From positions 53,181 through 117,180 of the forward strand of contig JAVKHQ010000005.1 of NCBI GenBank assembly GCA_031459875.1: DNA of 64,000 nt. The letters run 5' to 3'. The notes beneath the pieces are model-generated. The model made no database searches and was not told where the DNA came from. It was given only the letters and a program-made list of their open reading frames with translations. Origin of the DNA: Candidatus Fervidifonticultor sextus. Its GTDB lineage: Bacteria > Sysuimicrobiota > Sysuimicrobiia > Sysuimicrobiales > Humicultoraceae. The translations under genes and the position numbers were made by a program. This document shows positions 1 through 64,000 of the stretch, piece by piece (positions within the stretch are counted from its first letter, which is position 1; each line of letters starts with the position of its first letter).

Positions 1-588
1 ACCCTCGTCGCCAGGGAAGGCCGGGACCACAAGGCGCTGATCCAGGAGATCTGCGCCCTCGTGCCGGGTCCGGTCAGCGTCGAGACCACCACCGCCGACG
101 CCGAGGGGATGGTCCGTGAGGGCGAGGTCTTCGCCACCTGGGCGCCCAACGTGGTGGTGAAGGTGCCGGTGACCCCAGAGGGGATCAGGGCCGCGAGGGC
201 GCTGGGGGCCAAGGGCATCCCCGTGAACGTGACGTTGGTCTTCTCGCTGCCCCAGGCGCTGATCGCGGCCAAGGCGGGCGCCCGGTTCGTCAGCCCCTTT
301 GTGGGCCGGCTCGACGACGCCGGTAGCGACGGCATGCAGGTCGTTCGGGACATCTGCACCGCCTTCGCCCACTACAAGTTTGGGACCAGGGTGCTCGCCG
401 CCAGCCTGCGCCACCCGGTGCACGTCGTCCAGGCGGCCCTGGCCGGGGCGCAGGTGGCCACGATGCCCTTCAAGGTGATGGAGCAACTCTTCAAGCATCC
501 GATGACCGACGTCGGGCTCGAGCGGTTCCTGGCGGACGCCCGCCGGCTGGCCGCCGAACTCGAAGCGCGCAAGACGGCGCGGGTCTAG
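1..588 (+). CDS. Transaldolase / fructose-6-phosphate aldolase family (5' end outside window)
   Basis: VVVKVP Schiff-base lysine, NVTLVFS, SPFVGRLDD and ASLRHP motifs; frame open to the window edge. Confidence 0.93.
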   Translation, partial: TLVAREGRDHKALIQEICALVPGPVSVETTTADAEGMVREGEVFATWAPNVVVKVPVTPEGIRAARALGAKGIPVNVTLVFSLPQALIAAKAGARFVSPFVGRLDDAGSDGMQVVRDICTAFAHYKFGTRVLAASLRHPVHVVQAALAGAQVATMPFKVMEQLFKHPMTDVGLERFLADARRLAAELEARKTARV

Positions 589-618
589 ACGCGGCCGTCG
601 CGGGAATAGATCGGAGAG

Positions 619-1893
619 GTGAGCGTTGACGTGCCGATCGCAGAACTGGAGGCCAAGACCCTGACAGAGCTCCAGGACATGGCCAAGGAGCTCAACATCC
701 CCAACTACCGGCGGTACCGGAAGCAGGAGCTGATCATGCGCGTGCTCCAGGTGCAGACCGAGGCCGCGGGGCTGCTGATCCGCTCGGGCATCCTGGAGAT
801 CATGCCCGAAGGGTACGGGTTCCTGCGGACCAACGGCTACCTGCCGGGCAACGAGGACATCTACGTGTCGCCCTCGCAGATCAAGCGGTTCGGCCTGCGG
901 GTGGGCGACGAGGTGCTGGGGCAGGTCCGGCCGCCCAAGGACAACGAGAAGTACTTCGCGCTGCTGCGCGTGGAGGCGGTCAACGGGCTGGACCCCGAGC
1001 AGGCGCGCACGCGTCCCGGTTTCGAGCAGTTGACGCCGGTCTTCCCCCACGAGCGCATCAAGCTGGAACTGCCCGAATCCGACCTCACCGTGCGGGTGGT
1101 CGATCTGTTCTCGCCCATCGGCAAGGGCCAGCGCGGCATGATCGTCTCGCCGCCCAAGGCCGGCAAGACCACGCTGCTCAAGAAGATCGGGCAGTCCATC
1201 GTCCAGAACCACAGCGAGATCTATCTGATGGTCCTGCTCCTCGACGAGCGGCCGGAAGAGGTTACCGACATGCGCCGCTCGGTCGAGGCGGAGGTCATCG
1301 CCAGCACCTTCGACCGCGCCCCCGAGGAGCACATCCAGGTGGCCGACCTGGTCCTGGAGCGCGCCAAGCGTCTGGTCGAGGGCGGCCGGGACGTCGTCAT
1401 CCTGCTGGACTCCCTGACGCGCTTCTCCCGCGCCAACAACCTGGTCATCCCGCCGTCGGGCCGCACGCTGTCCGGCGGCCTGGATCCCGCGGCCCTGCAC
1501 CGGCCGAAGCGGTTCTTCGGCGCGGCCCGCAAGATCGAGGAGGGCGGGAGCCTGACCATCATCGCCACGGCCCTGATCGACACCGGCAGCCGGATGGACG
1601 ACGTCATCTACGAAGAGTTCAAGGGCACTGGCAACATGGAACTGCACCTCAACCGCAAACTGCAGGAGCGCCGGACCTTCCCGGCCATCGACATCAAGAT
1701 GTCGGGCACGCGGCGCGAGGAGCTGTTGCTCACCGACGAAGAACTGCGCAAGGTCTGGGTGCTGCGCAAGAGTCTGGAGCAGCTCGACACCGTGGCCATG
1801 ACCGAGCTCATCCTGGACCGCCTGCGCAAGACCCCCAACAACGCGGCGTTCCTGCGGTCGATCGTCAAGAGCTCGGAGGAGAACGGCGCCTAA
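619..1893 (+). CDS. rho: Transcription termination factor Rho
   Basis: [46 protein letters not shown]. Confidence 0.98.
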
Positions 1894-1922
1894 ACTCCCA
1901 GGCCTCCCCCATGGGGCGCACC

Positions 1923-1957
1923 TCGACGCCCGGCAGGAGGACGCGGCCGGGCGTCGA
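1923..1957. repeat. 12-bp perfect inverted repeat downstream of rho (possible terminator or stabilising hairpin)
   Basis: tcgacgcccggc ... gccgggcgtcga; no U-tract. Confidence 0.55.
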
Positions 1958-2099
1958 ATACTAGTGGCACTCCGCAGCAGGCTGGTTCGTCTGGGTTTCC
2001 TCGCACGACCGCACGCCGCCCGCGCGTGCGCAACATGCCGGTCGAATATCCAGCCCGGCGCAGGCCGGTGCGTCTGGCTGGGACAGGTAGGAGGCAGCA

Positions 2100-3173
2100 T
2101 TGCGCACAGCGGCACGGCTGGCGTGCGTGGCGGTGGTCCTGGCGCTGGCGACGGCGCTGGGGGTGCCGGAGCCGGTGGCCTCCCAGCCTCCGGTGCGATC
2201 CAGGGCCGATCGGACAGTCGTCCAGCCGCTGCACGACCTCTCGGCGCTCCACCCGCCGGTGGCCCGCGACGGCCGGCTGGTGTCGGCTGGGGCGCGGCCC
2301 CGGGGCCCGGTCGCCGGCGCTCCCGGAATCGGGGTCCCGCGGGCCAGCGCCCTCCCGGCGCGTGTCACGCCGCCGCGGGTCCACACCGTGCGCAGCGGCG
2401 ACACCCTGTGGGGCATCGCCAGGCGGTACGGGGTCACAGTGGAACGCCTGGCCGAAGCAAACCGAATCCAGGCGACCTCGACGCTGGCGACGGGGCGGTC
2501 CCTGGTGATTCCGCCCCAGGGAGGCGGGCAGGCCCCCGCAGCCCGGGCGACCTCGCGGCCTGCGCCGCCGCGTCCCGCACCCGTCACCCATATCGTCCAG
2601 CCGGGCGACACGTTGTGGGACATCGCCAGCCGGTACGGGACGCGCGTGGAAGACCTGATGGCCTACAACGACCTGGGCGACTCCGAGTGGATCAGGCCCG
2701 GCCAGCGGTTGATCATCTCGGGCCGCGCGCTCCCCAGGCACCGCCAGGTGGCCGCGCAGTCTCGCAGCGCCCGCCGGGCGCCGGCGGGGGAGATCGAGGC
2801 GCTGGCCGGGGGCCTGGCCTGGCCCGCGCGCGGGACCCTCACCTCGCGGTTCGGCTGGCGGTACCGGCGCCACCACGACGGGATTGACATCGCCAGTCCC
2901 CGCGGGACGCCGATCTTTGCCGCGCGCGACGGCGTGGTGGAGTTCGCGGGGTGGAAGGCCGGGTACGGCCGCGTCGTCATCGTCAGCCACGGGGGCGGTC
3001 TGGTGACGGTCTACGGACACGCGTCGAGCCTGCTCGTTAAAGCCGGCGAGTCGGTCAGGAAGGGCCAGGTGATCGCGCGCGTCGGCTGCACCGGTTCCTG
3101 CACCGGGTCGCACCTCCACTTCGAAGTCCGCCACAACGGCCGACCGATCAACCCGCTGCCCTACCTGCAGTAG
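2100..3173 (+). CDS. Secreted LysM-LysM-M23 peptidoglycan endopeptidase
   Basis: Signal peptide, two LysM repeats (HTVRSGDTLWGIA, HIVQPGDTLWDIA), M23 motifs HDGID and HLHFEV; aggagg before TTG. Confidence 0.92.
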   Translation: MRTAARLACVAVVLALATALGVPEPVASQPPVRSRADRTVVQPLHDLSALHPPVARDGRLVSAGARPRGPVAGAPGIGVPRASALPARVTPPRVHTVRSGDTLWGIARRYGVTVERLAEANRIQATSTLATGRSLVIPPQGGGQAPAARATSRPAPPRPAPVTHIVQPGDTLWDIASRYGTRVEDLMAYNDLGDSEWIRPGQRLIISGRALPRHRQVAAQSRSARRAPAGEIEALAGGLAWPARGTLTSRFGWRYRRHHDGIDIASPRGTPIFAARDGVVEFAGWKAGYGRVVIVSHGGGLVTVYGHASSLLVKAGESVRKGQVIARVGCTGSCTGSHLHFEVRHNGRPINPLPYLQ

Positions 3174-3272
3174 TCCATCGAAGCCCCGCCTGCCGTCGGG
3201 TGCCTCGACGGCCCAGGGGTGGTCTGGTATACTCCGGGTGTTGCCATTTGCGACTTTCCGAGGAGCGGTTCC

Positions 3273-3476
3273 ATGAAGGCCGGGATCCACCCTGAGTACC
3301 ACCAGGCCCGCGTCACCTGCGCGTGCGGCGAGACCTTTGTCACCGGGTCGACCAAGAAGTCAATCCGGGTGGAGATCTGCTCGAAGTGCCATCCTTTCTA
3401 CACGGGCCAGCGCAAGTTCGTTGACGCCGAGGGCCGCGTGCAGAAGTTCGCCCGCAAGTACGGCCTGAAGGTCTAG
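3273..3476 (+). CDS. rpmE: 50S ribosomal protein L31 (Zn-binding type)
   Basis: [23 protein letters not shown]; gagga SD; TG-N-TATACT upstream. Confidence 0.97.
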
Positions 3477-3487
3477 CCTGGCCCGAA

Positions 3488-4288
3488 CTACTGCCGATCC
3501 AGCCACGCGAAAAAGTCTTTCTCGAACTCTTCCACCGGGCGACCGAAGACGGCCTCAAACTGGGTCGGGAAGACCGTGTCACCCGGCGCATAGAGCGCGA
3601 TGATCTTGGGCCACCCGGCGGTCTCGTGCAGGTAGATGCCCAGGGCTGCCGCGATGCGATAGAAATCCCCCAACGTCCTCGCATCCGGCGTCCCGATTCC
3701 GATCTGCCGGATGGAGAAGGCAGGCTGGTTCTTCCTGGCCTGCTGGGACCGGGGGAGTTGCGTGGCCTTCACGTACGCCGGAAAGTTAATGACCCTCCGT
3801 TCGTCCATGACCTTCAGCTTGTGTAGCTCGGCCGGCCCTTCCCAGAAAGCAAAGGGAGTTCTGCGGCGATCCATCCGCGACTGGCGCTGGTACAGGTGGA
3901 ACATCTCGTGCGGGACGGTCCACCAAACCTGCAGGTCGGGCCGCGCGGTATAACTGCGAATGTACTCGAGGTTCAACGCGAAGGCCCCCAGGGCCGACTG
4001 ACCGCTGTAGAGGTGGGATCGCCGCTCCGCGGTCGGCCGGTCGAACAACCCGAACTCCACGAGGACGTCGGCGAAGTCGGCCTTTGTGGCGCAGAGGTAG
4101 GCCTTTGGGGGCCCATCCAGCACCACGCCGAGCCTCCTCAGAGACGCCAGGCTGTGCAGCGTCGCCTGCTGGACGGCCTGGACCACGGCGGGCTCCACCT
4201 GGCCGCGCTGCACGATCTCGAACGGCAGTTGGGCGAGGGTCGGGTGGAGTGCCAGGGTCGTGGCGATTGCGCACACCACCAGGCTCAA
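3488..4288 (-). CDS. Secreted zinc metallopeptidase-like protein (peptidase MA/gluzincin-like)
   Basis: Hydrophobic N-terminus, HEMFH plus downstream WEGPAE; start uncertain. Confidence 0.6.
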   Translation of the reverse strand: MSLVVCAIATTLALHPTLAQLPFEIVQRGQVEPAVVQAVQQATLHSLASLRRLGVVLDGPPKAYLCATKADFADVLVEFGLFDRPTAERRSHLYSGQSALGAFALNLEYIRSYTARPDLQVWWTVPHEMFHLYQRQSRMDRRRTPFAFWEGPAELHKLKVMDERRVINFPAYVKATQLPRSQQARKNQPAFSIRQIGIGTPDARTLGDFYRIAAALGIYLHETAGWPKIIALYAPGDTVFPTQFEAVFGRPVEEFEKDFFAWLDRQ

Positions 4289-4520
4289 GGAGCGGCGGTG
4301 GGTCAGTCTTCTTGAGTCGTGCGTGATCGTAGGAAGTCCCCCCTCCGGTGTGACGTCGCGTTCTACGTCCTCCGGTCTACGGCGCCTCCAGGCGAGCCGC
4401 GACGGATTCCGGAACGGGGTTCGTAAGTTGCAGGCTGAAGGCCCGCGACGAGCCAGGGCAGGATCGCCTGGCTGATTCCGTCCGCCATCATCGCCCCATC
4501 GGCCATCGCCGCGTGGCGCC

Positions 4521-4572
4521 GCCGGACCCCGCCAGTCCTGAGGGGGGCCCTGCCAGACGGGCGGGGTCCGGT
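4521..4572. repeat. GC-rich hairpin downstream of PCu(A)C copy 1
   Basis: gccggaccccgcc ... ggcggggtccggt. Confidence 0.45.
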
Positions 4573-4578
4573 CGCCGC

Positions 4579-5094
4579 CTACGGCGCCGACATGCGCACG
4601 GGTACCGAGATGGCCACCGCTCCCGCCCGCTCGAAGTGCAGCGTCACGGCGAGCCGCTCCCCCTCTTTGAGGTCGCGCTTGAGTCCCAGCAGCATGATGT
4701 GGAGCCCACCCGGACGCAGCTGCGCCCGTCCGCGAGCAGGGACCACGATGGCCGGCACCTTGTGCATGCGACTCATGCCGCCCTCCATGCGCGTCTCATG
4801 GAGTTCCACCGCGGCGGCGACCCCGGCGTCGGCGCGCAACAGCCGGTCAGCCTGCGAGCCGGTGTTGTGAATGACCATGTAGATCGCCGAGGCGCCAGGT
4901 CCCATCTCCGTGCCTTTCCCATGGACACCGGCGGGTGCCGCGACGCCCGGCCGTGCCCAGGCCTTCTCGATCCTGATCGATGACGCAGGCGACGCGGCAT
5001 CGCCCGAGATGGTGGCGGCTCCGATAAACACGGCAGCGGCAACGAGGGGCGCACCCGAGAGCCACAGGTGCCTCATCTGACGTGACAGGTACAT
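4579..5094 (-). CDS. Copper chaperone PCu(A)C, copy 1
   Basis: AWAR, SAIYMVIHN, VELHET...MSRM, LRPGGLHIML; aaggag upstream. Confidence 0.92.
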   Translation of the reverse strand: MYLSRQMRHLWLSGAPLVAAAVFIGAATISGDAASPASSIRIEKAWARPGVAAPAGVHGKGTEMGPGASAIYMVIHNTGSQADRLLRADAGVAAAVELHETRMEGGMSRMHKVPAIVVPARGRAQLRPGGLHIMLLGLKRDLKEGERLAVTLHFERAGAVAISVPVRMSAP

Positions 5095-5148
5095 CTCTGG
5101 ATCACTCCTTTGCCAATCGGTCGCGACGCGAAGTCGGGCGTGTTGCAT

Positions 5149-5733
5149 CTAGTGCCTGAGCAGCTGACGGACGTCGTGTGCCACGTCGGCCGCGGTGGCC
5201 TCGTGGCTCACATTCAGACGCCAGCGTCCCTCCCGGTCGATGACGGGGACGTTCGTCGAGTGCGCTATGAGGTACCCCGCTGCGCTGTTGCGTACCGGGA
5301 CCTTCTGGAACGCGGCGCCGAAGAATCGGTAGGTCGCGGCCAACAGATGCGGGGGGCCTGTCAGACCTACGAACTCGGGGCTGAACAGACGGAGGTACCG
5401 GTCGAGGAACGCCGGGGTGTCAACCTCGGGGTCGAGCGTGATGAACACGAAGCGGACTCGCGCGGCGTCCGTCCCCAGTATCTTGGCGACGTCCCGGAAC
5501 ATCCCCAGGGTGAGCGGACAGACGTCCGGGCACCTGGTGTAGCCAAAGAAGACCAGGACGACGCGCCCCCGTTGCTCGGCGAGGTTGAACGGCCGCCCGT
5601 GCTGGTCGCTCAGCACGAGCCTCGGGACCGGGCGCGCAGGGTCGAGTTCGCGGGCTCGGAAGCTTGGGCGGTGGCACGCGGAGAGGAGCAGCACGGCCAA
5701 GCCGCTGGCGATCCATCTGATCCATCGGGCCAT
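5149..5733 (-). CDS. SCO1/SenC family lipoprotein, copy 1
   Basis: Lipobox LSAC, FGYTRCPDVCP, TLDPEVDTP, conserved His in IAHS. Confidence 0.93.
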   Translation of the reverse strand: MARWIRWIASGLAVLLLSACHRPSFRARELDPARPVPRLVLSDQHGRPFNLAEQRGRVVLVFFGYTRCPDVCPLTLGMFRDVAKILGTDAARVRFVFITLDPEVDTPAFLDRYLRLFSPEFVGLTGPPHLLAATYRFFGAAFQKVPVRNSAAGYLIAHSTNVPVIDREGRWRLNVSHEATAADVAHDVRQLLRH

Positions 5734-5828
5734 AACTAGCCTCCCGCGAAAGGTGTCTACCACGACGCCGCACCGCAACACGCCGGGAGTCGACGGCGTG
5801 GAGTGGCGGGCCGCAGTGGTGAGTCGGA

Positions 5829-6344
5829 TTAGGCTGGGCGGTGGGCTCGAGGCGGAGGGTCCGGAACGGGGAGGGGGATGGGCATGAGGCCCGGCGAGAC
5901 CGGGCGGGCGACCCGTTCGGTCGGCGGTGGCGCTCCCGGCATCACTGTCGCTGGCGCCGTGGCGACGGCCAGGCCCGAGACGCTGAGGACCTGCGCGCCA
6001 TGGGCGGTCCCGGGAAGGACGGACACGACACGCGGCAGTTCAGAAATTCGTCGGCTGCCGTGCGGGGGCCACGCCGCGCTCTTCCCGTTCTCACCATGAT
6101 GTCCGGGGGATCCGCGCTGCCGGTCGTGGCCGTGGCGACGGTGGTGGGCGAGCGCGTCGGCGCGCTGCGCAGGCGTACCGCCGATCACCACGTGCAGGTG
6201 GTACGGGTCGCGCTCCACCGCCTGCGTGTCGGCGACCGGGACGATCAGTCGCAAGACCATCGCCGGCAACGCAACCGCGGCCACAACCAGGAACGGACCC
6301 GGACGGCTTGAGCGATCTGCCGGCGCCGCGCGACATGGGAACAT
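5829..6344 (-). CDS. His-rich putative leader protein ending VPDPPPR, copy 1
   Basis: Hydrophobic segment, ERDPYHLHVVIGGTP..ALAHH, C-terminal PDPPPR; paralogous to 32883-33401 and 35201-35680. Confidence 0.8.
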   Translation of the reverse strand: MFPCRAAPADRSSRPGPFLVVAAVALPAMVLRLIVPVADTQAVERDPYHLHVVIGGTPAQRADALAHHRRHGHDRQRGSPGHHGENGKSAAWPPHGSRRISELPRVVSVLPGTAHGAQVLSVSGLAVATAPATVMPGAPPPTERVARPVSPGLMPIPLPVPDPPPRAHRPA

Positions 6345-6405
6345 GCCTGGCCGGTGTTCGACAGTGGTAGGATGAAGTCCTCCCCCCTTCCAACCCGATG
6401 CAGAC

Positions 6406-6520
6406 ATGGACATCCGGACGACGGCCCGCGGCAAGCGCGATGGCACCATCGTGCGCCACCTGCAGCTCGCCCACAACGAGCGGGGTCCGCGGACCGGAAT
6501 GCCCCGGGCCCGCGTCCTGT
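6406..6520 (+). mobile_element. IS1634-family transposase N-terminal remnant
   Basis: MDIRTTARGKRDGTIVRHLQLAHNE..PRARVL resembles the IS1634 transposase N-terminus as I recall it; the resemblance stops after ~38 aa. Confidence 0.65.
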
Positions 6521-6751
6521 CCCGGCAATCCGGGCCAACCTGGGAAGCGCCCGGAACTCCAAGGTGGCGGGCTCACCGGCCCTCACGACGACAGCCCGGG
6601 ATGTGGGAACCACCGCCAGGTCGGCGGAGAACGCCACGACGTCCCACGCGCCCGGCACCACCCGCAGGTGGGCCCTCCCCGTCGCGTGTCCCGTGGTCAT
6701 TGCACCGGCCCGCGCGTCATGGCAGTGTCCCAGCTTCGATCATGGTCCGTA

Positions 6752-7381
6752 TCAGGGCTTCTGGCTGATAGCCAGCCGCCCGTACCTCTCTGGAAGGAAC
6801 ACGCCCACGTTCCGCGGCCACCAGAAGCTGGGGCCACGGTCGTAGTTGTCCCAGTAGTGCAATCCGGTGGCCACCGTCCCGCCGAGTGCAACACCGATCT
6901 CCTCCAATGGGACCGACAGCTCGTACATCATGTGGCGCGCTGCGGGCGGGCCCATCGCCGCGCCCCGTGCGCGGCTGTCGAAGTGAAATGTCCGTCGGCC
7001 TCGCGCATCGATGCGGTCCGTGCGCAGCCGGCCGTCGCCATAGAGCCAGTAGCCGACCTCGCCCTTGAACCAGATGGCCATGTTGTCGAAGCCGGTGTGG
7101 GGAGGGCTGGACGCCGTGGTGTTGGTGATGTCGTGGATGGCGTCGACACCCACGTAAAGCCGCTCCGTATCGTTCATGACGAGGAAGACGCACCGCGCAC
7201 CCCCATCGCGGCTGGCCAGGGTCAGGCGGGCCGCTGCCCGCCACTCGTCCTCTCCGACGACCCCGTCGATGTCAGGCGGCGTGACCGCGTAAGGACTCTG
7301 GAGCACCTCCTGCCCACCGGCTCCTCCCGCGAGGAGACCGGCGATCGCCAGAAGTGCGCCAGCGGCCCCGACCCGTCTCAT
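6752..7381 (-). CDS. Secreted protein, CBM9/DOMON-like sugar-binding fold
   Basis: Signal peptide, PPDIDGVVGEDEW, MNDTERLYVG, YELSVPLEEIG. Confidence 0.6.
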   Translation of the reverse strand: MRRVGAAGALLAIAGLLAGGAGGQEVLQSPYAVTPPDIDGVVGEDEWRAAARLTLASRDGGARCVFLVMNDTERLYVGVDAIHDITNTTASSPPHTGFDNMAIWFKGEVGYWLYGDGRLRTDRIDARGRRTFHFDSRARGAAMGPPAARHMMYELSVPLEEIGVALGGTVATGLHYWDNYDRGPSFWWPRNVGVFLPERYGRLAISQKP

Positions 7382-7440
7382 ATCACCTGCTCCGGGTTTG
7401 GGACGCGGATGGGGGGCGTCCGTTCACGTTTGGTCCACCG

Positions 7441-8004
7441 CTATGGCATTCGTGGAATCTGCGACGCAGGCCAGAGACCATCGGCGGATCCCGCCGGGAA
7501 GACTTGCAAGTAGTAGACCGTATTGGCTGGTACGGGCAGCGGCACACCCGTTTGTGTGTAGCCGCCAATGGCTAACCCAATGTGGTCATACACGGCGACG
7601 ATGAAACCGGTCCTGTCGCTGAGAAGCCAGCGGAAGCTGGGGGTGCCATATACCTGCCACGCGGTCTGAAGGGGAGTGCCCAAGGCCACACCCTCGGCTG
7701 TACGGAACCGGATCGCCTCACCAGCCCCCTGGAGCAGCAGGGCTACCACTTGATCGGTGTCGCGACGGACGAGGGCAACGAGCGCCCAGCGCTGTCCCTG
7801 CGGTCCGAACGTCCATCCTATGGCCGCGAGGGTCGGGTTGGCCGCCGCCCCCAGGTTCTGCGGGAGCCCCAGTTGCATGCGCAGTGCCGCGCCCGTCACG
7901 CCGAGCCGGTAGGGGCCGATGCGGTCCCCAGGTACCATCACCGAGTCCTCCGGCGTGGCGGCGGCGCCTGGGAGCCAGGCGAAGGTGGCGCCTGCCAGCG
8001 TCAT
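7441..8004 (-). CDS. Hypothetical secreted protein (PG.RIGP..LG family)
   Basis: MVPGDRIGPYRLG ... FRTAEGVALG; paralog of 8102-8584 and 52192-52800; start uncertain. Confidence 0.65.
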   Translation of the reverse strand: MTLAGATFAWLPGAAATPEDSVMVPGDRIGPYRLGVTGAALRMQLGLPQNLGAAANPTLAAIGWTFGPQGQRWALVALVRRDTDQVVALLLQGAGEAIRFRTAEGVALGTPLQTAWQVYGTPSFRWLLSDRTGFIVAVYDHIGLAIGGYTQTGVPLPVPANTVYYLQVFPAGSADGLWPASQIPRMP

Positions 8005-8101
8005 GAGCAGAAGCGCGAGTCTCGTAGCGGGCGTCGAGCCGCCGCCGATCCGCCTGTGCGCAGGGTCGATGACGGGTGCTGGCGACCCAGGCGGTCTTTG
8101 G

Positions 8102-8584
8102 CTACTGGGATTTGTGATCAAAGACCCCAATGGCAATGATCCTGCCCTCTTTGGTCTGCACATAGAGCCCAATTCTCCAGTAGGCGCGCGCTTCGACATT
8201 TCCCGGATATTGGTGGCGCCATTCCGGTCGACCGAAGCGGTCGAGCTCTGAACCAGGACTGCCAAGGCCGACGCCATCGGCCGTCCTGAAGACCCGGTTC
8301 GCCTCAGAGTCGAGGAGCGTCGCGGCCGAGACCGTGTGGGTCGCGTTGAAGAACGAGAAGTAGATACGCTTGTCCCGCCAGAGCATGCCGTAGGACTGAG
8401 GCATGGTGGTCGAACCTCGTTCCCCGACCGACCCCATCAGGCCGATCACGCCGGCCAGCGTCATGCCCAGATTGTAGGGTCCGATGCGTTTGCCAGGGAC
8501 GATCAGGGTGCCGTCTTCAACCTGCGCAGCGGCCAATGTGTGCGCCGCCAGGATGCTGACGAGAACCGCGAGTCCTTTCCGCAT
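8102..8584 (-). CDS. Hypothetical secreted protein (PG.RIGP..LG family)
   Basis: Signal peptide, IVPGKRIGPYNLGMT, FRTADGVGLG. Confidence 0.75.
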   Translation of the reverse strand: MRKGLAVLVSILAAHTLAAAQVEDGTLIVPGKRIGPYNLGMTLAGVIGLMGSVGERGSTTMPQSYGMLWRDKRIYFSFFNATHTVSAATLLDSEANRVFRTADGVGLGSPGSELDRFGRPEWRHQYPGNVEARAYWRIGLYVQTKEGRIIAIGVFDHKSQ

Positions 8585-8719
8585 GACGCCACTCCACGAG
8601 AAGGTCGCGCCCGGTCACCCGGTCAGCTGACGGCCTACCTGTCTTGAATTGTTCAGCAGGCCCGGACGGCCCGCAAGGAGAAACATTCGCAAAACTTCGC
8701 AGGTCGTGGGGGACATCCG

Positions 8720-10078
8720 ATGCTCCGCCTCTCGCTCACGGACAGGCGGGTTACCGCAGAAGGGCGGCCGCTGGCCCTCAGCCCGGCGTTTTTCCAACTG
8801 TACTGCCTGCTGGCCTACGAGCGCGCCTCCGGCCGTGATCGGTTCGTCACCGTCCGCGACGTCCGGCGCCTCTCCCGGTGGGGACGAGCCACCCCCGACA
8901 GCATCGGGAAGAGCATTCACCGCCACGTCCGCCGGGCGCAGCGCGCCGGATGGGACCTCATCGAGTCTCCGCCCAGGGCAGCGACGAAGTTGTTTCGGCT
9001 GAAGGACGCCCATGTCGTATTCGATACGCCGCTGTCCGCCGTCGAGAGTTTCCTCGGCCTCGATCTCGCCGTCACGACTCCATCGTACCCGTGGCCCGGC
9101 GGGCGATCGCCGGCCGTCGATAGGATGTTCAGGTTCTTGTGGGCGATGGTGCGGGCACGGATGGAGCTGGAGCGCGGCGACTTAGTCAGAGCCCGGTCCA
9201 TGATCGAGGAGGCCGAACGGGTAGAAGGACAGCGCCCCAGAGACCGCATCCTGCTCCTCCTGCTGACCTCCAGCATCCTGGAGCACGAAGGGCGGTTCGA
9301 CGAAGCGCTGGCGAAGGCGCAGGATGCCCTGGCAATGTGCCGCGCTCACGGCGGCGATTACCTGACGCTGGCCCGCGCCTGCATCCGGGTGGGGTTCCTG
9401 GGCGCAATGCTGCGGCAGCCGCACCGCTACGGGGAAGCCCGCGACCTGTACCTGGAAGCCCAGAGGCTCATCGAGGGTTCCCAGCACCTGATCGAGCTCT
9501 CGCAGATCGCCACGGGGCTCGGACATCTGGCTCGGAGGGCACACGATCTGGATGATGCGCTGGCCTACTTCATCCGCGCCCTCGAGTACGCCGCGGCGGA
9601 GGCCTGGGGGTGGGGCATTCAGGCAGGTCTGTTCAATCTGGGCCTGGTCCAGGCGGAGCGCGGTGACAGCCTGCAAGACCAGCGCGCCCGCCAGGCCGCC
9701 TACCTGGAGGCCCGCGCCTGGTTGGAGCGAGCGGTGGAGTTTGTGGACCGGACCGGCATCGGCCGGTATTCCAGCGAAGGGCTGTCGGTGATGGCCCACG
9801 TCCTGCTGCGCCTGGGCCGAGGTAGAGCGGCCGTCGTCTGGGCCAGAGCGGCCCTGGATCGCGCACGGGCGGTGCAGAACAGGAAGAGCCGGGCCGTGGC
9901 ACTGGAAACCCTCGGAGAGGCCCTCTGCGCCATTGGTGACCGGGCAGAGGGAATCAGGGCGCTGCGGGAAGCATACTCCGAGTATGGGGCCATGGGCTTC
10001 GAGCCCGATGCCCGGCGCGTCCTGCACCTGATCGCTGAAGCCAGGAGCCGCCGGCGGGGCGGCAAGCCCCGACCGTGA
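8720..10078 (+). CDS. TPR-repeat protein with putative N-terminal winged-helix DNA-binding domain
   Basis: [15 protein letters not shown] wHTH-like start followed by multiple TPR-like helical repeats. Confidence 0.7.
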
Positions 10079-10103
10079 CGGTTACAGGCGGACAGGGGAT
10101 GGC

Positions 10104-10688
10104 ATGAGCGGCACCGGCGGGAACATCGAGGTTATCTGCGGGAGTATGTTCAGCGGGAAGACTGAGGAGTTGATCCGTCGGGTGCGGCGCGCCCAGATCG
10201 CCCGGCAGCGGGTTCAGGTGTTCAAGCACGCGCTGGACGACCGCTACGCGGTCGGGGCGATCACCTCCCATGACGGCGGGCGCATCGAGGCGGTGCCGGT
10301 CACCACCAGCGCGGAGATCCTGGCGCAGGTGCATTCTGAGACCGGCGTGGTGGCCGTCGACGAGGTCCAGTTCCTCGACGACGGCATCCGCCAGGTGGCC
10401 CAGACCCTCGCCGCCCGCGGCGTCCGCGTGATCCTGGCCGGTCTGGATGTGGACTTTCGCGGCGAACCGTTCGGTCCGATGGGGTATCTGCTGGCGGTCG
10501 CCGAGGAGGTCACCAAACTGCAGGCCATCTGCATGATCTGCGGAGCGCCGGCCACCCGGACACAGCGCCTGGTGGACGGCCGGCCCGCGCACTACACCGA
10601 CCCGGTGATCTTCATCGGCGCCGGCGAAGCCTACCAGGCCCGCTGCCGGCGCTGCCACGAGGTGCCGGGCCGGCCGGGCGAACCCTGA
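10104..10688 (+). CDS. tdk: Thymidine kinase
   Basis: [33 protein letters not shown], CxxC zinc motifs. Confidence 0.97.
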
Positions 10689-10744
10689 CTGTGCGGGTTC
10701 GCGGGCGGCTGGGGTCCCGTACTATAATCGGGACGGTGAACTCG

Positions 10745-11824
10745 ATGGATGCCAGACTCAAGGCCCGCCTGGAGGCGCTGGAGGCCCGCTACGAGGCCCT
10801 GGCGGCCCAGATGGCCGACCCGGCGGTGCTGGCGGATCAGGCCCGCTACCAGGAGGCGGCGCGGGAGTACGCCGAACTGGAGGGGACGGTGACGCGTTTC
10901 CGCGCGTACCGCGAAGCCAGCCGCCAGGCCGCCGAGGCCGAGGCGATGGCGCGGGAGGAGGCCGACCCCGACCTCCGCGAAATGGCGAGGGGTGAGGTCG
11001 CCCGGCTGGCGGAACGGCTCGCCGGCCTGGAGGCCGACCTCCAGCGCCGGCTGCTGCCGCCTGACCCCCTCGACGAGCGCCACATCATCGTCGAAATCCG
11101 GGCCGGGACCGGCGGCGACGAGGCCGCGCTCTTTGCCGGGGACCTGCTCCGCATGTACACGCGCTACGCCGAGCGCCACCGCTGGAAGTCCGAGGTGCTC
11201 TCGGCGAGCCCGACCGGCATCGGGGGGTTCAAGGAGGTCGTCGTGGCCATCGCCGGCCGGGGCGCCTACAGCCGGCTGAAGTACGAGAGCGGCGTCCACC
11301 GCGTCCAGCGGGTCCCGGTGACCGAGTCGTCCGGCCGCATCCACACCTCCACGGCGACCGTGGCGGTCCTGCCCGAGGCTGAGGAAGTGGACGTCGTCGT
11401 CCGGCCCGAGGACCTGGAGATCGAGACCTACCGGGCCGGGGGGGCCGGGGGCCAGAACGTCAACAAGGTCGAGACGGCGGTCCGCATCAGGCACCGGCCC
11501 ACCGGTCTGGTCGTGACCTGTCAGGACGAGCGCTCGCAGTTCCAGAACCGCGAGAAGGCCATGCGCATCCTGCGGGCGCACCTGCTGGAGCGGGCCGAGC
11601 GCGAGCAGGCCGAGGCGATCGCGAGGCAGCGCCGCCAGCAGGTGGGCACGGCGGAGCGCAGCGAGAAGATCCGGACCTACAACTTTCCCCAGAACCGGGT
11701 CACCGACCACCGCATCGGTCTCAGTCTCCACCGGCTCGAGACTGTGCTGGACGGCGACCTCGACGAGTTGATCGAGGCCCTCACCGCCGCCGATCGGGCC
11801 GCCCAGCTCGCCGCGGTGGACTGA
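10745..11824 (+). CDS. prfA: Peptide chain release factor 1
   Basis: [15 protein letters not shown] (PxT), GGQ, RTYNFPQ. Confidence 0.97.
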
Positions 11825-11848
11825 TCCCCCGGGAACCTGACTGCCGCC

Positions 11849-12706
11849 GTGAGGACCGTCGCCGAGGCCTGGATGGCCGGCCGCGAGCACCTGGCCGCAT
11901 TGGGCGTGGAGGAGGCCGCGATCACCGCGGAAGTCCTGCTCCGGCACGCCCTGGGCTGGACCCGCACCGAACTCTATCTGGCCTGGCACCGCCCCCTCGA
12001 CGAGGCGGCCTGGACGCGCTTCCAGGCCCTCCTGGACGCCCGGGCGGCAGGACGGCCGGTGGCATATATCGTCGGCCGGCGGGAGTTCATGGCACTGGAC
12101 TTTCTGGTGGATGAACGGGTCCTCATCCCCAGGCCCGAAACCGAGGTGCTGGTGGAGGCGGCGCTGGAGGCGGTCCGCGACGTCCCGGCACCGGCCATCG
12201 CCGACATCGGCACCGGCAGCGGCGCTATCGCCGTGAGCCTGGCGGTCCTGCGTCCGGACGCCGCCATCGTCGCCACGGACCTCTCCCAGGATGCCCTGGA
12301 GGTGGCCCGGACCAACGCCGACCGGCACGGCGTGGCCGACCGGATCCGCTTCCTCCAGGGCGACCTGTTAGCCCCGGTCGCCGCCGCCGGCATGCGCCTG
12401 GACCTGGTGGCCTGCAACCCCCCCTACGTCTCCCCTGAGGCGGCGGGGGGGCTGCCCAGGGAGATCCGGGAGTTCGAGCCGGCCGTCGCGGTGGTGGCTC
12501 CCGGGGACCCCCTGGACCTCCACCGCCGGCTGGTCACCACGGCGCCCGGGGTCCTGCGGCCACGAGGCTGGCTGGTGGTGGAGGTCGGAGCAGGCCAGGC
12601 CCCGCGTGTGGTCGAACTGTTCAATCAGGCGGGCGCCTACGAGGCTCCAGTCACAAGACGGGATGGCCTCGGGTGGGATCGGGTCGTGGCCGCGCGCATC
12701 CGGTGA
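11849..12706 (+). CDS. prmC: Release factor glutamine methyltransferase
   Basis: VLIPRPETE, DIGTGSG, NPPY; follows prfA. Confidence 0.96.
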   Translation: MRTVAEAWMAGREHLAALGVEEAAITAEVLLRHALGWTRTELYLAWHRPLDEAAWTRFQALLDARAAGRPVAYIVGRREFMALDFLVDERVLIPRPETEVLVEAALEAVRDVPAPAIADIGTGSGAIAVSLAVLRPDAAIVATDLSQDALEVARTNADRHGVADRIRFLQGDLLAPVAAAGMRLDLVACNPPYVSPEAAGGLPREIREFEPAVAVVAPGDPLDLHRRLVTTAPGVLRPRGWLVVEVGAGQAPRVVELFNQAGAYEAPVTRRDGLGWDRVVAARIR

Positions 12707-12709
12707 GCC

Positions 12710-13207
12710 ATGAATGAGAAAGGCCGACCGGCGAACTACTACGCGCTCACCTTCCAGCCGGCGGTGGATCGATCTCAGGAGCCCATCGTGATCCTCCGAG
12801 TGGATCCGCGCGATGATGCCGTGCCGCGCAGGGCGGTGGAGGTGCTCCGCGCAGGCGGGCTGATCGTCTTTCCCGCCGACGACGGCTACCTGGTCGGGTG
12901 CTCGGCGCTGGATCCTGAAGCGGTCCAACGGCTGTGCGAGGTCACCGGTGTCAGGCGCGAGGCCCTCACCTATTTCGCCGGCTCGCCGGAGCACGCCGCC
13001 CGCCTGGACGCGCCGACCCGCCCGCTCCACCATCCCGTACCGCTGGCGCTGATGCGCGCCACCGGAGTGCCGCTGGCGGCGACGCCCTGCCGGCCCGATG
13101 GGCCACCGGCGCCGTCGGCCCAGCACGCCGTCTTCATCCTGGGGGACGCCGCGGATCTGGTTTTGGACGCCGGACCGATCCGGCAGCCGGCTCCCGCAGG
13201 CAGGTAA
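12710..13207 (+). CDS. Degenerate Sua5/YrdC (TsaC)-like protein
   Basis: AVEVLRAGGLIVFP..YLVGC..AVQRL and DLVLDAG; syntenic after prmC, but short and lacking SxN. Confidence 0.65.
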   Translation: MNEKGRPANYYALTFQPAVDRSQEPIVILRVDPRDDAVPRRAVEVLRAGGLIVFPADDGYLVGCSALDPEAVQRLCEVTGVRREALTYFAGSPEHAARLDAPTRPLHHPVPLALMRATGVPLAATPCRPDGPPAPSAQHAVFILGDAADLVLDAGPIRQPAPAGR

Positions 13208-13211
13208 GACC

Positions 13212-13667
13212 GTGCGCATCGTGATCGGAGGTGACCACGCGGGGGTGCTCCTCAAGGCGGAGATCGCGCGCCTGCTGCTGGAACTGGGTCACGAGGTGCG
13301 AGATCTGGGTACCAACACCGTGCAGCCGGTGGACTACCCCGACTACTGCATCCCGGTGGCCGAGGCGGTCGCGCGCGGGGAGGCCGATCGGGGCATCATC
13401 TTCGGCGGGACGGGCAACGGCGAGGCCATGGCGGCCAACAAGGTGATGGGGATTCGATGCGCCGTCTGCCACGATGTCACCACGGCGCGCCTGGCGCGAT
13501 CCCACAACGACGCCAACATGCTCGCGCTGGGCGCCCGGATCGTGGGGACCGAGGTCGCCAAGGAGATCGTCCGGACGTTCCTGGCAACCCCGTTTGAAGG
13601 GGGACGGCACATCCCGAGGATCGAGAAGATTCACAGGTACGAGCGGGAGCGCAGGCTCCCGCCGTAG
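13212..13667 (+). CDS. rpiB: Ribose-5-phosphate isomerase B family
   Basis: IGGDHAG, VDYPD, GTGNGE, ANKV.GIR, HNDAN, FEGGRH. Confidence 0.92.
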   Translation: MRIVIGGDHAGVLLKAEIARLLLELGHEVRDLGTNTVQPVDYPDYCIPVAEAVARGEADRGIIFGGTGNGEAMAANKVMGIRCAVCHDVTTARLARSHNDANMLALGARIVGTEVAKEIVRTFLATPFEGGRHIPRIEKIHRYERERRLPP

Positions 13668-13706
13668 CACGACGAGGCCGGCATACTTCAGGGGAGGTGA
13701 CAGGGG

Positions 13707-14120
13707 ATGCCTGATACGGTCCGTCTGGTGGACTACTACTATGTCACAGTGCCCGACAAGCCGGGCGAGGGAGCGCGCGCCCTCAGTTATCTCAAGGAGG
13801 CCGGCGTGAACCTCATGACCCTGCATGCCTTTCCCAGCGGCCGCCGGGCGCAGGTGGACTTCGTGCCTTCGGACGCGGCCGCGTTTCGCACCGCGGCGCG
13901 GAAGGCGGGGTGGAAGCTCGTGGGCCCGAAGAAGGCGTTCCTGATCGAGGGCGAAGACCGGGTCGGTGCCCTGGTGGACTACTTCACGAAGCTGGGCGAG
14001 GCGAAGATCAACGTCACCGCCTCCACTGCCATCGCCGCCGGCATGGGCCGGTTCGGCGCCATCCTCTGGGTGAAGGCGCGCGACGTCAAGCGGGCGGCCA
14101 AGGCCCTGGGCGTCGGGTAG
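13707..14120 (+). CDS. Tandem ACT-domain protein
   Basis: VPDKPGEGA..L.EAGVN and EDRVGAL..KLGEAKIN. Confidence 0.75.
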   Translation: MPDTVRLVDYYYVTVPDKPGEGARALSYLKEAGVNLMTLHAFPSGRRAQVDFVPSDAAAFRTAARKAGWKLVGPKKAFLIEGEDRVGALVDYFTKLGEAKINVTASTAIAAGMGRFGAILWVKARDVKRAAKALGVG

Positions 14121-14141
14121 GCTCCACCGGCAACAGGAGTG

Positions 14142-14172
14142 CAGACCGGGCCGGGATTCCCGGCCCGGTCTG
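14142..14172. terminator. Perfect 14-bp hairpin between convergent ACT and glyA genes
   Basis: cagaccgggccggg-att-cccggcccggtctg. Confidence 0.7.
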
Positions 14173-14186
14173 TTGGACTGGTATCC

Positions 14187-15515
14187 TCACGCGATCCCCG
14201 GGACCGGGAACCGGCGACACCACGCCCGGACCTCCTCCCGGACCGCCGCCAGACGGGCGTTGGCCCGGAGGGCGGTGCGGAACGTCCTCAGCACCTGACT
14301 CCGCGCCTCGCGGTCCTCCGGCAACTGGTATTCGCGGATCTCGTCGTGCACCAGGGCCATCCACTGCGCCAGTTGGATCATCTCGGGTTCGCGCATGCCG
14401 CGGGTGGTGGCTGCCGGCGTCCCCAGGCGGATGCCTGAGGGGTAGAAGGCCGAGGATGGTTCGCCCGGGACGGTGTTCTTGTTGACCGTGATCCCCACGG
14501 CGTCGAGGGCCTCCTGCATGAAGACGCCCCGGCCGATCCCGCCGGGTCGGAGGTCGACGAGCAGCATGTGGTTGTCGGTGCCGCCTGTCACCAGTGTAAA
14601 CCCTCGTTCCGCAAGCGCCGCCGCCAGCGCCCTGGCGTTGGCCACGATCTGCGCCGCGTAGGCTGCGAACTCCGGCTTCATCGCTTCTCCCAGACACACG
14701 GCGATCGCCGCTGTGGTGTGGTCGTGGGGCCCCCCCTGCAGGCCGGGGAAGACGGCGCGGTCGATCTTCTCGGCCAGGTCGGGATCCTTGGCCAGGCCGC
14801 GGTCGGTGACCAGGATCATGGCGCCCCTGGGCCCCCGCAGCGTCTTGTGGGTCGTGGTGGTGATGATGTGGGCGTGCGGGGTCGGGCTGGGGTGGACGCC
14901 GCCGGCGACCAGGCCGGCGATATGGGCGATGTCCGCGGCGAAGTAGGCGCCCACCTCATCGGCCACGGCGGCGAACTCGGCAAACGGAAATTCGCGCACA
15001 TAGGCGGTGGCCCCGCACCAGATCAGCCGGGGCCGGTGCTCCCGCGCCAGACGCCGGACCTCGTCCAGATCGATGTACCCGTCGGCCCGGACGTGGTAGG
15101 GGACGCTCCGGTAGTAGGTGCCAGTGGCGCTGACCTTCCAACCGTGGGTCAGGTGTCCGCCGTCGGGCAGGTTCTGGCCCATGACGACGTCCCCGGGCTG
15201 GCAGGTGGCCAGGTAGACGGCCAGGTTGGCCGGGCTGCCGGAGTAGGGCTGGACGTTGGCGTGCGGCACGCCGAACAGCGCCCGGGCGCGCTGCTGCGCC
15301 AGGCGCTCGACCTCGTCGACGACCTCGTTGCCCCCGTAGTAGCGCCGCCCGGGATACCCCTCAGAATACTTGTTGGTGAGCACGCTGCCCATCGCCTCGA
15401 GCACCGCGGCCGAGACGTAGTTCTCGGAGGGGATCAGTTCAACCCCGTCCCGCTGCCGGGCCCGCTCGCGCTCGAGCATGGCATACAGCTCTGGATCGTG
15501 GGTCTGAAGCACCAT
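14187..15515 (-). CDS. glyA: Serine hydroxymethyltransferase
   Basis: [41 protein letters not shown]. Confidence 0.97.
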
Positions 15516-15695
15516 CAGGACGCCTCCCGAACGCCGGGATCACCGGACCAGGCCTTCTTTCGGTGCGCAAAGACCGTCTGCCTCCAAAGGCTCATGGTGC
15601 CGCAACAGAAGGGCGGAGGCGACCGCGGGGGAGGAGGGGTGCGTTGCGGCCGCAGCGAAGCCGGTACCATCCCCTCCCGCGCAGGAGGTACCGGC

Positions 15696-16325
15696 ATGCC
15701 CACCGTGCACATCTTCGACCACCCGCTGATCCGGCACAAGCTCACGATCCTCCGGGACAAGCGCACCGGCCACAAGGAGTTCCGCGAACTGACCGAGGAA
15801 CTGGCGATGCTCATGGCCTTTGAGGTGACCCGCGCCCACCCGGTGCGGGAGGTGGAGGTGGAGACGCCGCTGGCGAAGACCACGGGCTGGACCATCGCCG
15901 GCCAGGAGATCGCCGCCATCCCGATCCTGCGGGCCGGGCTCGTCATGGAGTCCGCCATCACCCGGCTGATTCCCACCGCGCGGGTCGGCCACATCGGCAT
16001 CTACCGGGAGCACGACACCCTCCAACCGGTCCAGTACTACGCCAAGCTCCCGCCCGACATCGCCGAGCGGGAGGCCATGATCCTGGACCCGATGCTGGCC
16101 ACCGGCGGCTCCATCGTGGCCGCCATCGACATCCTCAAGCATAGCGGCTGCCGGACGATCAAGGTCATGGCCATCATCTCCGCCCCGGAGGGGATCAAGA
16201 AAGTCCACGACGCGCATCCTGATGTGGACATCTACACGGCGGCGGTGGACAGCCACCTGAACGAGAAGGGCTACATCGTCCCGGGGCTGGGTGACGCCGG
16301 CGACCGGCTCTTCGGGACGAAGTAG
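15696..16325 (+). CDS. upp: Uracil phosphoribosyltransferase
   Basis: [41 protein letters not shown]. Confidence 0.97.
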
Positions 16326-16358
16326 CCTCAGTCCACCGTCAGCCGAGGTCGTCGCGGG

Positions 16359-17162
16359 ATGTCGGTCTGGGTCGGGACCTCCGGATACGCCTACGCGCAC
16401 TGGCGGGGAGTCCTCTATCCTGCAGACCTTCCGCCACGGCGCTGGCTGGCGCACTACGCGGCCGCGTTCGAGGCGGTCGAGTTGAACGTCACGTTCTACC
16501 GCCTGCCCCGGGCGTCCGCCTTCGAGGCCTGGCGCCAGGGGACGCCGGCCGGATTCCGGTTCGCGGTGAAGGGGAGCCGGTTCATCACCCACCTGAAGCG
16601 GCTGGGAGACGCAGGAGAGGCACTCGCGACGTTCTTCGAGCCGGTCCGACGGCTGGGGCCGAAGCTGGCAGCCGTACTCTGGCAGCTGCCCCCGCGGTTC
16701 CGGGCGGACCCCGACCGGCTCGACCGGTTCCTGAGCCAGGCCGCCCGGGCCGCCGGACGCGTCCGCCGCGCCGGGCCGGTCCGGCACGCGCTGGAGTTCC
16801 GCGACCGGTCGTGGTTCAATGAGGCTGTCTATGAGGTGCTCCGGCGCCACGATGCCGCGCTCGTGCTGGCCGACGCTCCATTCGAGGTGGTCACCGCGCC
16901 GCTGCGGGCGGCCCCCGGGGGGCGGCTCGACACTGTCAGGGTCCCGGTGGTGAGTTCGTGGATGTACCTGCGCCGCCACGGGTCGCGGGGGGACGGCCGC
17001 CTTTCCTACACGGAGGCAGAACTGCGCCGCGATGCCGAGGCCATCGCCGCCTGGGCGCGTCGAGGTGACGTCTTCGTCTTCTTCAACAACGACTATGCCG
17101 GGCACGCGGTCCGCAATGCCGCCACGCTCCAGCGGCTCGTCGGTGCCCTGATGGCGGGATGA
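16359..17162 (+). CDS. DUF72 family protein
   Basis: VGTSGY.Y.HW.G..YP, VELNVTFYRLP, VKGSRFITH, FFNND. Confidence 0.92.
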   Translation: MSVWVGTSGYAYAHWRGVLYPADLPPRRWLAHYAAAFEAVELNVTFYRLPRASAFEAWRQGTPAGFRFAVKGSRFITHLKRLGDAGEALATFFEPVRRLGPKLAAVLWQLPPRFRADPDRLDRFLSQAARAAGRVRRAGPVRHALEFRDRSWFNEAVYEVLRRHDAALVLADAPFEVVTAPLRAAPGGRLDTVRVPVVSSWMYLRRHGSRGDGRLSYTEAELRRDAEAIAAWARRGDVFVFFNNDYAGHAVRNAATLQRLVGALMAG

Positions 17163-18928
17163 ATGTTCCGCAGGCCGCCGTGGCCCTGATCTGCGTGGCG
17201 CTGGCGGTCGCCCTGGGGAGCCTTCCCACCGGCGCCGTCGTCGGCCGGCGCCTGCGCGGGGTGGACCTGCGGCGCCTCTCGCCCCACAACCTCGGACTGG
17301 GCACCGTGGCCGCCCTGGTCGGCGTCCCGGTCCTCGGGCTGGTGGTGGTCCTGGACCTCCTCAAGGGGATGCTGGCCGTCACGGTCGCCTGGGCGCTGGC
17401 GCCGTCGGCATGGACCCTGGCCGCCGCCTCCGCCGGCGCCATGGCGGGCCACGCGTGGGGGCCGTTTCGGTTCCTGGCGCCACCGGTGGCGGCGCGGCTC
17501 AAGGGCGTCGCCGTGGCCTCCGGCACCGTAGTGATGCTGGCCTGGCTGGGGCAGGTCCCGTGGACCTCGGTGGCGATCCCGGCGGCCGTCGGCGGCGGCA
17601 CGCTGGCGGCCCCCCGGGCGTTTGGCCCGCGGTGGGGCTACCTGTCGCTGGCGGCCGTGCTGGCTGCCGCCAGCCTGCCGGTGGCGCTCTGGGCGCTGCG
17701 CGCGCCGGTGCCCTACCTCGTCCTCGCGCTGGCCTACGCGGTCCTGACCCTCTGGAACCACAAAGAGCACCTGCTGCGCATCGCCGACGGCGTCGAGCCC
17801 CGCCTGGGCGAGCGCCTGCCGCTGCCGGGCCTGGACAGCGAGGCGGTCTGCGCGTTCCTCATCCACCCCATGACCGTGCGGGACTTCTGGGAAGCCCGAC
17901 GGTTCCGGTGGCTCGGGCCGCTGTACCGGCGCGGCCTGATCCCCGACCGGGTCGTGCGCCAGCTGGCGCGCCTTGCCCGCCCGATGAAGGTCGACGACTG
18001 GCACCCCATCATCACCGCCGACGGCCGTCGCGCCCGCGTCTACCTGATCGGCGCGCCGCTGCTGCCCGACATGATCCGCTCGGACCCGGCGCTGGCGGTC
18101 CGCCGGGCGGTCCAGGCCGCGCACCTGGCATCGAACCTGGGCGCGACCGTGCTGGGCCTGGGCGCCTTCTGGTCGGTCGTCGGCCACAAGGGCACCGATG
18201 TGCAGGCTCAGGCTCCGATCGCCATCACCAACGGCGGCGCCTATACCGCCGGGACTGTCAGGATGGCCATCCCGCTGGTCCTGGACCGGCTGCGCGGGCG
18301 GGGCGTCGAGGTCTCTCGCGCGGTCGCCGCGGTCGTGGGGGCCAACGGGGTCGTCGGCTTCGGCATCTGCCGGGCCGTGGCAGACCGCGTGGGCCGCCTC
18401 ATCATGATCGGGACGGATCAGGAGCGGCTGGAGCGGTCGAGGGAACTGTTGCTGCGCCGGTATCCCAAAACCACGATCGAGGCCACGACGGATCTCGTGC
18501 GGCTGCGCCAGGCCGACGTCATTTTCACGGCCACCTCCGATCCGCGGCCAGTCATCTTTGCCGACCACGTCCGGCCCGGGTGCCTGCTCTTCGACCTGGG
18601 CCGGCCTCCTGATGTGGACGAGTCGGTGCGGACCGTCCCCGGTGTCGAGGTCATCCCCGGAGGGGTCGTCCGGCTGCCCGGGGATCCTCGGGGACGCATC
18701 GAGGATCTGGGCTACGGCCCCGGGCTGGTGCCCGCCTGCCTGGCCGAGACCATCATCATCGCCCTGGACGGCTGCTTCGACCGCAGGAGCCTGGGCGACC
18801 GCACGCGCAGCGAGGACGTGGACTTCTTTGTCAGTCGCGCCAGCGACCTGGGGTTTCAGGTGCTGACCGCGCTTCCTCCGGCGGTCCGTCCAGGAGTCCC
18901 GTCCCCAGGAGTGGAACCCCATCCCTGA
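17159..18928 (+). CDS. PlsY-like membrane acyltransferase fused to an acyl-ACP-reductase-like Rossmann domain
   Basis: N-part LGSLP.G, DLLKG, GH, KGVA, H..H..RI..G.E; C-part AFLIHP, GLGAFWSVVG, VVGANGVVG, ACLAET. Confidence 0.8.
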   Translation: MNVPQAAVALICVALAVALGSLPTGAVVGRRLRGVDLRRLSPHNLGLGTVAALVGVPVLGLVVVLDLLKGMLAVTVAWALAPSAWTLAAASAGAMAGHAWGPFRFLAPPVAARLKGVAVASGTVVMLAWLGQVPWTSVAIPAAVGGGTLAAPRAFGPRWGYLSLAAVLAAASLPVALWALRAPVPYLVLALAYAVLTLWNHKEHLLRIADGVEPRLGERLPLPGLDSEAVCAFLIHPMTVRDFWEARRFRWLGPLYRRGLIPDRVVRQLARLARPMKVDDWHPIITADGRRARVYLIGAPLLPDMIRSDPALAVRRAVQAAHLASNLGATVLGLGAFWSVVGHKGTDVQAQAPIAITNGGAYTAGTVRMAIPLVLDRLRGRGVEVSRAVAAVVGANGVVGFGICRAVADRVGRLIMIGTDQERLERSRELLLRRYPKTTIEATTDLVRLRQADVIFTATSDPRPVIFADHVRPGCLLFDLGRPPDVDESVRTVPGVEVIPGGVVRLPGDPRGRIEDLGYGPGLVPACLAETIIIALDGCFDRRSLGDRTRSEDVDFFVSRASDLGFQVLTALPPAVRPGVPSPGVEPHP

Positions 18929-18950
18929 GGCACTACCCCAGGAGAGGCCC

Positions 18951-19787
18951 ATGCGCGTGGGACTGGCGCAGTACGGATCGTCGGCCGACAAGGCCGCCAA
19001 CCTGATCCAGGCAGCAGAAGTGGCCCGGGAGGCCGGCCGCCGGGGCGTGGACCTGCTCGTCTTCCACGAGGTCTACATGTACCGCCGGCCCCCGGAGGCG
19101 ACGGTGCCGCCTGCGGAGGTCGCCGAGCCCCTGGACGGGCCGTTCATGCAGGGCGTGCGGCGCGCGGCGGCGGAGCACCGGCTCCACCTAGTCATGGGCC
19201 TGTTGGAACGGGCGCCGGGCGAATCCTACCGGGCGTACAACACCGCCGTCCTGGTCGCGCCTTCAGGCCAGGTGCTGGCCGTCTACCGCAAGGTGCACCT
19301 CTACGACGCCTTCGACGGCAGGGAGTCCGAATCGTTCGTGCCCGGCGACGCACCGCCGCCGGTCGCCGACACCCCGCTGGGCCGCATCGGATTGCAGATC
19401 TGTTACGATATCCGGTTCCCCGAGTGGTCGCGGCTGCTCGCGCTGCAGGGCGCCGAGTACCTGGTGGTGCCGACGCGGTGGGTACCCGGCCCGCTGAAGG
19501 AGGAGCACTGGCTCACGCTGGTGCGGGCCCGCGCCATCGAGAACACCTGCTGGGTGATCGCCGCTGCCGACGTCCCGCCGTATCGCCTGGGCCGGTCGGT
19601 GGTCGTGGATCCCATGGGGGTGGTGGTCGCCGACGGCGGGGAGGAGGCGGGGCTGGTGACGGTGGATGTGGATCCCGATCGGGTGCGGCGCGTCCGCGCG
19701 AAGAACCCGTCGCTGCTCTTCCGCCGCCCCGACCTCTATGGGGCGCTGGCGGAGAAGGGCGTGGCGGCGGCGAACCGTAGGGAGTAG
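18951..19787 (+). CDS. Carbon-nitrogen hydrolase (nitrilase/Nit1-like)
   Basis: VFHE, YRKVHLYD, ICYDIRFPE (E-K-C triad), ARAIEN. Confidence 0.92.
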   Translation: MRVGLAQYGSSADKAANLIQAAEVAREAGRRGVDLLVFHEVYMYRRPPEATVPPAEVAEPLDGPFMQGVRRAAAEHRLHLVMGLLERAPGESYRAYNTAVLVAPSGQVLAVYRKVHLYDAFDGRESESFVPGDAPPPVADTPLGRIGLQICYDIRFPEWSRLLALQGAEYLVVPTRWVPGPLKEEHWLTLVRARAIENTCWVIAAADVPPYRLGRSVVVDPMGVVVADGGEEAGLVTVDVDPDRVRRVRAKNPSLLFRRPDLYGALAEKGVAAANRRE

Positions 19788-19836
19788 GTTCGTCACGTTC
19801 CGGGGGGTGCGGAGCCGCAGAGAGTGGGGAGGCTGC

Positions 19837-21159
19837 ATGACCAAAGAGGAAGTCCTCCGTCAGGCCGATGCCCGCGGCGTCCGGTTCGTCCGCCTCCAGT
19901 TCACCGACATCCTGGGAACCCTCAAGAACGTCGAGATCCCGGTAGAACAACTGGAGAAGGCCTTGGATCGCGAGATCATGTTCGACGGCTCCTCCATCGA
20001 GGGGTTCGTGCGCATCGAAGAGTCGGACATGCTCCTGGTCCCCGACCCTGCGACGTTTGCCGTCTTTCCGTGGAAAGACCAGGAGGGCGTCACCGCGCGA
20101 CTGATCTGCGACGTCTACACGTCAGACGGTGAGCCGTTCCCCGGCGACCCGCGACACGTGTTGCGCCGGGCCATCGAGGCGGCGTCCGGACAGGGATTCG
20201 CGATGATGGCCGGGCCGGAGTGCGAGTTCTTTCTCTTCCCGACCGATGCGGCCGGGCAGCCGGTGCTGGCCACCCACGACCGGGCGGGGTACTTCGATCT
20301 GGCGCCCCTGGACAAGGGCGAGGAGGCCCGCGCCGACATGGTGACGGCGCTGACCGCCATGGGCTTCGAGGTGGAGGCGGGGCACCACGAGGTCGCCCAC
20401 GGACAGCACGAAATCGACTTCAAGTACACCGACGTGCTGCGGACTGCCGACAACGTGGCCACCTTCCGGTTCGTCGTACGGACGATCGCCGGGCGCCACG
20501 GGCTGCACGCGACGTTCATGCCCAAGCCGATCGCCGGCATCAACGGATCGGGGATGCACACCCACCAGTCGCTGTACCGCGGCGGGCGCAATGCCTTCTA
20601 CGATCCGGACGGCGCCTACCAGCTCAGTGCGACCTGCCTGCACTACGTCGGGGGCCTGCTGGAACACGCCCGCGGGATGGCGGCGGTCACCAACCCCCTG
20701 GTGAACTCCTACAAGCGGCTGGTGCCGGGCTACGAGGCTCCGATCTACATCGCCTGGGCGGAGCGCAACCGCTCGCCGCTGGTGCGGATCCCGGCGGCGC
20801 GGGGCGAGGCCACGCGGGTCGAACTGCGGATGCCGGACCCTTCCTGCAACCCCTATCTGGCGTTGGCGGTCATGCTGATGGCGGGGTTGGACGGGATCGC
20901 CCGGAGGCTGGATCCTGGTCCACCGCTCAACCGCAACATCTACGCGATGACCGAGGACGAACTTGAGCGGTTGCAGATCCGCGTTCTCCCCCGGAACCTG
21001 GACGAGGCCGTGCGCGAGATGCTCGCCGACCCGCTGGTCTCTAGCGCGCTGGGGGACCACATCGTCGAGCACCTGACCCGCGCGAAACGGCTGGAGTGGC
21101 GGGAGTACCTCGCCCAGGTCCACGCATGGGAGGTGAACCGGTATCTGGCCACCTTCTAG
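19837..21159 (+). CDS. glnA: Glutamine synthetase type I
   Basis: FDGSSIEGF, HHEVAHGQHEIDF, ATFMPKP, NGSGMH, NSYKRLVPGYEAP. Confidence 0.95.
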   Translation: MTKEEVLRQADARGVRFVRLQFTDILGTLKNVEIPVEQLEKALDREIMFDGSSIEGFVRIEESDMLLVPDPATFAVFPWKDQEGVTARLICDVYTSDGEPFPGDPRHVLRRAIEAASGQGFAMMAGPECEFFLFPTDAAGQPVLATHDRAGYFDLAPLDKGEEARADMVTALTAMGFEVEAGHHEVAHGQHEIDFKYTDVLRTADNVATFRFVVRTIAGRHGLHATFMPKPIAGINGSGMHTHQSLYRGGRNAFYDPDGAYQLSATCLHYVGGLLEHARGMAAVTNPLVNSYKRLVPGYEAPIYIAWAERNRSPLVRIPAARGEATRVELRMPDPSCNPYLALAVMLMAGLDGIARRLDPGPPLNRNIYAMTEDELERLQIRVLPRNLDEAVREMLADPLVSSALGDHIVEHLTRAKRLEWREYLAQVHAWEVNRYLATF

Positions 21160-21188
21160 GCCAGACTCCCCGAGCGAGAGGTGACGGG

Positions 21189-21629
21189 ATGAGGCCGTCC
21201 TGGGACGAGTATTTCCTGCGGATCGCCCAACTGGCGTCCACGCGCTCGACCTGTCTGCGCCGGCACGTCGGCGCGGTGGTCGTCAAGGATCGCATGGTGT
21301 TGTCCACGGGGTACAACGACACGCCGCGCGGACTGCCCAACTGCGGCGACGGCGGCTGCGCGCGGTGCGCCAGCGACGCGCCCACCGGCGTCGGCCTGGA
21401 CACCTGCCTGTGTCTCCATGCCGAACAGAATGCGATCATCCAGGCCGCCTATCACGGTGTCAGCATCAACGGCGCGAGCATCTACGTTACCCACCAGCCC
21501 TGTCTGACCTGCGCCAAGATGATCCTCAACGCCGGAATCCGCCGGGTAGTCTTCGCCGGCGACTACCCCGACCCCACCGCGCGGGAGATGCTGGAGGCCG
21601 CGGGGGTTGAATTGGTGCGCATGATGTGA
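21189..21629 (+). CDS. dCMP deaminase / ComEB-like
   Basis: RPSWDEYF, STGYN, HAEQNA, PCLTC. Confidence 0.93.
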   Translation: MRPSWDEYFLRIAQLASTRSTCLRRHVGAVVVKDRMVLSTGYNDTPRGLPNCGDGGCARCASDAPTGVGLDTCLCLHAEQNAIIQAAYHGVSINGASIYVTHQPCLTCAKMILNAGIRRVVFAGDYPDPTAREMLEAAGVELVRMM

Positions 21630-21665
21630 TAGGGTAGGCGTAGTCGACATAGTTGCGTGTTCGGA

Positions 21666-21695
21666 CGGGCGGTGTTGACTGCAGCACCGCCCGTT
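21666..21695 (+). terminator. Hairpin after dCMP deaminase, upstream of the helicase
   Basis: acgggcggtg ... caccgcccgt followed by ttcatg. Confidence 0.5.
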
Positions 21696-21808
21696 TCATG
21701 TGTCCGCAGCGTTCGTCCCTCATCCAGGGCCGGGTGAACCGGTGGGCACGCGCAGGATGCCGGCTCAATCCGGCCCGGTTTTCCCGGGTCCAGTAGGAGG
21801 AAGCGACA

Positions 21809-22942
21809 ATTTCCACCATCACGCGCGAGACCGCGTTCGGCGGCCTCGCCCTGCGCCCGGAAACCGTCCGGGCCCTCTTTCGTCTGGGGTGGACCGAACC
21901 CACTCCGATTCAGGGGAAGGTCATCCCCAGGCTCCTGGCCGGAGCCGACGTGGCCGGCCAGGCCCAGACCGGGTCCGGCAAGACTGGAGCGTTTGCGATT
22001 CCCCTGGTCGAGCGCCTCGACCGGGCGGCCCGGAGGATCCAGGCCCTGGTCCTGGCGCCGACCCGCGAACTGGCCCTGCAGATCGCCGGCGTCGTGCGCG
22101 ACCTGGGCGGCCCCGCCGCGCGCGTGGCGACCCTCTACGGCGGCCAGCCCATCGAGCGCCAGTGCAGCGCCCTGCGCGGCGGCACACAGGTGGCGGTGGC
22201 CACGCCCGGCCGGCTGCTCGACCACCTCAACCGGCGCACGATCCGACTCGACGCCGTCGCGTTCCTGGTCCTGGACGAGGCCGACCGGATGCTGGAGGCG
22301 GGCTTCCTGCCCGACGTCGAGGCGATCCTCCGTCACGTGCCGCGCGAGCGGCAGACGGCGCTGTTCTCAGCCACGCTGCCTCCGGCGGTCAGCGAGATCG
22401 CGACCCGGCACATGCGGAATCCGGTCTGGATCCGGATTGCCGCGCCGACGCCGACCGTCCAGACCGTCACCCAGTATTACCTGGAGGTCGCCGAGCAGGA
22501 CAAGGTCCGGGCGCTGCGGCTGCTGCTGACCAGCGGCGAGGTCCCCTCCGCCCTGGTGTTCCGGCGCACGCGGCGGGGCACCGACCGGCTGGCCAAGGTC
22601 CTCCGCGACCGCGGGATCCCCGTCGAGGTGCTCCACGGCGACATGACGCAGGGCGCACGGCTGCGGGCGCTGGAGGCGTTCGCCCGGGGGAAGGTCCGGG
22701 TGCTCATCGCCACCAACGTGGCCGCCCGGGGGCTCGACCTGCCCGATATCTCCCACGTCATCAACTTCGACATGCCTGAGGATGTTGAGACCTACATCCA
22801 CCGGGTCGGCCGGACGGCCCGCATGGGTCGGGACGGGGAGGCGATCACCTTCGTGGGACAGTACGATGTGGAGACCTTCGACCTGATCCAGCGCCGGCTC
22901 GGGGGGGCGCTCCGACCGCACCCGCTGCCGCTGTACCGGTAG
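21809..22942 (+). CDS. DEAD-box RNA helicase with probable ATT start
   Basis: Q motif (F..L..LGWTEPTPIQ) lies upstream of the first ATG/GTG/TTG; AQTGSGKT, PTRELA, DEAD, SAT, HRVGRTAR. Confidence 0.92.
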   Translation: MSTITRETAFGGLALRPETVRALFRLGWTEPTPIQGKVIPRLLAGADVAGQAQTGSGKTGAFAIPLVERLDRAARRIQALVLAPTRELALQIAGVVRDLGGPAARVATLYGGQPIERQCSALRGGTQVAVATPGRLLDHLNRRTIRLDAVAFLVLDEADRMLEAGFLPDVEAILRHVPRERQTALFSATLPPAVSEIATRHMRNPVWIRIAAPTPTVQTVTQYYLEVAEQDKVRALRLLLTSGEVPSALVFRRTRRGTDRLAKVLRDRGIPVEVLHGDMTQGARLRALEAFARGKVRVLIATNVAARGLDLPDISHVINFDMPEDVETYIHRVGRTARMGRDGEAITFVGQYDVETFDLIQRRLGGALRPHPLPLYR

Positions 22943-23013
22943 GCTCTGGGGGTCGATCGGGAAGGGGCGGTGCACCGTCCCTTCTCTTCTGTGCTTCTTT
23001 GGCCTTTGACCCG

Positions 23014-24012
23014 TTAGAAGATCCGGCGCAGGAGAAACGCCACCAGCCCGCCGATCAGCGCGCAGGCCGGGAACGTGAGGATCCAGGCCGCCACGATCTC
23101 GAGCCCGACGCCCCACCGCACCGCTGAGAACCGGCGTGTGGCGCCGACCCCCATGATCGCCGTATTGATGGTGTGAGTGGTGCTCACCGGGATGCCCAAC
23201 CGGGTGGCCGTCTCGATGGCTGAAGCCGCGGCGGTCTCGGCGGCGAAGCCCTGGTAGGGCTCCAGTTTCGTCACCCGCATGCCCATGGTGTGGACGATCC
23301 GCCACCCGCCCAGCGCGGTGCCGACCCCCATGGTGGCCGCGCAGGTCAGGATGACCCACAGGGGGACCCGGAACTCCGGCAGGACCCCGCCCAGCACGAG
23401 GGTCAGGGTGAAGACGCCGATGAACTTCTGGCCGTCGTTGCTCCCGTGGCTGAAGGCCATGAACGCGGCCGAGCAGATCTGCAGGCGGCCGAAGAGCCGG
23501 CGGGCCGCACCCAGTGATGTGCGCCTGAATGTCCACGAGATGGCCAGGAGCAGCAGGAACCCCCCTGCAAACCCCAGCACGCTGGAGAACCCCAGCCCGA
23601 CCAGGACCTTCTGCCAGCCCTCCCACAGCAGCACGTCGGGACCGGCGGTGGCCAGCCCGGCCCCCGACAGGGCGGCGACGAGGGCGTGGCTCTCGCTGGT
23701 AGGCAGCCCGTGGAGCCACGCCAGGGTGCTCCACACCACGATGGCCAGCATCGCCGCCGCGATCGTGACCGGGTCGACGACCTCGGCCCGCACGATGCCC
23801 TTGCCGATGGTCGCCGCGACCGCGGTCCCCGACATCGCCCCGAGCGCGTTCAACACCGTCGCCATCCCCACCGCCACCGACGGCGTGAGCACCCGCGTCG
23901 AGACCACGGTCGCGATCGCGTTGGGCGCATCCGTCCAGCCGTTGACGAACTCGGCCGCCAGGACCAGCAGGAGCACGGGGACCAGGCCGGCGGGGAAGAC
24001 GGTCTCGCTCAC
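23014..24012 (-). CDS. PiT-family inorganic phosphate transporter
   Basis: NGWTDAPNAIAT, PTSESHA, HGSNDGQK, PVSTTH. Confidence 0.93.
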   Translation of the reverse strand: MSETVFPAGLVPVLLLVLAAEFVNGWTDAPNAIATVVSTRVLTPSVAVGMATVLNALGAMSGTAVAATIGKGIVRAEVVDPVTIAAAMLAIVVWSTLAWLHGLPTSESHALVAALSGAGLATAGPDVLLWEGWQKVLVGLGFSSVLGFAGGFLLLLAISWTFRRTSLGAARRLFGRLQICSAAFMAFSHGSNDGQKFIGVFTLTLVLGGVLPEFRVPLWVILTCAATMGVGTALGGWRIVHTMGMRVTKLEPYQGFAAETAAASAIETATRLGIPVSTTHTINTAIMGVGATRRFSAVRWGVGLEIVAAWILTFPACALIGGLVAFLLRRIF

Positions 24013-24626
24013 AGGTTCTTGGCCCGGATGCCCTGGAGCAGGTGTGCCACATGCTCGCACTGGTCGGTGGCCTCTTCCAGGGTCTCGTAGACTTCTTTCC
24101 ACTTGATGACGTCGATGGGGTTCCCGACGTCGGTGAACAGGGTGGCGATGGCCTCGCGCTGCATGCGGTCGGCGAGGTTCTCCAGGCGATTGATCTCGCG
24201 GACTGTTCCTTCGATGCGTTCCAGGTGTCGGAGGTTCCCGATGGCCTCCGCCACGGCCTCGCACTGGCTGACGATGATGTGCGCCAGTTCCCTCGCCTCG
24301 GCCGTGGAATGGGGAATCCGGTAGACGGCCATGCGGGCCGACGAGGCTTCGATCCAGTCCACGACGTCGTCCAGTTGCTTGGCCAGCCCAAAAAGGTCCT
24401 CCCGATCCAGCGGAACGACGAAGGTTCGGTTGAGGCGGTCGATGATCGCGTGGGTGATCTCGTCCCCCCGGTCCTCCAGCCCTTTGATCGCCTGGGCCTG
24501 ACGCTCGACGTCCCGGTAGTCGTCCAGCAGGCCCTTGAGCAGCCGCGCCGACTCCAGGACGTTGGCGGCGGACTGGTTGAACAGGTCGAAGAAGACTTCC
24601 TCGCGGGGCAGGAGCCGCAGCGCCAT
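24009..24626 (-). CDS. DUF47 (PhoU-like phosphate transport regulator)
   Basis: LNRTFVVPLDRED, IKWKEVYE.LE; coupled to PiT. Confidence 0.92.
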   Translation of the reverse strand: MALRLLPREEVFFDLFNQSAANVLESARLLKGLLDDYRDVERQAQAIKGLEDRGDEITHAIIDRLNRTFVVPLDREDLFGLAKQLDDVVDWIEASSARMAVYRIPHSTAEARELAHIIVSQCEAVAEAIGNLRHLERIEGTVREINRLENLADRMQREAIATLFTDVGNPIDVIKWKEVYETLEEATDQCEHVAHLLQGIRAKNL

Positions 24627-24763
24627 CGGAATCCCTCCAATCGTGAACTCGTGCCATACTTCGGCGGCGTTCCGTCACGGCCTCCATCACGCCCTCTGGC
24701 GTCGCTGGAGGCCCCTGCGGGCAGCAGACGTGCTATGCTCAGAGGCGGCATTGTGGAGGCACC

Positions 24764-25408
24764 GTGAAGACCCGCGAGGTCGCATTGACCGGCTTGATGG
24801 CGGCGCTGGTGCTGGTGATCACCCGTGCCTTCGTCCTGCCCATCCCGCAGACCAAGGGGTTCTTCAACCTGGGCGAGGCCGGGGTGTACCTGGCGGCGGT
24901 GCTGTTCGGCCCCCGCGTCGGCGCCCTGGCCGGCGGCATCGGGTCGGCCCTGGCCGACCTCACGCTGGGCTACGCCCAGTACGCGCCCTTCACGCTGGTC
25001 ATCAAGGGCATCGAAGGCGCGTTGGTGGGCACCATCGCCCGCGGCGCCCGGGCGGCCTGGGTCCCCGGGCTCGCCGTCGGCGCGGCTGCGGCGGTGTGGC
25101 TGTTCTCGATGGAGGCCTTTGCCATCCGGATCGCTGCCGCATGTCTGTTGGTCGCGGCTCTGGTCGGGCTGGCGCTGCTGGCCCGCAGGCCGGAGGGCCG
25201 GGCGCCCGCCCGCCTGGCCGGCATGATCAGCGGAGGGTTGGTCATGGTGGCGGGCTACTTCACCACGCAGGCCTATGTGCTGGGGCTGGGGGCGCCGGTC
25301 GCCCTGGTGGAGGTTCCCTACAACCTGGTGCAGGTGGTGGTGGGGGTGGTGGCCGGCCTGGCAGCCGTGGCGACGGTTGAACGTGCCCTCCTTGCGCCGC
25401 CTCCGTAA
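24764..25408 (+). CDS. ECF transporter S component
   Basis: GFFNLGEA, GGIGSALAD, PFTLVIKG, VEVPYNLVQ. Confidence 0.85.
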   Translation: MKTREVALTGLMAALVLVITRAFVLPIPQTKGFFNLGEAGVYLAAVLFGPRVGALAGGIGSALADLTLGYAQYAPFTLVIKGIEGALVGTIARGARAAWVPGLAVGAAAAVWLFSMEAFAIRIAAACLLVAALVGLALLARRPEGRAPARLAGMISGGLVMVAGYFTTQAYVLGLGAPVALVEVPYNLVQVVVGVVAGLAAVATVERALLAPPP

Positions 25409-25432
25409 ACATCCGACCCTCGAGGAGTGGGT

Positions 25433-25834
25433 ATGCCCAGGGTTCTGTTCGTCTGAGCGCACAACACCGCCCGCTCGCAGATGGCGGAGGGGCTGTTCAA
25501 CGCCCTGGCGCCGGCGGGCTGGGAGGCGCGGTCCGCGGGGACGGACCCACAAGGCGCCGTGCGACCCGAGGCCATCGAGGTCATGCGCGAGGTCGGCATC
25601 GACATCAGCCACCACCATCCGAAGGCCATCGCCGACGCCATGGCGCCCGACGTGCGGCTCGTCGTGGGGCTGTGCGCCGAGGAGGCCTGCCCGGTCGTTC
25701 CCGGCACGCGCAGCCTCCACTGGCCGCTGCCGAACCCCTCGGGCCGGCCGATCGGTGTCTTTCGGGAAGTCCGCGACGACCTGGCGCACCGCATCCGTGC
25801 ACTCATCCGGGAACTGACGGAGGAGGCCCCATGA
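25433..25834 (+). CDS. arsC: Thioredoxin-type arsenate reductase (LMW-PTP fold) with in-frame TGA at the catalytic Cys; probable selenoprotein
   Basis: gaggag SD, MPRVLFV-TGA-AHNTARSQMAEG, SAGT, LCAEEACP, HW..P.P. Confidence 0.85.
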
Positions 25835-26340
25835 CCGACCGTCTCGAGTCTGTGCTCGCCCGCGTGGAAGTGCCCCGCGGCAGCCGCAACAAGTACGAGG
25901 TTGACCCGGAGCGCGGCGCGATCCGCCTCAACCGCGTCCTGTACTCGCCGCTGCACTACCCGGCCGACTACGGCTTTTTGGAGGACACGCTGGCCGAAGA
26001 CGGCGACCACCTGGACGTCCTGATCTTCACCTACGAGCCGACCTTTCCGGGCTGTCTGGTGGACGTCCGCCCCATCGGCGTGCTGGACATGCGCGACGAG
26101 AAGGGCCACGACCAGAAGATCCTCGCGGTGCCGGCGGGGGATCCGCGTTTTGATGGGGTGACCGACCTGGAGCACGTCCCTTCCCACTTCCTCAAGGAGG
26201 TCACGCACTTCTTCACGGTCTACAAGGAACTGGAACAGAAGCCCGTCGAGATTTACGGCTGGGCTGGCGCGCAGGAGGCGCGGCGGCTGGTGGGCGAGGC
26301 TGCTCGGCGATTCGCCGAGGCGGTGGAGGCCAGCCGATAA
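25831..26340 (+). CDS. ppa: Inorganic pyrophosphatase
   Basis: EVPRGSRNKYE, YPADYGF, DGDHLDV, DQKILAV. Confidence 0.95.
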   Translation: MTDRLESVLARVEVPRGSRNKYEVDPERGAIRLNRVLYSPLHYPADYGFLEDTLAEDGDHLDVLIFTYEPTFPGCLVDVRPIGVLDMRDEKGHDQKILAVPAGDPRFDGVTDLEHVPSHFLKEVTHFFTVYKELEQKPVEIYGWAGAQEARRLVGEAARRFAEAVEASR

Positions 26341-26370
26341 GGGCGGCGGGCTGCGGCCTGCGGCGGCCCG

Positions 26371-27372
26371 CTAGAGCACCAGGCCCCGCGACGCGGCGAA
26401 CGCCTCCACCTCGTCGCGCCGGGGCATCGCCGGCTGCGCCCCCATCCGGGTGACCGAGAGCGCCGCCGCGGCGTTGGCGAAGCGGACAGCCTCAGCCAGC
26501 GCCTTCCCCCCGGCCAGCGCCACAGCCAGCGCCCCGGCGAACGCGTCGCCGGCGGCCGTGGAATCCACGGCCTCGACCGGGATCCCGCCGACCCGTCCGC
26601 GCGTCTGGGGCGTGGCGAGGTAGGCGCCCCTGGCCCCGAGTTTGATGACGGCGGCTTTGGCCCCCCGCGCGAGCAGCCGGTCTGCGGCCTCGGCGGCCGA
26701 CCGGTCATCGTCTGGCGTGACGCCGGTCAGGAACTGTGCCTCCACCTCGTTAGGATTGATCACGGAGAGCAGCGGGTAGAGGTCGGCAGGGAGCGGTTGT
26801 GGTGGGGCCGGGTCGAGGATCACCTGGCAGCCCGCGGCGTTGGCGAGTCGGACAGCCTGGCGGATCGCGTCCAGCGGGACTTCCAGTTGCACCAGCAGGA
26901 CGCTCCCCGTCGCCACGACCCTCCGGGCGGCCAGGACATCGTCGGCGGACAGCCGCAGGTTGGCGCCCGGCGCGACGACGATGGTGTTGCGGCCCTGCGC
27001 GTCCACCGTGATGAAGGCCACGCCGGTGGCCGCCTCCGGGTCCACCCTGACGTGGGCTACGTCGATTCCCTCCGAGGCCAGACCCTCGCGGAGCCTCGTC
27101 CCGAAGGCATCGCCGCCGACGCATCCCACCATGGCGACCCGGGCGCCGAGCCGGGCGGCGGCCAGCGCCTGGTTGGCGCCCTTGCCGCCTTGGAACATGG
27201 CGAACTCGCCGCCGGAGATCGTCTCGCCGACCTCCGGCAGCCTGGGGGACCGGACGACCATGTCGATGTTGAGACTGCCGACGACCGCGATCGCGGGTTT
27301 GGGCGCAGGTGCGCCGTCGCGCCTGTGGGCGGATCCGGCGGCCCGCGGCGACGGCCGTCTACGCGCGCGCAT
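26371..27372 (-). CDS. rbsK: Ribokinase
   Basis: VVGSLNID, GGKGANQA, NEVEA, DSTAAGDAF. Confidence 0.92.
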   Translation of the reverse strand: MRARRRPSPRAAGSAHRRDGAPAPKPAIAVVGSLNIDMVVRSPRLPEVGETISGGEFAMFQGGKGANQALAAARLGARVAMVGCVGGDAFGTRLREGLASEGIDVAHVRVDPEAATGVAFITVDAQGRNTIVVAPGANLRLSADDVLAARRVVATGSVLLVQLEVPLDAIRQAVRLANAAGCQVILDPAPPQPLPADLYPLLSVINPNEVEAQFLTGVTPDDDRSAAEAADRLLARGAKAAVIKLGARGAYLATPQTRGRVGGIPVEAVDSTAAGDAFAGALAVALAGGKALAEAVRFANAAAALSVTRMGAQPAMPRRDEVEAFAASRGLVL

Positions 27373-27504
27373 GTCCGGGCAGTCTGCATAGGGTCATGGG
27401 GAGCAGTCTCCTCTCTGTCGGTGTGCTACGCCGCCGCGGGGAGGTCTCCTGGGCGTCCGGCGTCCCCCAGGGACCGTCGGGGGTGACCGCGAACTGACAG
27501 GCCC

Positions 27505-28143
27505 ATGGGCCGGTGGCGCGCGCTCGCCGCGTTCGATGTCGTCTTCCTGGCCCTGAGCCTGCTGGCGCCCGGGGCCGTGGGCACGCGGTGGTGGCGCCGG
27601 CAGGCCTCGTGGCGCTACCGGAGGCTCGCGCCCCACTACGACGCGAAGATCATCGCGCGGACCCCGGGATACCGCGCTCCCCTGGAGGCGGCCCTGGGGC
27701 GGTTGTCGCCTCCGTATGGGCGCATCCTCGACGTCGGCACGGGCACCGGCACCGTGGCCCTCGAAGTCGCGCGTCGTTTCCCCGGCTCGTGCGTGTGCGC
27801 GTGCGACGTCTCAGGGGAGATGCTGCGCGTGGCCCGCCAGCGGGCGCAGGGGCTGGGCCTGCGGATCGCCTGGCAGCAGGCGAACGGGACGAGGCTGCCC
27901 TACCGGAATGCCAGCTTCGACCTCGTCCTCCTGCAGAACGCGCCGCCGGCCTTCGCGGAGCTGGCCCGGGTACTGAAGCCCGGGGGGACCCTGGTCTTGT
28001 GTTTCACCAAGGGCGGCGGGCTCCCCGGGTTCCTCGAGCGCCGCCTGGTCCGACGGCTGGGAGCGCTGGGGATTCCGGTGGTGGAACTCCGCCGGGTCGC
28101 AAGCGGGCTCTACGTCCTCGCGCGCCGGTCGGCCGGTTCGTAA
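27505..28143 (+). CDS. Class I SAM-dependent methyltransferase
   Basis: ILDVGTGTG, LPYRNASFDLV, RVLKPGG. Confidence 0.85.
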   Translation: MGRWRALAAFDVVFLALSLLAPGAVGTRWWRRQASWRYRRLAPHYDAKIIARTPGYRAPLEAALGRLSPPYGRILDVGTGTGTVALEVARRFPGSCVCACDVSGEMLRVARQRAQGLGLRIAWQQANGTRLPYRNASFDLVLLQNAPPAFAELARVLKPGGTLVLCFTKGGGLPGFLERRLVRRLGALGIPVVELRRVASGLYVLARRSAGS

Positions 28144-28734
28144 CTATCGGCCCTCCAGGAGCGCTCGCGCGTCCGCCGCGAGGTCTGCGGCCAGAACGCC
28201 CCATGGATACGAGAACCGGATCGTCCCGTGCCGGTCGATGAGGTAGATCGCCGTGGCATGGCCGATGCGGGCGTCCTCACCCGACCCGGCCGCCGCGTAG
28301 GGAGCGGGATAGACATTGAACGCCCGGTAGAGACGCGCCAGGACCTCTCGCGCGCCGGTGAGGCCGACGAAGTCCGGGTGGAAGATCGAAACGTACCAGC
28401 GCAATCGCTCGGGCGTGTCGCGATCCGGATCAGTGGTGACGAAGAGCACGCGCACGTGCGCCGCGTCCACCCCGAGCAACGCCCGTGCCTGTCTGAGGGT
28501 GACCAGCGTGGTCGGGCATACGTCGGGACAGAGCGTGTAGCCGAACGCGAGGAACACCACCATGCCTCGCAGCGCATCGAGCGAGAACGGGCGACGGTGA
28601 CCATCGAGCAGGGTGACCGCTGCCGGGAGCGGTTCGCGGACCGGCAGCCCGCGGAAGGCCGGTGGGGCCGCCCGCAGGCAGGCCCCACCCAGCAACGTCA
28701 GGCCCACGAGCGCGCAGGCCCACACCCCGCGCAT
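28144..28734 (-). CDS. SCO1/SenC family protein, divergent copy 3
   Basis: FGYTLCPDVCP, DPDRDTP, IGHAT. Confidence 0.92.
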   Translation of the reverse strand: MRGVWACALVGLTLLGGACLRAAPPAFRGLPVREPLPAAVTLLDGHRRPFSLDALRGMVVFLAFGYTLCPDVCPTTLVTLRQARALLGVDAAHVRVLFVTTDPDRDTPERLRWYVSIFHPDFVGLTGAREVLARLYRAFNVYPAPYAAAGSGEDARIGHATAIYLIDRHGTIRFSYPWGVLAADLAADARALLEGR

Positions 28735-28735
28735 C

Positions 28736-29119
28736 TCAGGGGACCACCCGGAGCGTCGCCTGCATCCCGGCTTCCCGGTGCCCGGGGATGCTGCAGTACA
28801 CCACGTAGGCTCCCGGCGCCAACCGGGCTTTCACCTGCACGGTCTTGCCGGCAGGGAAGGGTTTGGCCTCCGCGACAATCTTCTTCGCCGCATTCTCGAC
28901 GACAAAGTCGTGCTCGACGGCTCCGGCGTTCCGCACAGTGAATGTGACCTCGCCGGCCTTCGCCAGCAGGTCCCTGGGTTCGTAGACGAACTCCCGGGCG
29001 ACCACGGTCACCGACAGGGAGGGCGAGGCGGGCGGCGGTGCCGGAGCCGCCGATGGCGTGTGTGCCGCGGTCATCCCCAGGATCGTCAGCGCCATGCCAA
29101 CCCGGCGTACGATACGCAT
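28736..29119 (-). CDS. Secreted type-1 copper cupredoxin (plastocyanin/auracyanin-like)
   Basis: Signal peptide, EHDF, YCSIPGHREAGM. Confidence 0.88.
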   Translation of the reverse strand: MRIVRRVGMALTILGMTAAHTPSAAPAPPPASPSLSVTVVAREFVYEPRDLLAKAGEVTFTVRNAGAVEHDFVVENAAKKIVAEAKPFPAGKTVQVKARLAPGAYVVYCSIPGHREAGMQATLRVVP

Positions 29120-29148
29120 GCTGAACCCCTCCGATCTGGACCGCGCCG

Positions 29149-30669
29149 TCAGTGCGCCGGCCGCGGCTTGATGACGAGGACCCCGTTGCCACCCCAGGCG
29201 TCCGGCCCCAGGTGGACGTCCCCCGCCTTCCGCGGGGGAGAGACGGATAGGTCGACCACCGTGAGTACCGGCGCGTACTTGTTGGTCACGTAGGCCAAAA
29301 ACCCGCCGCCCTGCTTGAAGCCGTAGGCCACGCCGTGGGCGCCCTTGTACGCCGGCACTTCGCTGACGACCCGAATCTTCGATGGATCGTCGTAGTCGAC
29401 CGCGATCACGCTGGCGTTGGCGGTCCCGGTGTTGGCCACGACGACGTAGCGGCCGTCCGGGCTGAACGGCGACTGAATGGGCACGGCGCCGACCCGCACG
29501 ATCTTGACCACCTTGGGGTTCTTCGGATCGCGCAGGTCCTGGAAGATCAGGCGGCCCTGGAGGAGCTTGTCGTGGGTCAACAACACGGTGGTGGTGACCG
29601 CGTAGCGCTTGTTGGGCGAGATCGCCGCGTACAGAGGCAGGTTGGCGCCGAATGCCTTCCCGTCGAGATCGGTCACCTTCGACAGGTCCACCGTGGTCAG
29701 CACCTTCTCCGCGTCCAGGTCGATGATCGACATCTGCCCCGAGAGCGCGTTCGCGACGACCATGAGCTTGCCGTCGGGCGAGATCCAGCCGCCGTGCGGT
29801 CCGAGGGGCACCTCGATGTAGCGCACCGGGACCTGGGCCGCCGGTACGGCGGGATCCACCGCCTTGACGAGATCGAGCACGGCAATCCGGTTCGCCGCGT
29901 TGATGGTCACCACGACCTTGCCCTGGGGCGTGGTGTGGGTGTGCGCGGGGGACTCGCCGACCGGGATGCGGTTCTTGACGATGCGCCGGGTCCGGGCGTC
30001 GATGATGGTCAGGTAGTTCTGATGCCAGTTGGTCTGGACGACGTAGCGCTCGTCCCAGGAGACCATGGCGTTGTGCGGGTTGTTGAAGTCGCCGTCGATG
30101 ACCGCCTTCACCTTCATCGTGGCGGCATCCACCACCGTGACGGTGCCCGGCGCCTCGCGGTTGGGTCGGGTCTGGAACTGCGTGTCCACCCACACCTCGC
30201 CTCGGCCTCGCACGCGCGGTGGCACCAGGCCGGTGGGGCTGGCCGGCGGCCACGGCTTGATGAACTGCGGCAGGGGGTTCGCGCCGACCGCGATCTGCCC
30301 GTCCATGTAGGGATGGATGGCGCAGACGTAGACGTAGACCCCCGGCTTGGTGAACTGCTGGCGCGCCGTGCCCTTGCGGCCCACGATGGTGATGGTCTTC
30401 GCCGGTTCGTCGAAGCCGGTGAGGAAGGTGATGGTGTGGAGCGTCCGGGCATCAGAGAACGACCAGACGACCTCGTCGCCCGGCTCCACGCGCAGCGTCT
30501 GTGGGAAGAACCACGGCGCGAACTCGCTGACGACGACGGCGTTCTTTGGCAGGGCGGGCGGTGGCGCGCCGCCCGGGGCCTCGGGCGCGGAGCGCGCGAT
30601 CCCGGCCGGCCCGGCGATCACCGCGGCCGCGATGGCGAACACCAGCAGGCTCCTGCTCAGCGTCGGCAT
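29149..30669 (-). CDS. Secreted cupredoxin plus YVTN/cd1-like beta-propeller protein
   Basis: Signal peptide; HTITF and CAIHPYM type-1 Cu ligands; propeller repeats PHN..S.D, PAH..TP.GK, PHG..SPDGK, YVTN. Confidence 0.8.
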   Translation of the reverse strand: MPTLSRSLLVFAIAAAVIAGPAGIARSAPEAPGGAPPPALPKNAVVVSEFAPWFFPQTLRVEPGDEVVWSFSDARTLHTITFLTGFDEPAKTITIVGRKGTARQQFTKPGVYVYVCAIHPYMDGQIAVGANPLPQFIKPWPPASPTGLVPPRVRGRGEVWVDTQFQTRPNREAPGTVTVVDAATMKVKAVIDGDFNNPHNAMVSWDERYVVQTNWHQNYLTIIDARTRRIVKNRIPVGESPAHTHTTPQGKVVVTINAANRIAVLDLVKAVDPAVPAAQVPVRYIEVPLGPHGGWISPDGKLMVVANALSGQMSIIDLDAEKVLTTVDLSKVTDLDGKAFGANLPLYAAISPNKRYAVTTTVLLTHDKLLQGRLIFQDLRDPKNPKVVKIVRVGAVPIQSPFSPDGRYVVVANTGTANASVIAVDYDDPSKIRVVSEVPAYKGAHGVAYGFKQGGGFLAYVTNKYAPVLTVVDLSVSPPRKAGDVHLGPDAWGGNGVLVIKPRPAH

Positions 30670-30735
30670 GACGACACCCCCGTTCGTCAGGTGATCGTGC
30701 GGTCTGACAGCGTGCACTCGGACCTCTTGCATGGC

Positions 30736-31407
30736 TCATCTCGCCGCCTGGACGAACGTCCTCCATGTGCGCGCCGCGCCTGCGGCGGAGGCCGGCGCGT
30801 GGTCGGGACAGTCGATCCGCAGGGCGCGGTCGCCGAAGGCGGCGTCCACGAACGCACAGTGATGCGGGCGGGCGGGATCGGCGTGCACGTGCGGCCGAAA
30901 GTACCGGCAGGTGACGCACATCCGGCTCGGGGCGATCTGCCCAGACTCCTGGAGGGCGCGGATCACCTTCACCAGGGCGCGCAGCAGGGCGGCCTGCTCG
31001 GTTACCCCGAGCGTGTCGACCGCAGCGTGCACGGCTTCGCCCCAGCTCAACGCCCGACCCGCTTCGCGACGACCCGCGGGTGTGAGGACAATGAGCCGGC
31101 CACGGCCGTCGCCACCGACGGCGTGCTTGGCGACAAGCCCTTTCCGCGCCAGGGTGGTGACCGCCTGGCTCGCGCTCGCCCTGGTGACGCCCAGCGCGGC
31201 CGCGACGGCGGAGAGGCGCTGGCCACCGGGATGGCGGCGCAACATGGTGAGGATCAGCCCCTGCGTCGGCGTGAGGCCGCGTGGCCCGGCGCCACGCCAC
31301 GACGCCTGCCGCAGCGCCAGAGCGATCCTGCTCAGGCCGGCGGTGACGCGTTGCCGCAGGGGCTCGCCGTCGACCTCAACCCGGGTGAACGCCGACCTGG
31401 AGACCAT
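30736..31407 (-). CDS. MarR-family regulator with C-terminal Cys/His-rich domain
   Basis: GLTPTQ..L, HTH, L.RKGLV, DGR....LTPAG; CVTC..HHC..DCPDH. Confidence 0.87.
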   Translation of the reverse strand: MVSRSAFTRVEVDGEPLRQRVTAGLSRIALALRQASWRGAGPRGLTPTQGLILTMLRRHPGGQRLSAVAAALGVTRASASQAVTTLARKGLVAKHAVGGDGRGRLIVLTPAGRREAGRALSWGEAVHAAVDTLGVTEQAALLRALVKVIRALQESGQIAPSRMCVTCRYFRPHVHADPARPHHCAFVDAAFGDRALRIDCPDHAPASAAGAARTWRTFVQAAR

Positions 31408-31411
31408 GTTG

Positions 31412-31426
31412 GTTAAGTCTCCTAAC
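31412..31426. promoter_or_regulatory. Imperfect palindrome over the MarR RBS (candidate autoregulatory operator)
   Basis: gttaag-tct-cctaac, AT-rich in a GC-rich context. Confidence 0.5.
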
Positions 31427-31657
31427 GACTCGTTGCCTCCCGGGTTCGACACAGAGGTCGAGGTTCCTGCACGCCTCCGACGGACCGCGGAGGCACGCCA
31501 ACCTTCGGGCCAGTGGACGCCCGCCAAGAGGGGGCCGCCACGGGCGCCGGCACCGGGGAGCATGATGTCGCTCTCCGGGACAGGGCCGTGGGTGATCCCG
31601 CGGGCGCGATTCCTCGGTTGGTCGGCGGGTGCGGGCCCGGCGCCGTCCGGCCGAAGG

Positions 31658-32167
31658 TCAGGGCGCCGCCATTCGCACCGGCACCCGGACCGCCACCGCC
31701 CCGGCCTGCTCGAAGTGCAGCGTCGCTGTGAACCGATCCCCCTCCCGAAGGTCGCGCTTGAGGCCAAGCAGCATGATGTGGAGGCCGCTTGGCCGCAGCG
31801 TCACCCGGCCGCCCGCGGGCACCACAATAGCCGGCAGCTTGTGCATGCGACTCATGCCGCCCTCCATGCGCGTCTCGTGGAGCTCCACGGCGGCGGCAAC
31901 GTCGGTCTCGGCACGCACCAGACGATCACCCCTCGGTCCGGTGTTGTGGATGGTCATGTAGATCGCCGACGTGCCGGGGCCCATGGCCATGGTGGTCCCG
32001 TGGGCACCGGCGGGAGCCGCGATGCCTGGCCGCGCCTAGGCGTCCTCGATGCGGATAGGCGAGGCCGGCGGCGCCGCTTCGCTGGCAGCGATGGCGGCCA
32101 TGAACACCACTGCGGTGAAGAGGGCCGTGCCTCGCAGCCACGAGATTCTCAAGCACATCAAGTCCAT
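31658..32167 (-). pseudogene. PCu(A)C copy 2 with in-frame TAG at 32036-32038
   Basis: IRIEDA*ARPG versus IRIEKAWARPG in copy 1; SD and signal peptide intact upstream. Confidence 0.8.
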
Positions 32168-32216
32168 ACTCATCACTCCTTTCCAGCCCGCACCAATGCC
32201 AAGTCGGGCGTCGAGC

Positions 32217-32792
32217 CTAGTGCCGCAACAGCTGCCGGATGTCGTGTACCAGGTCGTCCGCGGTGGCCTCGTGGCTCAGATTCAGACGCCAGCGGCCCTG
32301 CCGGTCGATGACGGCGATGTTCGCCGAGTGCGCCACGAGGTACCCCGCCGCGCTCTTGGGCACCGGGACCTTCTCGAACGCCGCGCCGAAGAATCGGTAC
32401 GTGGTGGTCAGTGCGTCCGGGGGGCCCGCCAGGCCCACGAACTCCGGATGGAACAGCCGCAGGTACCGGTCGAGGAACGCCGGCGTGTCGATTTCCTGGT
32501 CCACCGTGACGAATACGAAGCGAACCCGTGCGGCATCCGCCCCGAGCCTCTCGGCGACCTGGCGGAAGACCCCGAGTACGAGGGGGCAGACATCCGGGCA
32601 CCGGGTGTACCCGAAGAAGATCAGGACGACCCGACCCCGCTGCCCGGCCAGGTTGAACGGGTGCCCATGTTGGTCGGTGAGCGTGAGCGCCGGCACCGGA
32701 CGGGGAGGATCGAGCACGCGGCCCCGGAAGGTCGGGCGCTGGCAGGCTGAGACCAGCAGCACCAACAGGCCGACGGCGATCCATCTGGACAT
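32217..32792 (-). CDS. SCO1/SenC family lipoprotein, copy 2
   Basis: Lipobox VSAC, FGYTRCPDVCP, VAHS; close paralog of 5149-5733. Confidence 0.93.
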   Translation of the reverse strand: MSRWIAVGLLVLLVSACQRPTFRGRVLDPPRPVPALTLTDQHGHPFNLAGQRGRVVLIFFGYTRCPDVCPLVLGVFRQVAERLGADAARVRFVFVTVDQEIDTPAFLDRYLRLFHPEFVGLAGPPDALTTTYRFFGAAFEKVPVPKSAAGYLVAHSANIAVIDRQGRWRLNLSHEATADDLVHDIRQLLRH

Positions 32793-32882
32793 GGGTGACC
32801 TCCCTCGAAAAGCGTTCAGCGCGGCACACGTCACGGCGTCCCCGCCGATGGGGCGGAGCGCGGGCCGCAGTGACCTCGGTGA

Positions 32883-33401
32883 CTAGGCGAGAGGGTCTGG
32901 TCGGGGCGGGGGATCCGGGACGGGAATGGCGACCCGGGCGACGCGCGGCGGGGCCAGACCTGCGATCTGTCCGGTGGCCCGGGGGGCGGGGGGCCCCGCA
33001 GGCGCCGCCACCGTTGCGACCGACAGGCCGGTCGTGCTCAGGACCATCGCGCCCGAGGCAGTCCCGGGAAGGACCGACACGACGCGCGGGACTTGGGGGT
33101 CGCCCTGGGCCATTCGTTGGGTCTGCCCCCCGCCCGTCCAGTGTCGTCCCGGATGTCCGGCGGAGCCGTGCGGTCTGTCGTGGTCGTGGTGACGGTGGTG
33201 GGCGAGTGCTTCAGCGCGCTGCGCGGGGGTGCCGCCGATGACGAGATGCAGGTGGTAGGGATCGCGCTCCACCGCCTGCGTGTTGGCGATGGGCAGGATC
33301 AGCCGCGCGATGGTCACCAGCAACAGGCCCGTGCCCGCAGCCTGGCGTGGCGACGAGCGATCCCAGCGGGCGACCAATGTCGCGCGAGGCACGAGCATCA
33401 T
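32883..33401 (-). CDS. His-rich putative leader protein ending VPDPPPR, copy 2
   Basis: ERDPYHLHLVIGGTP..ALAHHRHHDH, VPDPPPRPDPLA; TATAAT at 33415-33420 on the minus strand. Confidence 0.8.
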   Translation of the reverse strand: MMLVPRATLVARWDRSSPRQAAGTGLLLVTIARLILPIANTQAVERDPYHLHLVIGGTPAQRAEALAHHRHHDHDRPHGSAGHPGRHWTGGGQTQRMAQGDPQVPRVVSVLPGTASGAMVLSTTGLSVATVAAPAGPPAPRATGQIAGLAPPRVARVAIPVPDPPPRPDPLA

Positions 33402-33530
33402 GCTGTACCCGCTCATTATAGTCGGTCGCCGCACCAGCGTGCAACGCACAGAGGGGAGGAGAGGGGCGGACGCACCCGGGGAAGTCACGTCCCGTCGCCG
33501 GGAGAGATCGCGGCAGGTCGCGTGAACTCG

Positions 33531-34445
33531 TTAGCGCGTCTTCAGGTAGCGGAGAAGCCCCAGCGCGCTCAGCCGCGTGGACATGATCGTCTCGAACCGG
33601 GCCACGCGGTCTGGCCCGTCGAGCCGGGCGGCTTCGACCGCCATCACGTGGCGCATCCGGCGCGCGATCGCGTCTTCATCAGCGCCGTCCTCCAGGGCCA
33701 CGCGGACCAGTTCCACCGCCGCGTGCAGGCGCTGCTGCAACTGCGCCAGCAGCTCCTCGACCCAGGTGTGCGCGCCGAAGTGCGTCAGCAGGAGCCGCCG
33801 CGCTCCAAGCCCCTGCAGGCGCCCGATGGTGGCATCCCACGCCGGGACGTCGAGTTCGGGGGGTGGGGTCGGGGGGCGGACGTAGCGGGATCCCGGCAGC
33901 GCCACGCCGGCCGCGTCCCCGGTGAAGAGGTCCCCGGAGGCGCGATCGAAGTAGACGACGTGATGACGGGCGTGGCCGGGGGTATCGAAGACGGCCAGCC
34001 GACGCGACCCCAGCAACACCTCCGCCCCCTCGCCGATGACGCGGATCCGCTCGTGGGGCACCGGGGCCACCTCGCCGAAGAGCCGCTCCAGGTCCGCGCC
34101 GTACAGCCGCCGGGCGCTGGCCATCAGCCGCGAGGGATCCGCCAGGTGGGGCGCGCCCACCGGGTGCACGTAGACCTCCAGATGCGGGAACCGACGCACG
34201 AGGACGCCGGTGGCGCCCGCATGGTCCAGGTGAATGTGGGTCACGGCCAGGGCCTGGAGGTCTTCGGGCTCCACCCCCGCGGCCCGCACGCTCTCCAGGA
34301 GGGTCTCCACGGTAGACGCCGGCCCGGTCTCGATCAGGGCCGGCCGGTCGCCCGTCAGCAGGTAGGCGCCGATGGCCTGCGGGGTCCCTTCGTAGTCGGT
34401 GTCAATCAGAACGAGATCGTCGGCCAGGCGTTCGATGCGCGGCAT
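33531..34445 (-). CDS. MBL-fold metallo-hydrolase
   Basis: THIHLDHAG, TPGHARHH, FTGDAAG, LTHFG. Confidence 0.92.
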   Translation of the reverse strand: MPRIERLADDLVLIDTDYEGTPQAIGAYLLTGDRPALIETGPASTVETLLESVRAAGVEPEDLQALAVTHIHLDHAGATGVLVRRFPHLEVYVHPVGAPHLADPSRLMASARRLYGADLERLFGEVAPVPHERIRVIGEGAEVLLGSRRLAVFDTPGHARHHVVYFDRASGDLFTGDAAGVALPGSRYVRPPTPPPELDVPAWDATIGRLQGLGARRLLLTHFGAHTWVEELLAQLQQRLHAAVELVRVALEDGADEDAIARRMRHVMAVEAARLDGPDRVARFETIMSTRLSALGLLRYLKTR

Positions 34446-34546
34446 GGGTCGTCCCCCGGTGAGCGTCCGGCATCACAATAACACAGCCGGATGTGGTATG
34501 CTCACCTGCGAGATTGCCACGCGAGCCTCAGGTGAGGGGTTGCGGC

Positions 34547-35197
34547 ATGTCACCAGGCGGCAAGGCTACCCGGGAGGCGAAGCGACAGCGCCGTGAGGCG
34601 GCGCTCGCGGCCCGGCGCGAAGAGCAGCGTCGGCTCCAGGCCCGGCGGCGACGGCGGGCGCTGGCCGTCTACGGGGGCATCGCCTTGATCGTGGTGGCCG
34701 GCGTGGGGTTGCTGACGCTCTCGGCGCTCCGCCCTCAGTCCAGCATCTTGGGTGCCATCGGCGGCTTCGGGAAGCCGTCTGGCCTGGAGGGGGTCCAGGT
34801 GTTTGCGGACCAGGGCGCGGCCCACATCACCCTGGGCCAGGCGCACCCTCCGTACAACTCCAATCCGCCCACCTCGGGATGGCACACTCCCTTCACCGCC
34901 CCCTGGGGAGTGCACCGCACGTCGATCGCGGACGAGATCATCGTCCACAACCTGGAGCACGGCGGCATCTGGATTTCATACAGGGACGCATCCGACACGG
35001 CGCTGGTGGAGAGGCTGGAAGCCCTGGTGTCCCGCTACCGCTCCAAGGTGATCCTGACGCCGCGGTCCAATAACGACAGCCGGATCGCCGTGGCCGCCTG
35101 GACGCGCCTGCTGAAACTCGACGAGTACGACGAGCGGAAGATCGTGGCCTTCATCAACGCCTTCAAGAACAAGGGACCGGAGATGGTCCCTGACTGA
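34547..35197 (+). CDS. DUF3105 membrane-anchored protein
   Basis: Basic N-terminus plus TM, YNSNPPTSGWH, VHNLEHG, AAW. Confidence 0.87.
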   Translation: MSPGGKATREAKRQRREAALAARREEQRRLQARRRRRALAVYGGIALIVVAGVGLLTLSALRPQSSILGAIGGFGKPSGLEGVQVFADQGAAHITLGQAHPPYNSNPPTSGWHTPFTAPWGVHRTSIADEIIVHNLEHGGIWISYRDASDTALVERLEALVSRYRSKVILTPRSNNDSRIAVAAWTRLLKLDEYDERKIVAFINAFKNKGPEMVPD

Positions 35198-35200
35198 GCG

Positions 35201-35680
35201 GTGGAGGACCGGCGGCTGATGGAGGCTGCACGTTGCGCCAGGGCGGCGGCCGTGGTCACGCGCCCGGTCCGAACGTCTCTGCTCCCCGTGTTCCTGGTCA
35301 TCGTCCTTCTTGGTGCTTTCGATCCGGGTGCGGGGGAGCGGGGTCCTTCGCACGCACACATCGTAATCGGTGGCACCCCGGACGAGCAGGCGCGAGCCCT
35401 CGCTGCCCATTTGCGGGGCGCGCACTCGTCGGCCACCTCCCACGCCTGGCATGTGCTCTTCCGGGCCTCCGACGAGGCGACAGACCACCCCCACGTGATC
35501 TCCATCAGCACGGGTGCGGTCGGTGCCTCCGTCCTCGGAGTCGGCGACGGGACCATGGTGGCCGCGCCCGCCAGCCGGGTGCCCCGCGCACCGCTGTCCG
35601 GCCGGGTTGTGCCCCTGCAGTCCGCGGCGCCGGCCGAAGCCGATCGGACCGTCCCTGATCCGCCTCCTCGCCTCACCTGA
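35201..35680 (+). CDS. His-rich putative leader protein ending VPDPPPR, copy 3
   Basis: TM segment, ERGPSHAHIVIGGTP..ALAAH, VPDPPPRLT; start may be 35219. Confidence 0.75.
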   Translation: MEDRRLMEAARCARAAAVVTRPVRTSLLPVFLVIVLLGAFDPGAGERGPSHAHIVIGGTPDEQARALAAHLRGAHSSATSHAWHVLFRASDEATDHPHVISISTGAVGASVLGVGDGTMVAAPASRVPRAPLSGRVVPLQSAAPAEADRTVPDPPPRLT

Positions 35681-35781
35681 ACCGTCCGGCTACACACATG
35701 GCACGCTGGCGGACGGGCATCGCCCCCGGAGGTCGTGGTCCCGCCTGCGGGTCGATGCCCAGATCATGGGAGGTGGGCACT

Positions 35782-36216
35782 GTGAGAAGGCAGCTCCTTG
35801 TGCTGGCCCTGTGCGTCCCCCTGACCCTGGGCGTCATCGCGCCAGCCGTTCTCGGTCACCAGACGAAGGTGGTGGGCGGCAAGTACCGGGTAATCGTGGG
35901 GTTTGTCCGGGAGCCCGCCTTCACCGATGAGCGCAACGGCCTGGACCTGATCGTGCGCCGGGTTGAAGACAATGCCCCCGTGGAGCACCTCGAACGCAGC
36001 CTCTCGGCCGAACTGATCGCCCCAGGAGGCCAGGGCAGGCGGGCGCTGCGGCTTCGGCCGCAGTTCGGCCGGCCCGGCTACTACACCGACGACTTCATCC
36101 TGACCCGTCCGGGTGTCTACCAGATCCGCGTGTGGGGCGTCATCGCTGACGTGCGCTTCGACGAGACGTTTGAGTCCCATGAGGTCAGGCCGCTCAGTGA
36201 GTTGCGGTTTCCGTAG
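35782..36216 (+). CDS. Secreted protein with predicted mature N-terminal His (copper-operon associated)
   Basis: ggaggt SD plus GTG, signal peptide then HQTKVVG; adjacent to copC. Confidence 0.75.
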   Translation: MRRQLLVLALCVPLTLGVIAPAVLGHQTKVVGGKYRVIVGFVREPAFTDERNGLDLIVRRVEDNAPVEHLERSLSAELIAPGGQGRRALRLRPQFGRPGYYTDDFILTRPGVYQIRVWGVIADVRFDETFESHEVRPLSELRFP

Positions 36217-36217
36217 C

Positions 36218-36676
36218 ATGCGGGGATCGTTTCCCGAGACTGTCCTGGTCGGCGCCGCCCTGGCCCTCCTGGGGGCCGGGGCGGCTGCCGCCCACGCCTA
36301 CCTCAGGGCCGCGGAGCCGGCCGAGGACAGCACGGTGGCGGTCGCCCCCAGCGAGGTTCGGCTTGTGTTCAGCGAACCCATCGAGGTCCGGTTCAGTACC
36401 TTCAAGGTCTATCGGGTGCCCGCTGATCCGGGGTGGGATCGGCGTCGCCTCAACGCGGCTGCAGGCGCCCTGGTCTCGGAGGTCCTTCGGCGTCGCGGTG
36501 ACGAAGCCGACCGGGCGGATGCCGGCCTGGCGACGGCCGCACGTACGACCACCACCGTGACGCTACGCCTGCGTCCCCATCTGGCTCCCGGCGCCTACGC
36601 GGTGATGTGGCGGGTGCTGTCGATCGACACGCATGTCACCCAGGGCTTCTACGTGTTTCGGATCAGACCGAACTGA
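36218..36676 (+). CDS. copC: CopC copper-binding protein
   Basis: AAA-HAYL..AEP, VRLVFSEP, YAVMWRVLSIDTH. Confidence 0.9.
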   Translation: MRGSFPETVLVGAALALLGAGAAAAHAYLRAAEPAEDSTVAVAPSEVRLVFSEPIEVRFSTFKVYRVPADPGWDRRRLNAAAGALVSEVLRRRGDEADRADAGLATAARTTTTVTLRLRPHLAPGAYAVMWRVLSIDTHVTQGFYVFRIRPN

Positions 36677-36697
36677 AGGGACGCGTCACCCGATCTC

Positions 36698-38401
36698 ATG
36701 GACGTCCTCGCCAGGACCCTTTCCTACCTCGGCGCGACCCTGTTGATTGGTGCAGGGATCTTCGCCTTCTGGATCGGCCCCGAGATGGCCCGCAGCGCGG
36801 CGCGTGGGCGGATCCGCCTCGGCGCGCTGGCGGGAGTCTGCCTGCTGCTGGTGGGGACCGCACTGGGGGTGATCCGGGGACTCCTCCAGGCGCTGGGCGA
36901 ACTGGGTCCGGCCATGGTACCGGCCTACCTTCTCGGGACCCGTCACGGCAACGCGGCCGCCGCCCGGATCGTGCTCGCCGTCCTGCTCGGGGTCATGGCG
37001 CCGGGCCGCGGCGGCCGACTCAGCAGGCCCGTCTTTCTGGGGCTCGCCGCCGGCCTGCTCGCGACTTTCAGCCTGACCAGCCACGCCGCCGGCCTCGGTC
37101 GGGTCTTCCCGATCCTGGCGGACCTGGTCCACCTTTCCGGCGCCGCCGTGTGGGCCGGCGTCGTGCTCTACCTGGCATGGGCTCCAGTCTGGGTGCCCAG
37201 CCTGCCGCAGGGCGCCCCCGGAGATTCTCTGAGCCAGGCCGTGCGGCAGACCTCCGCGATCGGACTGGCCTGCGTCCTCCTGCTCGTTGCGACCGGCGCC
37301 TACGCGGCCGCCCTGCACCTCTGGGGCCCCGTGGCGCTCTCGGCCACCCCGTACGGCCGGACCCTCGCGGGCAAACTCGCGGCCATCGCCCTGCTGCTGG
37401 CAATCGCTGCGGTGAACCGTTGGGTGCTCACTCCTGGTCTTGGGCGGCCCGGATTCCTCGGGGCGACTGGCCGCCTGCTGAAGGTCGAGTCGCTGGTTCT
37501 GGCCGCCGTCTTGTCCCTGACTGCCCTGCTCACCACGCGCCCGCTGCCCGAGCCGCCGGCCTCCGTGGAGGGCGTCGTGACCATCAATGAGGTGGCTGGC
37601 CCCTGGCTGGTGCGGGGGAGCCTGGCTCCGGCGATTCCCGACGGGCTCACCCTTGAGTTGACGGTCCGCCGCGCTGGCGGCGCCCTCCCGGTGGGCCCGA
37701 TGTCCGTGGAAGCCGTGATGACCATGCAGGGGCATCCGATGCCGCCGGTGGTCATCCGGCCGACGGCCACCGGTCCGGGAAGTTTCCGCGCCGCTGTCTC
37801 GCTGCCGATGGCTGGCGCGTGGGACCTCGCTATCGTCCTGCCGGGCGCCGTCCTCCGTGTTCCCGTCATGGCTCGCAGCGGTCCGGGGGGCGGCTCAGGG
37901 TGGGCTCCAGTGCTGCCAGGTCTCCTGCTGGCGGTCGCCGCCTCGGTCGTTGCGGGTGCCATGCTCGACCGGGCAGGCCTCCACACGCAGACAGGCCGGC
38001 TGGCCGCCCTCACAGGAGGCGCCCTGCTGGCGGTCGGCCTGACCTTCGCCGTCCGCGCCGCAGCCCCCGCCACCTCGCCGGGCGGGATCCCTGACCGGCA
38101 GAATCCCATCGCCCCGACGGCGGAGTCGCTGGCCGCCGGAGAACGCCTCTACCGGCAGCATTGCCAGGCCTGCCACGGGCTCACCGGAGCCGGCGACGGT
38201 CCGGCCGCCGCAGCGCTCCGCCCGCCGCCGGCGGACCTGCGGGTGCACATGGCGGCGGGGCACACCGACGGCCAGCTCTTCCACTGGATCAGCGAGGGCA
38301 TGCCCGGGACCGCCATGCCAGCCTTCAAGAATATCCTCTCCGAGGAGGACCGCTGGCATGTGTTGAACTTCATCAAATCGTTCGCCCTCAGCGATCGGTA
38401 A
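36698..38401 (+). CDS. copD: CopD fused to a YtkA-like domain and cytochrome c
   Basis: TSHA, VHL...VWAG, TPYGRTL..KL; TMQGHPM..LPMAGAW; CQACH with AMP axial Met. Confidence 0.85.
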   Translation: MDVLARTLSYLGATLLIGAGIFAFWIGPEMARSAARGRIRLGALAGVCLLLVGTALGVIRGLLQALGELGPAMVPAYLLGTRHGNAAAARIVLAVLLGVMAPGRGGRLSRPVFLGLAAGLLATFSLTSHAAGLGRVFPILADLVHLSGAAVWAGVVLYLAWAPVWVPSLPQGAPGDSLSQAVRQTSAIGLACVLLLVATGAYAAALHLWGPVALSATPYGRTLAGKLAAIALLLAIAAVNRWVLTPGLGRPGFLGATGRLLKVESLVLAAVLSLTALLTTRPLPEPPASVEGVVTINEVAGPWLVRGSLAPAIPDGLTLELTVRRAGGALPVGPMSVEAVMTMQGHPMPPVVIRPTATGPGSFRAAVSLPMAGAWDLAIVLPGAVLRVPVMARSGPGGGSGWAPVLPGLLLAVAASVVAGAMLDRAGLHTQTGRLAALTGGALLAVGLTFAVRAAAPATSPGGIPDRQNPIAPTAESLAAGERLYRQHCQACHGLTGAGDGPAAAALRPPPADLRVHMAAGHTDGQLFHWISEGMPGTAMPAFKNILSEEDRWHVLNFIKSFALSDR

Positions 38402-38406
38402 CCTGA

Positions 38407-39441
38407 ATGCGTGCTTCCCGCCGTCGCCATCTCCATCGGGCCGCCCTGCTGGCAAGTCTGCTGGCTGCCTTTTCGGGTTGCCAGCAGGCGCCGCCGGCCC
38501 ACGGGCCGGCGCTCCCGCTGGTCAGGCCTGTACCGGACGCTCCGGGCAGGCTGCTCTACACGAAACTGCGGCCCGATGCCCGGAGCGCGTTTATGACCTT
38601 CGAGCCGGCCACCGGGGCGCTCGCGGAGCTGGTCGTGTTCCCGCCGGGTGTGATCGCGGGGATGCCCGCCGCCTCACCCGATGGGGCCCAGGTGGCCTAC
38701 AGCGCCTACCGACCCGGAAAGGATCCGACGGATCCCGGCGGCACCGATCTCTACGTGATGGATGCCACTGGCGCGCGCCAGCACCTCGTGGCCGCGCATC
38801 CGCAGGCGGGTGCCTCGCTGACCGAGCCGGCGTGGGCGCCAGACGGTCGAACCCTGTATGTCACCCACGTCGCCCGCGACGGCGCCATGCGGATCGAACG
38901 GATCTCGCTGAGCGATCGGCGCCGACAGACCGTCATCGTCAACGCCTCGTACCCGACCGTCGCCCCTGACGGACGTGTGGGGTTCATCCGCATGGATCCG
39001 AGCCTCCGCATCCAAGAACTCTGGGTGGCACAGGCCGACGGGCGCGGGGCCCGTCGTATCGTGGCCGGCTCGCCGTTTGCCGGGATGGCCTTCCCCAGGT
39101 TTGCACCCTCAGCCGATCTCATCGTGTTTGCGGCCATCGGTGGTCCCGTCGGCTCGCCTTCGCCCCGATCCGAGCGTCCGGTGCCTCTCTGGCAGCGTGG
39201 ACGGGCTGCCTTCGCCCACGCCGTCCCCTGGGACCTCTGGATCGTCGCTAGCGACGGGACGGGCCTGAGGCAGGTGACCAACCTGAAGGAGGACTACCCC
39301 GTTCCGGTCTGGTCCGCCGACGGGCACTGGATCGCCTTCACGGGCGAGTTCGGCCTCTACCTCCTCCGCCCCGCGGAGAAGCGGGTTGTGCGGGTCCACG
39401 ATGAAGGGGCTGGGAGCGGCCTGGCGTGGCTGTCGCGCTAG
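38407..39441 (+). CDS. TolB-like (PD40) beta-propeller lipoprotein
   Basis: Lipobox FSGC, SPDG, PAWAPDG, PVWSADG repeats. Confidence 0.8.
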   Translation: MRASRRRHLHRAALLASLLAAFSGCQQAPPAHGPALPLVRPVPDAPGRLLYTKLRPDARSAFMTFEPATGALAELVVFPPGVIAGMPAASPDGAQVAYSAYRPGKDPTDPGGTDLYVMDATGARQHLVAAHPQAGASLTEPAWAPDGRTLYVTHVARDGAMRIERISLSDRRRQTVIVNASYPTVAPDGRVGFIRMDPSLRIQELWVAQADGRGARRIVAGSPFAGMAFPRFAPSADLIVFAAIGGPVGSPSPRSERPVPLWQRGRAAFAHAVPWDLWIVASDGTGLRQVTNLKEDYPVPVWSADGHWIAFTGEFGLYLLRPAEKRVVRVHDEGAGSGLAWLSR

Positions 39442-39558
39442 GCGCCACCAGGCGTCCGCCCCCGGGCCGCGCCGGCCTTGCGCCGCCTGGGTTGCATGCT
39501 ATAATGAACGCCGTTCGGGCCCCGATCCTCGGGGCTCGACTGTTGGAGGGAACCGCAC

Positions 39559-40296
39559 ATGGAACGGGTGACACTGAAGGCTCGGCCGCGTGAGGCACTC
39601 GGTAAAGGCGCCGCGCGCAGTCTTCGGCGGCAGGGGCTCGTCCCGGCGGTCGTCTACGGCCGCGGCCGGGACCCTCAGGCGGTCGCCGTCGATGCGAAGG
39701 CGCTGTCGGAGGCCCTGCACACCCACGCCGGTATGAACGTCCTGATCGATCTGGAGGTCCCAGACGGCGACGGCGCGGAGCCGACCACGGTCGTCGTCAA
39801 GGAGACCCAGCGGGACATCTTTCGGCATCACCTGATCCATGTGGACTTCCACGCCATCTCCCTGACCGAGACCATCGAGATGCATGTGCCGGTGGTGCTG
39901 AAGGGGACCGCCAGGGGGGTGGCCGAGGGCGGGGTGCTGGAGCACCACCTGCGCGAGGTCCTGGTCAAGTGTCTGCCGACGCAGATCCCGGACCAGCTCG
40001 AACTGGATGTCACCGAGTTGCTGGTCGGCCGGTCCCTGCACGCCAGCGATCTGGTGGTCCCGGAAGGCGTCACGCTGCTTACGCCGCCCGATGAGGTGAT
40101 CGTCACCGTCGTCGCGCCGCGGGTGCACGAGGAGGCGGCGCCCGCTGCGGCGGCCCCGGCGGAGGCCGCGGCGGCGGTCGAAAGCGCGCCGGCGCCCGAA
40201 GGGGCCGGGACCACGACGGCAGCCGGGAAGCCCCGGGCCGCCGACGCGGCGGCCGCGGCCGGCAAGCCGCGGGCAGCCGAAAGCGACAGGTCCTGA
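39559..40296 (+). CDS. rplY: 50S ribosomal protein L25/CTC
   Basis: GKGAARSLR..VPAVVYG, HVDF, GGVL; TG-C-TATAAT upstream. Confidence 0.95.
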   Translation: MERVTLKARPREALGKGAARSLRRQGLVPAVVYGRGRDPQAVAVDAKALSEALHTHAGMNVLIDLEVPDGDGAEPTTVVVKETQRDIFRHHLIHVDFHAISLTETIEMHVPVVLKGTARGVAEGGVLEHHLREVLVKCLPTQIPDQLELDVTELLVGRSLHASDLVVPEGVTLLTPPDEVIVTVVAPRVHEEAAPAAAAPAEAAAAVESAPAPEGAGTTTAAGKPRAADAAAAAGKPRAAESDRS

Positions 40297-40371
40297 TCGC
40301 GCGCCGGGGCCACCGCCCCCCTGCGCCGCGCACCGGGTGCTCGCCCGAACGCGGATGGATGTCTTTTCGCC

Positions 40372-40971
40372 ATGCGGCTTATCGTGGGGCTGGGCAACCC
40401 CGGACGGCGCTACCGCGGCACCCGGCACAACATCGGGTGGGAGGTCCTGGACCGCCTTGCCCGCACGCACGGCATTGCGATTGACGCCGAGGACGGCTGG
40501 GCCGAGGTCGGCCGGGGCACCATCGGCGGCCGCCGGGTGCTGCTGGCCCGGCCGCAGACCTACGTGAACGTCAGCGGCACGGCCGTGGCCGACCTCACCC
40601 GGCGCCATCGGGTCGCGCCATCGGACCTGCTTGTGATCGTCGACGACCTGGATCTCCCGGTGGGGTCGGTGCGCGTGCGGGAGAAGGGCGGCCACGGCGG
40701 CCACAACGGCCTCCGCTCCATCATCGAGGCGCTCGGCACCACGGCGTTCCCCCGCATCCGGATCGGCATCGGCAGGCCGCCGGAAGGCGTCGACCCCGCC
40801 GACTACGTGCTCGAACGACCGTCGGCCGACGAGCGGGCGCTCCTGGACGATGCCGTGGCCCGCGCCGCAGAGGGCGCGACGCTGTGGGTCACGGACGGCG
40901 TGCAGGCCGCCATGCGTCGCTGTCACATCCGGCGGCCTCAGGACGCTGTAGGGTCACAGGCACCGCTATAA
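40372..40971 (+). CDS. pth: Peptidyl-tRNA hydrolase
   Basis: IVGLGNPG, TRHNIG, DDLDL, GGHNGLRS. Confidence 0.97.
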   Translation: MRLIVGLGNPGRRYRGTRHNIGWEVLDRLARTHGIAIDAEDGWAEVGRGTIGGRRVLLARPQTYVNVSGTAVADLTRRHRVAPSDLLVIVDDLDLPVGSVRVREKGGHGGHNGLRSIIEALGTTAFPRIRIGIGRPPEGVDPADYVLERPSADERALLDDAVARAAEGATLWVTDGVQAAMRRCHIRRPQDAVGSQAPL

Positions 40972-40992
40972 TGGCGGGATGGAGGCATCGTC

Positions 40993-41571
<579 letters not shown>

Positions 41572-41604
41572 TCCTGGAGGCCCCCGCGTCAGGGCGCCGC
41601 GGCG

Positions 41605-42831
41605 TTGGCTGACGTCGGCCGCCGCGGCCTCTGGTCGGCGTTTGCCACCCTGCGCCACCGCAACTTCCGGCTGCTGTGGACCGGCCTGCTGGTCTCGCAG
41701 ACCGGGTCGTGGATGCAGTTCATCGCGCTCGGTTACCTGGTCGACCAGCTCACGAAGGCACCGATCTATCTCGGTCTGTTGGGGATCAGCCAGGCCGTCC
41801 CGCGCCTGCTGTTTGCGCTGATCGGCGGGGCGGCCGCCGACCGCTTCGACCGGCGCCGGGTGCTGCTGGCGACCAACCTGCTCCTCATGGGCTCGGCCAT
41901 CCTGCTCTGGCTGCTGGCGTACACCGATCGCATTCAGGTCTGGCACGTCCTGCTCATCGGGGCGGTCAACTCGACGACCCAATCCTTCGACAATCCGTCG
42001 CGGCAGTCGATGGTCCCCCTCCTGGTCGGCGACCGCGAGCTGATGCCGGCCCTCAGCCTGAACACCATGGCTATGAACGGCTCGGGGATCTTCGGCCCGT
42101 CCATCGGCGGCGTGGTGATCGCCCTGGTGGGGGTCGAGGGGTGCTTCTTTGTCAACGCCCTCTCATACGTCGCGGTGGTGGCGGCCCTGCTGCGGATGGA
42201 GATCCCGCAGCAGGCCGCCGGGGGACGCCAGTCCATCGGCGCCGACATCCGTGAGGGCCTACGGCTCCTCGGCCAGAACCGCCACCTGCTGGCGATGCTG
42301 GGCGTCGTGGGCGTGCTGAGCTTCTTCGGCCGTCCCTACATCCGACTGATGCCCGCCGTGGCGCGGGAGGTGCTCGGAGTCGGCCCCACCGGCCTGGGCG
42401 TCCTGCAGGCCGCGCCGTCGGTCGGCACGATCCTGGCCGTCTTCGTCGTCGGCATCTTCGGGGAGACGGCCGGCAGGGGCCGGCTGCTGCTGGGTGCGGC
42501 GATGACCACGGGGCTCGTGGTGGCGCTCTTCGGCGCGTCCACCTGGTTTGGTGTCTCGGTCGGTCTGTTGGTCCTCGCGGGCATCTCGCAGGCGCTGGCC
42601 ATGGCCGCAGGCAACACGATCCTGCAGACCAGCGTCCGCCCGGATCAGCGCGGACGGATGATGGGCGTCTGGAGCATGGTGAACTTCGGGATGTTCGCGC
42701 TGGGCACGCTGCCGCTGGGCGCCCTGGCCGGCGCGGTCGGGGTGGGCCCGGCGCTGACGCTGGGCGGCGTCGTGGTGGTCGTGGTGGTCGGAATCCTGGC
42801 GCTGGCCGTGCCGCGGATCGCCCGCCTGTAG
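41605..42831 (+). CDS. MFS transporter
   Basis: HRNFRLLW, GG.AADRFDRRR, ~12 hydrophobic segments. Confidence 0.9.
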   Translation: MADVGRRGLWSAFATLRHRNFRLLWTGLLVSQTGSWMQFIALGYLVDQLTKAPIYLGLLGISQAVPRLLFALIGGAAADRFDRRRVLLATNLLLMGSAILLWLLAYTDRIQVWHVLLIGAVNSTTQSFDNPSRQSMVPLLVGDRELMPALSLNTMAMNGSGIFGPSIGGVVIALVGVEGCFFVNALSYVAVVAALLRMEIPQQAAGGRQSIGADIREGLRLLGQNRHLLAMLGVVGVLSFFGRPYIRLMPAVAREVLGVGPTGLGVLQAAPSVGTILAVFVVGIFGETAGRGRLLLGAAMTTGLVVALFGASTWFGVSVGLLVLAGISQALAMAAGNTILQTSVRPDQRGRMMGVWSMVNFGMFALGTLPLGALAGAVGVGPALTLGGVVVVVVVGILALAVPRIARL

Positions 42832-42877
42832 CCGACGCGGCCGCAGGACTCAGCCCGCGGATCGCCCGGCGGCCCCC

Positions 42878-44119
42878 TCAGTCCGACACGCGGCCGAACA
42901 CCAGCGCCGCGTTGATCCCGCCGAAGCCGAAGGAGTTGCTGAGCACGTAGTGGACCCGCTGGTGGCGTCCCCGGTGGGGCACGTAGTCCAGGTCGCACTC
43001 GGGGTCGGGCTCGTCGAGGTTGATGGTCGGTGGCAGGTAGTCGAAGCGCAGGGCCAGCATGCAGATGGCGGCCTCCACGGCGCCGGTGGCGCCCAGTGCG
43101 TGGCCGTGCATGGACTTGGTGCCGCTGGTGGGAATCCGGCGGGCGTGCTCGTGGAAGACCGCTTTGATCGCGCGGGTCTCCGTCGTGTCGTTGAGCGGCG
43201 TCGAGGAGCCGTGGGCGTTGATGTAGTCGATCCGCTCGGGCTCCAGCCGGGCGTCGGCCAGGGCCAGGCGCATGGCCCGCGCGGCCTGGTCCCCCGAGGG
43301 CAGCGGGGCGGTCATGTGGTGGGCATCGTTGGTGGACCCGTACCCCAGGACTTCCCCGTAGACCTCCGCCCCGCGCGCCCTGGCGTGCTCCAGGGATTCC
43401 AGCACCAACACCGCCGCGGCCTCGCCCATCACGAAGCCGTCGCGGTCCTTGTCGAAGGGCCGGCAGGCCGCCGCGGGGTTCCCGTTGCGCGTGGACATGG
43501 ACCGGATGAGGTCGAAGGCGCCGAAGATCATCGGGGTCAGCGGGCACTCGACCCCTCCGGCCAGCATGACGTCGGCGTCGCCGTGGCGGATCAGCCGCGC
43601 GGCCTCCCCGATGGCGATGGCGCCGGACGCGCACGAGTCGGAGTTGGCGCTGGTGGGACCGCAGACCCCGAGGTCGATGGCGATGTTGCACGACGCCGAG
43701 CCCCCGAAGACCGCCAGGGCCAGCGTGGGCTTCACCCGGCGGATGCCCTGGGCGAGGAAGACGTTGTACTGCTCTTCGGCGAACGCCGCGCCGCCCAGCG
43801 CCGTGCCGATGAACACCCCGGTGCGATCCCGGTCCACATGCACCAGGTCCAGGCCGGCGTCGGCCACGGCCTGGCGGGCACAGACCACGGCGAACTGCGC
43901 GAAGCGATCCAGGCGCCGGACCTGCTTCGCGTCCAGGTGGCGTGAGGGGTCGAAATCGGTGACCTCCGCCGCCACGTGACAGGAGAACGGCGAGGGATCG
44001 AACCGTTCGACCCGCCGAATCCCGGGCCGGGCGGCCCGGATCCCCTCCAGCAGCCCCGCCGCTCCGCTGCCGATGGGCGTGATCGCGCCAAGACCGGTGA
44101 CGACAACCCGGTGGGTCAC
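42878..44119 (-). CDS. Beta-ketoacyl-ACP synthase (FabF-like)
   Basis: VVVTGLG, DSCASG, NAHGSST, KSMHGHALGA, SNSFGFGG. Confidence 0.92.
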   Translation of the reverse strand: MTHRVVVTGLGAITPIGSGAAGLLEGIRAARPGIRRVERFDPSPFSCHVAAEVTDFDPSRHLDAKQVRRLDRFAQFAVVCARQAVADAGLDLVHVDRDRTGVFIGTALGGAAFAEEQYNVFLAQGIRRVKPTLALAVFGGSASCNIAIDLGVCGPTSANSDSCASGAIAIGEAARLIRHGDADVMLAGGVECPLTPMIFGAFDLIRSMSTRNGNPAAACRPFDKDRDGFVMGEAAAVLVLESLEHARARGAEVYGEVLGYGSTNDAHHMTAPLPSGDQAARAMRLALADARLEPERIDYINAHGSSTPLNDTTETRAIKAVFHEHARRIPTSGTKSMHGHALGATGAVEAAICMLALRFDYLPPTINLDEPDPECDLDYVPHRGRHQRVHYVLSNSFGFGGINAALVFGRVSD

Positions 44120-44604
44120 GGCGTCTCCCCTTCTGCCGGTCGGCCCGCCGTCGGGCCGCCCGCCAGGGCGGCCTCCGCGCGCGCCTTCACGGCCTCGAGC
44201 GTCCTGCGCGCGATGAACTGGATGAAGATCGGTCCCACGATCAGGTCGCTGACCAGACGGCCGATGACCGGCCATCGCATCGTCAGGTCGTGGACGAGTT
44301 CCACGTCAACCGTGTTCCCGTCAGGTGCAAACCGCCACTCGACCTCCATGCCGCGGGTGATGCCCGAAAGATGGCGGAAGGTGATCCGTCGGTCCTCGGG
44401 CCGGGCCTCCTGGACCGCGGTCCAGCGGGCCGGCCAGAGGCGGATGCGACCGCCCATGGCGAAGACCAGACGGCGGGGGGTGCGCTCCAGGACCCGGCAC
44501 CAGCGGTACTCGCGCAGCAACTGCGGCCAGGCCTCTACGTCGCGGGCCAGCGCGAAGACTTCCTCCAGCGGGGCGGCGATCCTGGTGCGGTGGACGGTGT
44601 GCAC
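44116..44604 (-). CDS. SRPBCC / polyketide cyclase family protein
   Basis: IAAP.E.VF.LA.DVE.WP, ITRGMEVEWRF. Confidence 0.82.
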   Translation of the reverse strand: MHTVHRTRIAAPLEEVFALARDVEAWPQLLREYRWCRVLERTPRRLVFAMGGRIRLWPARWTAVQEARPEDRRITFRHLSGITRGMEVEWRFAPDGNTVDVELVHDLTMRWPVIGRLVSDLIVGPIFIQFIARRTLEAVKARAEAALAGGPTAGRPAEGETP

Positions 44605-44606
44605 GG

Positions 44607-45803
44607 CTAGCCCCTGCGCCGCGGCCCCGCCACCAGGCGCGCCAGGGCAGCGGCCAAGAGGATGTCCCGCGCCGGCAGCACGCCGCTCACCACGCCCAGC
44701 AGGGCCCGGATCAGCGTCGGGTCGTCCGCCAGGCGGCGGAAGAGCGCCGCGGCCAGGCGCGGCCGTCTGACGATCCACTGGAGGAGGCGGCTCGTCTGCC
44801 AGGTGTCGCGGAAGGCGGCGCGGCGCGCGCGCTCGTAGGGCGCCAGCGCCGCCTGTGAGGCCGGACCTCCCCGCAGGGCGCCGTCTGCGGCGTCTGAGGC
44901 CAGTTCGGCCCCGCGCAGCGCCAGCGCGATCCCCTCTCCGGTCATGGGGTCGATCGGGCCGGCGGCGTCGCCGACGAGCAGCAGGCCGTCGCCGACCGCG
45001 GGTCGGCGGACGTGGCCGAGCGGGCCCACCGCGACGAACGGCGACAGCCGCCGGGCTCCGCGCACGATGCCGCGCAGGACCGGCAGACCGTCGCACAGGG
45101 CGTGGAAGAGGGCTGCGGGATCCCGACCCGCGCGCCGGAAAAGCGTCCGCGGCGCGGCCACCACGACGTTGCCGAATCCGCCGCCGTAGAGGGCTGCGCC
45201 GGCATACCATCCCCCTCCCAGGTGCAGGTCGCCCCTGGGGACCGGGGCCTGAAGCCCCTCGAAGTGGGCGCCGACGGTGTAGCGGACGTCGGCCGGTGAG
45301 GCCAGCGGGCCGCAGTGCCGCGCCACCACGGAACGGATGCCGTCGGCGCCGACGACGAGGCGGGCGGCGAGACGTAGGGTGCGCCCGCGGTGCCTTCCGG
45401 TCACCGCCGGCATCACCCCCGGTGTGACCCGGTCCACCCGGAATTCTTCGAGCACCAGGGCACCGGCTGAGGCCGCCGCGGACAGCACCGCATGGTCGAG
45501 GCGCTCGCGGGGGATCAACAGGCCGCGGCCCGACGGGAACGGCACCCAGGCCGCGGTCCCGTCGGGGCCGGCGAGGAACATGCCCGACAGCGACGTCCCG
45601 CCCGAGGCGACCGACCGGGCGATCCCCATCCGATCCAGCGCCGCGACCGCGGCGGGGTTCAGGTACTCGCCGCACGGCTTGGGCCGGGGGAACCTGGCCC
45701 GGTCCACAACGACGACGCGGTAGCCGCGGCGCGCCAGCAGCAGCGCCGTGGCGCTGCCTGCCGGCCCGGCGCCGACCACCAGCACGTCAGCGTCCGGGCC
45801 CAT
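44607..45803 (-). CDS. FAD-dependent oxidoreductase (geranylgeranyl reductase/halogenase-like)
   Basis: VVGAGPAG, FPRPKPCGE, GADG, VGDAAG..DP.TGEG. Confidence 0.9.
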   Translation of the reverse strand: MGPDADVLVVGAGPAGSATALLLARRGYRVVVVDRARFPRPKPCGEYLNPAAVAALDRMGIARSVASGGTSLSGMFLAGPDGTAAWVPFPSGRGLLIPRERLDHAVLSAAASAGALVLEEFRVDRVTPGVMPAVTGRHRGRTLRLAARLVVGADGIRSVVARHCGPLASPADVRYTVGAHFEGLQAPVPRGDLHLGGGWYAGAALYGGGFGNVVVAAPRTLFRRAGRDPAALFHALCDGLPVLRGIVRGARRLSPFVAVGPLGHVRRPAVGDGLLLVGDAAGPIDPMTGEGIALALRGAELASDAADGALRGGPASQAALAPYERARRAAFRDTWQTSRLLQWIVRRPRLAAALFRRLADDPTLIRALLGVVSGVLPARDILLAAALARLVAGPRRRG

Positions 45804-46533
45804 GGCCGGGCGGCCATCGGACGATGGCGGCCCGCTGGAGGCGGTGCCGCCGGATCTCTGCGCCCTCCAGCCCCGCGGCGCGCGCGAGGCCGTGGATCTC
45901 AGGCCAGGTGAAGGCACGCCGCACCGACAGCGGGCCGTCGTGGCGGGCGAGGCGCCCGCCGCCCACCAGCCACGTGTCCGCGACGGCGCCGAGGTAGGCC
46001 GGCCAGGAGCGCAGCACATCGTTCACCACGAATGCGCCGCGGGCCACCCGATCGATCTCCCGCAGGACCTGCACGGCACCGTCGAACGAGAAGTGGTGCA
46101 GGGCCAGCGCGCTGATGACGACATCCACGCTGCGGTCGGCGAAGGGCAGCGCGCACGCATCGCCGCGCAGCAGGGCCACGTCGGGCAGACCGCAGATGCC
46201 CTCCCGGGCAGCCTGCAGGATGTCCGGGTTGATGTCGAGGGCCCAGATCCGAACCGGCAGCCCTCTGGTGCGGGCCCAGGACGACACAGCCGCCGGGATG
46301 TCCGCGGACGCGGTCGCCACGTCCAGGATCGCCAGCGGCCGCCGGGAGAGGAGGACCGCGAACTGCTCCAGGTAGCCGAGGATCAGGCGGCACCCGCCGT
46401 ACCAGCGGTTCGTGCGACGGATGGCCTCCAGCAGCGCGGCGAATTCCTTTGGGTCCTGCCCCGGCGTATCGAGGAACTCGGGCGCCTGGCTCTTGGGTGG
46501 ATAGCGCAAGACGTCACCCCGCTGTGTAGACAA
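45787..46533 (-). CDS. Methyltransferase-domain protein
   Basis: EFLD, NRWYGG, ILDVATASAD, ALHHF, HDGPLSVRRAF; start may be 46509. Confidence 0.85.
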   Translation of the reverse strand: MSTQRGDVLRYPPKSQAPEFLDTPGQDPKEFAALLEAIRRTNRWYGGCRLILGYLEQFAVLLSRRPLAILDVATASADIPAAVSSWARTRGLPVRIWALDINPDILQAAREGICGLPDVALLRGDACALPFADRSVDVVISALALHHFSFDGAVQVLREIDRVARGAFVVNDVLRSWPAYLGAVADTWLVGGGRLARHDGPLSVRRAFTWPEIHGLARAAGLEGAEIRRHRLQRAAIVRWPPGHGPGR

Positions 46534-46586
46534 ACGCCCTGTGGGAACAGTCTAGGGGAGGGACTGTAACGGGTCTATGACGACGC

Positions 46587-47993
46587 CTACGGCGAACGAT
46601 CCGGAGGACGGCGCAGCGCGACCAGCATCGAGGACACGGTCCGCTCGCCGCCCCGGGGCAGGGCGCTGACCACGCGGCCGCCCACGACCAGGGTGGCCGA
46701 GCCACCGCCGTCCAGGTTCATCGCCTGGATCGCGCCGAGGTCCCGCATCAGGGAGGCGAGTTCGGGCAGGTTCATGCCACGGCTCTGCCGGCCGTGCGCA
46801 TCGACCGTCACGAAGAGGACCTTGCCGGCCTGCGTGATGCCGATCGCCGACCGCGCCGTCCTGATGGCATAGAAGCCGGCGCCAAACCCTTCCCAGGCGT
46901 ACGGGATGAACACCTGGCCGTCCCGCACTAACTGCGGCCCGCCCTGGACCGCGTGGTAGATCCCCGACGGCGCCAGCCTGAGGTCGACCTGCACGGATTC
47001 GCCGCGGACGAGACCCAGCAGCAGGTGCTGTTGCGATTCTGCCGTCGCCAGGGCATAGCCGTCGGCGGGGATCACCGGTCGGCCGCTGGTGAAACCCACG
47101 ATGCGGTCCTTGCGGACGAGGCTCACCAGCGAGTGCGGCATCGTCAACGGCCCGAACTCCGGCGTGTAGACTGCCACGCCGCCTGACCGGGGCGGCCGAT
47201 TGACGGCGGTGATGGGGATCCTGACCCCGCGCTCGGTCAGCAGGTGCCCGCTGAACTCCACCGGCCCGATCCACGGCCGTCCGGCGGCGTCCACCGCGAA
47301 GACGACCCGCCTGGGGTGTGGGGTCGACAGGACCCGGCCATCGATGACGATCAGGCCGATCGGCAGGCCCGCCCGTGTGAAGAAGTTGCCGTTGATGGCG
47401 GCGATGGCCTCCAGGCGCGTGGCGGCCGTGCTGGTGGTCTCGGTGGCGGCGATGACGGCCCCGCCCAGGGCCGGCCGGATGACCACGGCCTGCGCCCGGG
47501 GATCGAGGGTGGCCACGTGGACCCGGGCGCGGCCCGCCCGGGTCGGGACCCGCATGGCCCGGTAGGCCACGCTGGCCGGTAGCGGCACGACGCCCAGTGA
47601 CTCGGGGAAGACCGCGACGGTCAGCAGCCGGGGGCCGGTGAACACCTTGAAGCGGGCGGCGGCACGCACGTCGATCTCGAGGCGCACCACCTCGGGAGCG
47701 AGGCGACGGAGCGAGACCCTTGAGACGATGCCGCCGGCCTCCAGGAAGCGGTCGACGTCGCCCTCGACGGACCAGAGATCGACGACGATGCCGCCCGGAC
47801 CCGCCGTCGTCCGGTAGCGGACCGGCGCCGTGAGGGACGCCGTGATCATCGTGGCCCCACCATCGAGACGCCAGCGGAGGTCGGTGAGGCGGGCAGAGTG
47901 GTCGGTGGCGCCCGCACCGGGAGGGTCAGCCAGCAGGCCGATCCCGGCGGCAGCGACGAGGACGAGCGCGCGGTAGCGCAGAGTGCGAGGCAT
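46587..47993 (-). CDS. Secreted phosphodiester glycosidase (NAGPA-like) family protein
   Basis: AINGNFF, GGPQLV, RSAIG, AMNLDGGGS. Confidence 0.85.
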   Translation of the reverse strand: MPRTLRYRALVLVAAAGIGLLADPPGAGATDHSARLTDLRWRLDGGATMITASLTAPVRYRTTAGPGGIVVDLWSVEGDVDRFLEAGGIVSRVSLRRLAPEVVRLEIDVRAAARFKVFTGPRLLTVAVFPESLGVVPLPASVAYRAMRVPTRAGRARVHVATLDPRAQAVVIRPALGGAVIAATETTSTAATRLEAIAAINGNFFTRAGLPIGLIVIDGRVLSTPHPRRVVFAVDAAGRPWIGPVEFSGHLLTERGVRIPITAVNRPPRSGGVAVYTPEFGPLTMPHSLVSLVRKDRIVGFTSGRPVIPADGYALATAESQQHLLLGLVRGESVQVDLRLAPSGIYHAVQGGPQLVRDGQVFIPYAWEGFGAGFYAIRTARSAIGITQAGKVLFVTVDAHGRQSRGMNLPELASLMRDLGAIQAMNLDGGGSATLVVGGRVVSALPRGGERTVSSMLVALRRPPDRSP

Positions 47994-48175
47994 CGGCACA
48001 TCCCGGGTCCGACGTGAAGGTGCAGGTGCGTACCGCTTGCCGTCATGTACGCCCTGCCGACGGGCGACTCCTGCCGAGCGCCCGGGTCCCGGCATCGCAG
48101 CACCCATCCGGTATTCCTGATGCCCACCTCCGCGTCTTCGACCGCAGGGCCGCAGGGACCGATGCGCCTCCTTTC

Positions 48176-48211
48176 CAAAAAGAAAAGCGCCCGGCCCACG
48201 AGCCAGGACGC
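48176..48211 (-). terminator. Intrinsic terminator after 48238-48651
   Basis: Minus strand ggcgtcctggctcgtgggccgggcgc then ttttcttttt. Confidence 0.75.
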
Positions 48212-48237
48212 CTCGACCGCGCGACCTGGCAAGCCGC

Positions 48238-48651
48238 CTACTGGGTGGCGCGCCCGTGCCGCAACAGGATGCTGACATCCCGGGACGGCTGGCGCTCCTC
48301 CACCCTGATCACGTAGAACTGCCGTCGCCGGCCGTCGGCGAGCAGCCGGAGGTAGACCCGCCCGGTGCGCTTCGGCGACTCGCTCTCGAAGGTCGAGGTC
48401 CATCCCCGGATGGTGAGCGTCGCGTAGAAGTCCCGGACCTGTTCGAAGGAGGCCTGAGAGCGGAGTTCGACCTGCTGCCAGGCCGCCTGGGGAAACCCGA
48501 AGGACTCGCCGGCAAACGTCGTGCTTCCGACCCGGGTCGCCCTCGGGAAGTAGGGCAGGTCGCCCAGCCGATCCGTACGCGTGCGGACGGCGATCACCGC
48601 GGCCGCCGCGAGCACCGTGACGACCGCGATCGCCACGATCGTGCGCCGCAC
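48238..48651 (-). CDS. Hypothetical exported protein
   Basis: N-terminal hydrophobic segment; packed in an operon. Confidence 0.65.
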   Translation of the reverse strand: MRRTIVAIAVVTVLAAAAVIAVRTRTDRLGDLPYFPRATRVGSTTFAGESFGFPQAAWQQVELRSQASFEQVRDFYATLTIRGWTSTFESESPKRTGRVYLRLLADGRRRQFYVIRVEERQPSRDVSILLRHGRATQ

Positions 48652-48652
48652 C

Positions 48653-49039
48653 CTAGCGCTCCCGCGCGATCCCAGAGGCGGGGCTCACCAGTCCGCTGAC
48701 GAGGTCGGGGAGGTTGTGGACGACCGCGGAGTTGCTGACCACCCGATCACAGCCCGCAGCCAGGGCGGCTTCACGCCGACGGGTCTCGCGGTGGCCGCAG
48801 AAACCCAGCACCGGGATGGGCGCGAGATCCGGCTCGGCCTTCAGGGCCTGGATGAAGAAGGCGGCCTCGCGCGAGGAGCCCGCCAGGTTCACGACGATGG
48901 CATCGGGCCGGCGCTGACGGGCCAGGGTCAGGGCCTCGGGACCGACGCCGACCGCCCTCGCCTGCCACCCCGCCGCACGCGCCTGAGCCAGGAGGCGCGT
49001 GCAGGAGAGCAGGTTGTCGTCCACGATCAGGACGAACAC
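48653..49039 (-). CDS. Stand-alone atypical receiver-domain protein
   Basis: VLIVDD, PDAIVVNL, IPVLGF, A..AGCD. Confidence 0.7.
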   Translation of the reverse strand: MFVLIVDDNLLSCTRLLAQARAAGWQARAVGVGPEALTLARQRRPDAIVVNLAGSSREAAFFIQALKAEPDLAPIPVLGFCGHRETRRREAALAAGCDRVVSNSAVVHNLPDLVSGLVSPASGIARER

Positions 49040-49041
49040 CG

Positions 49042-49359
49042 CTACACCGGAATGCCCATCATCTGGAGCTGCAGCTTCCCCTCCGGCGTCACCCTGTCGG
49101 TCGTCCAGGGGGGGATCCACACGAAGGCGACGGACACCTTCTCGGCGCCGATGGCCTGGAGCTTGTTCTCGATCTCCGCGGCGATCATGGGCCCGACCGG
49201 GCAGCCGGGGGCCGTCAGCGTCATGGTGATCGCCACGTCCTCGCCGGACACCTGGAGGTCGTAGATGAGCCCCAGGTCCCAGACGTTGACGGGGATCTCA
49301 GGGTCGAACACCGTGCGGAGGACGTCGATCACCTGTTCGCGGGTGATGCCATCGTCCAT
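49042..49359 (-). CDS. DUF59/SufT-like Fe-S assembly factor
   Basis: DPEIPVNVWDLGLIY, MTLTAPGCP, PPWT. Confidence 0.9.
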   Translation of the reverse strand: MDDGITREQVIDVLRTVFDPEIPVNVWDLGLIYDLQVSGEDVAITMTLTAPGCPVGPMIAAEIENKLQAIGAEKVSVAFVWIPPWTTDRVTPEGKLQLQMMGIPV

Positions 49360-49473
49360 CGAGAACTCCCCCCTCGGACCAGGAGGTGTCCGTGACCTGT
49401 CGGGCGCGGCCCGACTATTCTAGCCGTCGGGTCGGGCCGCCGTCAAACCAGGGGGATGAGGAGACCGGCACCG

Positions 49474-52170
49474 ATGAGACGCCTGCGACTCCTGCTGTGG
49501 GGAGCCATTGCGCTCCTGTTCGTTGTGGGGCCGACCGCCGCCCGCTGGTACACCGACTGGCTCTGGTTCGGTGAGGTCGGCTACCTGCGGGTGTTCTGGG
49601 TGCCGTTCCTCTCCCGGGTGGCGGTCACCGCGGTGGTCGCGGCCGGGCTGTGGCTGCTGTTCTTCCTGAACCTCCGGCCCGTGCTGCGAGCCGCCAGCGC
49701 GGAAACCGTCGAGATGACCTGGCGGGGGGGCACTTTCCGTCCCGTGCGCCCCCGGTGGGTCGGGATGACGGTCGGCGGGTGGGCCTGGGCGCTGGCGGCG
49801 GTGGCCTTCGTCGTCGGCCTGGGAGCCTCGCGTCACTGGGTGGCCGTCATGCAGTTCCTGCACGCCGCCCCCTTTGGCGAGGCGGACCCGCTGTTCGGCC
49901 GTGATATCGGGTTCTATGTCTTCCGCGTGCCGGTCTACCGCTTCGTCGCCGACGGCCTGTTTGCCTGGCTGGTCCTCCTCACCGCGGCCGTGGCGCTGGG
50001 GTACGGGGCCATCTACGGGCGCCTGATGATGCGGGGGGTGTGGCTGGGGCCGTCGGGCGTCCGGGCCCACCTCTCGATCCTGCTGGGGGCGGCGGTGCTC
50101 GTCCGGGGCGCGGGGTTCTGGCTGGATGCGCTGGAGTTGCTCTACTCGGAGCGTGGACCGGCGTTTGGCGCCTCGTTTACCGACGTCCATGCCGTGCTCC
50201 CCGCCCTGCGGGTGCTGACGGTCCTGTTCGTGCTCTGCGGGCTCCTGCTGGTGGCCAACGCCTGGCTGCGGACCGTGCGGCCGGCGCTGGTCACCATCGG
50301 GTTGATCCTCGTGGCGTGGATCGGCGGACTGGTCGTCTACCCCGGACTGGTCCAGGCGCTGCGGGTGCGCCCCAACGAACTCACCGCCGAGACGCCGTTC
50401 ATCGCCCACGCCATCGCCGCCACGCGCCGGGCCTTCGGTCTGGACCGCGTGCGCGAACGCGAGTACCCCGGCCTCGCACTGGACGCGGCGGCGGTCAACC
50501 GCAACCGCGCCACGCTCGAGAACGTCCGCCTGTGGGACTACCGGCCGCTGCTGCGGGCGTTCGGACAGCTCCAGACCCTGCGGCCGTACTACACCTTCGC
50601 CGACGTGGACATCGACCGCTACACGATCGGCGGGACCCAGCGACAGGTCATGCTGGCCGCCCGGGAACTGGCCGTCGGCCGGCTGCCTCCAGCCGCCCGC
50701 AACTGGGTCAACGAGCACCTGGTCTACACCCACGGTTACGGAATCGTGATGATCCCCGTCAACCGCATCTCCGAAGAGGGCATGCCCGAGTTCCTCATCA
50801 AGGACATTCCGCCGGAATCGGTCCCCGGCCTCGAGGTCAGGCGTCCCGAGATCTACTTCGGGGAGTTGACCACCAACTTCGTCGTCGTGAACACCAGCAT
50901 CCCCGAACTGGACTACCCGCGCGGCGACCAGAACGTGTACACCCGCTACCAGGGGCGCGGGGGGATCCGCCTCAGCTACCTGCCGCGCCTGGCGCTGGCC
51001 TACCGCTTCGGGGATCTGCGGCTGCTGCTGTCGCGGGACATCCGATCGGACAGCCGGCTGCTCTTCGCCCGGCAGATCACCACCCGCATCAGCCGGATTG
51101 CCCCGTTTCTCCGGTACGACCGCGATCCGTACATGGTCCTGGCCGATGGCCGGCTGGTCTGGATCATCGACGCCTACACCGTCACCGGCCGGTACCCCTA
51201 CGCCGCTCGGTACGGCGACATCAACTACATGCGCAACAGCGTCAAGGTCGTCGTGGACGCCTACGACGGATCGGTGGCCTTCTACCAGATGCTGCCCGAC
51301 GAGCCGATCGCGAAGACGCTGTCTGCGATCTTCCCCACGCTGTTCCGGCCGGCCGTCGAGATGCCCCCGGCGATCGCGGCCCATCTACGCTACCCCGTGG
51401 ACCTGTTCGAGGCCCAGGCCCAGGTCTTTGCCACCTTTCACATGCGTGACCCCCAGGTGTTCTACAACCGCGAGGACGTCTGGGCGATCCCCCGCGAGAT
51501 CTTTGGGAACGAGACGGTGCCGGTCGAACCCTACTACGTCACGATGCGTCTGGGCGAGGCCGAGCGGCCCGAATTCGTGCTGATCCTGCCGCTGGTGCCT
51601 TCCGGCCGCGACAACATGATTGCCTGGATGGCGGCGCGCAACGACCCGCCCCACTACGGCGAGCTGGTCGTCTACCGGTTCCCCAAGGCGCGGATCGCGT
51701 TCGGCCCGATGCAGGTGGAGGCCCGGATCAACCAGGACCCGGAGATCTCCCAGCAGCTCACGCTGTGGAACCAGCAGGGGTCGCAGGTGATCCGGGGCAA
51801 CCTCCTGGTGATCCCCATCGAGGACGGGTTGCTCTACGTCGAGCCGCTCTACCTGCAGGCGGAACGCAGCCAGCTGCCGGAACTCAAACGGGTCATCGTG
51901 GCCACTGGCGCGCGGATCGTCATGGCGCCGACCCTCGAAGAGGCCCTGGCCGGGCTCTTCGGGCAGCCGCCTGCGGCGAGGCCGCCTGGGCCCGCGCCGG
52001 GACCGCCGCAGACGCCCGAGCAGGCCGGCACGCTGGCCGAGCAGGCCCTGGAGGTCTACCGGCGCGCGCAGGAACGGCTGCGCGCCGGCGACTTCTCCGG
52101 CTACAGCCAGGAGATCGAGCGCCTGGGGAAGATCCTCGAGCAACTGCGCGACGCGACCCGGGCGCGCTAG
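49474..52170 (+). CDS. UPF0182 family membrane protein
   Basis: YTDWLWF.EVGY, DP.FG.DI.FY, RLWD, HLVYTHGYG, LYVEPLY. Confidence 0.93.
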   Translation: MRRLRLLLWGAIALLFVVGPTAARWYTDWLWFGEVGYLRVFWVPFLSRVAVTAVVAAGLWLLFFLNLRPVLRAASAETVEMTWRGGTFRPVRPRWVGMTVGGWAWALAAVAFVVGLGASRHWVAVMQFLHAAPFGEADPLFGRDIGFYVFRVPVYRFVADGLFAWLVLLTAAVALGYGAIYGRLMMRGVWLGPSGVRAHLSILLGAAVLVRGAGFWLDALELLYSERGPAFGASFTDVHAVLPALRVLTVLFVLCGLLLVANAWLRTVRPALVTIGLILVAWIGGLVVYPGLVQALRVRPNELTAETPFIAHAIAATRRAFGLDRVREREYPGLALDAAAVNRNRATLENVRLWDYRPLLRAFGQLQTLRPYYTFADVDIDRYTIGGTQRQVMLAARELAVGRLPPAARNWVNEHLVYTHGYGIVMIPVNRISEEGMPEFLIKDIPPESVPGLEVRRPEIYFGELTTNFVVVNTSIPELDYPRGDQNVYTRYQGRGGIRLSYLPRLALAYRFGDLRLLLSRDIRSDSRLLFARQITTRISRIAPFLRYDRDPYMVLADGRLVWIIDAYTVTGRYPYAARYGDINYMRNSVKVVVDAYDGSVAFYQMLPDEPIAKTLSAIFPTLFRPAVEMPPAIAAHLRYPVDLFEAQAQVFATFHMRDPQVFYNREDVWAIPREIFGNETVPVEPYYVTMRLGEAERPEFVLILPLVPSGRDNMIAWMAARNDPPHYGELVVYRFPKARIAFGPMQVEARINQDPEISQQLTLWNQQGSQVIRGNLLVIPIEDGLLYVEPLYLQAERSQLPELKRVIVATGARIVMAPTLEEALAGLFGQPPAARPPGPAPGPPQTPEQAGTLAEQALEVYRRAQERLRAGDFSGYSQEIERLGKILEQLRDATRAR

Positions 52171-52191
52171 GCCTGCCGCGCCGCAGCGGCG

Positions 52192-52800
52192 TTGCGGCAG
52201 GAAGTCCGGATCGCCTGCCTAACTGTCTGCGCAAAGGCTCCGGGGGGGTGGTTGCGCATCGCCGCACGGCCCGATCCCATCAATCCGGCACGCCGGTGCC
52301 GCCTCCTCCCGGCCGCCGCAACCGGGCTCATCTTGGGGCTGGCGGCGGCTGCAGGCGGCGCGTTGCCCAACGGCGTCGGCCTGATCGCCCCAGGCGAGGC
52401 GATCGGTCCCATCCGGCTGGGCATGACGGCCGTCCAGGTGCGCAGCCTTTCCGACAGCCTGCCCTGCGAGATCGCCGTCGCGTACACGAACGGCCAGGCC
52501 AGCCGCCTCGAGACCAACTGCGGCGTCGCCTACCAGACGTCCGAGGGGATCACGGTGGGCCTGGGCGGCTCACGGATCCGGTGGGTCTACGGTCAGCCCG
52601 AACTACTGGTGCCCAGCGACCTCCCGGGCACGCGCGCCGACTGGTGGGTCTACCGCGGTCCGGGCATCAGTTTCCGCATCATCTACTCCGATAGCGGCAC
52701 GCTCATTCAGGCGATCGCCGTCTTCAAGGGCACGGGCGACTCGCCGCAGCGGCGGCCAGGTCCGATCCCGGTCGCGCCGCCTCCGCCCCTGGGCGACTGA
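52192..52800 (+). CDS. Hypothetical secreted protein (PG..IGP..LG family)
   Basis: LIAPGEAIGPIRLGMT, YQTSEGITVG; start uncertain. Confidence 0.6.
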   Translation: MRQEVRIACLTVCAKAPGGWLRIAARPDPINPARRCRLLPAAATGLILGLAAAAGGALPNGVGLIAPGEAIGPIRLGMTAVQVRSLSDSLPCEIAVAYTNGQASRLETNCGVAYQTSEGITVGLGGSRIRWVYGQPELLVPSDLPGTRADWWVYRGPGISFRIIYSDSGTLIQAIAVFKGTGDSPQRRPGPIPVAPPPPLGD

Positions 52801-52854
52801 CCCGGCGGCCGCAACGGGCCTCTCTGTGAAAGGAGATCGGAGGCCGGTGACGGC

Positions 52855-53964
52855 TCAGGCGGTGTACCGGGCCCTCCGGACCGTCTGCCGCTCGACCCGT
52901 TCCGGCACGACCCGCATCCCCAGGCCGGGGGAGGCGGGCACCGTGATCGTCCCGTCGCTGTTGAGGGTCACCGGCGGGTCGATGAGGTCTTCCTCGAAGT
53001 AGCGGTCGCTGGCCGACAGGTCGCCGGGCAGGGTGAAGCCCGGAAGGGACGCGAGTGCCAGGTTGGCGGCGCGCCCGATCCCGGTTTCCAGCATCCCGCC
53101 GCACCAGACGGGGATGCCGCGCGAGCGACAGAGGTCGTGGATCGCCACCGCCTCCCCCAGCCCGCCGACCCGCGCCGGCTTGATGTTGATGACGCGACAG
53201 GACCCCAGTTCCAGCGCCGCCCGGGCCGCCCGGGCGTGCACGATGGACTCGTCCAGGCAGATCGGGGTGCGCAGGCGGGCCTGGAGTTTGGCGTGATCGA
53301 CAAGGTCGTCTTCTTCCAGCGGCTGCTCGATGAGCAGGAGGCCGTAGGCGTCGAGCGCTTCGAAGGTCGCGGCGTCGGACAGCGAGAAGGCGGAGTTGGC
53401 GTCCACCTGCAGCAGGATGTCCCCGAACCGCTCGCGGATGCGGCGCACGGGCTCGACGTCGAACCCCGGTTTGATCTTGATCTTGATCCGGCGGTACCCG
53501 GCCCGCAGGTAGCCGTCCACGCGGTCGAGCAGTTCGTCCACCGTGGGCTCGATGCCCACGCTCACGCCGGCTGTGATGCGCTCGCGTTCACCGCCCAGCA
53601 GCGCGGCCAGCGGCTTCCCCTGCCGCTGCGCCTCGAGGTCCCACAGCGCGGCCTCCACCGCGGCCTTGGCCATGTGGTTGCGGCGGATGCGGGCCACCTG
53701 CCGGGCGAACCCCTGGGGGGATGGCAGCTCGCGACCCACCAGCGGCGGGATGATGTAGCGCTCCAGGATCGCCCACACGCTCTCGTGGGTCTCTTCGTTG
53801 TAGAGTCCGCCCATGCCCGTGGGCGCTTCGCCCCAACCCTCCAGACCGTCGGCCTGGACGCGGACCAGGATGCCCGGCAGGGTCTGCTCGCGGCCGAACG
53901 AGGTCTCAAACGGCGAGCGCAGCGTCATCTGGATCTGTCGGAGTTCCACCGCGTCAATCTTCAT
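52855..53964 (-). CDS. o-Succinylbenzoate synthase / N-succinylamino acid racemase (NSAR/OSBS)
   Basis: PFETSFG, KIKIKPG, DAN, EQP, DESI, GGMLETGIGRA, GDLSAS. Confidence 0.92.
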   Translation of the reverse strand: MKIDAVELRQIQMTLRSPFETSFGREQTLPGILVRVQADGLEGWGEAPTGMGGLYNEETHESVWAILERYIIPPLVGRELPSPQGFARQVARIRRNHMAKAAVEAALWDLEAQRQGKPLAALLGGERERITAGVSVGIEPTVDELLDRVDGYLRAGYRRIKIKIKPGFDVEPVRRIRERFGDILLQVDANSAFSLSDAATFEALDAYGLLLIEQPLEEDDLVDHAKLQARLRTPICLDESIVHARAARAALELGSCRVINIKPARVGGLGEAVAIHDLCRSRGIPVWCGGMLETGIGRAANLALASLPGFTLPGDLSASDRYFEEDLIDPPVTLNSDGTITVPASPGLGMRVVPERVERQTVRRARYTA

Positions 53965-54787
53965 CGGGGACCCTCGAGAGGACGTATTCGCCCCGCAGGC
54001 GTTCCCGCGGGTGCAACAGGAAGTCCACCGCGCAGTACCCGCGGCCGAAGTAGGTCAGGAACGCCTCCCGGGCGGCCAGGCGCCAGGCCACGGCGAGGCC
54101 CCGGTCGCGCTGGCGGATCTGGGGGAAGTCGGTGGGGATCTCGATGAGGACCGCCGGGTCCTCCAGGTCGAGGGCGGGCGGCTTGGGCGCGATGCCCACG
54201 AGATGGGGGACCACCTCCAGGGCGCGGGGCGCCGCGCTCCAGTCGCGCTCCGCCGGCCGGCCAGCCACCGCAGCCTCGACGCGGCGGGAGCGCAACGCCC
54301 AGTCCACCTCCAGCCGGTCGGAGTCCAGCCCCCGGTTCAATTCGTCCTGCATCTGGCCGTAGTAGTTCACGTAGTAGCGGCTGGCGGTCGCGCCCAGCTT
54401 GTGCAGGTTGAAGCGCGCGTTGACACTCTGGAGGGGATCGAAGGTCCAGACCGCGTGCTCGTAGCCCATGGCCAGCGCCGCCTCGCGCTGCGCGCACTTG
54501 AGGCGGAACCCGATGTCCTGCAACTGCAGGCCGCCGCGGACGCCGGCCATGTGCGAGTAGAACAACGGCCGGCCGCCCCGCCATCCCGCGAACCCGTAGC
54601 AGAAGCCGACCATGGTGCCGTCGGCTGTGAAGGCAGCGAGGACGACTCCGCCGGCGCTCGTCGCCGCTTTAAGTTGGTGGACGGGGACCACATCGTGGGG
54701 CGGCATGCCCCAGATCTCCATCTGCAGCGCCTCGATGTGCTGCAGCGACTCGGCGTCCGTCAGGGCCCGGATGGTGATGTCTGCCAT
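53954..54787 (-). CDS. GNAT acyltransferase (putative D-amino acid N-succinyltransferase)
   Basis: YSHMAGV, LK.AQR, WTFDPLQ..NA.FNL.KLG, SDRL. Confidence 0.85.
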   Translation of the reverse strand: MADITIRALTDAESLQHIEALQMEIWGMPPHDVVPVHQLKAATSAGGVVLAAFTADGTMVGFCYGFAGWRGGRPLFYSHMAGVRGGLQLQDIGFRLKCAQREAALAMGYEHAVWTFDPLQSVNARFNLHKLGATASRYYVNYYGQMQDELNRGLDSDRLEVDWALRSRRVEAAVAGRPAERDWSAAPRALEVVPHLVGIAPKPPALDLEDPAVLIEIPTDFPQIRQRDRGLAVAWRLAAREAFLTYFGRGYCAVDFLLHPRERLRGEYVLSRVPDED

Positions 54788-54856
54788 GTCTGTCCTCGCA
54801 TCGCGCCAGTGCAGGGGTCGCCGTGCGTGCCGAGAACTCTCAATGCAGCAGCCCCC

Positions 54857-55033
54857 ATGGAGTCCCTTCGCGCCCGTGTCGCGGCCCACCTGTCCGAGTG
54901 GCCGGCCATTCTCGATCGGCTCGTCCGGCGGCCCAGCGTGGCCGCCCACGGCCGGCGCCTGGAGGAGACGGCGGCGGTCGTGGGTCGGCTCTTCGGCACA
55001 TCCGGGAGGGAGAGTTCGGCATGCCGACACTGA
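54857..55033 (+). pseudogene. N-terminal fragment of an M20 peptidase
   Basis: LDRLVRRPSVAAHG..LEETA aligns by eye with LRALVRQPSVAATG..VAECA of the next gene. Confidence 0.55.
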
Positions 55034-56370
55034 AGGACATCGCACGGGACCGGGCAGGTCCGGGGCTGGAGACGCTGCGGGCGCTGGTGCGCCAGCCCAG
55101 CGTGGCGGCCACCGGGGAGGGGGTGGCCGAGTGCGCGGCGCTGGTCCGCCGCACCTTCGAGGAGGCTGGCGCCCGGGTCCAGGTCTACACACGGGCCGAC
55201 GCCCCGCCGCTGATCGTCGCGGAGTTCCCCGGCGCGGACGACCGGACCCTGCTCTTCTACAACCACTACGACGTGCAGCCGCCGGACCCGTTACATGAGT
55301 GGACCTCGCCGGCCTTCGAGCCGGCGACCCGCAACGGCTGCCTCTATGGCCGCGGGGTGGCCGACAACAAAGGCGACCTGGTCAGCCGCCTGGCCGCGGT
55401 GCGCGCGCTCCAGGCCGCGCACGGGCGGCTGCCCTGCCGCGTGAAGTTCGTCGTGGAAGGCGAGGAAGAGATCGGCTCGGTGCACTTCGGCGCCTACGTG
55501 CAGGCTCACCGCGACGCCCTGGCGGCGGACGCCTGCATCTGGGAGTTCGGCCAGCGCGATCTCAAGGAGCGCCTGCAGGTCACCCTCGGCGTCAAGGGCA
55601 TCTGCTACCTCGACCTGGAACTGCAGGCCACCAGCCGCGACCTGCACTCGTCGCTGGGCGCCATCGTGGACGGGGCCGGCACCCAGATGGCCTGGGCGCT
55701 GGCGTCGCTCAAGGACCCCAAGACCGGCCGCGTCCTGGTGGACGGGTTTTACGACCGCGTCCGGCCTCCGACCGCCCGCGAACTGGAAGCGACCCGGCGT
55801 CTGCCGTTCGATGAGGCCGAACTGAAGCAGCACATCGGCGTGGAACGCTTCATCGGCGGGGTCACGGGGTTCGAGGCGCAGGTGCAGTTGCTCTACCATC
55901 CCACCTGCACGGTCTGCGGGCTCGAGAGCGGCTATATCGGCCCCGGCTCGAAGACGGTGCTCCCCCGCCGCGCCCGCGCCAAGGTGGACTTCCGCCTGGT
56001 GCCCGACCAGGACCCGCAGGAGATCCTGCGCCTGGTAGAAGTCCACTTCGCGCGTCTGGGGTTCGAGATCTCGGCCAGGCTGCTGGGGGGCGAGCGCGCC
56101 TACCGGACGGACCTGGACGATCCCTTCGTGGCGCTGGTGGTGGCCACTGCGCAGGAGGCCACCGGCCGGGAAGTCACGGTCTACCCGACATCGGCGGGCA
56201 CGGGTCCCATGTACGACCTGGGAACGGCGCTGCACATTCCGATTGTGAGCATCGGTGCGGGCTACTGGGGCAGCCGCGCCCATGCCCCCGACGAGCACAT
56301 CCGGCTGGCGGACTTCGAGGAGACGATCTACCTGATGGCGCGTCTGATCGAGCGGTTCGCAGGCGTCTAG
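55021..56370 (+). CDS. M20 family metallopeptidase (DapE/ArgE-like)
   Basis: YNHYDVQP, GRGVADNKG, EGEEEIGS, HAPDE. Confidence 0.93.
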   Translation: MPTLKDIARDRAGPGLETLRALVRQPSVAATGEGVAECAALVRRTFEEAGARVQVYTRADAPPLIVAEFPGADDRTLLFYNHYDVQPPDPLHEWTSPAFEPATRNGCLYGRGVADNKGDLVSRLAAVRALQAAHGRLPCRVKFVVEGEEEIGSVHFGAYVQAHRDALAADACIWEFGQRDLKERLQVTLGVKGICYLDLELQATSRDLHSSLGAIVDGAGTQMAWALASLKDPKTGRVLVDGFYDRVRPPTARELEATRRLPFDEAELKQHIGVERFIGGVTGFEAQVQLLYHPTCTVCGLESGYIGPGSKTVLPRRARAKVDFRLVPDQDPQEILRLVEVHFARLGFEISARLLGGERAYRTDLDDPFVALVVATAQEATGREVTVYPTSAGTGPMYDLGTALHIPIVSIGAGYWGSRAHAPDEHIRLADFEETIYLMARLIERFAGV

Positions 56371-56372
56371 TT

Positions 56373-57128
56373 CTAGTGCGGGTGTCGGTGCCGGAGGATG
56401 TGAGGCCGCTCCAGCCCGTGGGCCAGCATCAGCGCCTCGTCGTTGAGGATCTGCACCGTCGGGCCTTCGGCCACCACCACTCCGCCGTCGAGGACGACCA
56501 CGCGCGGGCACACCTCGACCACCAGCTCCAGGTCGTGGGTGGCGATGATCTGGGTCACGGGCAGAGTCTTCAAGAGGCCCACGAGCTCGCGCCGTCCCCG
56601 GGGGTCCAGGCCGCTGGACGGTTCGTCCAGGGCCAGGATGCGGGCCTCGCACGCCAGCAGGCCGGCCAGGCAGACCCGGCGCTTCTCGCCGTGACTGAGG
56701 CGGGAGGGATGGCGGTCCTCGAACCCCGCCAGGCCCACGCGCTGCAGGGCGTCCCGGACGCGGGCCGATAATTCCGGCCCCTGGCGCCCCAACTGCTGCG
56801 GGCCAAACGCGACATCCTCCCAGACGGTGGGACAGAACAACTGATCATCCGGATCCTGGAACAGCAGGCCGACCTGCGCACGGATGGCGGGCAGGTGTGG
56901 CTCCGCCACGGGCGTCCCGAAGACCCGCACGGCGGCCTCACGGGCCGGATGGTCGGGCAGCAGGCCGTTGAGGTGCCACAGCAGGGTGGACTTGCCGGCG
57001 CCGTTCGGGCCGATCAGGCCGACCCGGTCGCCTTCGGCGACAGAGAAGCTGACGTCACGCAGGGCCTCCGTGCCGTCGGCGTACCGGTAGGCCAGATGGC
57101 GGATCTCGAGGGCGTCTACGTCTTCCAC
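56373..57128 (-). CDS. ECF transporter ATPase (NikO/CbiO)
   Basis: GPNGAGKST, FQDPDDQLF, LSHGEK, DEP. Confidence 0.92.
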   Translation of the reverse strand: MEDVDALEIRHLAYRYADGTEALRDVSFSVAEGDRVGLIGPNGAGKSTLLWHLNGLLPDHPAREAAVRVFGTPVAEPHLPAIRAQVGLLFQDPDDQLFCPTVWEDVAFGPQQLGRQGPELSARVRDALQRVGLAGFEDRHPSRLSHGEKRRVCLAGLLACEARILALDEPSSGLDPRGRRELVGLLKTLPVTQIIATHDLELVVEVCPRVVVLDGGVVVAEGPTVQILNDEALMLAHGLERPHILRHRHPH

Positions 57129-57730
57129 CCCCTCGCGCACATGGCAGCGTAGATCCGCTCGGCCCGCTCTGAGGTGCGCAGGAAGAGGTGGCCGATCACC
57201 GTGGCGGACGACCGCCAGGCGAACCACCGGCCGCGCACGAAGGTCCGACTCCGGCGCGCCCGATGCATCCGGCCCATCTCCTCCACCAGCACGTACAGGT
57301 ACCGGTACAACAGCGCCAGCGTGGTCACCAGCAGGGACGGGACACGCAGGCGCGCCAGCGTCTGCAGGATGTCCGAGAAGCGCGTCGTGGCGCCCAGCAG
57401 GACGATGCTGGCCAGGCACAGCGTGCTCTTCGCCAGCAGCGCGAGGAACACCACCACGCCACCGCGCTGCAGCAGGGAAAGCCCGGCCACCCCCAGGGCG
57501 AACGGTTCGACGACCAGGAGTCGGGCGCCGAGACGGCGCAGGGGCACCCGCGACGCCGCAGCCGCGGCCACCAGCGCCAGAGCCGCAGCGGCATAGGCGG
57601 GCCAGGTCCCGCGCGGCAGCAGGACCACGGCGAAGACGAAGCCCGACGCGGCGGCCAGTTTCACCGCCGGTGCCAGTCGGTGGACGGGACTCGACCCGGG
57701 CTGGTAGGGATCAGACAGGCCGTGGTGCAC
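57116..57730 (-). CDS. ECF transporter T component (NikQ/CbiQ)
   Basis: SPVHRL, YRY, ARRSR, AMCARG. Confidence 0.88.
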   Translation of the reverse strand: MHHGLSDPYQPGSSPVHRLAPAVKLAAASGFVFAVVLLPRGTWPAYAAAALALVAAAAASRVPLRRLGARLLVVEPFALGVAGLSLLQRGGVVVFLALLAKSTLCLASIVLLGATTRFSDILQTLARLRVPSLLVTTLALLYRYLYVLVEEMGRMHRARRSRTFVRGRWFAWRSSATVIGHLFLRTSERAERIYAAMCARGWKT

Positions 57731-58706
57731 TGCCGTGCGCGCCTCCCGCACGGGGAATCGGACCGCGAGCGCCCCGCGGCACGAGGAGGCGGGCCAGCCC
57801 ATACGCCAGGACGAAAGCCACCACCGTGCCGCTCGCCCCGGCGACGGCCGTGGACGCGGCGGGGGAGGCGATGCCCGCGACAGCATAGTCGGCCAGGGGC
57901 GAGGAGGCCGCCGGGCTCTCGGAGGCTCGCTCGGCGAACCCCAGGCGCTCCGCCACCATCTCCAGACCGTCCGGCCAGGTGGACGCGAAGGGAGCTACGA
58001 AGACGGCCAGCCCCAACGCCACGAGGGCGCCGTAGCCGACCATGGTCCGGTCCCCGACCCGACCGGCCCCCGTGGTGCGGTCGTCGAGCAGCTCCGGACG
58101 GGCTCCGGCGACTGCGGCCACCACAAGGGTGGTGATCAGCGCTTCGCCGACGCCGATTACCATGTGGATGCCCGTCATGGCCGGAAAGACCACGTCCCAG
58201 GCCACTGTCCCTGAGGCCCCCAGCTGTCCGGCGCAGGCCACCGACGCGGCGACTGTGGAGCACCACGCGCCGAAGGCCGCACCGGTCAGCCGCGCCCGCA
58301 GGTCGCCGCCCCACAGACGGCTCACACCCCGATAGGCAGCGTACCCGACCAGCGGGGCGACCACCGCCATATTGAAGATGTTGGCGCCCAGCGCCGTGAG
58401 TCCGCCGTCGGCGAAGAGCAACGCCTGAAGGATCAAGACCGACGACATGACCACGACGGCCGCAGTGGGCCCCACGAGGACGGCCGCCAGCGTGGCTCCG
58501 ATCAGGTGCCCGGATGTCCCCCCGGCCACGGGAAAGTTGAGCATCTGCGCCGCGAAGATGAACGCCGCGGCGACGCCGACGAGCGGGACGCGCCGATCGG
58601 GGAGCGTCCGTCTGGCGCCGCGCAGGGCGAGGCCGAGTCCAGCCGCGGCCAGAGCGCCGCCGGCCAGCGCCGTTCTGGCGTCAAGGAAGCCGTCGGGAAT
58701 GTGCAC
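57711..58706 (-). CDS. NikMN/CbiM substrate component with PDGLE domain
   Basis: MHIPDG, FAAQM, TSGH, PDGLE. Confidence 0.92.
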   Translation of the reverse strand: MHIPDGFLDARTALAGGALAAAGLGLALRGARRTLPDRRVPLVGVAAAFIFAAQMLNFPVAGGTSGHLIGATLAAVLVGPTAAVVVMSSVLILQALLFADGGLTALGANIFNMAVVAPLVGYAAYRGVSRLWGGDLRARLTGAAFGAWCSTVAASVACAGQLGASGTVAWDVVFPAMTGIHMVIGVGEALITTLVVAAVAGARPELLDDRTTGAGRVGDRTMVGYGALVALGLAVFVAPFASTWPDGLEMVAERLGFAERASESPAASSPLADYAVAGIASPAASTAVAGASGTVVAFVLAYGLARLLVPRGARGPIPRAGGAHGSAPRPV

Positions 58707-58718
58707 GTCCCACCTCCG

Positions 58719-59144
58719 TTAGGCGGTGAACTCCCTGCCGGTCGCGGTCACGGTGAGCCGCCCGTGTTTGACGCCCCTGGTCGCCACCAGGCGGTCGGCG
58801 ATCTTCCTGACGTCGCGGGCCCGCCCGCGGACGGCCAGCACCTCGAGGCAGTTGCGGTGATCCAGGTGCACGTGCAGGGTGGAGATGATCAGGTGGGGAT
58901 GGTGGTGCTGGATCTCCGTGAGCAGGGCCTGGACGCCTCGCTTGTGGTGGTCGTAGACGAGGGTGATGGTGCCCGCAATCGGACGGTTCCCCCGCTCGGC
59001 CCGGTAGTCGACCAGCCGGCTGCGCACCATGTCGGCGACCGCGTGGGAGCGGTTGCGGTATCCCTTGGCCTTCGCCATGGCGTCGAGCTGGCCGACCAGA
59101 TCCGCCGCCATGGAGATGCTGAAGCGCTTCAGCGCCGGCTTCAT
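58719..59144 (-). CDS. nikR: Nickel-responsive regulator NikR
   Basis: RFSIS ribbon-helix-helix, NRS, YDHH, HVHLDH..CLE. Confidence 0.95.
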   Translation of the reverse strand: MKPALKRFSISMAADLVGQLDAMAKAKGYRNRSHAVADMVRSRLVDYRAERGNRPIAGTITLVYDHHKRGVQALLTEIQHHHPHLIISTLHVHLDHRNCLEVLAVRGRARDVRKIADRLVATRGVKHGRLTVTATGREFTA

Positions 59145-59172
59145 GGTGGGCCCGGGTGACCGGGGATCGCCA

Positions 59173-59204
59173 GGGTGTTACCTTCCTATCAAATCGTAAC
59201 ACCC
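59173..59204. promoter_or_regulatory. Candidate NikR operator
   Basis: gggtgttac-N14-gtaacaccc, i.e. GTGTTA-N16-TAACAC, just upstream of nikR. Confidence 0.8.
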
Positions 59205-59298
59205 ACCGGACGCGACATCAATGGGAGTCTCAGGTGCGCCTTGTCTGGGGACGCGGCACCCCCCGTGCCTCGGCATTGACCGGGCGGTGTCCTGCTCA

Positions 59299-60711
59299 CT
59301 AGCCGCCGCTTTGCATCTTCTCCCGCAGCGCGGCCAGTGGGGGGCTGAGCGCCACGTGGTAGGCGATCCCGTCCTCGAGGGTCCTGTACTCCTCCGGCAG
59401 CGAGGCCAGCCGCTCGGTGCACCGCTGGCGGATCGTGGGCAACGGCTCCGCCCACACGCGGCGGCCGCCCTCCATCACCGGGACCAGCAGCGGCGTCGCG
59501 CCCGGGGGGCCTGGTTCCTCCAGCAGCGCGATCAGGTCCCCCGCCGGCTGGCCGTCGGGATCGAAGCGCCGCCAGACCTGCTTGCGGCCCGGCAGCGTGG
59601 CCTTGCCGGTACTGAGCTTGAACCGGTAGCCCTTCTCGTCTTCGACGAGTTTGTAGACGCCGCCGATGCTGGGAGCGTCCGCCGACGTGCCGAGTTCGGT
59701 CCCGACCCCAAACGCGTCGGCGGCCGCCCCCCGGTCCAGCAGGTCGGCGATCTTGTACTCGTTGAGGTCGCCGCTGAGAAAGACCTGGACCTCGCGGAGG
59801 CCCGCTGCGTCCAGTGCGGCGCGCACCGCGCGGCTCTGGGTCACCAGGTCGCCGCTGTCGATGCGCACCCCCCGCAGCCGCCCGCCCCGGGCGGCCATCT
59901 CCCGCCCCACGGTGATCGCGTTGGCCACCCCCTGCATCGTGTCGTAGGTGTCGATCAGCAGCACGGCGTTGTGGGGGAAGTCCCGGGCGAAGGCGCGGAA
60001 GGCTTCCAGTTCGTCTGAGAACGACATGATGTACGAATGGGCCATGGTGCCGGTCACGGGGATGCCGTAGAGCATGCCCGCGAGCACGTTGGACGTGGCG
60101 GTGCAGCCGCCGATGTAGGCGGCGCGCGCCGCCTTCAGGGCCGCGTCGGTGCCGTGGTCCCGACGCGGCGAGAAGTCCGCGACCCCCCGGCCGCGCGCAG
60201 CCAGCACGATCCGCGCCGCCTTGCTGGCCACCATGACCTGGAAGTTCAAGGTGTTCAGCAGGAACGTCTCGACGACCTGGGCCTCGATGCGCGGGCCGCT
60301 GACCTCCAGCAGCGGCTCGGGTGGGAAGCACAGCTCGCCTTCCGGGATCGCGCGCACATCGCCGGTGAAGCGGAAGGTGCGCAGGTAGTCCAGGAACGCC
60401 TCGCTGAACACCCCGAGGCTGCGCAGGTAGCCGACGGCTTCCCCGGTGAAGCGCAGGGCCTCCAGGCCGGCCAGGGCCGTTTCCAGGCCCGCGCTGACCA
60501 GGAACGAGCGGCCGGGGGGCAGCGAGCGGACGAAGAGGGCGAAGGTGGCCCGATCGTTCATCCCATGGCGGAGATAGCTGTCCGCCATGGTGAGTTCATA
60601 GAGGTCGACCAGCAGCGCGAGGTTGTCGGGCGTCACATATCCGAACCCGTCGGATGTCGGCGGACTCCCGCCGGCCGGCCGGTTGCCCGGTGGCGTGCTG
60701 GGTGTGTTCAC
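59299..60711 (-). CDS. pncB: Nicotinate phosphoribosyltransferase
   Basis: DLYELTM, GTMAHS, LIDTYD, VRIDSGD, FGVGT, VYKLVE; GTGA overlap with corA; start uncertain. Confidence 0.93.
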   Translation of the reverse strand: MNTPSTPPGNRPAGGSPPTSDGFGYVTPDNLALLVDLYELTMADSYLRHGMNDRATFALFVRSLPPGRSFLVSAGLETALAGLEALRFTGEAVGYLRSLGVFSEAFLDYLRTFRFTGDVRAIPEGELCFPPEPLLEVSGPRIEAQVVETFLLNTLNFQVMVASKAARIVLAARGRGVADFSPRRDHGTDAALKAARAAYIGGCTATSNVLAGMLYGIPVTGTMAHSYIMSFSDELEAFRAFARDFPHNAVLLIDTYDTMQGVANAITVGREMAARGGRLRGVRIDSGDLVTQSRAVRAALDAAGLREVQVFLSGDLNEYKIADLLDRGAAADAFGVGTELGTSADAPSIGGVYKLVEDEKGYRFKLSTGKATLPGRKQVWRRFDPDGQPAGDLIALLEEPGPPGATPLLVPVMEGGRRVWAEPLPTIRQRCTERLASLPEEYRTLEDGIAYHVALSPPLAALREKMQSGG

Positions 60712-61673
60712 AGCCAGCGCAGGCGGCGGAAGACGGCCAGCATGACGGCGACGCTGGCCGCCATCAGGCCCAGCGCCGCGTAGAACCCGTACCGCCACCC
60801 AAAGGGAGGAAACGGGTGCTCGAAGTTCATCCCGTAGATGCCCGTGATCACGGCCAGGGATGCGAAGACCGCGGTGATGATCGTCAGCACCTTGACAATC
60901 TCGTTGAGCCGGTTGGAGACCAGGCTCAGATAGATGTCCAGCGCGCCGGCCAGCAGGTCCCGGTGGGTGTCGATCTGCTCGGTGATGCGCAGCAGGTGGT
61001 CGTAGATGTCGCGGAAGTACGCGCGCAGCCCCTCGCCGATCAGCCGCGTATCGTGGCGCAGGAGGAGGTTCATGATATCGCGCTGGGGAGCGGCGATGCG
61101 GCGCAGGGTCAGCAGCGCACGCTTGGACGCGAACAACCGGTCCAGCGTCCTCGAGCTGGGCCTCTTGAAGAGGGTGTCCTCCAGCCGCTCGATGTCGTCG
61201 TCGAGGGCGTCCAGCACCGGGAAGTAGGAGTCCACCACCGCGTCCAAAATCACGTACAGGAGATAGCCGTTGGACCGGCGCAGATCGGCGGGGGCCTGCA
61301 CCAGGCGCCGGCGCGCCTCCTCGAGGGCCGCGGATGTCCCGCTGTGGACGGTGATGACGTAGGCCGGCCCATAGAACACGTCGATCTCGTCGGTGGCCAC
61401 GTCGTGCCCCCCGGCGCCCTTCGCCCGTGCGGCGTGGGTGGTGATGAACAGGAACCCCTCGTACTCCTCGGCCTTGGGCCGCTGCCGGCGCTTGAGGGCG
61501 TCTTCCACGGCCAGCGGGTGCAGGGCGAAGATGCCGGCGACCTGCGCCATGGTCTGTGCCGTGGGGTCGGGCAGGTCGATCCACAGGACCTGGCCCTCGC
61601 GGTCCCGCAGCGCCGCCAGCGGCTCCTGCGGATCGAGGATCACCTCCGCGTCGCGGAGGACCAGGACGCGCAT
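60708..61673 (-). CDS. corA: Magnesium/cobalt transporter CorA
   Basis: LHPLAVED, RPK.E.Y, YGMNF. Confidence 0.93.
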   Translation of the reverse strand: MRVLVLRDAEVILDPQEPLAALRDREGQVLWIDLPDPTAQTMAQVAGIFALHPLAVEDALKRRQRPKAEEYEGFLFITTHAARAKGAGGHDVATDEIDVFYGPAYVITVHSGTSAALEEARRRLVQAPADLRRSNGYLLYVILDAVVDSYFPVLDALDDDIERLEDTLFKRPSSRTLDRLFASKRALLTLRRIAAPQRDIMNLLLRHDTRLIGEGLRAYFRDIYDHLLRITEQIDTHRDLLAGALDIYLSLVSNRLNEIVKVLTIITAVFASLAVITGIYGMNFEHPFPPFGWRYGFYAALGLMAASVAVMLAVFRRLRWL

Positions 61674-61799
61674 CCCGGCTGCGCTAGCGGGCATTAGAAG
61701 ACAATTCGGCCGGCCCCCGGGGTTTCCTTGCATGCCTTCGAGGAGGAGCGCCGGAGCTTAGCATCGAACGCAGGGGCGGGGTGTGGGGAGTGGGATTGG

Positions 61800-62366
61800 A
61801 TGGTGCGACGCGGGCAGCGAGCGCGACAGGCCGGCTGGACGGTCGCCGCGCTCCTGGCGCTGGCCGTCGGCGCCGGGACGGGCGCGGCGGGACCGAGGTG
61901 GGTCACCTACCGTCATCCGGGGCTCGGGTTTTCCATCGGGTACCCGGCGGGCTGGACGGTCAAGACGACCAATCTGCCCCCCGGCGTCCAGGTGCTCATT
62001 GAAGGGCCCCGGGCGGCCGGCTCGGCCACTGTCCCCCTCACGGTGGGGGTGATGGTGACGCCCGTGCCGTTCGACACCAGCATCGACGACTTCTTCGACA
62101 ACCGCGAAGACGCCGTCCAGCGCGCCCCCCGCAGCAGCGGGTACCAGCGCCTCCGGCTCGCGGGGGTGCACATCGGAGGTCTTCCGGCGATCCTCTGGTA
62201 TTTCGTCCAGCAGGCGGGCGGCGTCCGCCTGTACCACATCCATCTGCTGATCGTGGACGGCCTCCGCGGCTACTCGGTGACGGCCACCACGTCCGCCTCG
62301 TCGCCACGCCTGAGGGAGGAAACGCAACTGTTGCAGGACAGCCTCATGACCTTCCGCCCCCGCTAG
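61800..62366 (+). CDS. Secreted PsbP/DcrB-like protein
   Basis: Signal peptide, GFSIGYPAGW, C-terminal SLMTFR. Confidence 0.6.
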   Translation: MVRRGQRARQAGWTVAALLALAVGAGTGAAGPRWVTYRHPGLGFSIGYPAGWTVKTTNLPPGVQVLIEGPRAAGSATVPLTVGVMVTPVPFDTSIDDFFDNREDAVQRAPRSSGYQRLRLAGVHIGGLPAILWYFVQQAGGVRLYHIHLLIVDGLRGYSVTATTSASSPRLREETQLLQDSLMTFRPR

Positions 62367-62430
62367 TCCCGCCGACACCCTCCCGCCCCCCGGGAATAGC
62401 ACGCGGCGTCGGACGGTTTGGTCAGGGACG

Positions 62431-62907
62431 ATGGAGCCCAAGGCGAGGAAGCAGGCGCTGGACCTGATGACCTACGGGCTGTACGTCGTCGGCACCCACC
62501 GCGGCGAGGAGAAACACGCGGTGATGGTCAACTGGCTGACGCAGGCGTCCTTCGACCCTCCCCTGGTGGTCCTGGCTCTGATGAAGGAGGCCCTCTCCAC
62601 CGAGATGGTGGCCGAGACCGGGCAATTCTCGGTCAACATCCCCGCGGCGGACCAGGCTGCTTTCGCCAAGACCTTCATCCGGCGGCGGCCCCGCGAAGGG
62701 AACCGCCTGGGCGGCTATGAATTCTACACCAAGTCCACCGGTGCGCCCATCTTCACCGACGCCCTGGCGTTCTTCGAGTGCCGGGTCGTGGCGACGGTGG
62801 ACCGGGGCGACCACCTGATCTTCGTCGCCGAGGTCATCGACGCGGGCGTGCACCGTGAGGGCGATCCGCTGACGCTGCGCGCCACCGGGATGCACTATGC
62901 AGGGTAG
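62431..62907 (+). CDS. Flavin reductase-like FMN-binding protein
   Basis: YGLYVV, QASFDPP, FSVN, GDH.IF.AEV. Confidence 0.88.
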   Translation: MEPKARKQALDLMTYGLYVVGTHRGEEKHAVMVNWLTQASFDPPLVVLALMKEALSTEMVAETGQFSVNIPAADQAAFAKTFIRRRPREGNRLGGYEFYTKSTGAPIFTDALAFFECRVVATVDRGDHLIFVAEVIDAGVHREGDPLTLRATGMHYAG

Positions 62908-62929
62908 ACCATGGAGAGGGGGGACCGGG

Positions 62930-63400
62930 GTGGGGGTCGAGGTCGGACAGCAGGCACCCGACGTCACGCTGGTGAGCGCGGACCGCAAGGCGGTCAGGCT
63001 CAGCGAATTTCGCGGCCGGCCCACGGTGCTGGCGTTCTTCCCCGGCGCCTACACCGCCACGTGCACCAGGGAGATGTGCGCCCTCCGCGACGGTCTGGAG
63101 AAGTTCCACGCGATGGCTGCCCAGGTTGTGGGGATCAGCGTGGACCTGCCGCCGTCGCAGAAGGCCTGGGCCGAGCATCTCGGGCTGAATTTCACGCTGC
63201 TGTCGGACTTCAACCGGGAGGGCATTCGCGCCTTCGGCGTCGAGGATCCCAACTTTTGGGGAGGCCTGCTGCCGGGGGTGGCCATGCGCTCGGTCTTCGT
63301 CCTGGACCGGGATGGGATCGTCCGGTACAAGTGGGTGGCCCCCACGCAGGGGACCGAGCCGAACTACGACGAGGTGGAAGCGGCGGTCAGATCCCTGTAG
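62930..63400 (+). CDS. Peroxiredoxin (AhpE/BCP-like)
   Basis: GQQAPD, FFPGAYTATCTREMC, GISVD, LLSDFN, RSVF. Confidence 0.9.
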   Translation: MGVEVGQQAPDVTLVSADRKAVRLSEFRGRPTVLAFFPGAYTATCTREMCALRDGLEKFHAMAAQVVGISVDLPPSQKAWAEHLGLNFTLLSDFNREGIRAFGVEDPNFWGGLLPGVAMRSVFVLDRDGIVRYKWVAPTQGTEPNYDEVEAAVRSL

Positions 63401-63446
63401 TCCTCGTCTTCCCAGGCGGCCTCGCACGGCGTCCGCGGTGCGTTGC

Positions 63447-64000
63447 TCACTGCTCACTCACCTCCCCAGGGGCCAGCTTCGCGGCCCGTACCCCGAGCAG
63501 CCGCACCGGCCGGTCGACGGTCACGCGCTCCAGCAGGCTGAGGGCCACCTGTGCCAGGGTCTTTGCGTCCCCGATCGGCGCGGAGAGCGTGCGCGAGCGC
63601 GTCACCGTGTGGAAGTTGGCGAACCGCACCTTGAGGGTGATCGTGGCCGCCCGGTAGCCGTCCGCCCGGAGATCCCGCGCGACCTCACAAGCCAGGGCGA
63701 CGATCTTCTGGCGGATAATCTCCGGGCGGCGCAGGTCCACCTGGAAGGTCTCCTCGCGGCTGAGCGATTTGGGCTCCCAGGCGGGTTCCACCGGGCTCTC
63801 GTCGATGCCGCGCGCGCGCTCGTACAGCGCGGCGCCGTGGGTCGGGCCGAACTCCCCGACAAGCTGTGCCTTACTCAGCGCAGCCAGGTCACCCACGGTC
63901 GCGACCCCGAACGCCTCCTTCAGGCGCGCCGCGGTCTTCGGCCCGACGCCCCAGAGGACCGTGACCGGCAGCGGGGCCAGCCGCGCCTGCACGTCGTCAG
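63447..64000 (-). CDS. dinB: DNA polymerase IV, C-terminal part
   Basis: LWGVGPKT, RARGID, KSLSREETF, TLKVRF..F...TRS, VRLLGV. Confidence 0.9.
   Translation of the reverse strand, partial: DDVQARLAPLPVTVLWGVGPKTAARLKEAFGVATVGDLAALSKAQLVGEFGPTHGAALYERARGIDESPVEPAWEPKSLSREETFQVDLRRPEIIRQKIVALACEVARDLRADGYRAATITLKVRFANFHTVTRSRTLSAPIGDAKTLAQVALSLLERVTVDRPVRLLGVRAAKLAPGEVSEQ

Follow-up and report, generated by a model that had tools for sequence, protein, structure and literature searches.

Histidine-type exported leader proteins encoded before copper-supply genes of Candidatus Sysuimicrobiota: candidate co-translational metal sensors

Three paralogous genes in a 64,000-nucleotide stretch of the genome of Candidatus Fervidifonticultor sextus (the window, by which we mean the whole of the DNA analysed) each stand directly before a copper operon and encode a protein with an N-terminal hydrophobic segment, invariant histidines and a C-terminal VPDPPPR. 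We see about an even chance that these proteins are cis-acting, co-translationally exported metal sensors, that is, His-type functional analogues of the leader proteins CutF and CruR; that the ribosome stalls, that the proteins bind copper, that the process is coupled to export and that the downstream genes respond are inferences. New here are a fixed distance of 54–58 residues between a conserved strand and the Pro-Pro-Pro (PPP) motif, an enrichment of CCUCC in the codons of that motif, and a predicted pairing of the downstream Shine–Dalgarno (SD) sequence mainly with the last codons of the leader. To our knowledge, descriptions of arrest leaders that sense copper (CutF, CruR) date only from 2021–2025, and the leaders are essentially Cys-motif DUF2946 proteins of Proteobacteria and Bacteroidota. 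If the proposal is true, a route from an extracytoplasmic metal signal to the ribosome would have evolved more than once, and such a mechanism would also govern copper delivery to respiratory oxidases (SCO/PCuAC) and uptake through CopC/CopD. The hosts of the family are an uncultivated thermophilic hot-spring phylum (Ca. Sysuimicrobiota) and Chloroflexota, and roughly a hundred clusters now annotated as ‘hypothetical proteins’ could be given a name.

Three leader genes and their operons

Copy 1 of the leader gene (5829..6344, minus strand; 171 residues) runs from an ATG at 6344 to a TAA at 5829–5831; the open frame extends further, to 6476, and the start was chosen to give an N-terminal length equal to that of the closest homologs. 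A short Arg-rich tail precedes a membrane helix or signal anchor (residues 17–38; 6231..6296, minus strand), modelled by AlphaFold2 as a helix with pLDDT 77–92. There follow on the same strand the conserved ERDPYHLHVVIGGTPAQRADALAH motif (6141..6215), which holds H49, H51 and H68, family-invariant in an alignment of 94 sequences; the conserved strand elements PRVVSV and GAxVLS (residues 105–129; 5958..6032), delimited from the alignment and the AlphaFold2 model; and VPDPPPR (5847..5867), whose PPP codons cct ccg cct occupy 5850–5858 and contain a CCUCC at 5854–5858. A second CCUCC lies just before, in the codons of Pro156-Leu157-Pro158 (5870..5874). The spacer of 95 nt that separates the leader from the next gene (5734..5828, minus strand) was searched for an intrinsic terminator and for a sigma-70-like promoter, and neither was found in it. 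At its end stands the Shine–Dalgarno sequence GGGAGG (5740..5745) of a SCO1/SenC lipoprotein gene (5149..5733, minus strand; start ATG 5731–5733; Pfam PF02630, E 3.7e-36), and this is followed by the gene of a PCu(A)C copper chaperone (4579..5148, minus strand; PF04314, E 4e-33).

Copy 2 (32883..33401, minus strand; 172 residues) is placed 90 nt upstream of a second SCO gene (32217–32792), with PCuAC (31658–31990) behind it, both assigned by Pfam. Copy 3 (35201..35680, plus strand; 159 residues) stands 101 nt before an unannotated exported gene (35782–36216), after which come CopC (within 36113–36676; Pfam E 2.5e-18) and a CopD-cytochrome c protein (36698–38401; Pfam E 4e-14). These distances of 95, 90 and 101 nt are counted from the leader stop to the start that bears the SD. 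The initial annotation had recognized the three paralogous reading frames at these same coordinates and had put them 90–101 nt upstream of copper operons, which the spacers bear out, the operon being of the SCO–PCuAC kind twice and of the CopC–CopD kind once.

A three-way alignment of the paralogs has 43 invariant columns, among them E44, R45, P47, H49, H51, V53, I54, G55, G56, T57 and P58, then A64, L65, A66 and H68, and at the C-terminus V160, P161, D162, P163, P164, P165 and R166; between the Arg of PPPR and the stop there are 5, 5 and 2 residues in copies 1, 2 and 3. It thus agrees with the shared hydrophobic segment, His motif and VPDPPPR 2–5 residues before the stop that had been described at the outset. 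The His-rich stretch noted at the same time is found in copies 1 and 2 but is not a property of the family, at least four His within 20 residues from H68 being present in only 38 of 94 members. The genome (3.05 Mb) holds just these three copies, one for each copper operon, as expected of a cis-acting element; the genes that follow the paralogs are not all alike and so do not point to one common partner.

The protein family and its place before copper genes

Of 1.84 billion cluster representatives, 98 match a profile made from the three copies at E ≤ 1e-3, and the resemblance of the three is therefore a matter of homology and not of chance. A second search, with the three-copy alignment, gave two related loci, both from Ca. 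Fervidifonticultor metagenome-assembled genomes. No Pfam or NCBIfam match offers a name for the family. DUF2946 (PF11162), the domain of CutF and CruR, is matched by none of the three window copies at E ≤ 0.1, by one of 94 members with an E of 0.32, and by nothing in the genome at E ≤ 0.01. In the 94-sequence alignment the columns of H49, H51 and H68 are invariant and the distance from H51 to H68 is 16–18 residues in 92 sequences, whereas CxxC or CxxxC occurs in two of the 94; histidine in place of cysteine, as first proposed, holds for the family.

All aligned members have the hydrophobic N-terminal segment, and a small-x-small cleavage site after it is not universal. The cytoplasmic part consists of the short variable tail before the helix and includes no cytoplasmic domain, so that a regulatory signal could pass through the nascent chain only. 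The median length is 155 residues; 35 of the 94 members are shorter than 150, the limit that defines CutF-like proteins (PMC9973294), and the window copies, at 171, 172 and 159, are longer than this. AlphaFold2 predicts for the extracytoplasmic part one strand, followed by a helix and then three further strands, with a C-terminal tail of pLDDT 78–87; residues 120–150 are poorly conserved and have a pLDDT of 47–59. The model had no match in the PDB with Foldseek at E ≤ 10, and its best Z among 48,161 chains with VIA-align was 2.5; we do not take this as evidence of a new fold because the pLDDT of the model is only 72. In a language-model search a CzcI cluster ranked 24th (score 0.92), which is a lead only, and no Pfam match to CzcI (PF28244) was present among the 94 members at E ≤ 1. 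Full-text searches of the literature, a scope that leaves aside the protein list of PMC9973294 (File S1), yielded no description of the family.

The position of the genes is as constant as the motifs. We examined 33 family reading frames, those of the window together with 30 loci of Ca. Sysuimicrobiota; what follows on the same strand is a SCO homolog in 11 of them and a homolog of CopC, of CopD or of the unannotated exported gene in 19, which makes 30. The three exceptions are a contig end, a frame that stands before a different exported protein with N-terminal His, and a degenerate copy that lacks PPP. A divergent subfamily comes from metagenomes, and all four of its loci with enough room have CopC or CopD downstream. 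Spacers to the next gene span 36–219 nt across 29 loci. With 30 of 33 frames and window spacers of 95, 90 and 101 nt, the leaders occupy the place by which CutF-like genes are recognized (PMC9973294). Monitors of Sec or YidC are encoded before protein-localization genes and carry a RAPP-like or family-specific arrest motif; here, by comparison, the downstream genes are SCO, PCuAC, CopC and CopD, and the motif is [D/E]PPPR. In a maximum-likelihood tree of 29 leaders, 13 of the 26 inner branches are open, and there are 5 label changes compared with 8.4 in shuffles; a division into SCO-type and CopCD-type leaders as old separate lineages was considered and set aside, the tree being too poorly resolved to show it.

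The C-terminal proline motif: spacing and codons

PPP is found within the last 18 residues of 101 of 109 proteins, and PP in 105; a proline repeat in the last 15 residues, the mark of CutF-like proteins (PMC9973294), is thus present here also. All anchors are present in 92 of the 94 aligned members. In these, PPP is followed by 2–14 residues (median 3); it is preceded by an acidic residue in 70 of them (D in 43, E in 27) and directly followed by R in 85. The DPPPR to which attention was first drawn is accordingly conserved, in the form [D/E]PPPR adjoining the stop. In reporter assays in E. coli, EPPP is one of the XPPP motifs that stall more strongly (PMC4176338).

The computational checks proposed by the initial annotation (position, DUF2946, [D/E]PPPR, and His for Cys) each gave a favourable result, and its interpretation is partly supported.

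The distance from the conserved V106 to PPP is 56 residues (54–58, sd 0.9) in 92 sequences whose mean column identity is about 20%, a constancy that the profile search may have inflated if it favoured sequences free of indels; from G116 to PPP there are 46 residues (44–48) in the same 92. The linker from H68 to V106 varies from 19 to 65 residues, and the His motif is therefore at no fixed distance from PPP. For CutF it has been argued that 45 residues between metal motif and arrest motif set the former at the SecY exit, as reported in PMC9973294.

The codons of PPP are also unusual. CCT accounts for 7.4% of Pro codons in the genes downstream and for 13% in the rest of the leaders, and in PPP its share is 30% (26/87), with CCT at the middle Pro in 15 of 29 loci. 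CCTCC lies within the PPP codons at 19 of 29 loci (17 of 24 clusters at 60% identity), compared with 136 of 480 PPP motifs of the genome (28%) and 14 of 39 C-terminal ones; the binomial P is 3e-5 against all genomic PPP and 1e-3 against those at the C-terminus. At the three loci where the SD is of the GGGGG type, two have Pro codons of the CCCCC type, and the third (L045) has CCTCC.

Pairing of the downstream Shine–Dalgarno sequence

At 20 of 29 loci, with spacers of 36–157 nt, at least half of the pairing probability of the downstream SD falls on positions −15 to +24 around the first Pro nucleotide, and at 60 °C this is so at 17 of 29. Pairing of the same kind is predicted at 45 of 620 same-strand junctions of the genome and in one of 18 C-rich controls. 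RNAalifold gives, for four SCO-type loci, a consensus helix between the CCUCC of PPP and the GGAGG of the SD. Compared with synonymous recodings, the native tail pairs better with its own SD at p ≤ 0.05 in 9 of 29 loci (Wilcoxon p 0.01), the window copies having recoding ranks of 0.61 (copy 1), 0.30 (copy 2) and 0.58 (copy 3). The divergent metagenome loci with a downstream gene have pairing of SD and PPP zone in none of four cases, two of the four being near-identical. With a modelled ribosome on PPP the mean unpaired fraction of the SD goes from 0.14 to 0.25, against 0.145 for an upstream control; in copy 1 it goes from 0.13 to 0.14, which is no opening.

The SD of copy 1 is paired with a predicted probability of 0.82–0.89, and its partner shifts with the sequence context that is folded; in the 186-nt fold, both the minimum free energy (MFE) structure and the centroid join it to the CCUCC at 5870–5874. 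That fold has no extra stability over shuffles (z −0.40), those of copies 2 and 3 are likewise unexceptional (z +0.92 and +0.08), and copy 1 taken alone has no exceptional RNA structure. In copy 2 the SD pairs with the last five leader codons, and in copy 3 with the last leader codons and the stop, in MFE and centroid alike. The initial annotation had paired the SCO SD with 5838–5847, around an inner hairpin cacgccg/cggcgug (5794–5800 / 5779–5785). The hairpin is present in MFE and centroid, and in each of the three copies the prediction does join the SD to the 3′ end of the leader; the stretch, however, is another one, since 5838–5847 pairs in the 186-nt fold with gcggugcgg of the spacer. It was rejected as SD partner because both this fold and the four-locus consensus pair the SD otherwise, the consensus upholding an SD helix whose other strand is the CCUCC inside the Pro codons and not the stretch that had been named.

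A proposed mechanism and its alternatives

In the mechanism that we propose, the N-terminal helix would bring the nascent chain to the Sec translocon, and the His49/His51/His68 motif would emerge at the outer face of the membrane. By the time the ribosome arrives at [D/E]PPPR, three to six codons before the stop, the strand elements would be 46–56 residues behind the peptidyl-transferase centre, approximately the length of the ribosomal tunnel and translocon together. The ribosome would pause on Pro-Pro-Pro, for a time set by whether the external part had bound copper and folded or pulled. Such a paused ribosome would cover the last 15 or so codons of the leader, which in free mRNA would be paired with the SD of the next gene, and the ribosome-binding site of that gene would therefore open. 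The polarity expected is that of CruR, because the targets are copper-supply genes: without copper there would be a long pause and expression would be on, and with copper there would be release and expression would be off, although the sign is a guess. EF-P and Rho are both encoded in the genome, Rho within the window itself.

A more specific form of this proposal, which we put forward tentatively and with considerable doubt, is that of a ‘folding ruler’. The three-His site and the strands would assemble outside just as the ribosome decodes PPP; with the strands kept at 46 and 56 residues from the site of arrest, copper-dependent folding would pull the nascent chain and so set the pause, and the CCUCC codons would be an anti-Shine–Dalgarno sequence that the paused ribosome uncovers. 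If this were true, a peptide motif and an RNA switch would be encoded in the same nine nucleotides, and Sysuimicrobiota and Chloroflexota would possess a Cys-free control, of independent origin, over the copper that reaches cytochrome oxidase. For experiments, the constant distance of 56 residues and the CCUCC in the Pro codons are sharp and cheap handles.

The main rival is that the family consists of stable, membrane-anchored, copper-binding accessory proteins, in which an outward three-His site passes copper on to SCO/PCuAC or CopC/CopD, PPPR serves for structure or docking, and the SD pairing is a translational coupling that fixes stoichiometry; we regard this as possible, though less than probable. 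Its strength lies in the conserved extracytoplasmic motifs with their three invariant His and in the predicted strands and helix; a conserved, structured part of this kind counts at the same time against a sensing leader. So does the size, since proteins with a median of 155 residues are large for leaders, and so does the C-terminal tail modelled at pLDDT 78–87, which would also suit a stable protein with a structural PPPR. A folded domain would likewise give a fixed 56-residue length, copper chaperones are usually encoded beside their partners (as SCO is with PCuAC), and masking of an SD by the end of the upstream gene serves plain translational coupling without sensing. The sensing reading is further weakened by the weak RNA support at copy 1, the small opening of the SD by the modelled footprint on PPP, and the lack of pairing at the four divergent loci. 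On the other hand, residues 120–150 look little like part of a stable domain in conservation or in pLDDT, and neither Foldseek nor VIA-align found a similar solved fold at the levels given above. The accessory protein also leaves unexplained why PPPR stands almost invariably close to the stop and why CCUCC is preferred over synonymous Pro codons. The leader gene, moreover, invariably heads its operon and is found at no other place in it, and the three paralogs have one and the same tail although their operons encode different partners.

It is also conceivable, but unlikely, that the same sensing leader has a transcriptional readout, as CruR has: the ribosome paused on PPP would block the loading of Rho on the C-rich leader end and spacer, release would lead to Rho termination, and masking of the SD would be secondary. 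The copper-uptake operon of CruR is governed in this way according to PMC9426467, and a Rho gene is present in this very window. The last 120 nt of the leaders have a mean C of 0.43 and G of 0.28, and the divergent loci, where SD–PPP pairing is missing, have spacers of 122–153 nt; in the spacers generally, though, the excess of C is small (0.36 vs 0.31), making a Rho-loading signature faint at best, and several spacers are only 36–37 nt long, too short for a loading site. The specificity of the SD–leader pairing for leader junctions (20/29 vs 45/620) likewise speaks against this readout. Very improbable, in our view, is a C-terminal [D/E]PPPR-xx that marks an exported protein for sorting, processing or recognition by a protease and is unrelated to translation. 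The motif is indeed at the extreme C-terminus and conserved as amino acids, but the searches of Pfam and NCBIfam gave no family or system that recognizes such a tag, and codon bias, SD pairing and strict upstream position would be left unexplained.

Comparison with known systems

The sensing leader that we favour would share its general plan with SecM, MifM, VemP and the RAPP-type peptides, which have an N-terminal export or membrane segment and a C-terminal motif; in the accounts given in 10.1101/2025.02.05.636593 and PMC10987492, pulling force frees the arrest and the stalled ribosome opens the next SD. Unlike the present leaders, these peptides are described there as monitors of the translocation machinery that precede secA, secDF or yidC and have no metal site. 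CzcI (PF28244; cluster 20 of the sequence similarity network of CutF-like proteins in PMC9973294) resembles the leaders in that it is small, exported and encoded before a metal operon, but differs from them, as presented in that survey, in having no C-terminal proline motif.

CruR (Bp2923 of Bordetella pertussis, a DUF2946 protein; PMC9426467) is likewise an upstream reading frame that heads a copper-acquisition operon, with a metal motif and a C-terminal arrest motif that contains Pro, and it has the polarity expected here, in which copper turns the supply genes off. It differs, as described there, by its CxxC, its RAPP, Rho-dependent termination, a dispensable signal peptide and a spacer of 162 nt, and there is no sequence match to it in these leaders.

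The closest parallel is with CutF of Rhodobacter capsulatus (cutFOG), as described in PMC9973294 and 10.1101/2025.02.05.636593. Both have an N-terminal hydrophobic segment (Sec-type in CutF, a candidate for such export here), a metal motif in the exported part (a candidate one here) and a C-terminal PPP beside a basic residue; the gene of each stands directly before a copper gene that is read in the same direction, less than about 100 nt away; RNA structure masks the SD of that gene (here by prediction), and the gene is operon-specific, as for a cis-acting element. PCuAC, which follows leaders 1 and 2, is listed as a frequent neighbour of CutF-like genes (PMC9973294). The metal motifs of CutF-like proteins are mostly Cys, or Cys and His, and the His-only clusters of the network (SSN 14 and 17) neighbour HupE/UreJ and not copper genes, as that survey reports them (PMC9973294). 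The leaders differ from CutF in having no detectable DUF2946 sequence relationship and three His instead of CxxxC, and they differ from CutF-like proteins in general in a length of about 155 residues instead of fewer than 150. It is the strand elements that keep their distance to PPP (46 and 56 residues), where in CutF it is the metal motif (45), and the partner of the SD is predicted in the leader's own last codons, where CutF has an intergenic stem-loop. Finally, the targets of the leaders are SCO, PCuAC and CopC/CopD, which supply copper, whereas that of CutF is a detoxifying oxidase (PMC9973294; 10.1101/2025.02.05.636593).

Three leader copies and their copper operons

The initial annotation proposed a copper-sensing, ribosome-stalling leader in three copies, at 5829-6344 (-), 32883-33401 (-) and 35201-35680 (+), referred to here as copies 1, 2 and 3. 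All three frames are present and clearly homologous, with 43 invariant columns in a three-way alignment, including the blocks ER.P.H.H.VIGGTP, A.ALA.H and VPDPPPR. They are the only family members in this 3.05-Mb genome (96% complete) from Candidatus Sysuimicrobiota, formerly CSP1-3; the DNA of the window is present in hot-spring metagenome runs. Pfam places copper genes 3' of every copy: SCO1/SenC and PCu(A)C after copies 1 and 2 and, after copy 3, an unannotated exported gene, then CopC, then a CopD-YtkA-cytochrome c fusion. The leader stop is separated from the Shine-Dalgarno (SD)-bearing start by 95, 90 and 101 nt, respectively.

The region directly upstream of copy 3 holds a metallo-beta-lactamase-fold gene (33531-34445, -) and a DUF3105 gene (34493-35197, +), the stop of which lies 3 nt ahead of the leader start; this order recurs in L039, a locus outside the window. 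In the second module, PCuAC carries an in-frame TAG at 32036-32038 (-), exactly at a Trp codon of the copy 1 module (IRIEDA*-ARPG versus IRIEKAW-ARPG). Its signal-peptide part (to 32275) and domain part (31658-32035) share one frame on either side of the amber codon, which may reflect a nonsense allele, a pseudogene or an error in the assembly.

Extent and conservation of the family

Of 1.84 billion cluster representatives, 98 matched a profile built from the three copies at E<=1e-3 and 33 did so at 1e-10; in a 90% clustered collection it matched 15 proteins, and at least one member comes from a Chloroflexota MAG. No Pfam or NCBIfam model matches the leaders. Absence of a DUF2946 match was among the checks proposed in the initial annotation; the single hit among 94 members (E=0.32) is noise, and the PF11162 profile found nothing in the window's genome.

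The alignment comprises 94 of 109 family proteins, the 15 omitted beforehand being one alternative-start duplicate, two N-truncated sequences, short fragments, near-duplicates and some whose ends are aberrant. In the numbering of copy 1, H49, H51, H68, P164 and P165 are invariant, and P47, G55, L65, V106, P163 and R166 nearly so. The use of His instead of Cys is a family trait, as had been supposed: CxxC or CxxxC occurs in only 2/94 members. The [D/E]PPPR ending is likewise conserved, with PPP within the last 18 residues in 101/109 proteins and PP in 105/109. Of the eight that lack PPP, two are fragments, four end in sequences of the LPPR/RPPR/QPPE type and two end in unrelated sequence. PPP is preceded by Asp in 43/92 sequences and Glu in 27/92, and followed by Arg in 85/92.

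Position of the leader in the phylum and beyond

A family match (E<=1e-3) occurs in 30/94 genomes of the phylum, and in 20/54 of those of high quality. When all open frames up to 6 kb either side of the 30 matches were scanned with the family profile and the window's copper proteins, 33 family ORFs were counted, the window's own three included. The constant position 5' of copper genes that the first reading had anticipated is found in 30/33, where the next gene is a same-strand copper-operon homolog starting within about 280 nt of the leader: 11 precede SCO then PCuAC, and 19 an unknown exported gene, CopC or a CopD homolog. The exceptions are an ORF 59 nt away from a contig end, another whose next gene encodes a different exported protein with an N-terminal His, and a degenerate copy in which the PPPR end is lost and which no copper gene follows.

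Two decayed copies were noted, in L058 (G093:C30) and L051 (G066:C46). An in-frame TAG interrupts one of them, which nonetheless keeps its place 275 nt upstream of SCO-PCuAC; in the other the C-terminus is unrelated, and no copper gene follows.

The unannotated exported gene between leader and CopC/CopD (35782-36216, +, in the window) recurs at L037:5253-5897, L045:6616-7257, L038:5319-5975, L049:6701-7366, L044:1031-1462 and L022:529-1062. Its product matches no Pfam or NCBIfam model, its predicted mature N-terminus begins with His (…A-HE.., …G-HQ..), and it sits where YcnI stands in other CopC/CopD operons; it may be a copper-binding analogue. In L043 (G021:C12), the leader tail and spacer resemble those of L017 (G043:C5) and only a 10-codon open frame lies between SD and CopD, as if the exported gene had been deleted and its ribosome-binding site left behind.

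A divergent metagenome subfamily (57-72% G+C) has CopC or CopD downstream, after a small lipoprotein gene, in 4/4 loci with room; two further loci are too short to judge. The products of the lipoprotein genes (L066:1654-2226, L067:4586-5101, and in L068 and L069) are coiled-coil in their N-terminal part and conserve a C-terminal motif, ...EAQHDLSHA...; none of their Pfam hits passes the curated cut-off, the best being DUF6779 (E 0.0025). In L067, the leader is immediately preceded by an ORF resembling a heavy-metal P-type ATPase.

Proline codons and the downstream Shine-Dalgarno

The RNA analyses cover the 29 loci in which PPP is intact and the downstream start could be assigned; four others were set aside, namely the locus at a contig end, two copies that lack PPP and one locus whose start is ambiguous. 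CCT makes up 7.4% of Pro codons in downstream genes, 13% elsewhere in the leaders and 30% (26/87) in PPP, where it is the middle codon in 15/29 loci. The sequence CCTCC consequently occurs in 19/29 loci, and in 17/24 clusters at 60% identity. The background chosen was PPP motifs across the genome rather than overall codon usage (one genome, crude gene calls), in which CCTCC occurs in 136/480 PPP motifs, 12/41 [D/E]PPP and 14/39 C-terminal PPP; the enrichment holds against it (binomial P 3e-5 for all PPP, 1e-3 for C-terminal). Among three loci with a GGGGG-type SD, two have CCCCC-type Pro codons instead, one an exact 9-nt complement, and the third (L045) retains CCTCC.

Each partition-function fold spanned the RNA from 60 nt 5' of PPP to 20 nt beyond the downstream start, and the PPP zone was set at -15..+24 of the first Pro nucleotide, roughly what a ribosome on PPP would cover. 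This zone takes up at least half of the SD core's pairing probability in 20/29 loci (spacers 36 to 157 nt), and in 17/29 at 60 C, against 45/620 (7%) same-strand genome junctions treated identically (30-160 nt spacers, SD-bearing start) and 1/18 controls in which the zone is equally rich in C. The divergent metagenome loci show this pairing in 0/4 cases. Synonymous recoding of the leader tail weakens the best duplex with its own SD (mean shift -2.3 kcal/mol, Wilcoxon p 0.01; p<=0.05 in 9/29 loci), and native tail/SD pairs are slightly better than mismatched ones (p 0.03). In the four SCO-type loci nearest copy 1, RNAalifold gives CCUCC (Pro codons)-GGAGG (SD) as the outer consensus helix in 4/4, with one C-A mismatch, in copy 2; it lacks covariation because both sides are invariant.

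For copies 2 and 3, the SD pairs with the last three to five leader codons in both MFE and centroid structures, with unexceptional z-scores (+0.92 and +0.08). For copy 1, the initial annotation had drawn an inner hairpin enclosed by pairing of 5838-5847 with the SCO SD region (5738-5747, with GGGAGG at 5740-5745); the hairpin is predicted, but that pairing is not. The SD partner there shifts with the context folded, being CCUCC at 5870-5874, the last codons or, in RNAalifold, the Pro codons; the fold has no extra stability over shuffles (z -0.40), and synonymous recoding was not significant (0.61).

Masking PPP with a modelled ribosome raised the predicted unpaired SD fraction over all loci from 0.14 to 0.25, against 0.145 for a control position (Wilcoxon p 0.001); in copy 1 it did not free the SD (0.13 to 0.14). 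For RNA this rich in G+C, an equilibrium model always comes up with some other pairing partner. By eye, the L034 and L022 spacers each have a G+C-rich hairpin followed by six T just 5' of the downstream SD, which might be attenuator-like terminators.

Protein anatomy and a 56-residue ruler

An AlphaFold2 model from the 94-row alignment (mean pLDDT 72) has a membrane helix (residues 17-38), a strand (50-54) with H49 and H51, a helix (58-71) with H68, a linker of low confidence, three strands (105-109, 118-121 and 126-129), a poorly modelled stretch (120-150, pLDDT 47-59) and a confidently placed C-terminal tail (pLDDT 78-87). There is no cytoplasmic domain, and no solved structure resembling the model was found.

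From V106 to the first Pro of PPP there are 56 residues (range 54-58, sd 0.9) and from G116 there are 46 (44-48; 92 sequences for both). The lengths of the H68-V106 linker and of the N-terminus are variable, at 19-65 and 18-106 residues, respectively. The ruler is possibly somewhat inflated, since a profile search favours indel-free hits. The CutF authors allow about 30 residues for the tunnel of the ribosome and about 17 for the membrane crossing, and on this arithmetic stress the 45 residues between copper motif and arrest motif (PMC9973294). By analogy, the conserved strands here would stand at the outer mouth of the translocon while the ribosome decodes PPP.

Sensing leader or accessory protein

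We put the chances at about even that these are copper-sensing leaders of the CutF/CruR type, a reading that draws on analogy with those systems. The main rival, which we regard as less likely, is a stable three-His copper-handling protein with a structural tail and ordinary translational coupling to the next gene; a folded domain would likewise keep its length, as the ruler does. Several features speak for a translational device working in cis over a protein that is only a partner: there is one copy per operon and no cytoplasmic domain, PPPR lies close to the stop, the Pro codons show selection at synonymous sites, and the SD pairing is family-specific. The remaining probability falls to a Rho-type variant of the sensing leader or to other roles. 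Both EF-P and Rho are encoded in the genome, so either a CutF-type or a CruR-type readout is possible for a sensing leader. A match to the Rho RNA-binding domain lies inside the window, at about 784-999 (+) (G000:C45:53964-54179).

Copper supply is the function of SCO, of PCuAC and of CopC/CopD with a YtkA domain, and the YcnJ-type importer is induced by copper limitation; our guess from this is that copper would switch the leader-headed operons off.

Comparison with known leaders

The anatomy of the family matches the CutF/CruR class feature for feature: an export segment with an external candidate metal motif, a C-terminal polyproline adjoining a basic residue, and a place directly upstream of a metal gene whose SD is predicted to be masked. 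Unlike CutF and CruR, these proteins do not belong to DUF2946 by sequence. Against the published filters for CutF-like leaders (list D of PMC9973294), the window copies are not below 150 residues and the family lacks Cys-type motifs; it shares the proline, synteny and spacer features. That paper already mentions His-only CutF-like clusters, adjoining HupE/UreJ, and PCuAC as a frequent neighbour of CutF-like genes, so to this extent the kind is known. What is new is a longer, His-only family, unrelated in sequence and linked with SCO/PCuAC and CopC/CopD in Sysuimicrobiota and Chloroflexota, its 56-residue ruler, and CCUCC Pro codons that, on the predicted folds, likely act as the anti-SD.

What the first reader, a model, noticed from the sequence alone, without database searches (positions are those of the whole stretch)
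32793..33401. Leader copy 2: anti-SD after PPPR differs in step with the SCO Shine-Dalgarno
Seen: just after the CCC-CCG-CCC-CGA (PPPR) codons the mRNA reads gacccucucg (32888-32897), which can form 10 pairs (one G-U, one bulge) with cgagggagguc over the SCO SD (32797-32807). Copy 1 has agcc/ggcu where this copy has gacc/gguc, so the pairing is kept while the sequence differs. Both spacers share cactgcggcccgc and an inner GC hairpin. The protein carries HHRHHDH. Inference: the RBS-occluding structure is under selection and lies within the footprint of a ribosome stalled at PPP.
Basis: partly seen in the sequence, partly recalled or inferred. Interest (0 to 1): 0.8.

Follow-up and report, generated by a model that had tools for sequence, protein, structure and literature searches.

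The report
CutF-like copper sensor gene before SCO1
The gene in front of this copper-chaperone gene encodes a small histidine-rich membrane protein that ends in the same PPPR ribosome-pausing motif as the published copper sensor CutF, and its last codons pair with the next gene's ribosome-binding site, so it is most likely another example of that known switch in a protein family no database yet recognises.

Summary
The 10-pair helix exists (gacccucucg 32897-32888 with cgagggagguc 32807-32797) and is in the MFE fold. At this locus alone it is not beyond chance: fold z +0.67, and 68% of same-genome background pairs have a duplex energy as good. The copy 1/copy 2 "in step" argument fails. The two helices use non-homologous registers, and swapped partners pair as well as matched ones.

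Across the family the idea holds. The upstream gene is not a short leader but a conserved ~150-170-aa protein with an N-terminal TM helix, an invariant HxH and a C-terminal [DE]PPPR plus 2-3 residues (137 of 150 representatives have PPP in the last 25 residues). It sits about 80-110 nt upstream of SCO1, CopC or CopD genes.

The downstream SD is predicted to pair with the PPP-to-stop region in 20 of 24 loci, against 61 of 300 background genes and 11.5±1.7 of 24 after synonymous recoding. Matched partners beat mismatched ones (p=1e-4; the reversed control does not).

This matches the published CutF (PPPRL-stop, EF-P, SD-shielding stem-loop) and CruR systems. Pfam DUF2946 does not detect the family, which uses His instead of Cys.

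Verdict: a new His-type variant of a known mechanism. Regulation is inferred, not shown.

The parts
32886..33401 (-). Gene X copy 2 (172 aa from the first ATG; stop TAG at 32883-32885): a His-rich single-pass membrane protein and candidate CutF-like nascent-chain sensor
   Evidence: ORF and translation. No Pfam or NCBIfam family. 159 representative relatives at E<=1e-3.
33285..33350 (-). Predicted N-terminal transmembrane helix or signal anchor (residues 17-38 of the 171-aa form)
   Evidence: AlphaFold2 helix 17-38 with block pLDDT up to 95. A hydrophobic 18-aa window before HxH is present in 102 of 115 relatives.
33225..33263 (-). Conserved DPYHLHLVIGGTP motif with the invariant HxH (H49, H51): the putative metal-binding site
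   Evidence: Invariant columns in the 20-sequence alignment A2.
33180..33200 (-). HHRHHDH histidine run
   Evidence: Read from the sequence.
32901..32915 (-). GAT CCC CCG CCC CGA, the D-P-P-P-R codons: the conserved C-terminal pausing motif. GAUCCCCC is also an alternative anti-SD.
   Evidence: PPP is invariant in A2. PPP lies in the last 25 aa in 137 of 150 representatives, followed by R in 117. The RNAalifold consensus pairs these codons with GGG.AGGUC.
32888..32897 (-). Anti-SD of the finding (gacccucucg), at +13..+22 from the first base of the Pro2 codon
   Evidence: MFE. Ensemble P 0.79-0.80.
32808..32882 (-). Spacer with a long irregular GC hairpin, including the 13-mer CACTGCGGCCCGC (32860-32872) shared with copy 1
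   Evidence: 4 of 27 consensus pairs carry double changes. No Rfam match. No terminator-like site in the spacer.
32797..32807 (-). SCO1 ribosome-binding region cgagggagguc (core GGGAGG at 32799-32804)
32220..32792 (-). SCO1/SenC copper chaperone gene, the candidate regulated gene
   Evidence: PF02630, E 1.3e-35.
5832..6344 (-). Gene X copy 1 (ends ...VPDPPPRAHRPA; PPPR codons at 5848-5858). A 95-nt spacer follows, then SD GGGAGG at 5740-5745 and the SCO1 ATG at 5733.
35201..35677 (+). Gene X copy 3 (ends ...VPDPPPRLT; PPPR codons at 35660-35670). A 101-nt spacer follows, then SD GGGAGG at 35768-35773 and GTG at 35782 of a secreted protein of unknown family that precedes CopC and CopD.

Best explanation
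Gene X (32886-33401, minus strand) is a functional counterpart of the copper-responsive upstream regulators CutF and CruR.

Inferred mechanism: the protein is made with an N-terminal membrane anchor or export signal, so its HxH/His-rich part reaches the periplasm while the C-terminal [DE]PPPR is still being synthesised. The ribosome pauses on PPP, only 3-6 codons before the stop. In the free mRNA, the C-rich codons from D-PPP to just past the stop pair across a roughly 90-nt hairpin-containing spacer with the G-rich Shine-Dalgarno of the next gene (here SCO1). A ribosome sitting on the last codons of X takes that strand away and opens the SCO1 ribosome-binding site. The length of the pause would then set SCO1/PCuAC translation. 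By analogy the pause is modulated by metal binding to the exported nascent chain and by EF-P.

Shown here: the motif, its position, the gene context, the predicted pairing and its conservation beyond composition.

Inferred: pausing itself, its dependence on copper, and the sign of the response.
For: 1. Protein family. 22 of 94 genomes of the phylum have a relative, and there are 159 representatives at E<=1e-3 among 1.84 billion proteins. PPP lies within the last 25 residues in 137 of 150, is followed by R in 117, and has 3 residues (72) or 4 residues (30) after it. PPP, H49 and H51 are invariant in 20 aligned sequences.

2. Ruler-like spacing. The RVxSV strand lies 56-59 residues before PPP in 58 of 69 sequences.

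3. Context. The next gene matches SCO1 at 6 of the 24 loci, CopC at 3 and CopD at 1 (20 of the 24 were scanned; 4 were not). The spacer is 76-109 nt in 17 of 24 loci.

4. RNA.
- P(SD core paired with D-PPP..stop+9) is >=0.5 in 20 of 24 loci, against 61 of 300 background genes (Fisher 6e-10, and 17 of 20 after dereplication).
- The synonymous-codon null gives 11.5±1.7 of 24, and mean P is 0.754 against 0.447±0.056. The duplex z is -4.2.
- Matched against mismatched partners gives p=1e-4 (n=26); the reversed-SD control gives p=0.90.
- The middle Pro codon is CCU, giving CCUCC, in 15 of 30 loci, against 54 of 571 Pro codons in the same genes.
- 6 of 7 later-fetched loci behave the same way.

5. 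Precedent.
- CutF ends P109EPEGPPPRL118; PPP->PAP abolishes regulation; an efp deletion mimics copper; a stem-loop shields the cutO SD (preprint 10.1101/2025.02.05.636593: outline, Introduction, part 1 of 2 of Results, Discussion).
- DUF2946 genes head operons with Sco, PCuAC, YcnI and CopC (PMC9426467, passages).

6. EF-P is encoded in this genome.

7. A language-model search places X nearest, among named clusters, to CzcI, a listed CutF-like protein (score 0.93; a lead only).
Against: No experiment or expression data exist for this family.

At this locus alone the pairing is statistically unremarkable.

In this copy the main helix begins at +13, so a ribosome held on PPP would barely melt it, whereas a terminating ribosome would. 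Copy 1's pairing becomes diffuse when 30 nt of upstream context are added. Four of 24 loci (L006, L007, L014, L018) show no such pairing.

PF11162 does not match any of 20 members at E<=10, and matches none of the 94 genomes of the phylum. X has no cysteine, is longer than the 150-aa limit used for CutF-like proteins, and has a conserved core with a confidently modelled C-terminal block (pLDDT 91). It may therefore be a stable protein with a job of its own.

Loci are phylogenetically related, so the p-values overstate independence. Background genes came from one genome and a crude gene caller.
Confidence: 0.6

Rival explanations
1. Plain structure-mediated translational coupling. Every ribosome that finishes X opens the SD-occluding helix, so SCO1 is simply translated in proportion to X. 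PPPR is a structural or interaction motif of a stable periplasmic His-rich copper protein, and no metal-dependent pause is involved.
For: In copy 2 and its orthologues (L005, L037) the partner lies at +13..+30 and is fully covered only by the terminating ribosome. The SD partner falls within -12..+12 of the terminating ribosome's P site in 18 of 30 loci, against 15 of 30 for the PPP-stalled one. X has a conserved core, and its C-terminal block is modelled at pLDDT 91.
Against: This does not explain why PPP is invariant and fixed 3-4 residues from the C-terminus in 102 of 137 proteins. It also does not explain the fixed 57-residue spacing. The same PPPR end is the experimentally required stalling element of CutF. 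CCU enrichment puts the anti-SD on the PPP codons themselves in about half of the loci.
Confidence: 0.2
2. CruR-type control. A ribosome paused near the end of X shields the spacer from Rho. When the pause is relieved, Rho terminates transcription before SCO1. The SD pairing is secondary.
For: Rho is encoded, in this very window. A long spacer after the uORF-like gene is also typical of cruR loci (162 nt; PMC9426467, passages). One locus (L041) has a C-rich, G-poor spacer (C 0.40, G 0.16).
Against: Spacers are on average as G-rich as they are C-rich (0.33 and 0.33) and are strongly structured, unlike rut sites. CruR uses RAPP and is EF-P-independent, whereas X carries CutF's PPPR. The RNA-level selection found here is specifically for SD pairing.
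Confidence: 0.1
3. By-product. Proline codons are C-rich and strong SDs are G-rich, so the pairing is an accident of a proline-rich C-terminus next to a strong SD and has no function.
For: Synonymous recodings of the same peptides still give P>=0.5 in about 11.5 of 24 loci, against 20% in the background. The window's own copies have duplex z scores of about 0. The fold z-scores are unremarkable.
Against: The real sequences exceed every one of 25 synonymous replicates: 20 against a maximum of 14, and mean P 0.754 against a maximum of 0.555. There is a matched-partner advantage that the composition control does not show. Some helices are perfect over 12-13 bp and extend well beyond the SD core (L013, L015, L021).
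Confidence: 0.1

Closest known systems
CutF of Rhodobacter capsulatus (cutFOG operon). Ozturk et al. 2021 (PMC8456105, search listing only); 2023 (PMC9973294, passages); preprint 10.1101/2025.02.05.636593 (outline, Introduction, part 1 of 2 of Results, Discussion)
   Same: N-terminal export signal. A periplasmic metal-binding motif. The C-terminus ends in PPPR plus 1-5 residues before the stop (CutF: GPPPRL). The spacer to the next gene is short, under about 100 nt. A stem-loop hides the next gene's SD. The next gene is a periplasmic copper protein. EF-P is present in the genome.
   Different: X has HxH and His runs and no cysteine, where CutF has CxxxC. X is 140-170 aa, against 118 aa for CutF. 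X probably has a TM anchor rather than a cleaved signal peptide. X is not matched by PF11162. Its target is SCO1/PCuAC or CopC/CopD, not a multicopper oxidase. In about half of the loci the anti-SD is the PPP codons themselves (CCUCC) rather than an intergenic element. Nothing has been tested experimentally.
CruR (Bp2923) of Bordetella pertussis, the type member of DUF2946 (Roy et al. 2022, PMC9426467, passages)
   Same: First gene of operons that contain Sco, PCuAC, YcnI or CopC genes. [quoted passage not shown] The spacing between an upstream conserved element and the arrest motif is tightly conserved (45 aa in CruR; 57 aa from RVxSV in X). A long structured intergenic region follows. The protein is predicted to be poorly structured.
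   Different: CruR has CXXC and RAPP. Its regulation is Rho-dependent, independent of EF-P and independent of the signal peptide. Copper relieves its arrest.
SecM, MifM and VemP monitoring substrates, and the RAPP-type arrest peptides (PMC7897499, PMC10987492, PMC10951233: search listings and abstracts only)
   Same: An exported or membrane-inserted upstream protein whose C-terminal arrest exposes a sequestered SD of the next gene.
   Different: Their downstream genes encode Sec or YidC machinery, their arrest motifs are not polyproline/EF-P type, and they sense translocation activity rather than a metal.
mgtP leader of Salmonella mgtCBR
   Same: Three consecutive Pro codons whose slow translation switches an mRNA structure.
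   Different: It is a short cytoplasmic leader peptide and acts by transcription attenuation rather than by SD unmasking.

Membership tests
CutF-like proteins (operational criteria of Ozturk et al. 2023, PMC9973294) | N-terminal export signal | tested here: met
   Prediction only. AlphaFold2 gives a helix at 17-38. A hydrophobic 18-aa window (Kyte-Doolittle >=1.6) precedes HxH in 102 of 115 relatives, with basic residues before it. Whether it is a cleaved signal peptide or a TM anchor was not decided.
CutF-like proteins (operational criteria of Ozturk et al. 2023, PMC9973294) | [quoted passage not shown] | tested here: inconclusive
   HxH (H49, H51) and H68 are invariant in 20 sequences, and His runs are present. 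There is no cysteine in copy 2 and no binding data.
CutF-like proteins (operational criteria of Ozturk et al. 2023, PMC9973294) | [quoted passage not shown] | tested here: met
   The three window copies end DPPPR plus 2-5 residues. 137 of 150 representatives have PPP in the last 25 residues. Of the 13 without it, 10 have an xPP[R/E/T] motif in the printed tail (8 within the last 15 residues), and 3 (P0072, P0092, P0142) have none.
CutF-like proteins (operational criteria of Ozturk et al. 2023, PMC9973294) | Length under 150 aa | tested here: not met
   The window copies are 159-172 aa. The family median is 151 aa, with a 5-95% range of 125-185.
CutF-like proteins (operational criteria of Ozturk et al. 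2023, PMC9973294) | Same-strand downstream metal-homeostasis gene, mostly under 100 nt away | tested here: met
   SCO1, CopC or CopD is next door at 10 of the 24 loci; 20 of the 24 were scanned and 4 (L007, L017, L019, L023) were not. Spacers are 76-109 nt in 17 of 24 loci.
CutF-like proteins (operational criteria of Ozturk et al. 2023, PMC9973294) | Stem-loop shielding the downstream SD | tested here: met
   Prediction only.
CutF-like proteins (operational criteria of Ozturk et al. 2023, PMC9973294) | Copper- and EF-P-dependent stalling that controls the downstream gene | not testable with these tools
   Needs reporter, toeprint or ribosome-profiling experiments. Here only the presence of efp was shown.
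Pfam DUF2946 (PF11162) | Match to the family HMM above 23.7 bits | tested here: not met
   0 of 20 members match at E<=10. There is no hit at the X genes in the window's own genome. 0 of 94 genomes of the phylum match.
Pfam DUF2946 (PF11162) | CXXC motif and C-terminal RAPP motif about 45 residues apart (Roy et al. 2022) | tested here: not met
   X has HxH and PPPR. The spacings are 106 residues (HxH to PPP) and 57 residues (RVxSV to PPP).
Sec/YidC monitoring substrates (SecM, MifM, VemP) | Downstream gene encodes a component of the protein-localisation machinery | tested here: not met
   The downstream genes are SCO1, CopC, CopD or unknown secreted proteins.
Rfam RNA families | Covariance-model match in the spacer | tested here: not met
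   0 matches at E<=1 in 32700-33000.

The most novel reading that the evidence does not exclude
A histidine-based family, not detectable as DUF2946, has arrived independently or by very deep divergence at CutF's PPPR arrest end, and uses it to gate translation of the cytochrome-oxidase copper chaperones SCO1/PCuAC and of CopC/CopD in a little-studied phylum.

In about half of its members the arrest codons are dual-coding. The codons GA(Y) CCN CCU CCN both encode the pause peptide and form a near copy of the 16S anti-SD tail (the 16S tail sequence is recalled, not from a call). That stretch sequesters the next gene's SD, so the paused ribosome hides the repressor strand inside its own mRNA channel. 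A fixed 57-residue ruler couples the pause to metal-dependent events on the exported part of the chain.
Probability: 0.35. Interest if true: 0.65.

Novelty: new variant of a known kind. Interest (0 to 1): 0.5.

Why it matters
If the mechanism holds, the recently described control of gene expression by an exported nascent chain that senses copper would reach beyond DUF2946 and Proteobacteria. It would extend to an unannotated His-type family, and to the genes that load copper into respiratory oxidases.

It would also give a compact natural design in which the stalling codons and the anti-SD are the same nucleotides. That design is directly testable with synonymous recoding and is useful for synthetic translational switches.

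Practically, about 160 clusters now labelled 'hypothetical protein' would gain a candidate function and a defining signature: a TM helix, HxHxVxGG, RVxSV, a 57-aa spacer, and [DE]PPPRxx at the C-terminus.

Tried and rejected
- Whole-region fold stability as evidence: rejected. The z-scores are +0.67 and -0.31.
- Duplex energy at this locus against the genome background: unremarkable, at the 68th percentile.
- Copy 1 against copy 2 compensation: rejected by the swap test and by the difference in register.
- Known RNA family in the spacer: none.
- Intrinsic terminator in the spacer: none. The only terminator-like hit lies inside the SCO1 gene.
- Sigma-70 promoter scan of 32600-33600: none found.
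- Pfam and NCBIfam for X: nothing.
- The search for related loci with the 20-sequence alignment found no usable conserved stretch. With a 7-sequence alignment it returned only 5 genome loci, of which 4 were already held, and 4 metagenome loci.
- A search of 401 genomes of a second phylum found only 3 with a relative. Only 9 candidates per genome were scored, so sensitivity was low.
- A profile-profile comparison with DUF2946 or CzcI could not be made, because no alignment of those families could be obtained with the tools.
- The structure search in the ESM Atlas gave only TM-scores of 0.30 or less. No fold search of the AlphaFold2 model was attempted, because pTM was 0.38.
- The supplements of PMC9973294 (its list of CutF-like proteins) were not opened, so I cannot say whether some members of this family are already in that list.

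Full report
OBSERVATION

On the minus strand the mRNA reads ...GTC CCG GAT CCC CCG CCC CGA CCA GAC CCT CTC GCC TAG. A 90-nt spacer follows, then cgagggaggucaccc and the ATG of a SCO1/SenC gene. The helix is present in the MFE and centroid structures of a 161-nt segment. HHRHHDH is there (33180-33200). The 13-mer CACTGCGGCCCGC is shared with a second copy at 5806-5818; a third hit at 45305 lies in unrelated sequence.

IS IT MORE THAN CHANCE AT THIS LOCUS?

Not demonstrably.
- The segment folds no better than its dinucleotide shuffles: z +0.67, with 150 of 200 shuffles as good. Copy 1 gives z -0.31.
- I compared the 25-nt SD regions of 600 SD-bearing long ORFs of the same genome with a 42-nt window at the same upstream distance. 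The mean duplex energy was -20.7 kcal/mol, and 68.5% were as good as or better than copy 2's -17.9.
- Recoding the peptide DPPPRPDPLA with synonymous codons gives the same duplex energy, -18.0±2.8.
- A more specific statistic is the ensemble probability that the SD core pairs with the stretch from the Asp codon to 9 nt past the stop. It is 0.80 for copy 2, which 8% of background genes reach and 3 of 25 synonymous recodings reach. That is suggestive only.

THE 'IN STEP' ARGUMENT

This does not hold for copy 1 against copy 2. Copy 2's partner occupies codons R+2 to R+5. Copy 1's AGCC lies over the last two codons, 8 nt further downstream, so these are different helices and not one helix with compensatory changes. 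Swapped partners pair as well as matched ones: matched -16.2 and -17.9, swapped -16.8 and -16.1 kcal/mol. With 30 nt of extra upstream context, copy 1's SD pairing becomes diffuse.

WHAT THE GENE IS

It is not a short leader. The window holds three paralogues (32886-33401 minus, 5832-6344 minus, 35201-35677 plus), 35-50% identical, each with no Pfam or NCBIfam match. These are the only three in the genome.
- Relatives occur in 22 of 94 genomes of the phylum.
- A profile search of 1.84 billion representatives found 159 proteins at E<=1e-3.
- A word-indexed search found 14 proteins. Those that carry a source name are called 'hypothetical protein', and none has a Pfam domain.

The family has these features:
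- A hydrophobic N-terminal helix (AlphaFold2 residues 17-38; present in 102 of 115 relatives).
- An invariant HxH inside DPYHxHxVxGGT, followed by a helix and variable His runs.
- A strand RVxSV.
- The C-terminal motif [DE]PPPR followed by two or three residues.

Among 150 representatives, 137 have PPP in the last 25 residues. R follows in 117, and 72 and 30 have exactly 3 and 4 residues after PPP. Of the 13 without PPP, 10 have an xPP[R/E/T] motif in the printed tail and 3 have none. The distance from RVxSV to PPP is 56-59 residues in 58 of 69 sequences, although the intervening sequence is poorly conserved. The model is of low overall confidence (pLDDT 67.7, pTM 0.38).

CONTEXT

Copies 1 and 2 precede SCO1 and then PCuAC. 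Copy 3 precedes a secreted protein of unknown family, then CopC and CopD.

Of the 24 loci with a usable downstream gene, 20 were scanned against Pfam. The next gene matches SCO1 at 5 scanned loci (L001, L002, L005, L009, L022); L023, which was not scanned, carries a close copy of L022's gene by sequence. It matches CopC at 3 loci and CopD at 1. At the other 11 scanned loci it reaches no Pfam family's cut-off. The spacer is 76-109 nt in 17 of 24 loci.

FAMILY-WIDE RNA EVIDENCE

In the MFE structures of many loci the SD pairs with one of three things. One is the PPP codons themselves, as in L013 (CCACCUCCACGC with GCGUGGAGGUG) and L015 (13 bp). Another is the codons after PPPR. The third is the stop codon plus a few bases, as in L021 (12 bp).

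Quantitatively:
- P(SD core paired with D-PPP..stop+9) is >=0.5 in 20 of 24 loci, against 61 of 300 background genes. After dropping four near-duplicates it is 17 of 20 (Fisher 5e-9).
- Part of this comes free with a proline-rich end. Synonymous recodings give 11.5±1.7 of 24. No replicate of 25 exceeded 14, and mean P is 0.754 against 0.447±0.056.
- Summed duplex energies give z -4.2 for 24 loci and -4.6 for 20. The effect is driven by L013, L015, L019, L020 and L021, while the window's own copies sit at z of about 0.
- Matched anti-SD/SD partners are better than mismatched ones: -19.4 against -16.9 kcal/mol, n=26, p=1e-4. With reversed SD regions (same composition, same GGAGG core) the advantage disappears (p=0.90). 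The GC contents of the two sides are uncorrelated, r=0.04.
- The middle proline codon is CCU, which creates CCUCC, in 15 of 30 loci (12 of 26 after dereplication). Among Pro codons of the same genes CCU is 54 of 571.
- Of seven loci fetched after the statistic was fixed, six reach P>=0.5. One of those six is a near copy of L012. In the seventh the partner lies 3-11 nt upstream of my window.
- Loci are related by descent, so these p-values overstate independence.

GEOMETRY

Take a PPP stall to have Pro2 in the P site. In copy 2 the finding's helix then spans +13 to +22. P of pairing is 0.01 within -12..+12 and 0.79 at +13..+30. The paused ribosome therefore touches only the edge of the helix, and a ribosome on the stop codon covers it fully.

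RNAalifold on copy 2, its orthologues L037 and L005, and copy 1 instead takes the D-P-P codons (GAYCC.CCC) as the consensus partner of GGG.AGGUC. In this subgroup the D-P codon pattern occurs twice: GAU CCC CC and GAC CCU CUC here, and GAC CUC CCC in L037. There are therefore two alternative anti-SD copies, one inside and one just ahead of a PPP-paused ribosome.

Over all 30 loci the SD partner lies inside the PPP-paused footprint in 15, inside the terminating footprint in 18, and inside either in 24. The inner hairpin has only weak covariation support: 4 of 27 pairs carry double changes, and the covariation term is -0.5.

COMPARISON WITH THE LITERATURE

A full-text search led to the CutF/CruR work.
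- CutF of Rhodobacter capsulatus is Sec-exported. It binds copper through CxxxC in the periplasm and ends P109EPEGPPPRL118. It stalls at PPP: PPP->PAP abolishes regulation, and deletion of efp mimics copper. [quoted passage not shown] It acts through Rho. Its homologues head operons with Sco, PCuAC, YcnI and CopC (PMC9426467, passages).

Family X reproduces this architecture point by point, and its C-terminal PPPR is CutF's. However, PF11162 matches none of 20 members even at E<=10, nothing at the X genes in the genome, and none of the 94 genomes of the phylum. X has His instead of Cys and is longer than the 150-aa filter used to define CutF-like proteins.

A language-model search places it nearest, among named clusters, to CzcI (0.93), which PMC9973294 lists as CutF-like. 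That is a lead, not a test. EF-P and Rho are both encoded. A further search for copper, stalling, Sco1 and PCuAC found no paper describing this family. I did not open the supplementary lists of PMC9973294.

CONCLUSION

What is new:
- The carrier: an unannotated His-type family outside DUF2946.
- The targets: SCO1/PCuAC and CopC/CopD in this phylum.
- The frequent use of the PPP codons themselves as the anti-SD.
- The 57-residue ruler.

Pausing, copper dependence and the sign of regulation are inferred.

Noticed in passing
window 31658-32176 (minus strand): The PCuAC gene behind SCO1 copy 2 is split into two ORF pieces. A 46-aa N-terminal piece (32036-32176) resembles the start of copy 1's PCuAC. 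A 110-aa piece (31658-31990) carries the PF04314 domain. This suggests a frameshift or stop, or a sequencing error.
   Followed up: partly
window 35782-36216 (plus strand); also L020 and L025: The gene after X copy 3 encodes a secreted protein of about 144 aa with no Pfam or NCBIfam match. It contains a motif VIVG(F/M)VREPxFT(D/N)ERNGLDLIVR. The motif recurs in the gene next to X at L020 and L025, so it may mark an unannotated copper-associated family upstream of CopC/CopD.
   Followed up: partly
window about 634-1863 (plus strand): The transcription termination factor Rho gene of this genome lies in the same window (TIGR00767, E 4e-195).
   Followed up: no
window 33402-33420 (minus strand): A TATAAT hexamer lies about 14 nt upstream of the first ATG of X copy 2, and there is no obvious SD. 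The mRNA could therefore be leaderless or have a very short leader. The consensus promoter scan did not call a promoter there.
   Followed up: partly
L013, L015, L040 and others (D-PPP codons): The codons GAU CCA CCU CC(N) of several family members resemble the 3' tail of 16S rRNA (the anti-SD) with one extra C. That would let them pair with any extended SD of the GGAGGUGAUC type. The 16S tail sequence is recalled, not taken from a call.
   Followed up: partly
L017 and L008, L010, L014, L016, L025: Several relatives were reported with one in-frame stop. This is simply the natural stop just after PPPRxx, which lies inside the profile match. In L017 the gene downstream of X is cut short after 10 codons, possibly by an assembly error.
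   Followed up: no

Follow-up and report, generated by a model that had tools for sequence, protein, structure and literature searches.

A histidine-based protein family with a PPPR tail as candidate copper-sensing arrest leaders ahead of copper operons in Candidatus Sysuimicrobiota

Introduction

What is the role of an unnamed protein that ends shortly after three prolines, and whose gene stands directly ahead of a copper operon? The question is raised by a stretch of 64,000 nucleotides from the genome of Candidatus Fervidifonticultor sextus (called the window below), which has a G+C content of 70%. The host belongs to an uncultured phylum, Ca. Sysuimicrobiota. The stretch occurs in 4 DNA sequencing runs, all of them from one hot-spring study, and in no listed RNA run. 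An original prediction, made from the DNA letters, took the ORF for the third copy of a leader whose proline codons pair with the next gene's Shine-Dalgarno sequence (SD), and proposed that one leader mechanism serves both copper-chaperone and copper-uptake operons.

To our knowledge, copper-sensing arrest leaders (CruR in 2022, CutF in 2023-25) have so far come from a single Pfam family with a Cys motif, mostly in Proteobacteria and Bacteroidota. Both named leaders carry DUF2946 (PF11162): CutF heads cutFOG in Rhodobacter capsulatus, and CruR is Bp2923 of Bordetella pertussis. The C-terminus of CutF is given as P109-EPEGPPPRL-118; copper control is lost when its PPP is changed to PAP, and it needs EF-P (10.1101/2025.02.05.636593). 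The SD of cutO is hidden by a stem-loop, and the proline motif alone causes no strong arrest in a LepB fusion (PMC9973294). For CruR, copper is reported to relieve the arrest, whereupon Rho terminates transcription (PMC9426467). The same source describes DUF2946 by CXXC and RAPP motifs at a 45-residue spacing and names Sco, PCuAC, YcnI and CopC genes among those of the operons that DUF2946 genes head. CruR arrest has been shown in vitro, and arrest at RAPP or RGPP resists EF-P (PMC12992588).

Here we propose that the ORF in the window encodes a metal-sensing arrest leader comparable to CutF and CruR but from a new family based on His, and that its own last codons hide the SD of the next gene. 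We give this reading a probability of roughly 55%.

Results

The leader ORF and its operon

The ORF lies on the forward strand at 35201..35680. It encodes 159 amino acids if read from 35201 and 153 from the ATG at 35219. The ATG is the likeliest start: a GGAGG (35204-35208) lies 10 nt upstream, and the public gene call P0001 (153 aa) agrees. The protein ends in R-T-V-P-D-P-P-P-R-L-T, followed by a TGA stop codon (35678-35680). The predicted ending VPDPPPRLT is thus correct. The word leader is apt in position but not in size, for the product is a putatively exported protein of 153-159 residues and not a short peptide.

Counted from the ATG, a hydrophobic segment covers residues 16-34 (35264..35320, forward strand), a putative signal peptide or membrane anchor. 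Conservation in the family alignment marks a putative metal site, P43-x-H45-x-H47...G51...L61..H64, at 35345..35410 on the same strand. The codons for Asp-Pro-Pro-Pro-Arg (gat ccg cct cct cgc, 35657..35671, forward strand) may form a motif at which the ribosome pauses, with three codons left to the stop; the prolines themselves are encoded by ccgcctcct at 35660-35668.

Between the stop codon and the next start lies an intergenic region of 101 nt (35681..35781). It contains two hairpins in the minimum-free-energy folds (35682-35716 and 35715-35760), whose arms are ccgtcc (35682-35687) with ggacgg (35711-35716), and gggcatcg (35715-35722) with cgatgccc (35753-35760). The SD of the downstream gene, gggaggtggg, follows at 35768..35777. 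The leader tail, the proline codons, the hairpin arms, the SD and the GTG start after it all lie where they had been placed originally.

The GTG opens the His1 gene (35782..36216, forward strand, 144 aa), the proposed first regulated gene. It is followed on the same strand by a CopC gene (36218..36676; Pfam CopC, 1.1e-18), whose ATG lies 1 nt past the His1 stop codon, by a gene for a fusion of CopD, a YtkA-like domain and cytochrome c (36698..38401; Pfam), and by a gene for a PD40 beta-propeller protein. The His1 protein has no match in Pfam or NCBIfam. It is a secreted-type beta-sandwich protein with an invariant His at the mature N-terminus (alignment A5). Its AF2 model has a pLDDT of 88.5, and the best PDB match is H. 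pylori CrdA (E 5.8e-5).

The whole 3.05-Mb assembly contains three paralogs of the leader, each of them within the window. Copies 1 and 2 lie on the reverse strand. Copy 1 (5829..6476), ending in ...VPDPPPRAHRPA, is upstream of SCO1 (5149-5733) and PCuAC (4579-5148). Copy 2 (32883..33488), ending in ...VPDPPPRPDPLA, is upstream of SCO1 (32217-32792) and PCuAC (31658-32035). Copy 3, the ORF discussed above, is the most divergent of the three, with 35-36% identity to the other two. Hence a divergent paralog does precede a different copper operon (His1, CopC and the CopD fusion instead of SCO1-PCuAC), as originally claimed.

A scan of 34300-36300 found no sigma-70-like promoter and no terminator on the forward strand. 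The promoter patterns covered were those of the sigma-70 consensus, so this counts for little. Both EF-P and Rho are encoded in the genome, Rho within the window at about 610-1893.

An unnamed family with a histidine motif

We built a profile from 16 members and ran it against 1.84 billion representative proteins. At E<=1e-3 it finds 148 proteins, 90 of them at E<=1e-10. Two giant repetitive proteins among the 148 were set aside. The other 146 are 74-218 amino acids long, many of them 125-160, and align with the profile from end to end. The family thus comprises about 146 clusters at 50% identity.

In an alignment of 139 sequences (A4, numbered as in P0001) the residues P43, H45, H47, G51, L61, H64, V93 and P148-150 are near-invariant. 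The metal-site positions among them (P43, H45, H47, G51, L61 and H64) are conserved to at least 90% in A4 and are invariant in the smaller alignment A2 of 16 sequences. The family has no conserved Cys, and the near-invariant candidate ligands are H45, H47 and H64. Judged by this conservation, the P-x-H-x-H...H motif is a putative metal site. Before the HxH, 87% of 135 members have a hydrophobic N-terminal segment (hydropathy of at least 1.6 in a window of 19). The N-terminus may therefore serve as a signal peptide or membrane anchor, and the protein would then be exported.

The second conserved feature is the C-terminal tail. PPP is present in 134/146 members and lies at most 12 residues from the C-terminus in 132. 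Exactly 3-4 residues follow it in 104 members. The tail reads PPPR in 116, and the preceding residue is D in 47, E in 30 and T in 17. From HxH to PPP the median distance is 106 residues (IQR 101-110, range 88-142, n=119). We rejected a sorting signal of the PEP-CTERM type because the motif has just 2-4 residues behind it and the C-terminus lacks a membrane helix.

This family carries no established name. Pfam has no match for the three copies in the window, and NCBIfam has none for the family. A cluster look-up returns its members as 'hypothetical protein' or without a name. The word-indexed protein search recovered only the query itself when given the single leader protein, and 6 proteins, none with a Pfam label, when given profile A4. 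A literature search, with the CutF-like list of PMC9973294 outside the comparison, found no description of an HxH/PPPR family.

Could the family be a branch of DUF2946? The PF11162 profile, whose Pfam cut-off is 23.7 bits, matches 0/16 members at E<=10 and 0/146 at E<=0.01; four members gave unrelated sub-threshold matches. In the genome that contains the window PF11162 yields two sub-threshold matches alone, both on another contig, and in the Ca. Sysuimicrobiota genomes it matches 0/94 at E<=1e-3. Plasmid pMOL30, searched for the known CutF-like genes czcI and silD, has no match to PF11162 or to A4 (the latter searched at E<=10). By the PF11162 profile and by its metal motif the leader family is separate from DUF2946, unnamed and His-based.

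The leader profile matches 23/94 Ca. Sysuimicrobiota genomes at E<=1e-5. The family occurs in 14/54 high-quality genomes and 14/31 genera of the phylum. A copy with 92% identity is found in the MAG of Candidatus Fervidifonticultor octavus, also of Ca. Sysuimicrobiota. Five metagenome contigs with 55-60% G+C encode members too; therefore the family is not limited to organisms as GC-rich as the host.

This conservation bears on the objection that the ORF is not translated and that its conserved features are an RNA element or a by-product of GC-richness. The ORF has a GC3 of 0.79, slightly under that of the adjoining genes, which would fit the objection. Against it, about 146 clusters at 50% identity have preserved both the reading frame and its amino-acid motifs over a G+C range of 55 to 70%, gene callers predict the ORF, and the folding energy of the RNA is unexceptional. 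We regard an untranslated ORF as hardly credible.

A translated protein need not be a sensor. It could be an ordinary accessory protein, rich in His and anchored in the membrane or secreted, which binds copper and, for example, captures it for SCO1/PCuAC or CopC/CopD or hands it over to them. In this case PPPR would be an interaction or stability motif, and pairing between the last codons and the next SD would amount to plain translational coupling, with no metal-sensing pause. Family members of 125-190 residues with conserved motifs over the full length speak for such a protein, and so do the His-rich linkers after the third His in many members.

The AF2 model of the leader, computed from the alignment, has a mean pLDDT of 70. 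In it residues 16-34 are helical, 45-50 (with the HxH) form a strand, 54-73 a second helix and 92-97 a second strand, followed by coil. The strand-helix-strand core reaches pLDDT 76-90 in parts, and the C-terminus is modelled with high confidence, again in favour of an accessory protein. A stable protein with a function of its own would fit both the partly ordered model and a size above that of typical leaders. Foldseek of the model against the PDB returned nothing at E<=0.001, all Atlas structure matches have a TM below 0.4, and the Atlas model has a pLDDT of 0.48. The lack of a structural relative in the PDB and the low score of the Atlas model count against an accessory protein.

So does the pattern of substitutions. 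Between L003 and L005, close orthologs with 92% identity, 13 codon differences are nonsynonymous and 5 synonymous. Outside the motifs this comes near to neutral evolution, so that constraint acts mainly on the motifs. The fixed distance of 3-4 residues between PPP and the stop codon in 104/146 members is hard to square with a binding motif. Finally, the synonymous sites of the tail favour pairing with the SD (see below), which also counts against it. On balance we consider the accessory protein unlikely, although it is the main rival of the sensor.

Copper genes follow the leader

Gene neighbourhoods were surveyed at 27 loci in Ca. Sysuimicrobiota genomes. In 25/27 the next gene is copper-related (SCO1, with or without PCuAC, CopC, CopD or His1), and in 25/27 the leader meets a same-strand metal-homeostasis gene less than 1000 nt downstream. 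The next gene encodes a His1-family protein at 13 loci (followed by CopC in 10 and by CopD in 1), SCO1 and then PCuAC at seven (VKOR comes next in two), CopC at three and CopD at two. One of the other two loci meets the contig end before any next gene, and the other (L050) holds a degenerate leader copy without the PPP tail. The spacer between leader and next gene is 32-219 nt long, mostly about 76-110 nt.

Upstream, the neighbours differ from locus to locus: MBL, DUF3105, ABC ATPase, methylase, Clp_N or none. Since these genes are unrelated, the conserved unit starts at the leader. At L005 and L023 the His1 gene is absent, and CopC comes directly after the same leader and spacer. CopC is also downstream at 3/5 of the lower-GC metagenome loci; the other two contigs end too early.

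In line with the original prediction, one leader family precedes both chaperone operons (SCO1-PCuAC) and operons of uptake type (His1/CopC/CopD). One leader type ahead of both kinds of operon is already published for DUF2946 (PMC9426467).

Predicted pairing of the leader tail with the next SD

How could the leader act on the next gene? The proline codons of copy 3 had been predicted to pair with the SD. The proposed 9-bp register (35660-35668 with 35768-35776) exists on paper, but it has a pair probability of only 0.01 when the ensemble is predicted. Another helix is favoured. Here the SD (35768-35777) pairs with 35667-35677, that is, with the last two bases of the third proline codon and the Arg-Leu-Thr codons, and 35764-35766 pairs with the stop codon (35678-35680). 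The whole helix has probabilities of 0.74-0.98. The predicted anti-SD thus covers 35667..35680 on the forward strand, from the end of Pro150 through the stop.

The stability of the fold is not unusual. The region 35645-35790 has a z-score of +0.24, and 114/200 dinucleotide shuffles fold as well. The spacer alone (35681-35781) has z=+0.51 against shuffles. Hence the two intergenic hairpins, which had been noticed correctly, are present in the minimum-free-energy fold but carry no statistical weight.

Is the pairing more than a property of proline codons? We recoded the tail synonymously and compared its pairing with the SD. For copy 3 alone the result is marginal: the shares of synonymous recodings that pair as well are 0.05 and 0.10. 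At 18 of the 27 loci the SD pairs with the tail (three codons before PPP through the stop) at a probability of 0.5 or more, and in 9 the SD pairs elsewhere. At the first 16 loci the observed pairing is 0.77, compared with 0.39 for recoding by host codon usage (p=1.5e-5) and 0.45 for uniform synonymous recoding (p=1e-4). The other tests used the uniform recoding. The second, independent set of 11 loci shows 0.39 against 0.29, which is not significant alone (p=0.23). All 27 loci together have an observed mean of 0.62 against 0.39 (Wilcoxon p=6e-4). With the close kin L004, L005, L035, L041, L044 and L047 left out, the 21 non-redundant loci give 0.56 against 0.34 (p=0.0016).

Tail and SD were also compared locus by locus. 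A tail forms a stronger duplex with its cognate SD than with a non-cognate one (permutation p=0.002 over all 16 loci and 0.011 over 13 non-redundant loci). The choice of proline codons follows the SD variant: L007, for example, combines GGGGGG and CCCCCC, and L010 combines GUGGAGGUG and CACCUCCAC. The downstream start of L012 is doubtful, as a stop follows after 10 codons in frame.

There is thus a predicted tendency for the terminal codons of the leader to form pairs with the SD downstream. The null expectation is high as well: recoded tails still pair at about 0.39 because any PPP run is CCN-rich, and much of the complementarity is a plain consequence of proline codons being CCN. Codon usage allows another explanation. 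CCTCC lies inside the PPP codons at 11/16 loci compared with 50/214 PPP triplets genome-wide, and CCU makes up 5.5% of the proline codons in this genome. The enrichment of CCU and CCA could result from slowing at rare codons instead of from pairing. PPP itself is not rare in the genome, with 214 triplets in 1333 long ORFs.

Constrained folding indicates how a ribosome on the leader may change the SD of copy 3. In the free mRNA the SD has an unpaired probability of 0.01. With a ribosome on Pro149 (35651-35678 masked) the value rises to 0.50. With a ribosome at the stop codon (35666-35693 masked) it reaches 0.25 only, because the proline codons then pair with the SD in the 9-bp register. We rejected coupling by termination and reinitiation, since 101 nt separate the stop from the start.

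An effect on transcription is the other conceivable output. In attenuation of the CruR type, a ribosome paused on the proline codons would hide a C-rich Rho-loading site at the 3' end of the leader, and after its release Rho would terminate transcription before the copper genes. This is the mode reported for CruR, likewise upstream of a copper-uptake operon (PMC9426467). The end of the leader has more C than G, with a GC skew of -0.29 at 35620-35697 and of -0.22 at 35646-35723. Yet a high degree of structure is predicted for the spacer (-43 kcal/mol over 101 nt), whereas Rho sites are unstructured, the C-richness is largely a product of the proline codons, and a sequestered SD points to translational control. 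As the main output we consider Rho-dependent termination quite improbable, and we keep it in view because the genome encodes both EF-P and Rho and because C exceeds G over 35620-35723.

Discussion

A model of the proposed mechanism

For the reading that we prefer, a copper-sensing arrest leader, the parts could work together as follows. Through its hydrophobic N-terminus the nascent chain would be directed to the membrane, and the P-x-H-x-H...H motif would thereby lie outside while the tail is still being translated. The ribosome would pause on Asp-Pro-Pro-Pro, three codons ahead of the stop. In free mRNA the SD of the next gene would be held in the helix with the last codons of the leader. 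A ribosome held on the proline codons would cover the anti-SD stretch and leave the SD free; a ribosome that runs through to termination would let the helix re-form. Copper on the exported His motif would alter the length of the pause.

The direction of the response could be that of CruR or that of CutF. With CruR polarity the apo form would pause and expression would be on, and copper-driven folding would pull the chain out of the ribosome and turn expression off. We weakly favour this polarity (about 55:45), because the cargo serves to acquire copper and to assemble cuproenzymes (SCO1/PCuAC, His1/CopC/CopD).

Relation to known leaders

The closest parallel is CutF. Both CutF and the present protein are small proteins that head a copper operon. 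CutF is exported and has its metal motif outside the membrane, and the same probably holds here. Both end in an xPPPRx-stop tail, which is GPPPRL in CutF; the PPPRL end attributed to CutF in the original prediction is right (EPEGPPPRL, 10.1101/2025.02.05.636593). The downstream SD of CutF lies in an RNA structure that a pause is proposed to unmask, and the like is predicted here. The differences are just as clear. Our family has no PF11162 match, and it carries the His-only P-x-H-x-H...H motif where CutF has CxxxC. About 106 residues separate its metal motif from PPP. Its cargo is SCO1/PCuAC or His1/CopC/CopD and not a multicopper oxidase, and its anti-SD lies in the last codons of the leader instead of in an intergenic stem-loop. 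It comes from an uncultured phylum, where the leader is known from sequence alone.

CruR resembles the present protein as the product of an upstream ORF that heads a copper-acquisition operon. The operon types of the CruR family include Sco, PCuAC and CopC (PMC9426467), the intergenic spacer is long, and there is a region with more C than G at the 3' end. Unlike CruR, our family has neither CXXC nor RAPP, and its median HxH-PPP distance of 106 residues compares with 45 +/- 2 for the spacing in DUF2946. The DUF2946 logo has RAPP; the tail here is [D/E]PPPR without RAPP and thus of the type found in CutF. Further reported properties of CruR also differ: EF-P does not overcome its RAPP arrest (PMC12992588), its output is Rho-dependent termination, and its signal peptide is dispensable. 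Compared with the RAPP-like arrest peptides in general (the class of ApdA, ApdP and SecM in PMC12992588), Arg follows the prolines here and D, E or T precedes them.

SecM-secA, MifM-yidC2 and VemP-secDF2 share the general design. As summarized in 10.1101/2025.02.05.636593, an exported nascent chain carries an arrest motif at its C-terminus, the stalled ribosome causes the structure around the hidden downstream SD to melt, and release by a pulling force is proposed. Those leaders monitor the secretion machinery and not a metal, have other arrest motifs and precede genes for translocation factors.

Small proteins ahead of metal operons are known beyond these cases, among them CzcI (PF28244) and the 'CutF-like' clusters (PMC9973294). 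CzcI, whose cluster appeared at rank 12 with a score of 0.94 in an Atlas feature search (a lead only), is described there as lacking a Pro motif. To enter the CutF-like set, a protein had to be under 150 aa, to have PP among its final 15 residues as well as a signal peptide, and to be followed by a gene on the same strand (PMC9973294). The 132 members of our family with PPP in the last 12 residues fall within the proline filter. With respect to length the family straddles the limit at 74-218 aa, and the window copy has 153 aa from the ATG at 35219, figures that depend on uncertain starts. In the CutF-like set PCuAC is a frequent neighbour, and two His-only clusters adjoin HupE/UreJ genes, in contrast to SCO1 or CopC here; Sco1, SenC, CopC and CopD do not occur in the main text of PMC9973294.

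Is the family, then, an independent invention, or a relative of CutF and CruR that has diverged beyond recognition? On this reading it would be a His-based nascent-chain copper sensor of uncultured lineages (Ca. Sysuimicrobiota and lower-GC relatives). The polyproline pause codons and the three codons after them would form two alternative anti-SD registers, and the SD would be exposed only while a ribosome is held on the prolines, mere termination being insufficient. We hold this reading tentatively, at somewhat less than even odds.

Implications

The gain in understanding is moderate, as concept and operon types alike have been published before and our case is built from sequence and prediction. 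Nevertheless, a His-based family without detectable sequence relation to DUF2946 stands ahead of like operons (Sco, PCuAC, CopC/CopD). If it is indeed a second family of copper-sensing leaders, then the arrest-leader principle is more general than DUF2946, and the two families would offer a natural contrast for how metal binding on the outside reaches the peptidyl-transferase centre. The proposal also provides a testable annotation for about 146 clusters of 'hypothetical protein' and for the unnamed beta-sandwich family with an N-terminal His encoded behind them. If the family arose independently or has diverged so far, metal-sensing arrest leaders would be a recurrent, convergent solution across bacterial phyla and not the property of one protein family.

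Upstream genes and outlying family members

Leader copy 3 (35201-35680, +) follows closely on a DUF3105 gene (34493-35197, +). The gap from the end of this gene is 3 nt to the GTG start at 35201 and 21 nt to the ATG at 35219; hence, copy 3 may be co-transcribed with the DUF3105 gene. Other leader loci have different genes upstream, encoding MBL, ABC ATPase, RsmI-type methylase or Clp_N proteins.

One family member (locus L050, G074:C46) keeps the HxH...H part. It has lost the PPPR tail and ends in ...VVCQLTMME. The sequence there extends 1.4 kb downstream and contains no copper gene within that distance. L050 may be a decaying leader copy. In the window, a six-frame search returned a fourth PDPPP string (59096-59110, +). 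It does not belong to the family; it lies in a different reading frame and lacks an HxH motif.

Genes downstream of the leaders

In the PCuAC region behind leader copy 2 (31600-32216, -), the translation of one frame contains a stop codon. At two loci from one genus (L044 and L047), a gene of the vitamin K epoxide reductase family (VKOR) follows the leader, SCO1 and PCuAC genes. A role in re-reducing the SCO1 thiols would fit this VKOR gene.

Downstream of copy 3, CopD and a YtkA-like domain are fused in a single ORF of 567 aa (36698-38401, +), with cytochrome c as the C-terminal domain. Locus L012 has this architecture too.

The first gene after copy 3, His1 (35782-36216, +), belongs to an unnamed family of secreted beta-sandwich proteins, which has no match in Pfam or NCBIfam. 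Relatives are found at further leader loci (L007, L010, L013, L014, L018, L035, L038, L041, L042, L045 and L046). The family comprises a short, soluble form of about 140-150 aa and a long form of about 180-220 aa with a membrane helix at the C-terminus. An invariant His directly after the AxA site forms the mature N-terminus. The best PDB match of the AlphaFold2 model (pLDDT 88.5) is CrdA of H. pylori (E 5.8e-5, TM 0.49/0.63), and the copper proteins P19/FtrA are also among the best matches. His1, putatively copper-binding, is likely a partner of CopC/CopD.

In the sister species Ca. Fervidifonticultor octavus (loci L005 and L023), comparison with window positions 35681-36217 shows that the His1 gene is absent. 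There, CopC directly follows the same leader and spacer as in copy 3, with an unchanged tail and Shine-Dalgarno sequence. This amounts to a naturally occurring exchange of the putative target gene of the leader.
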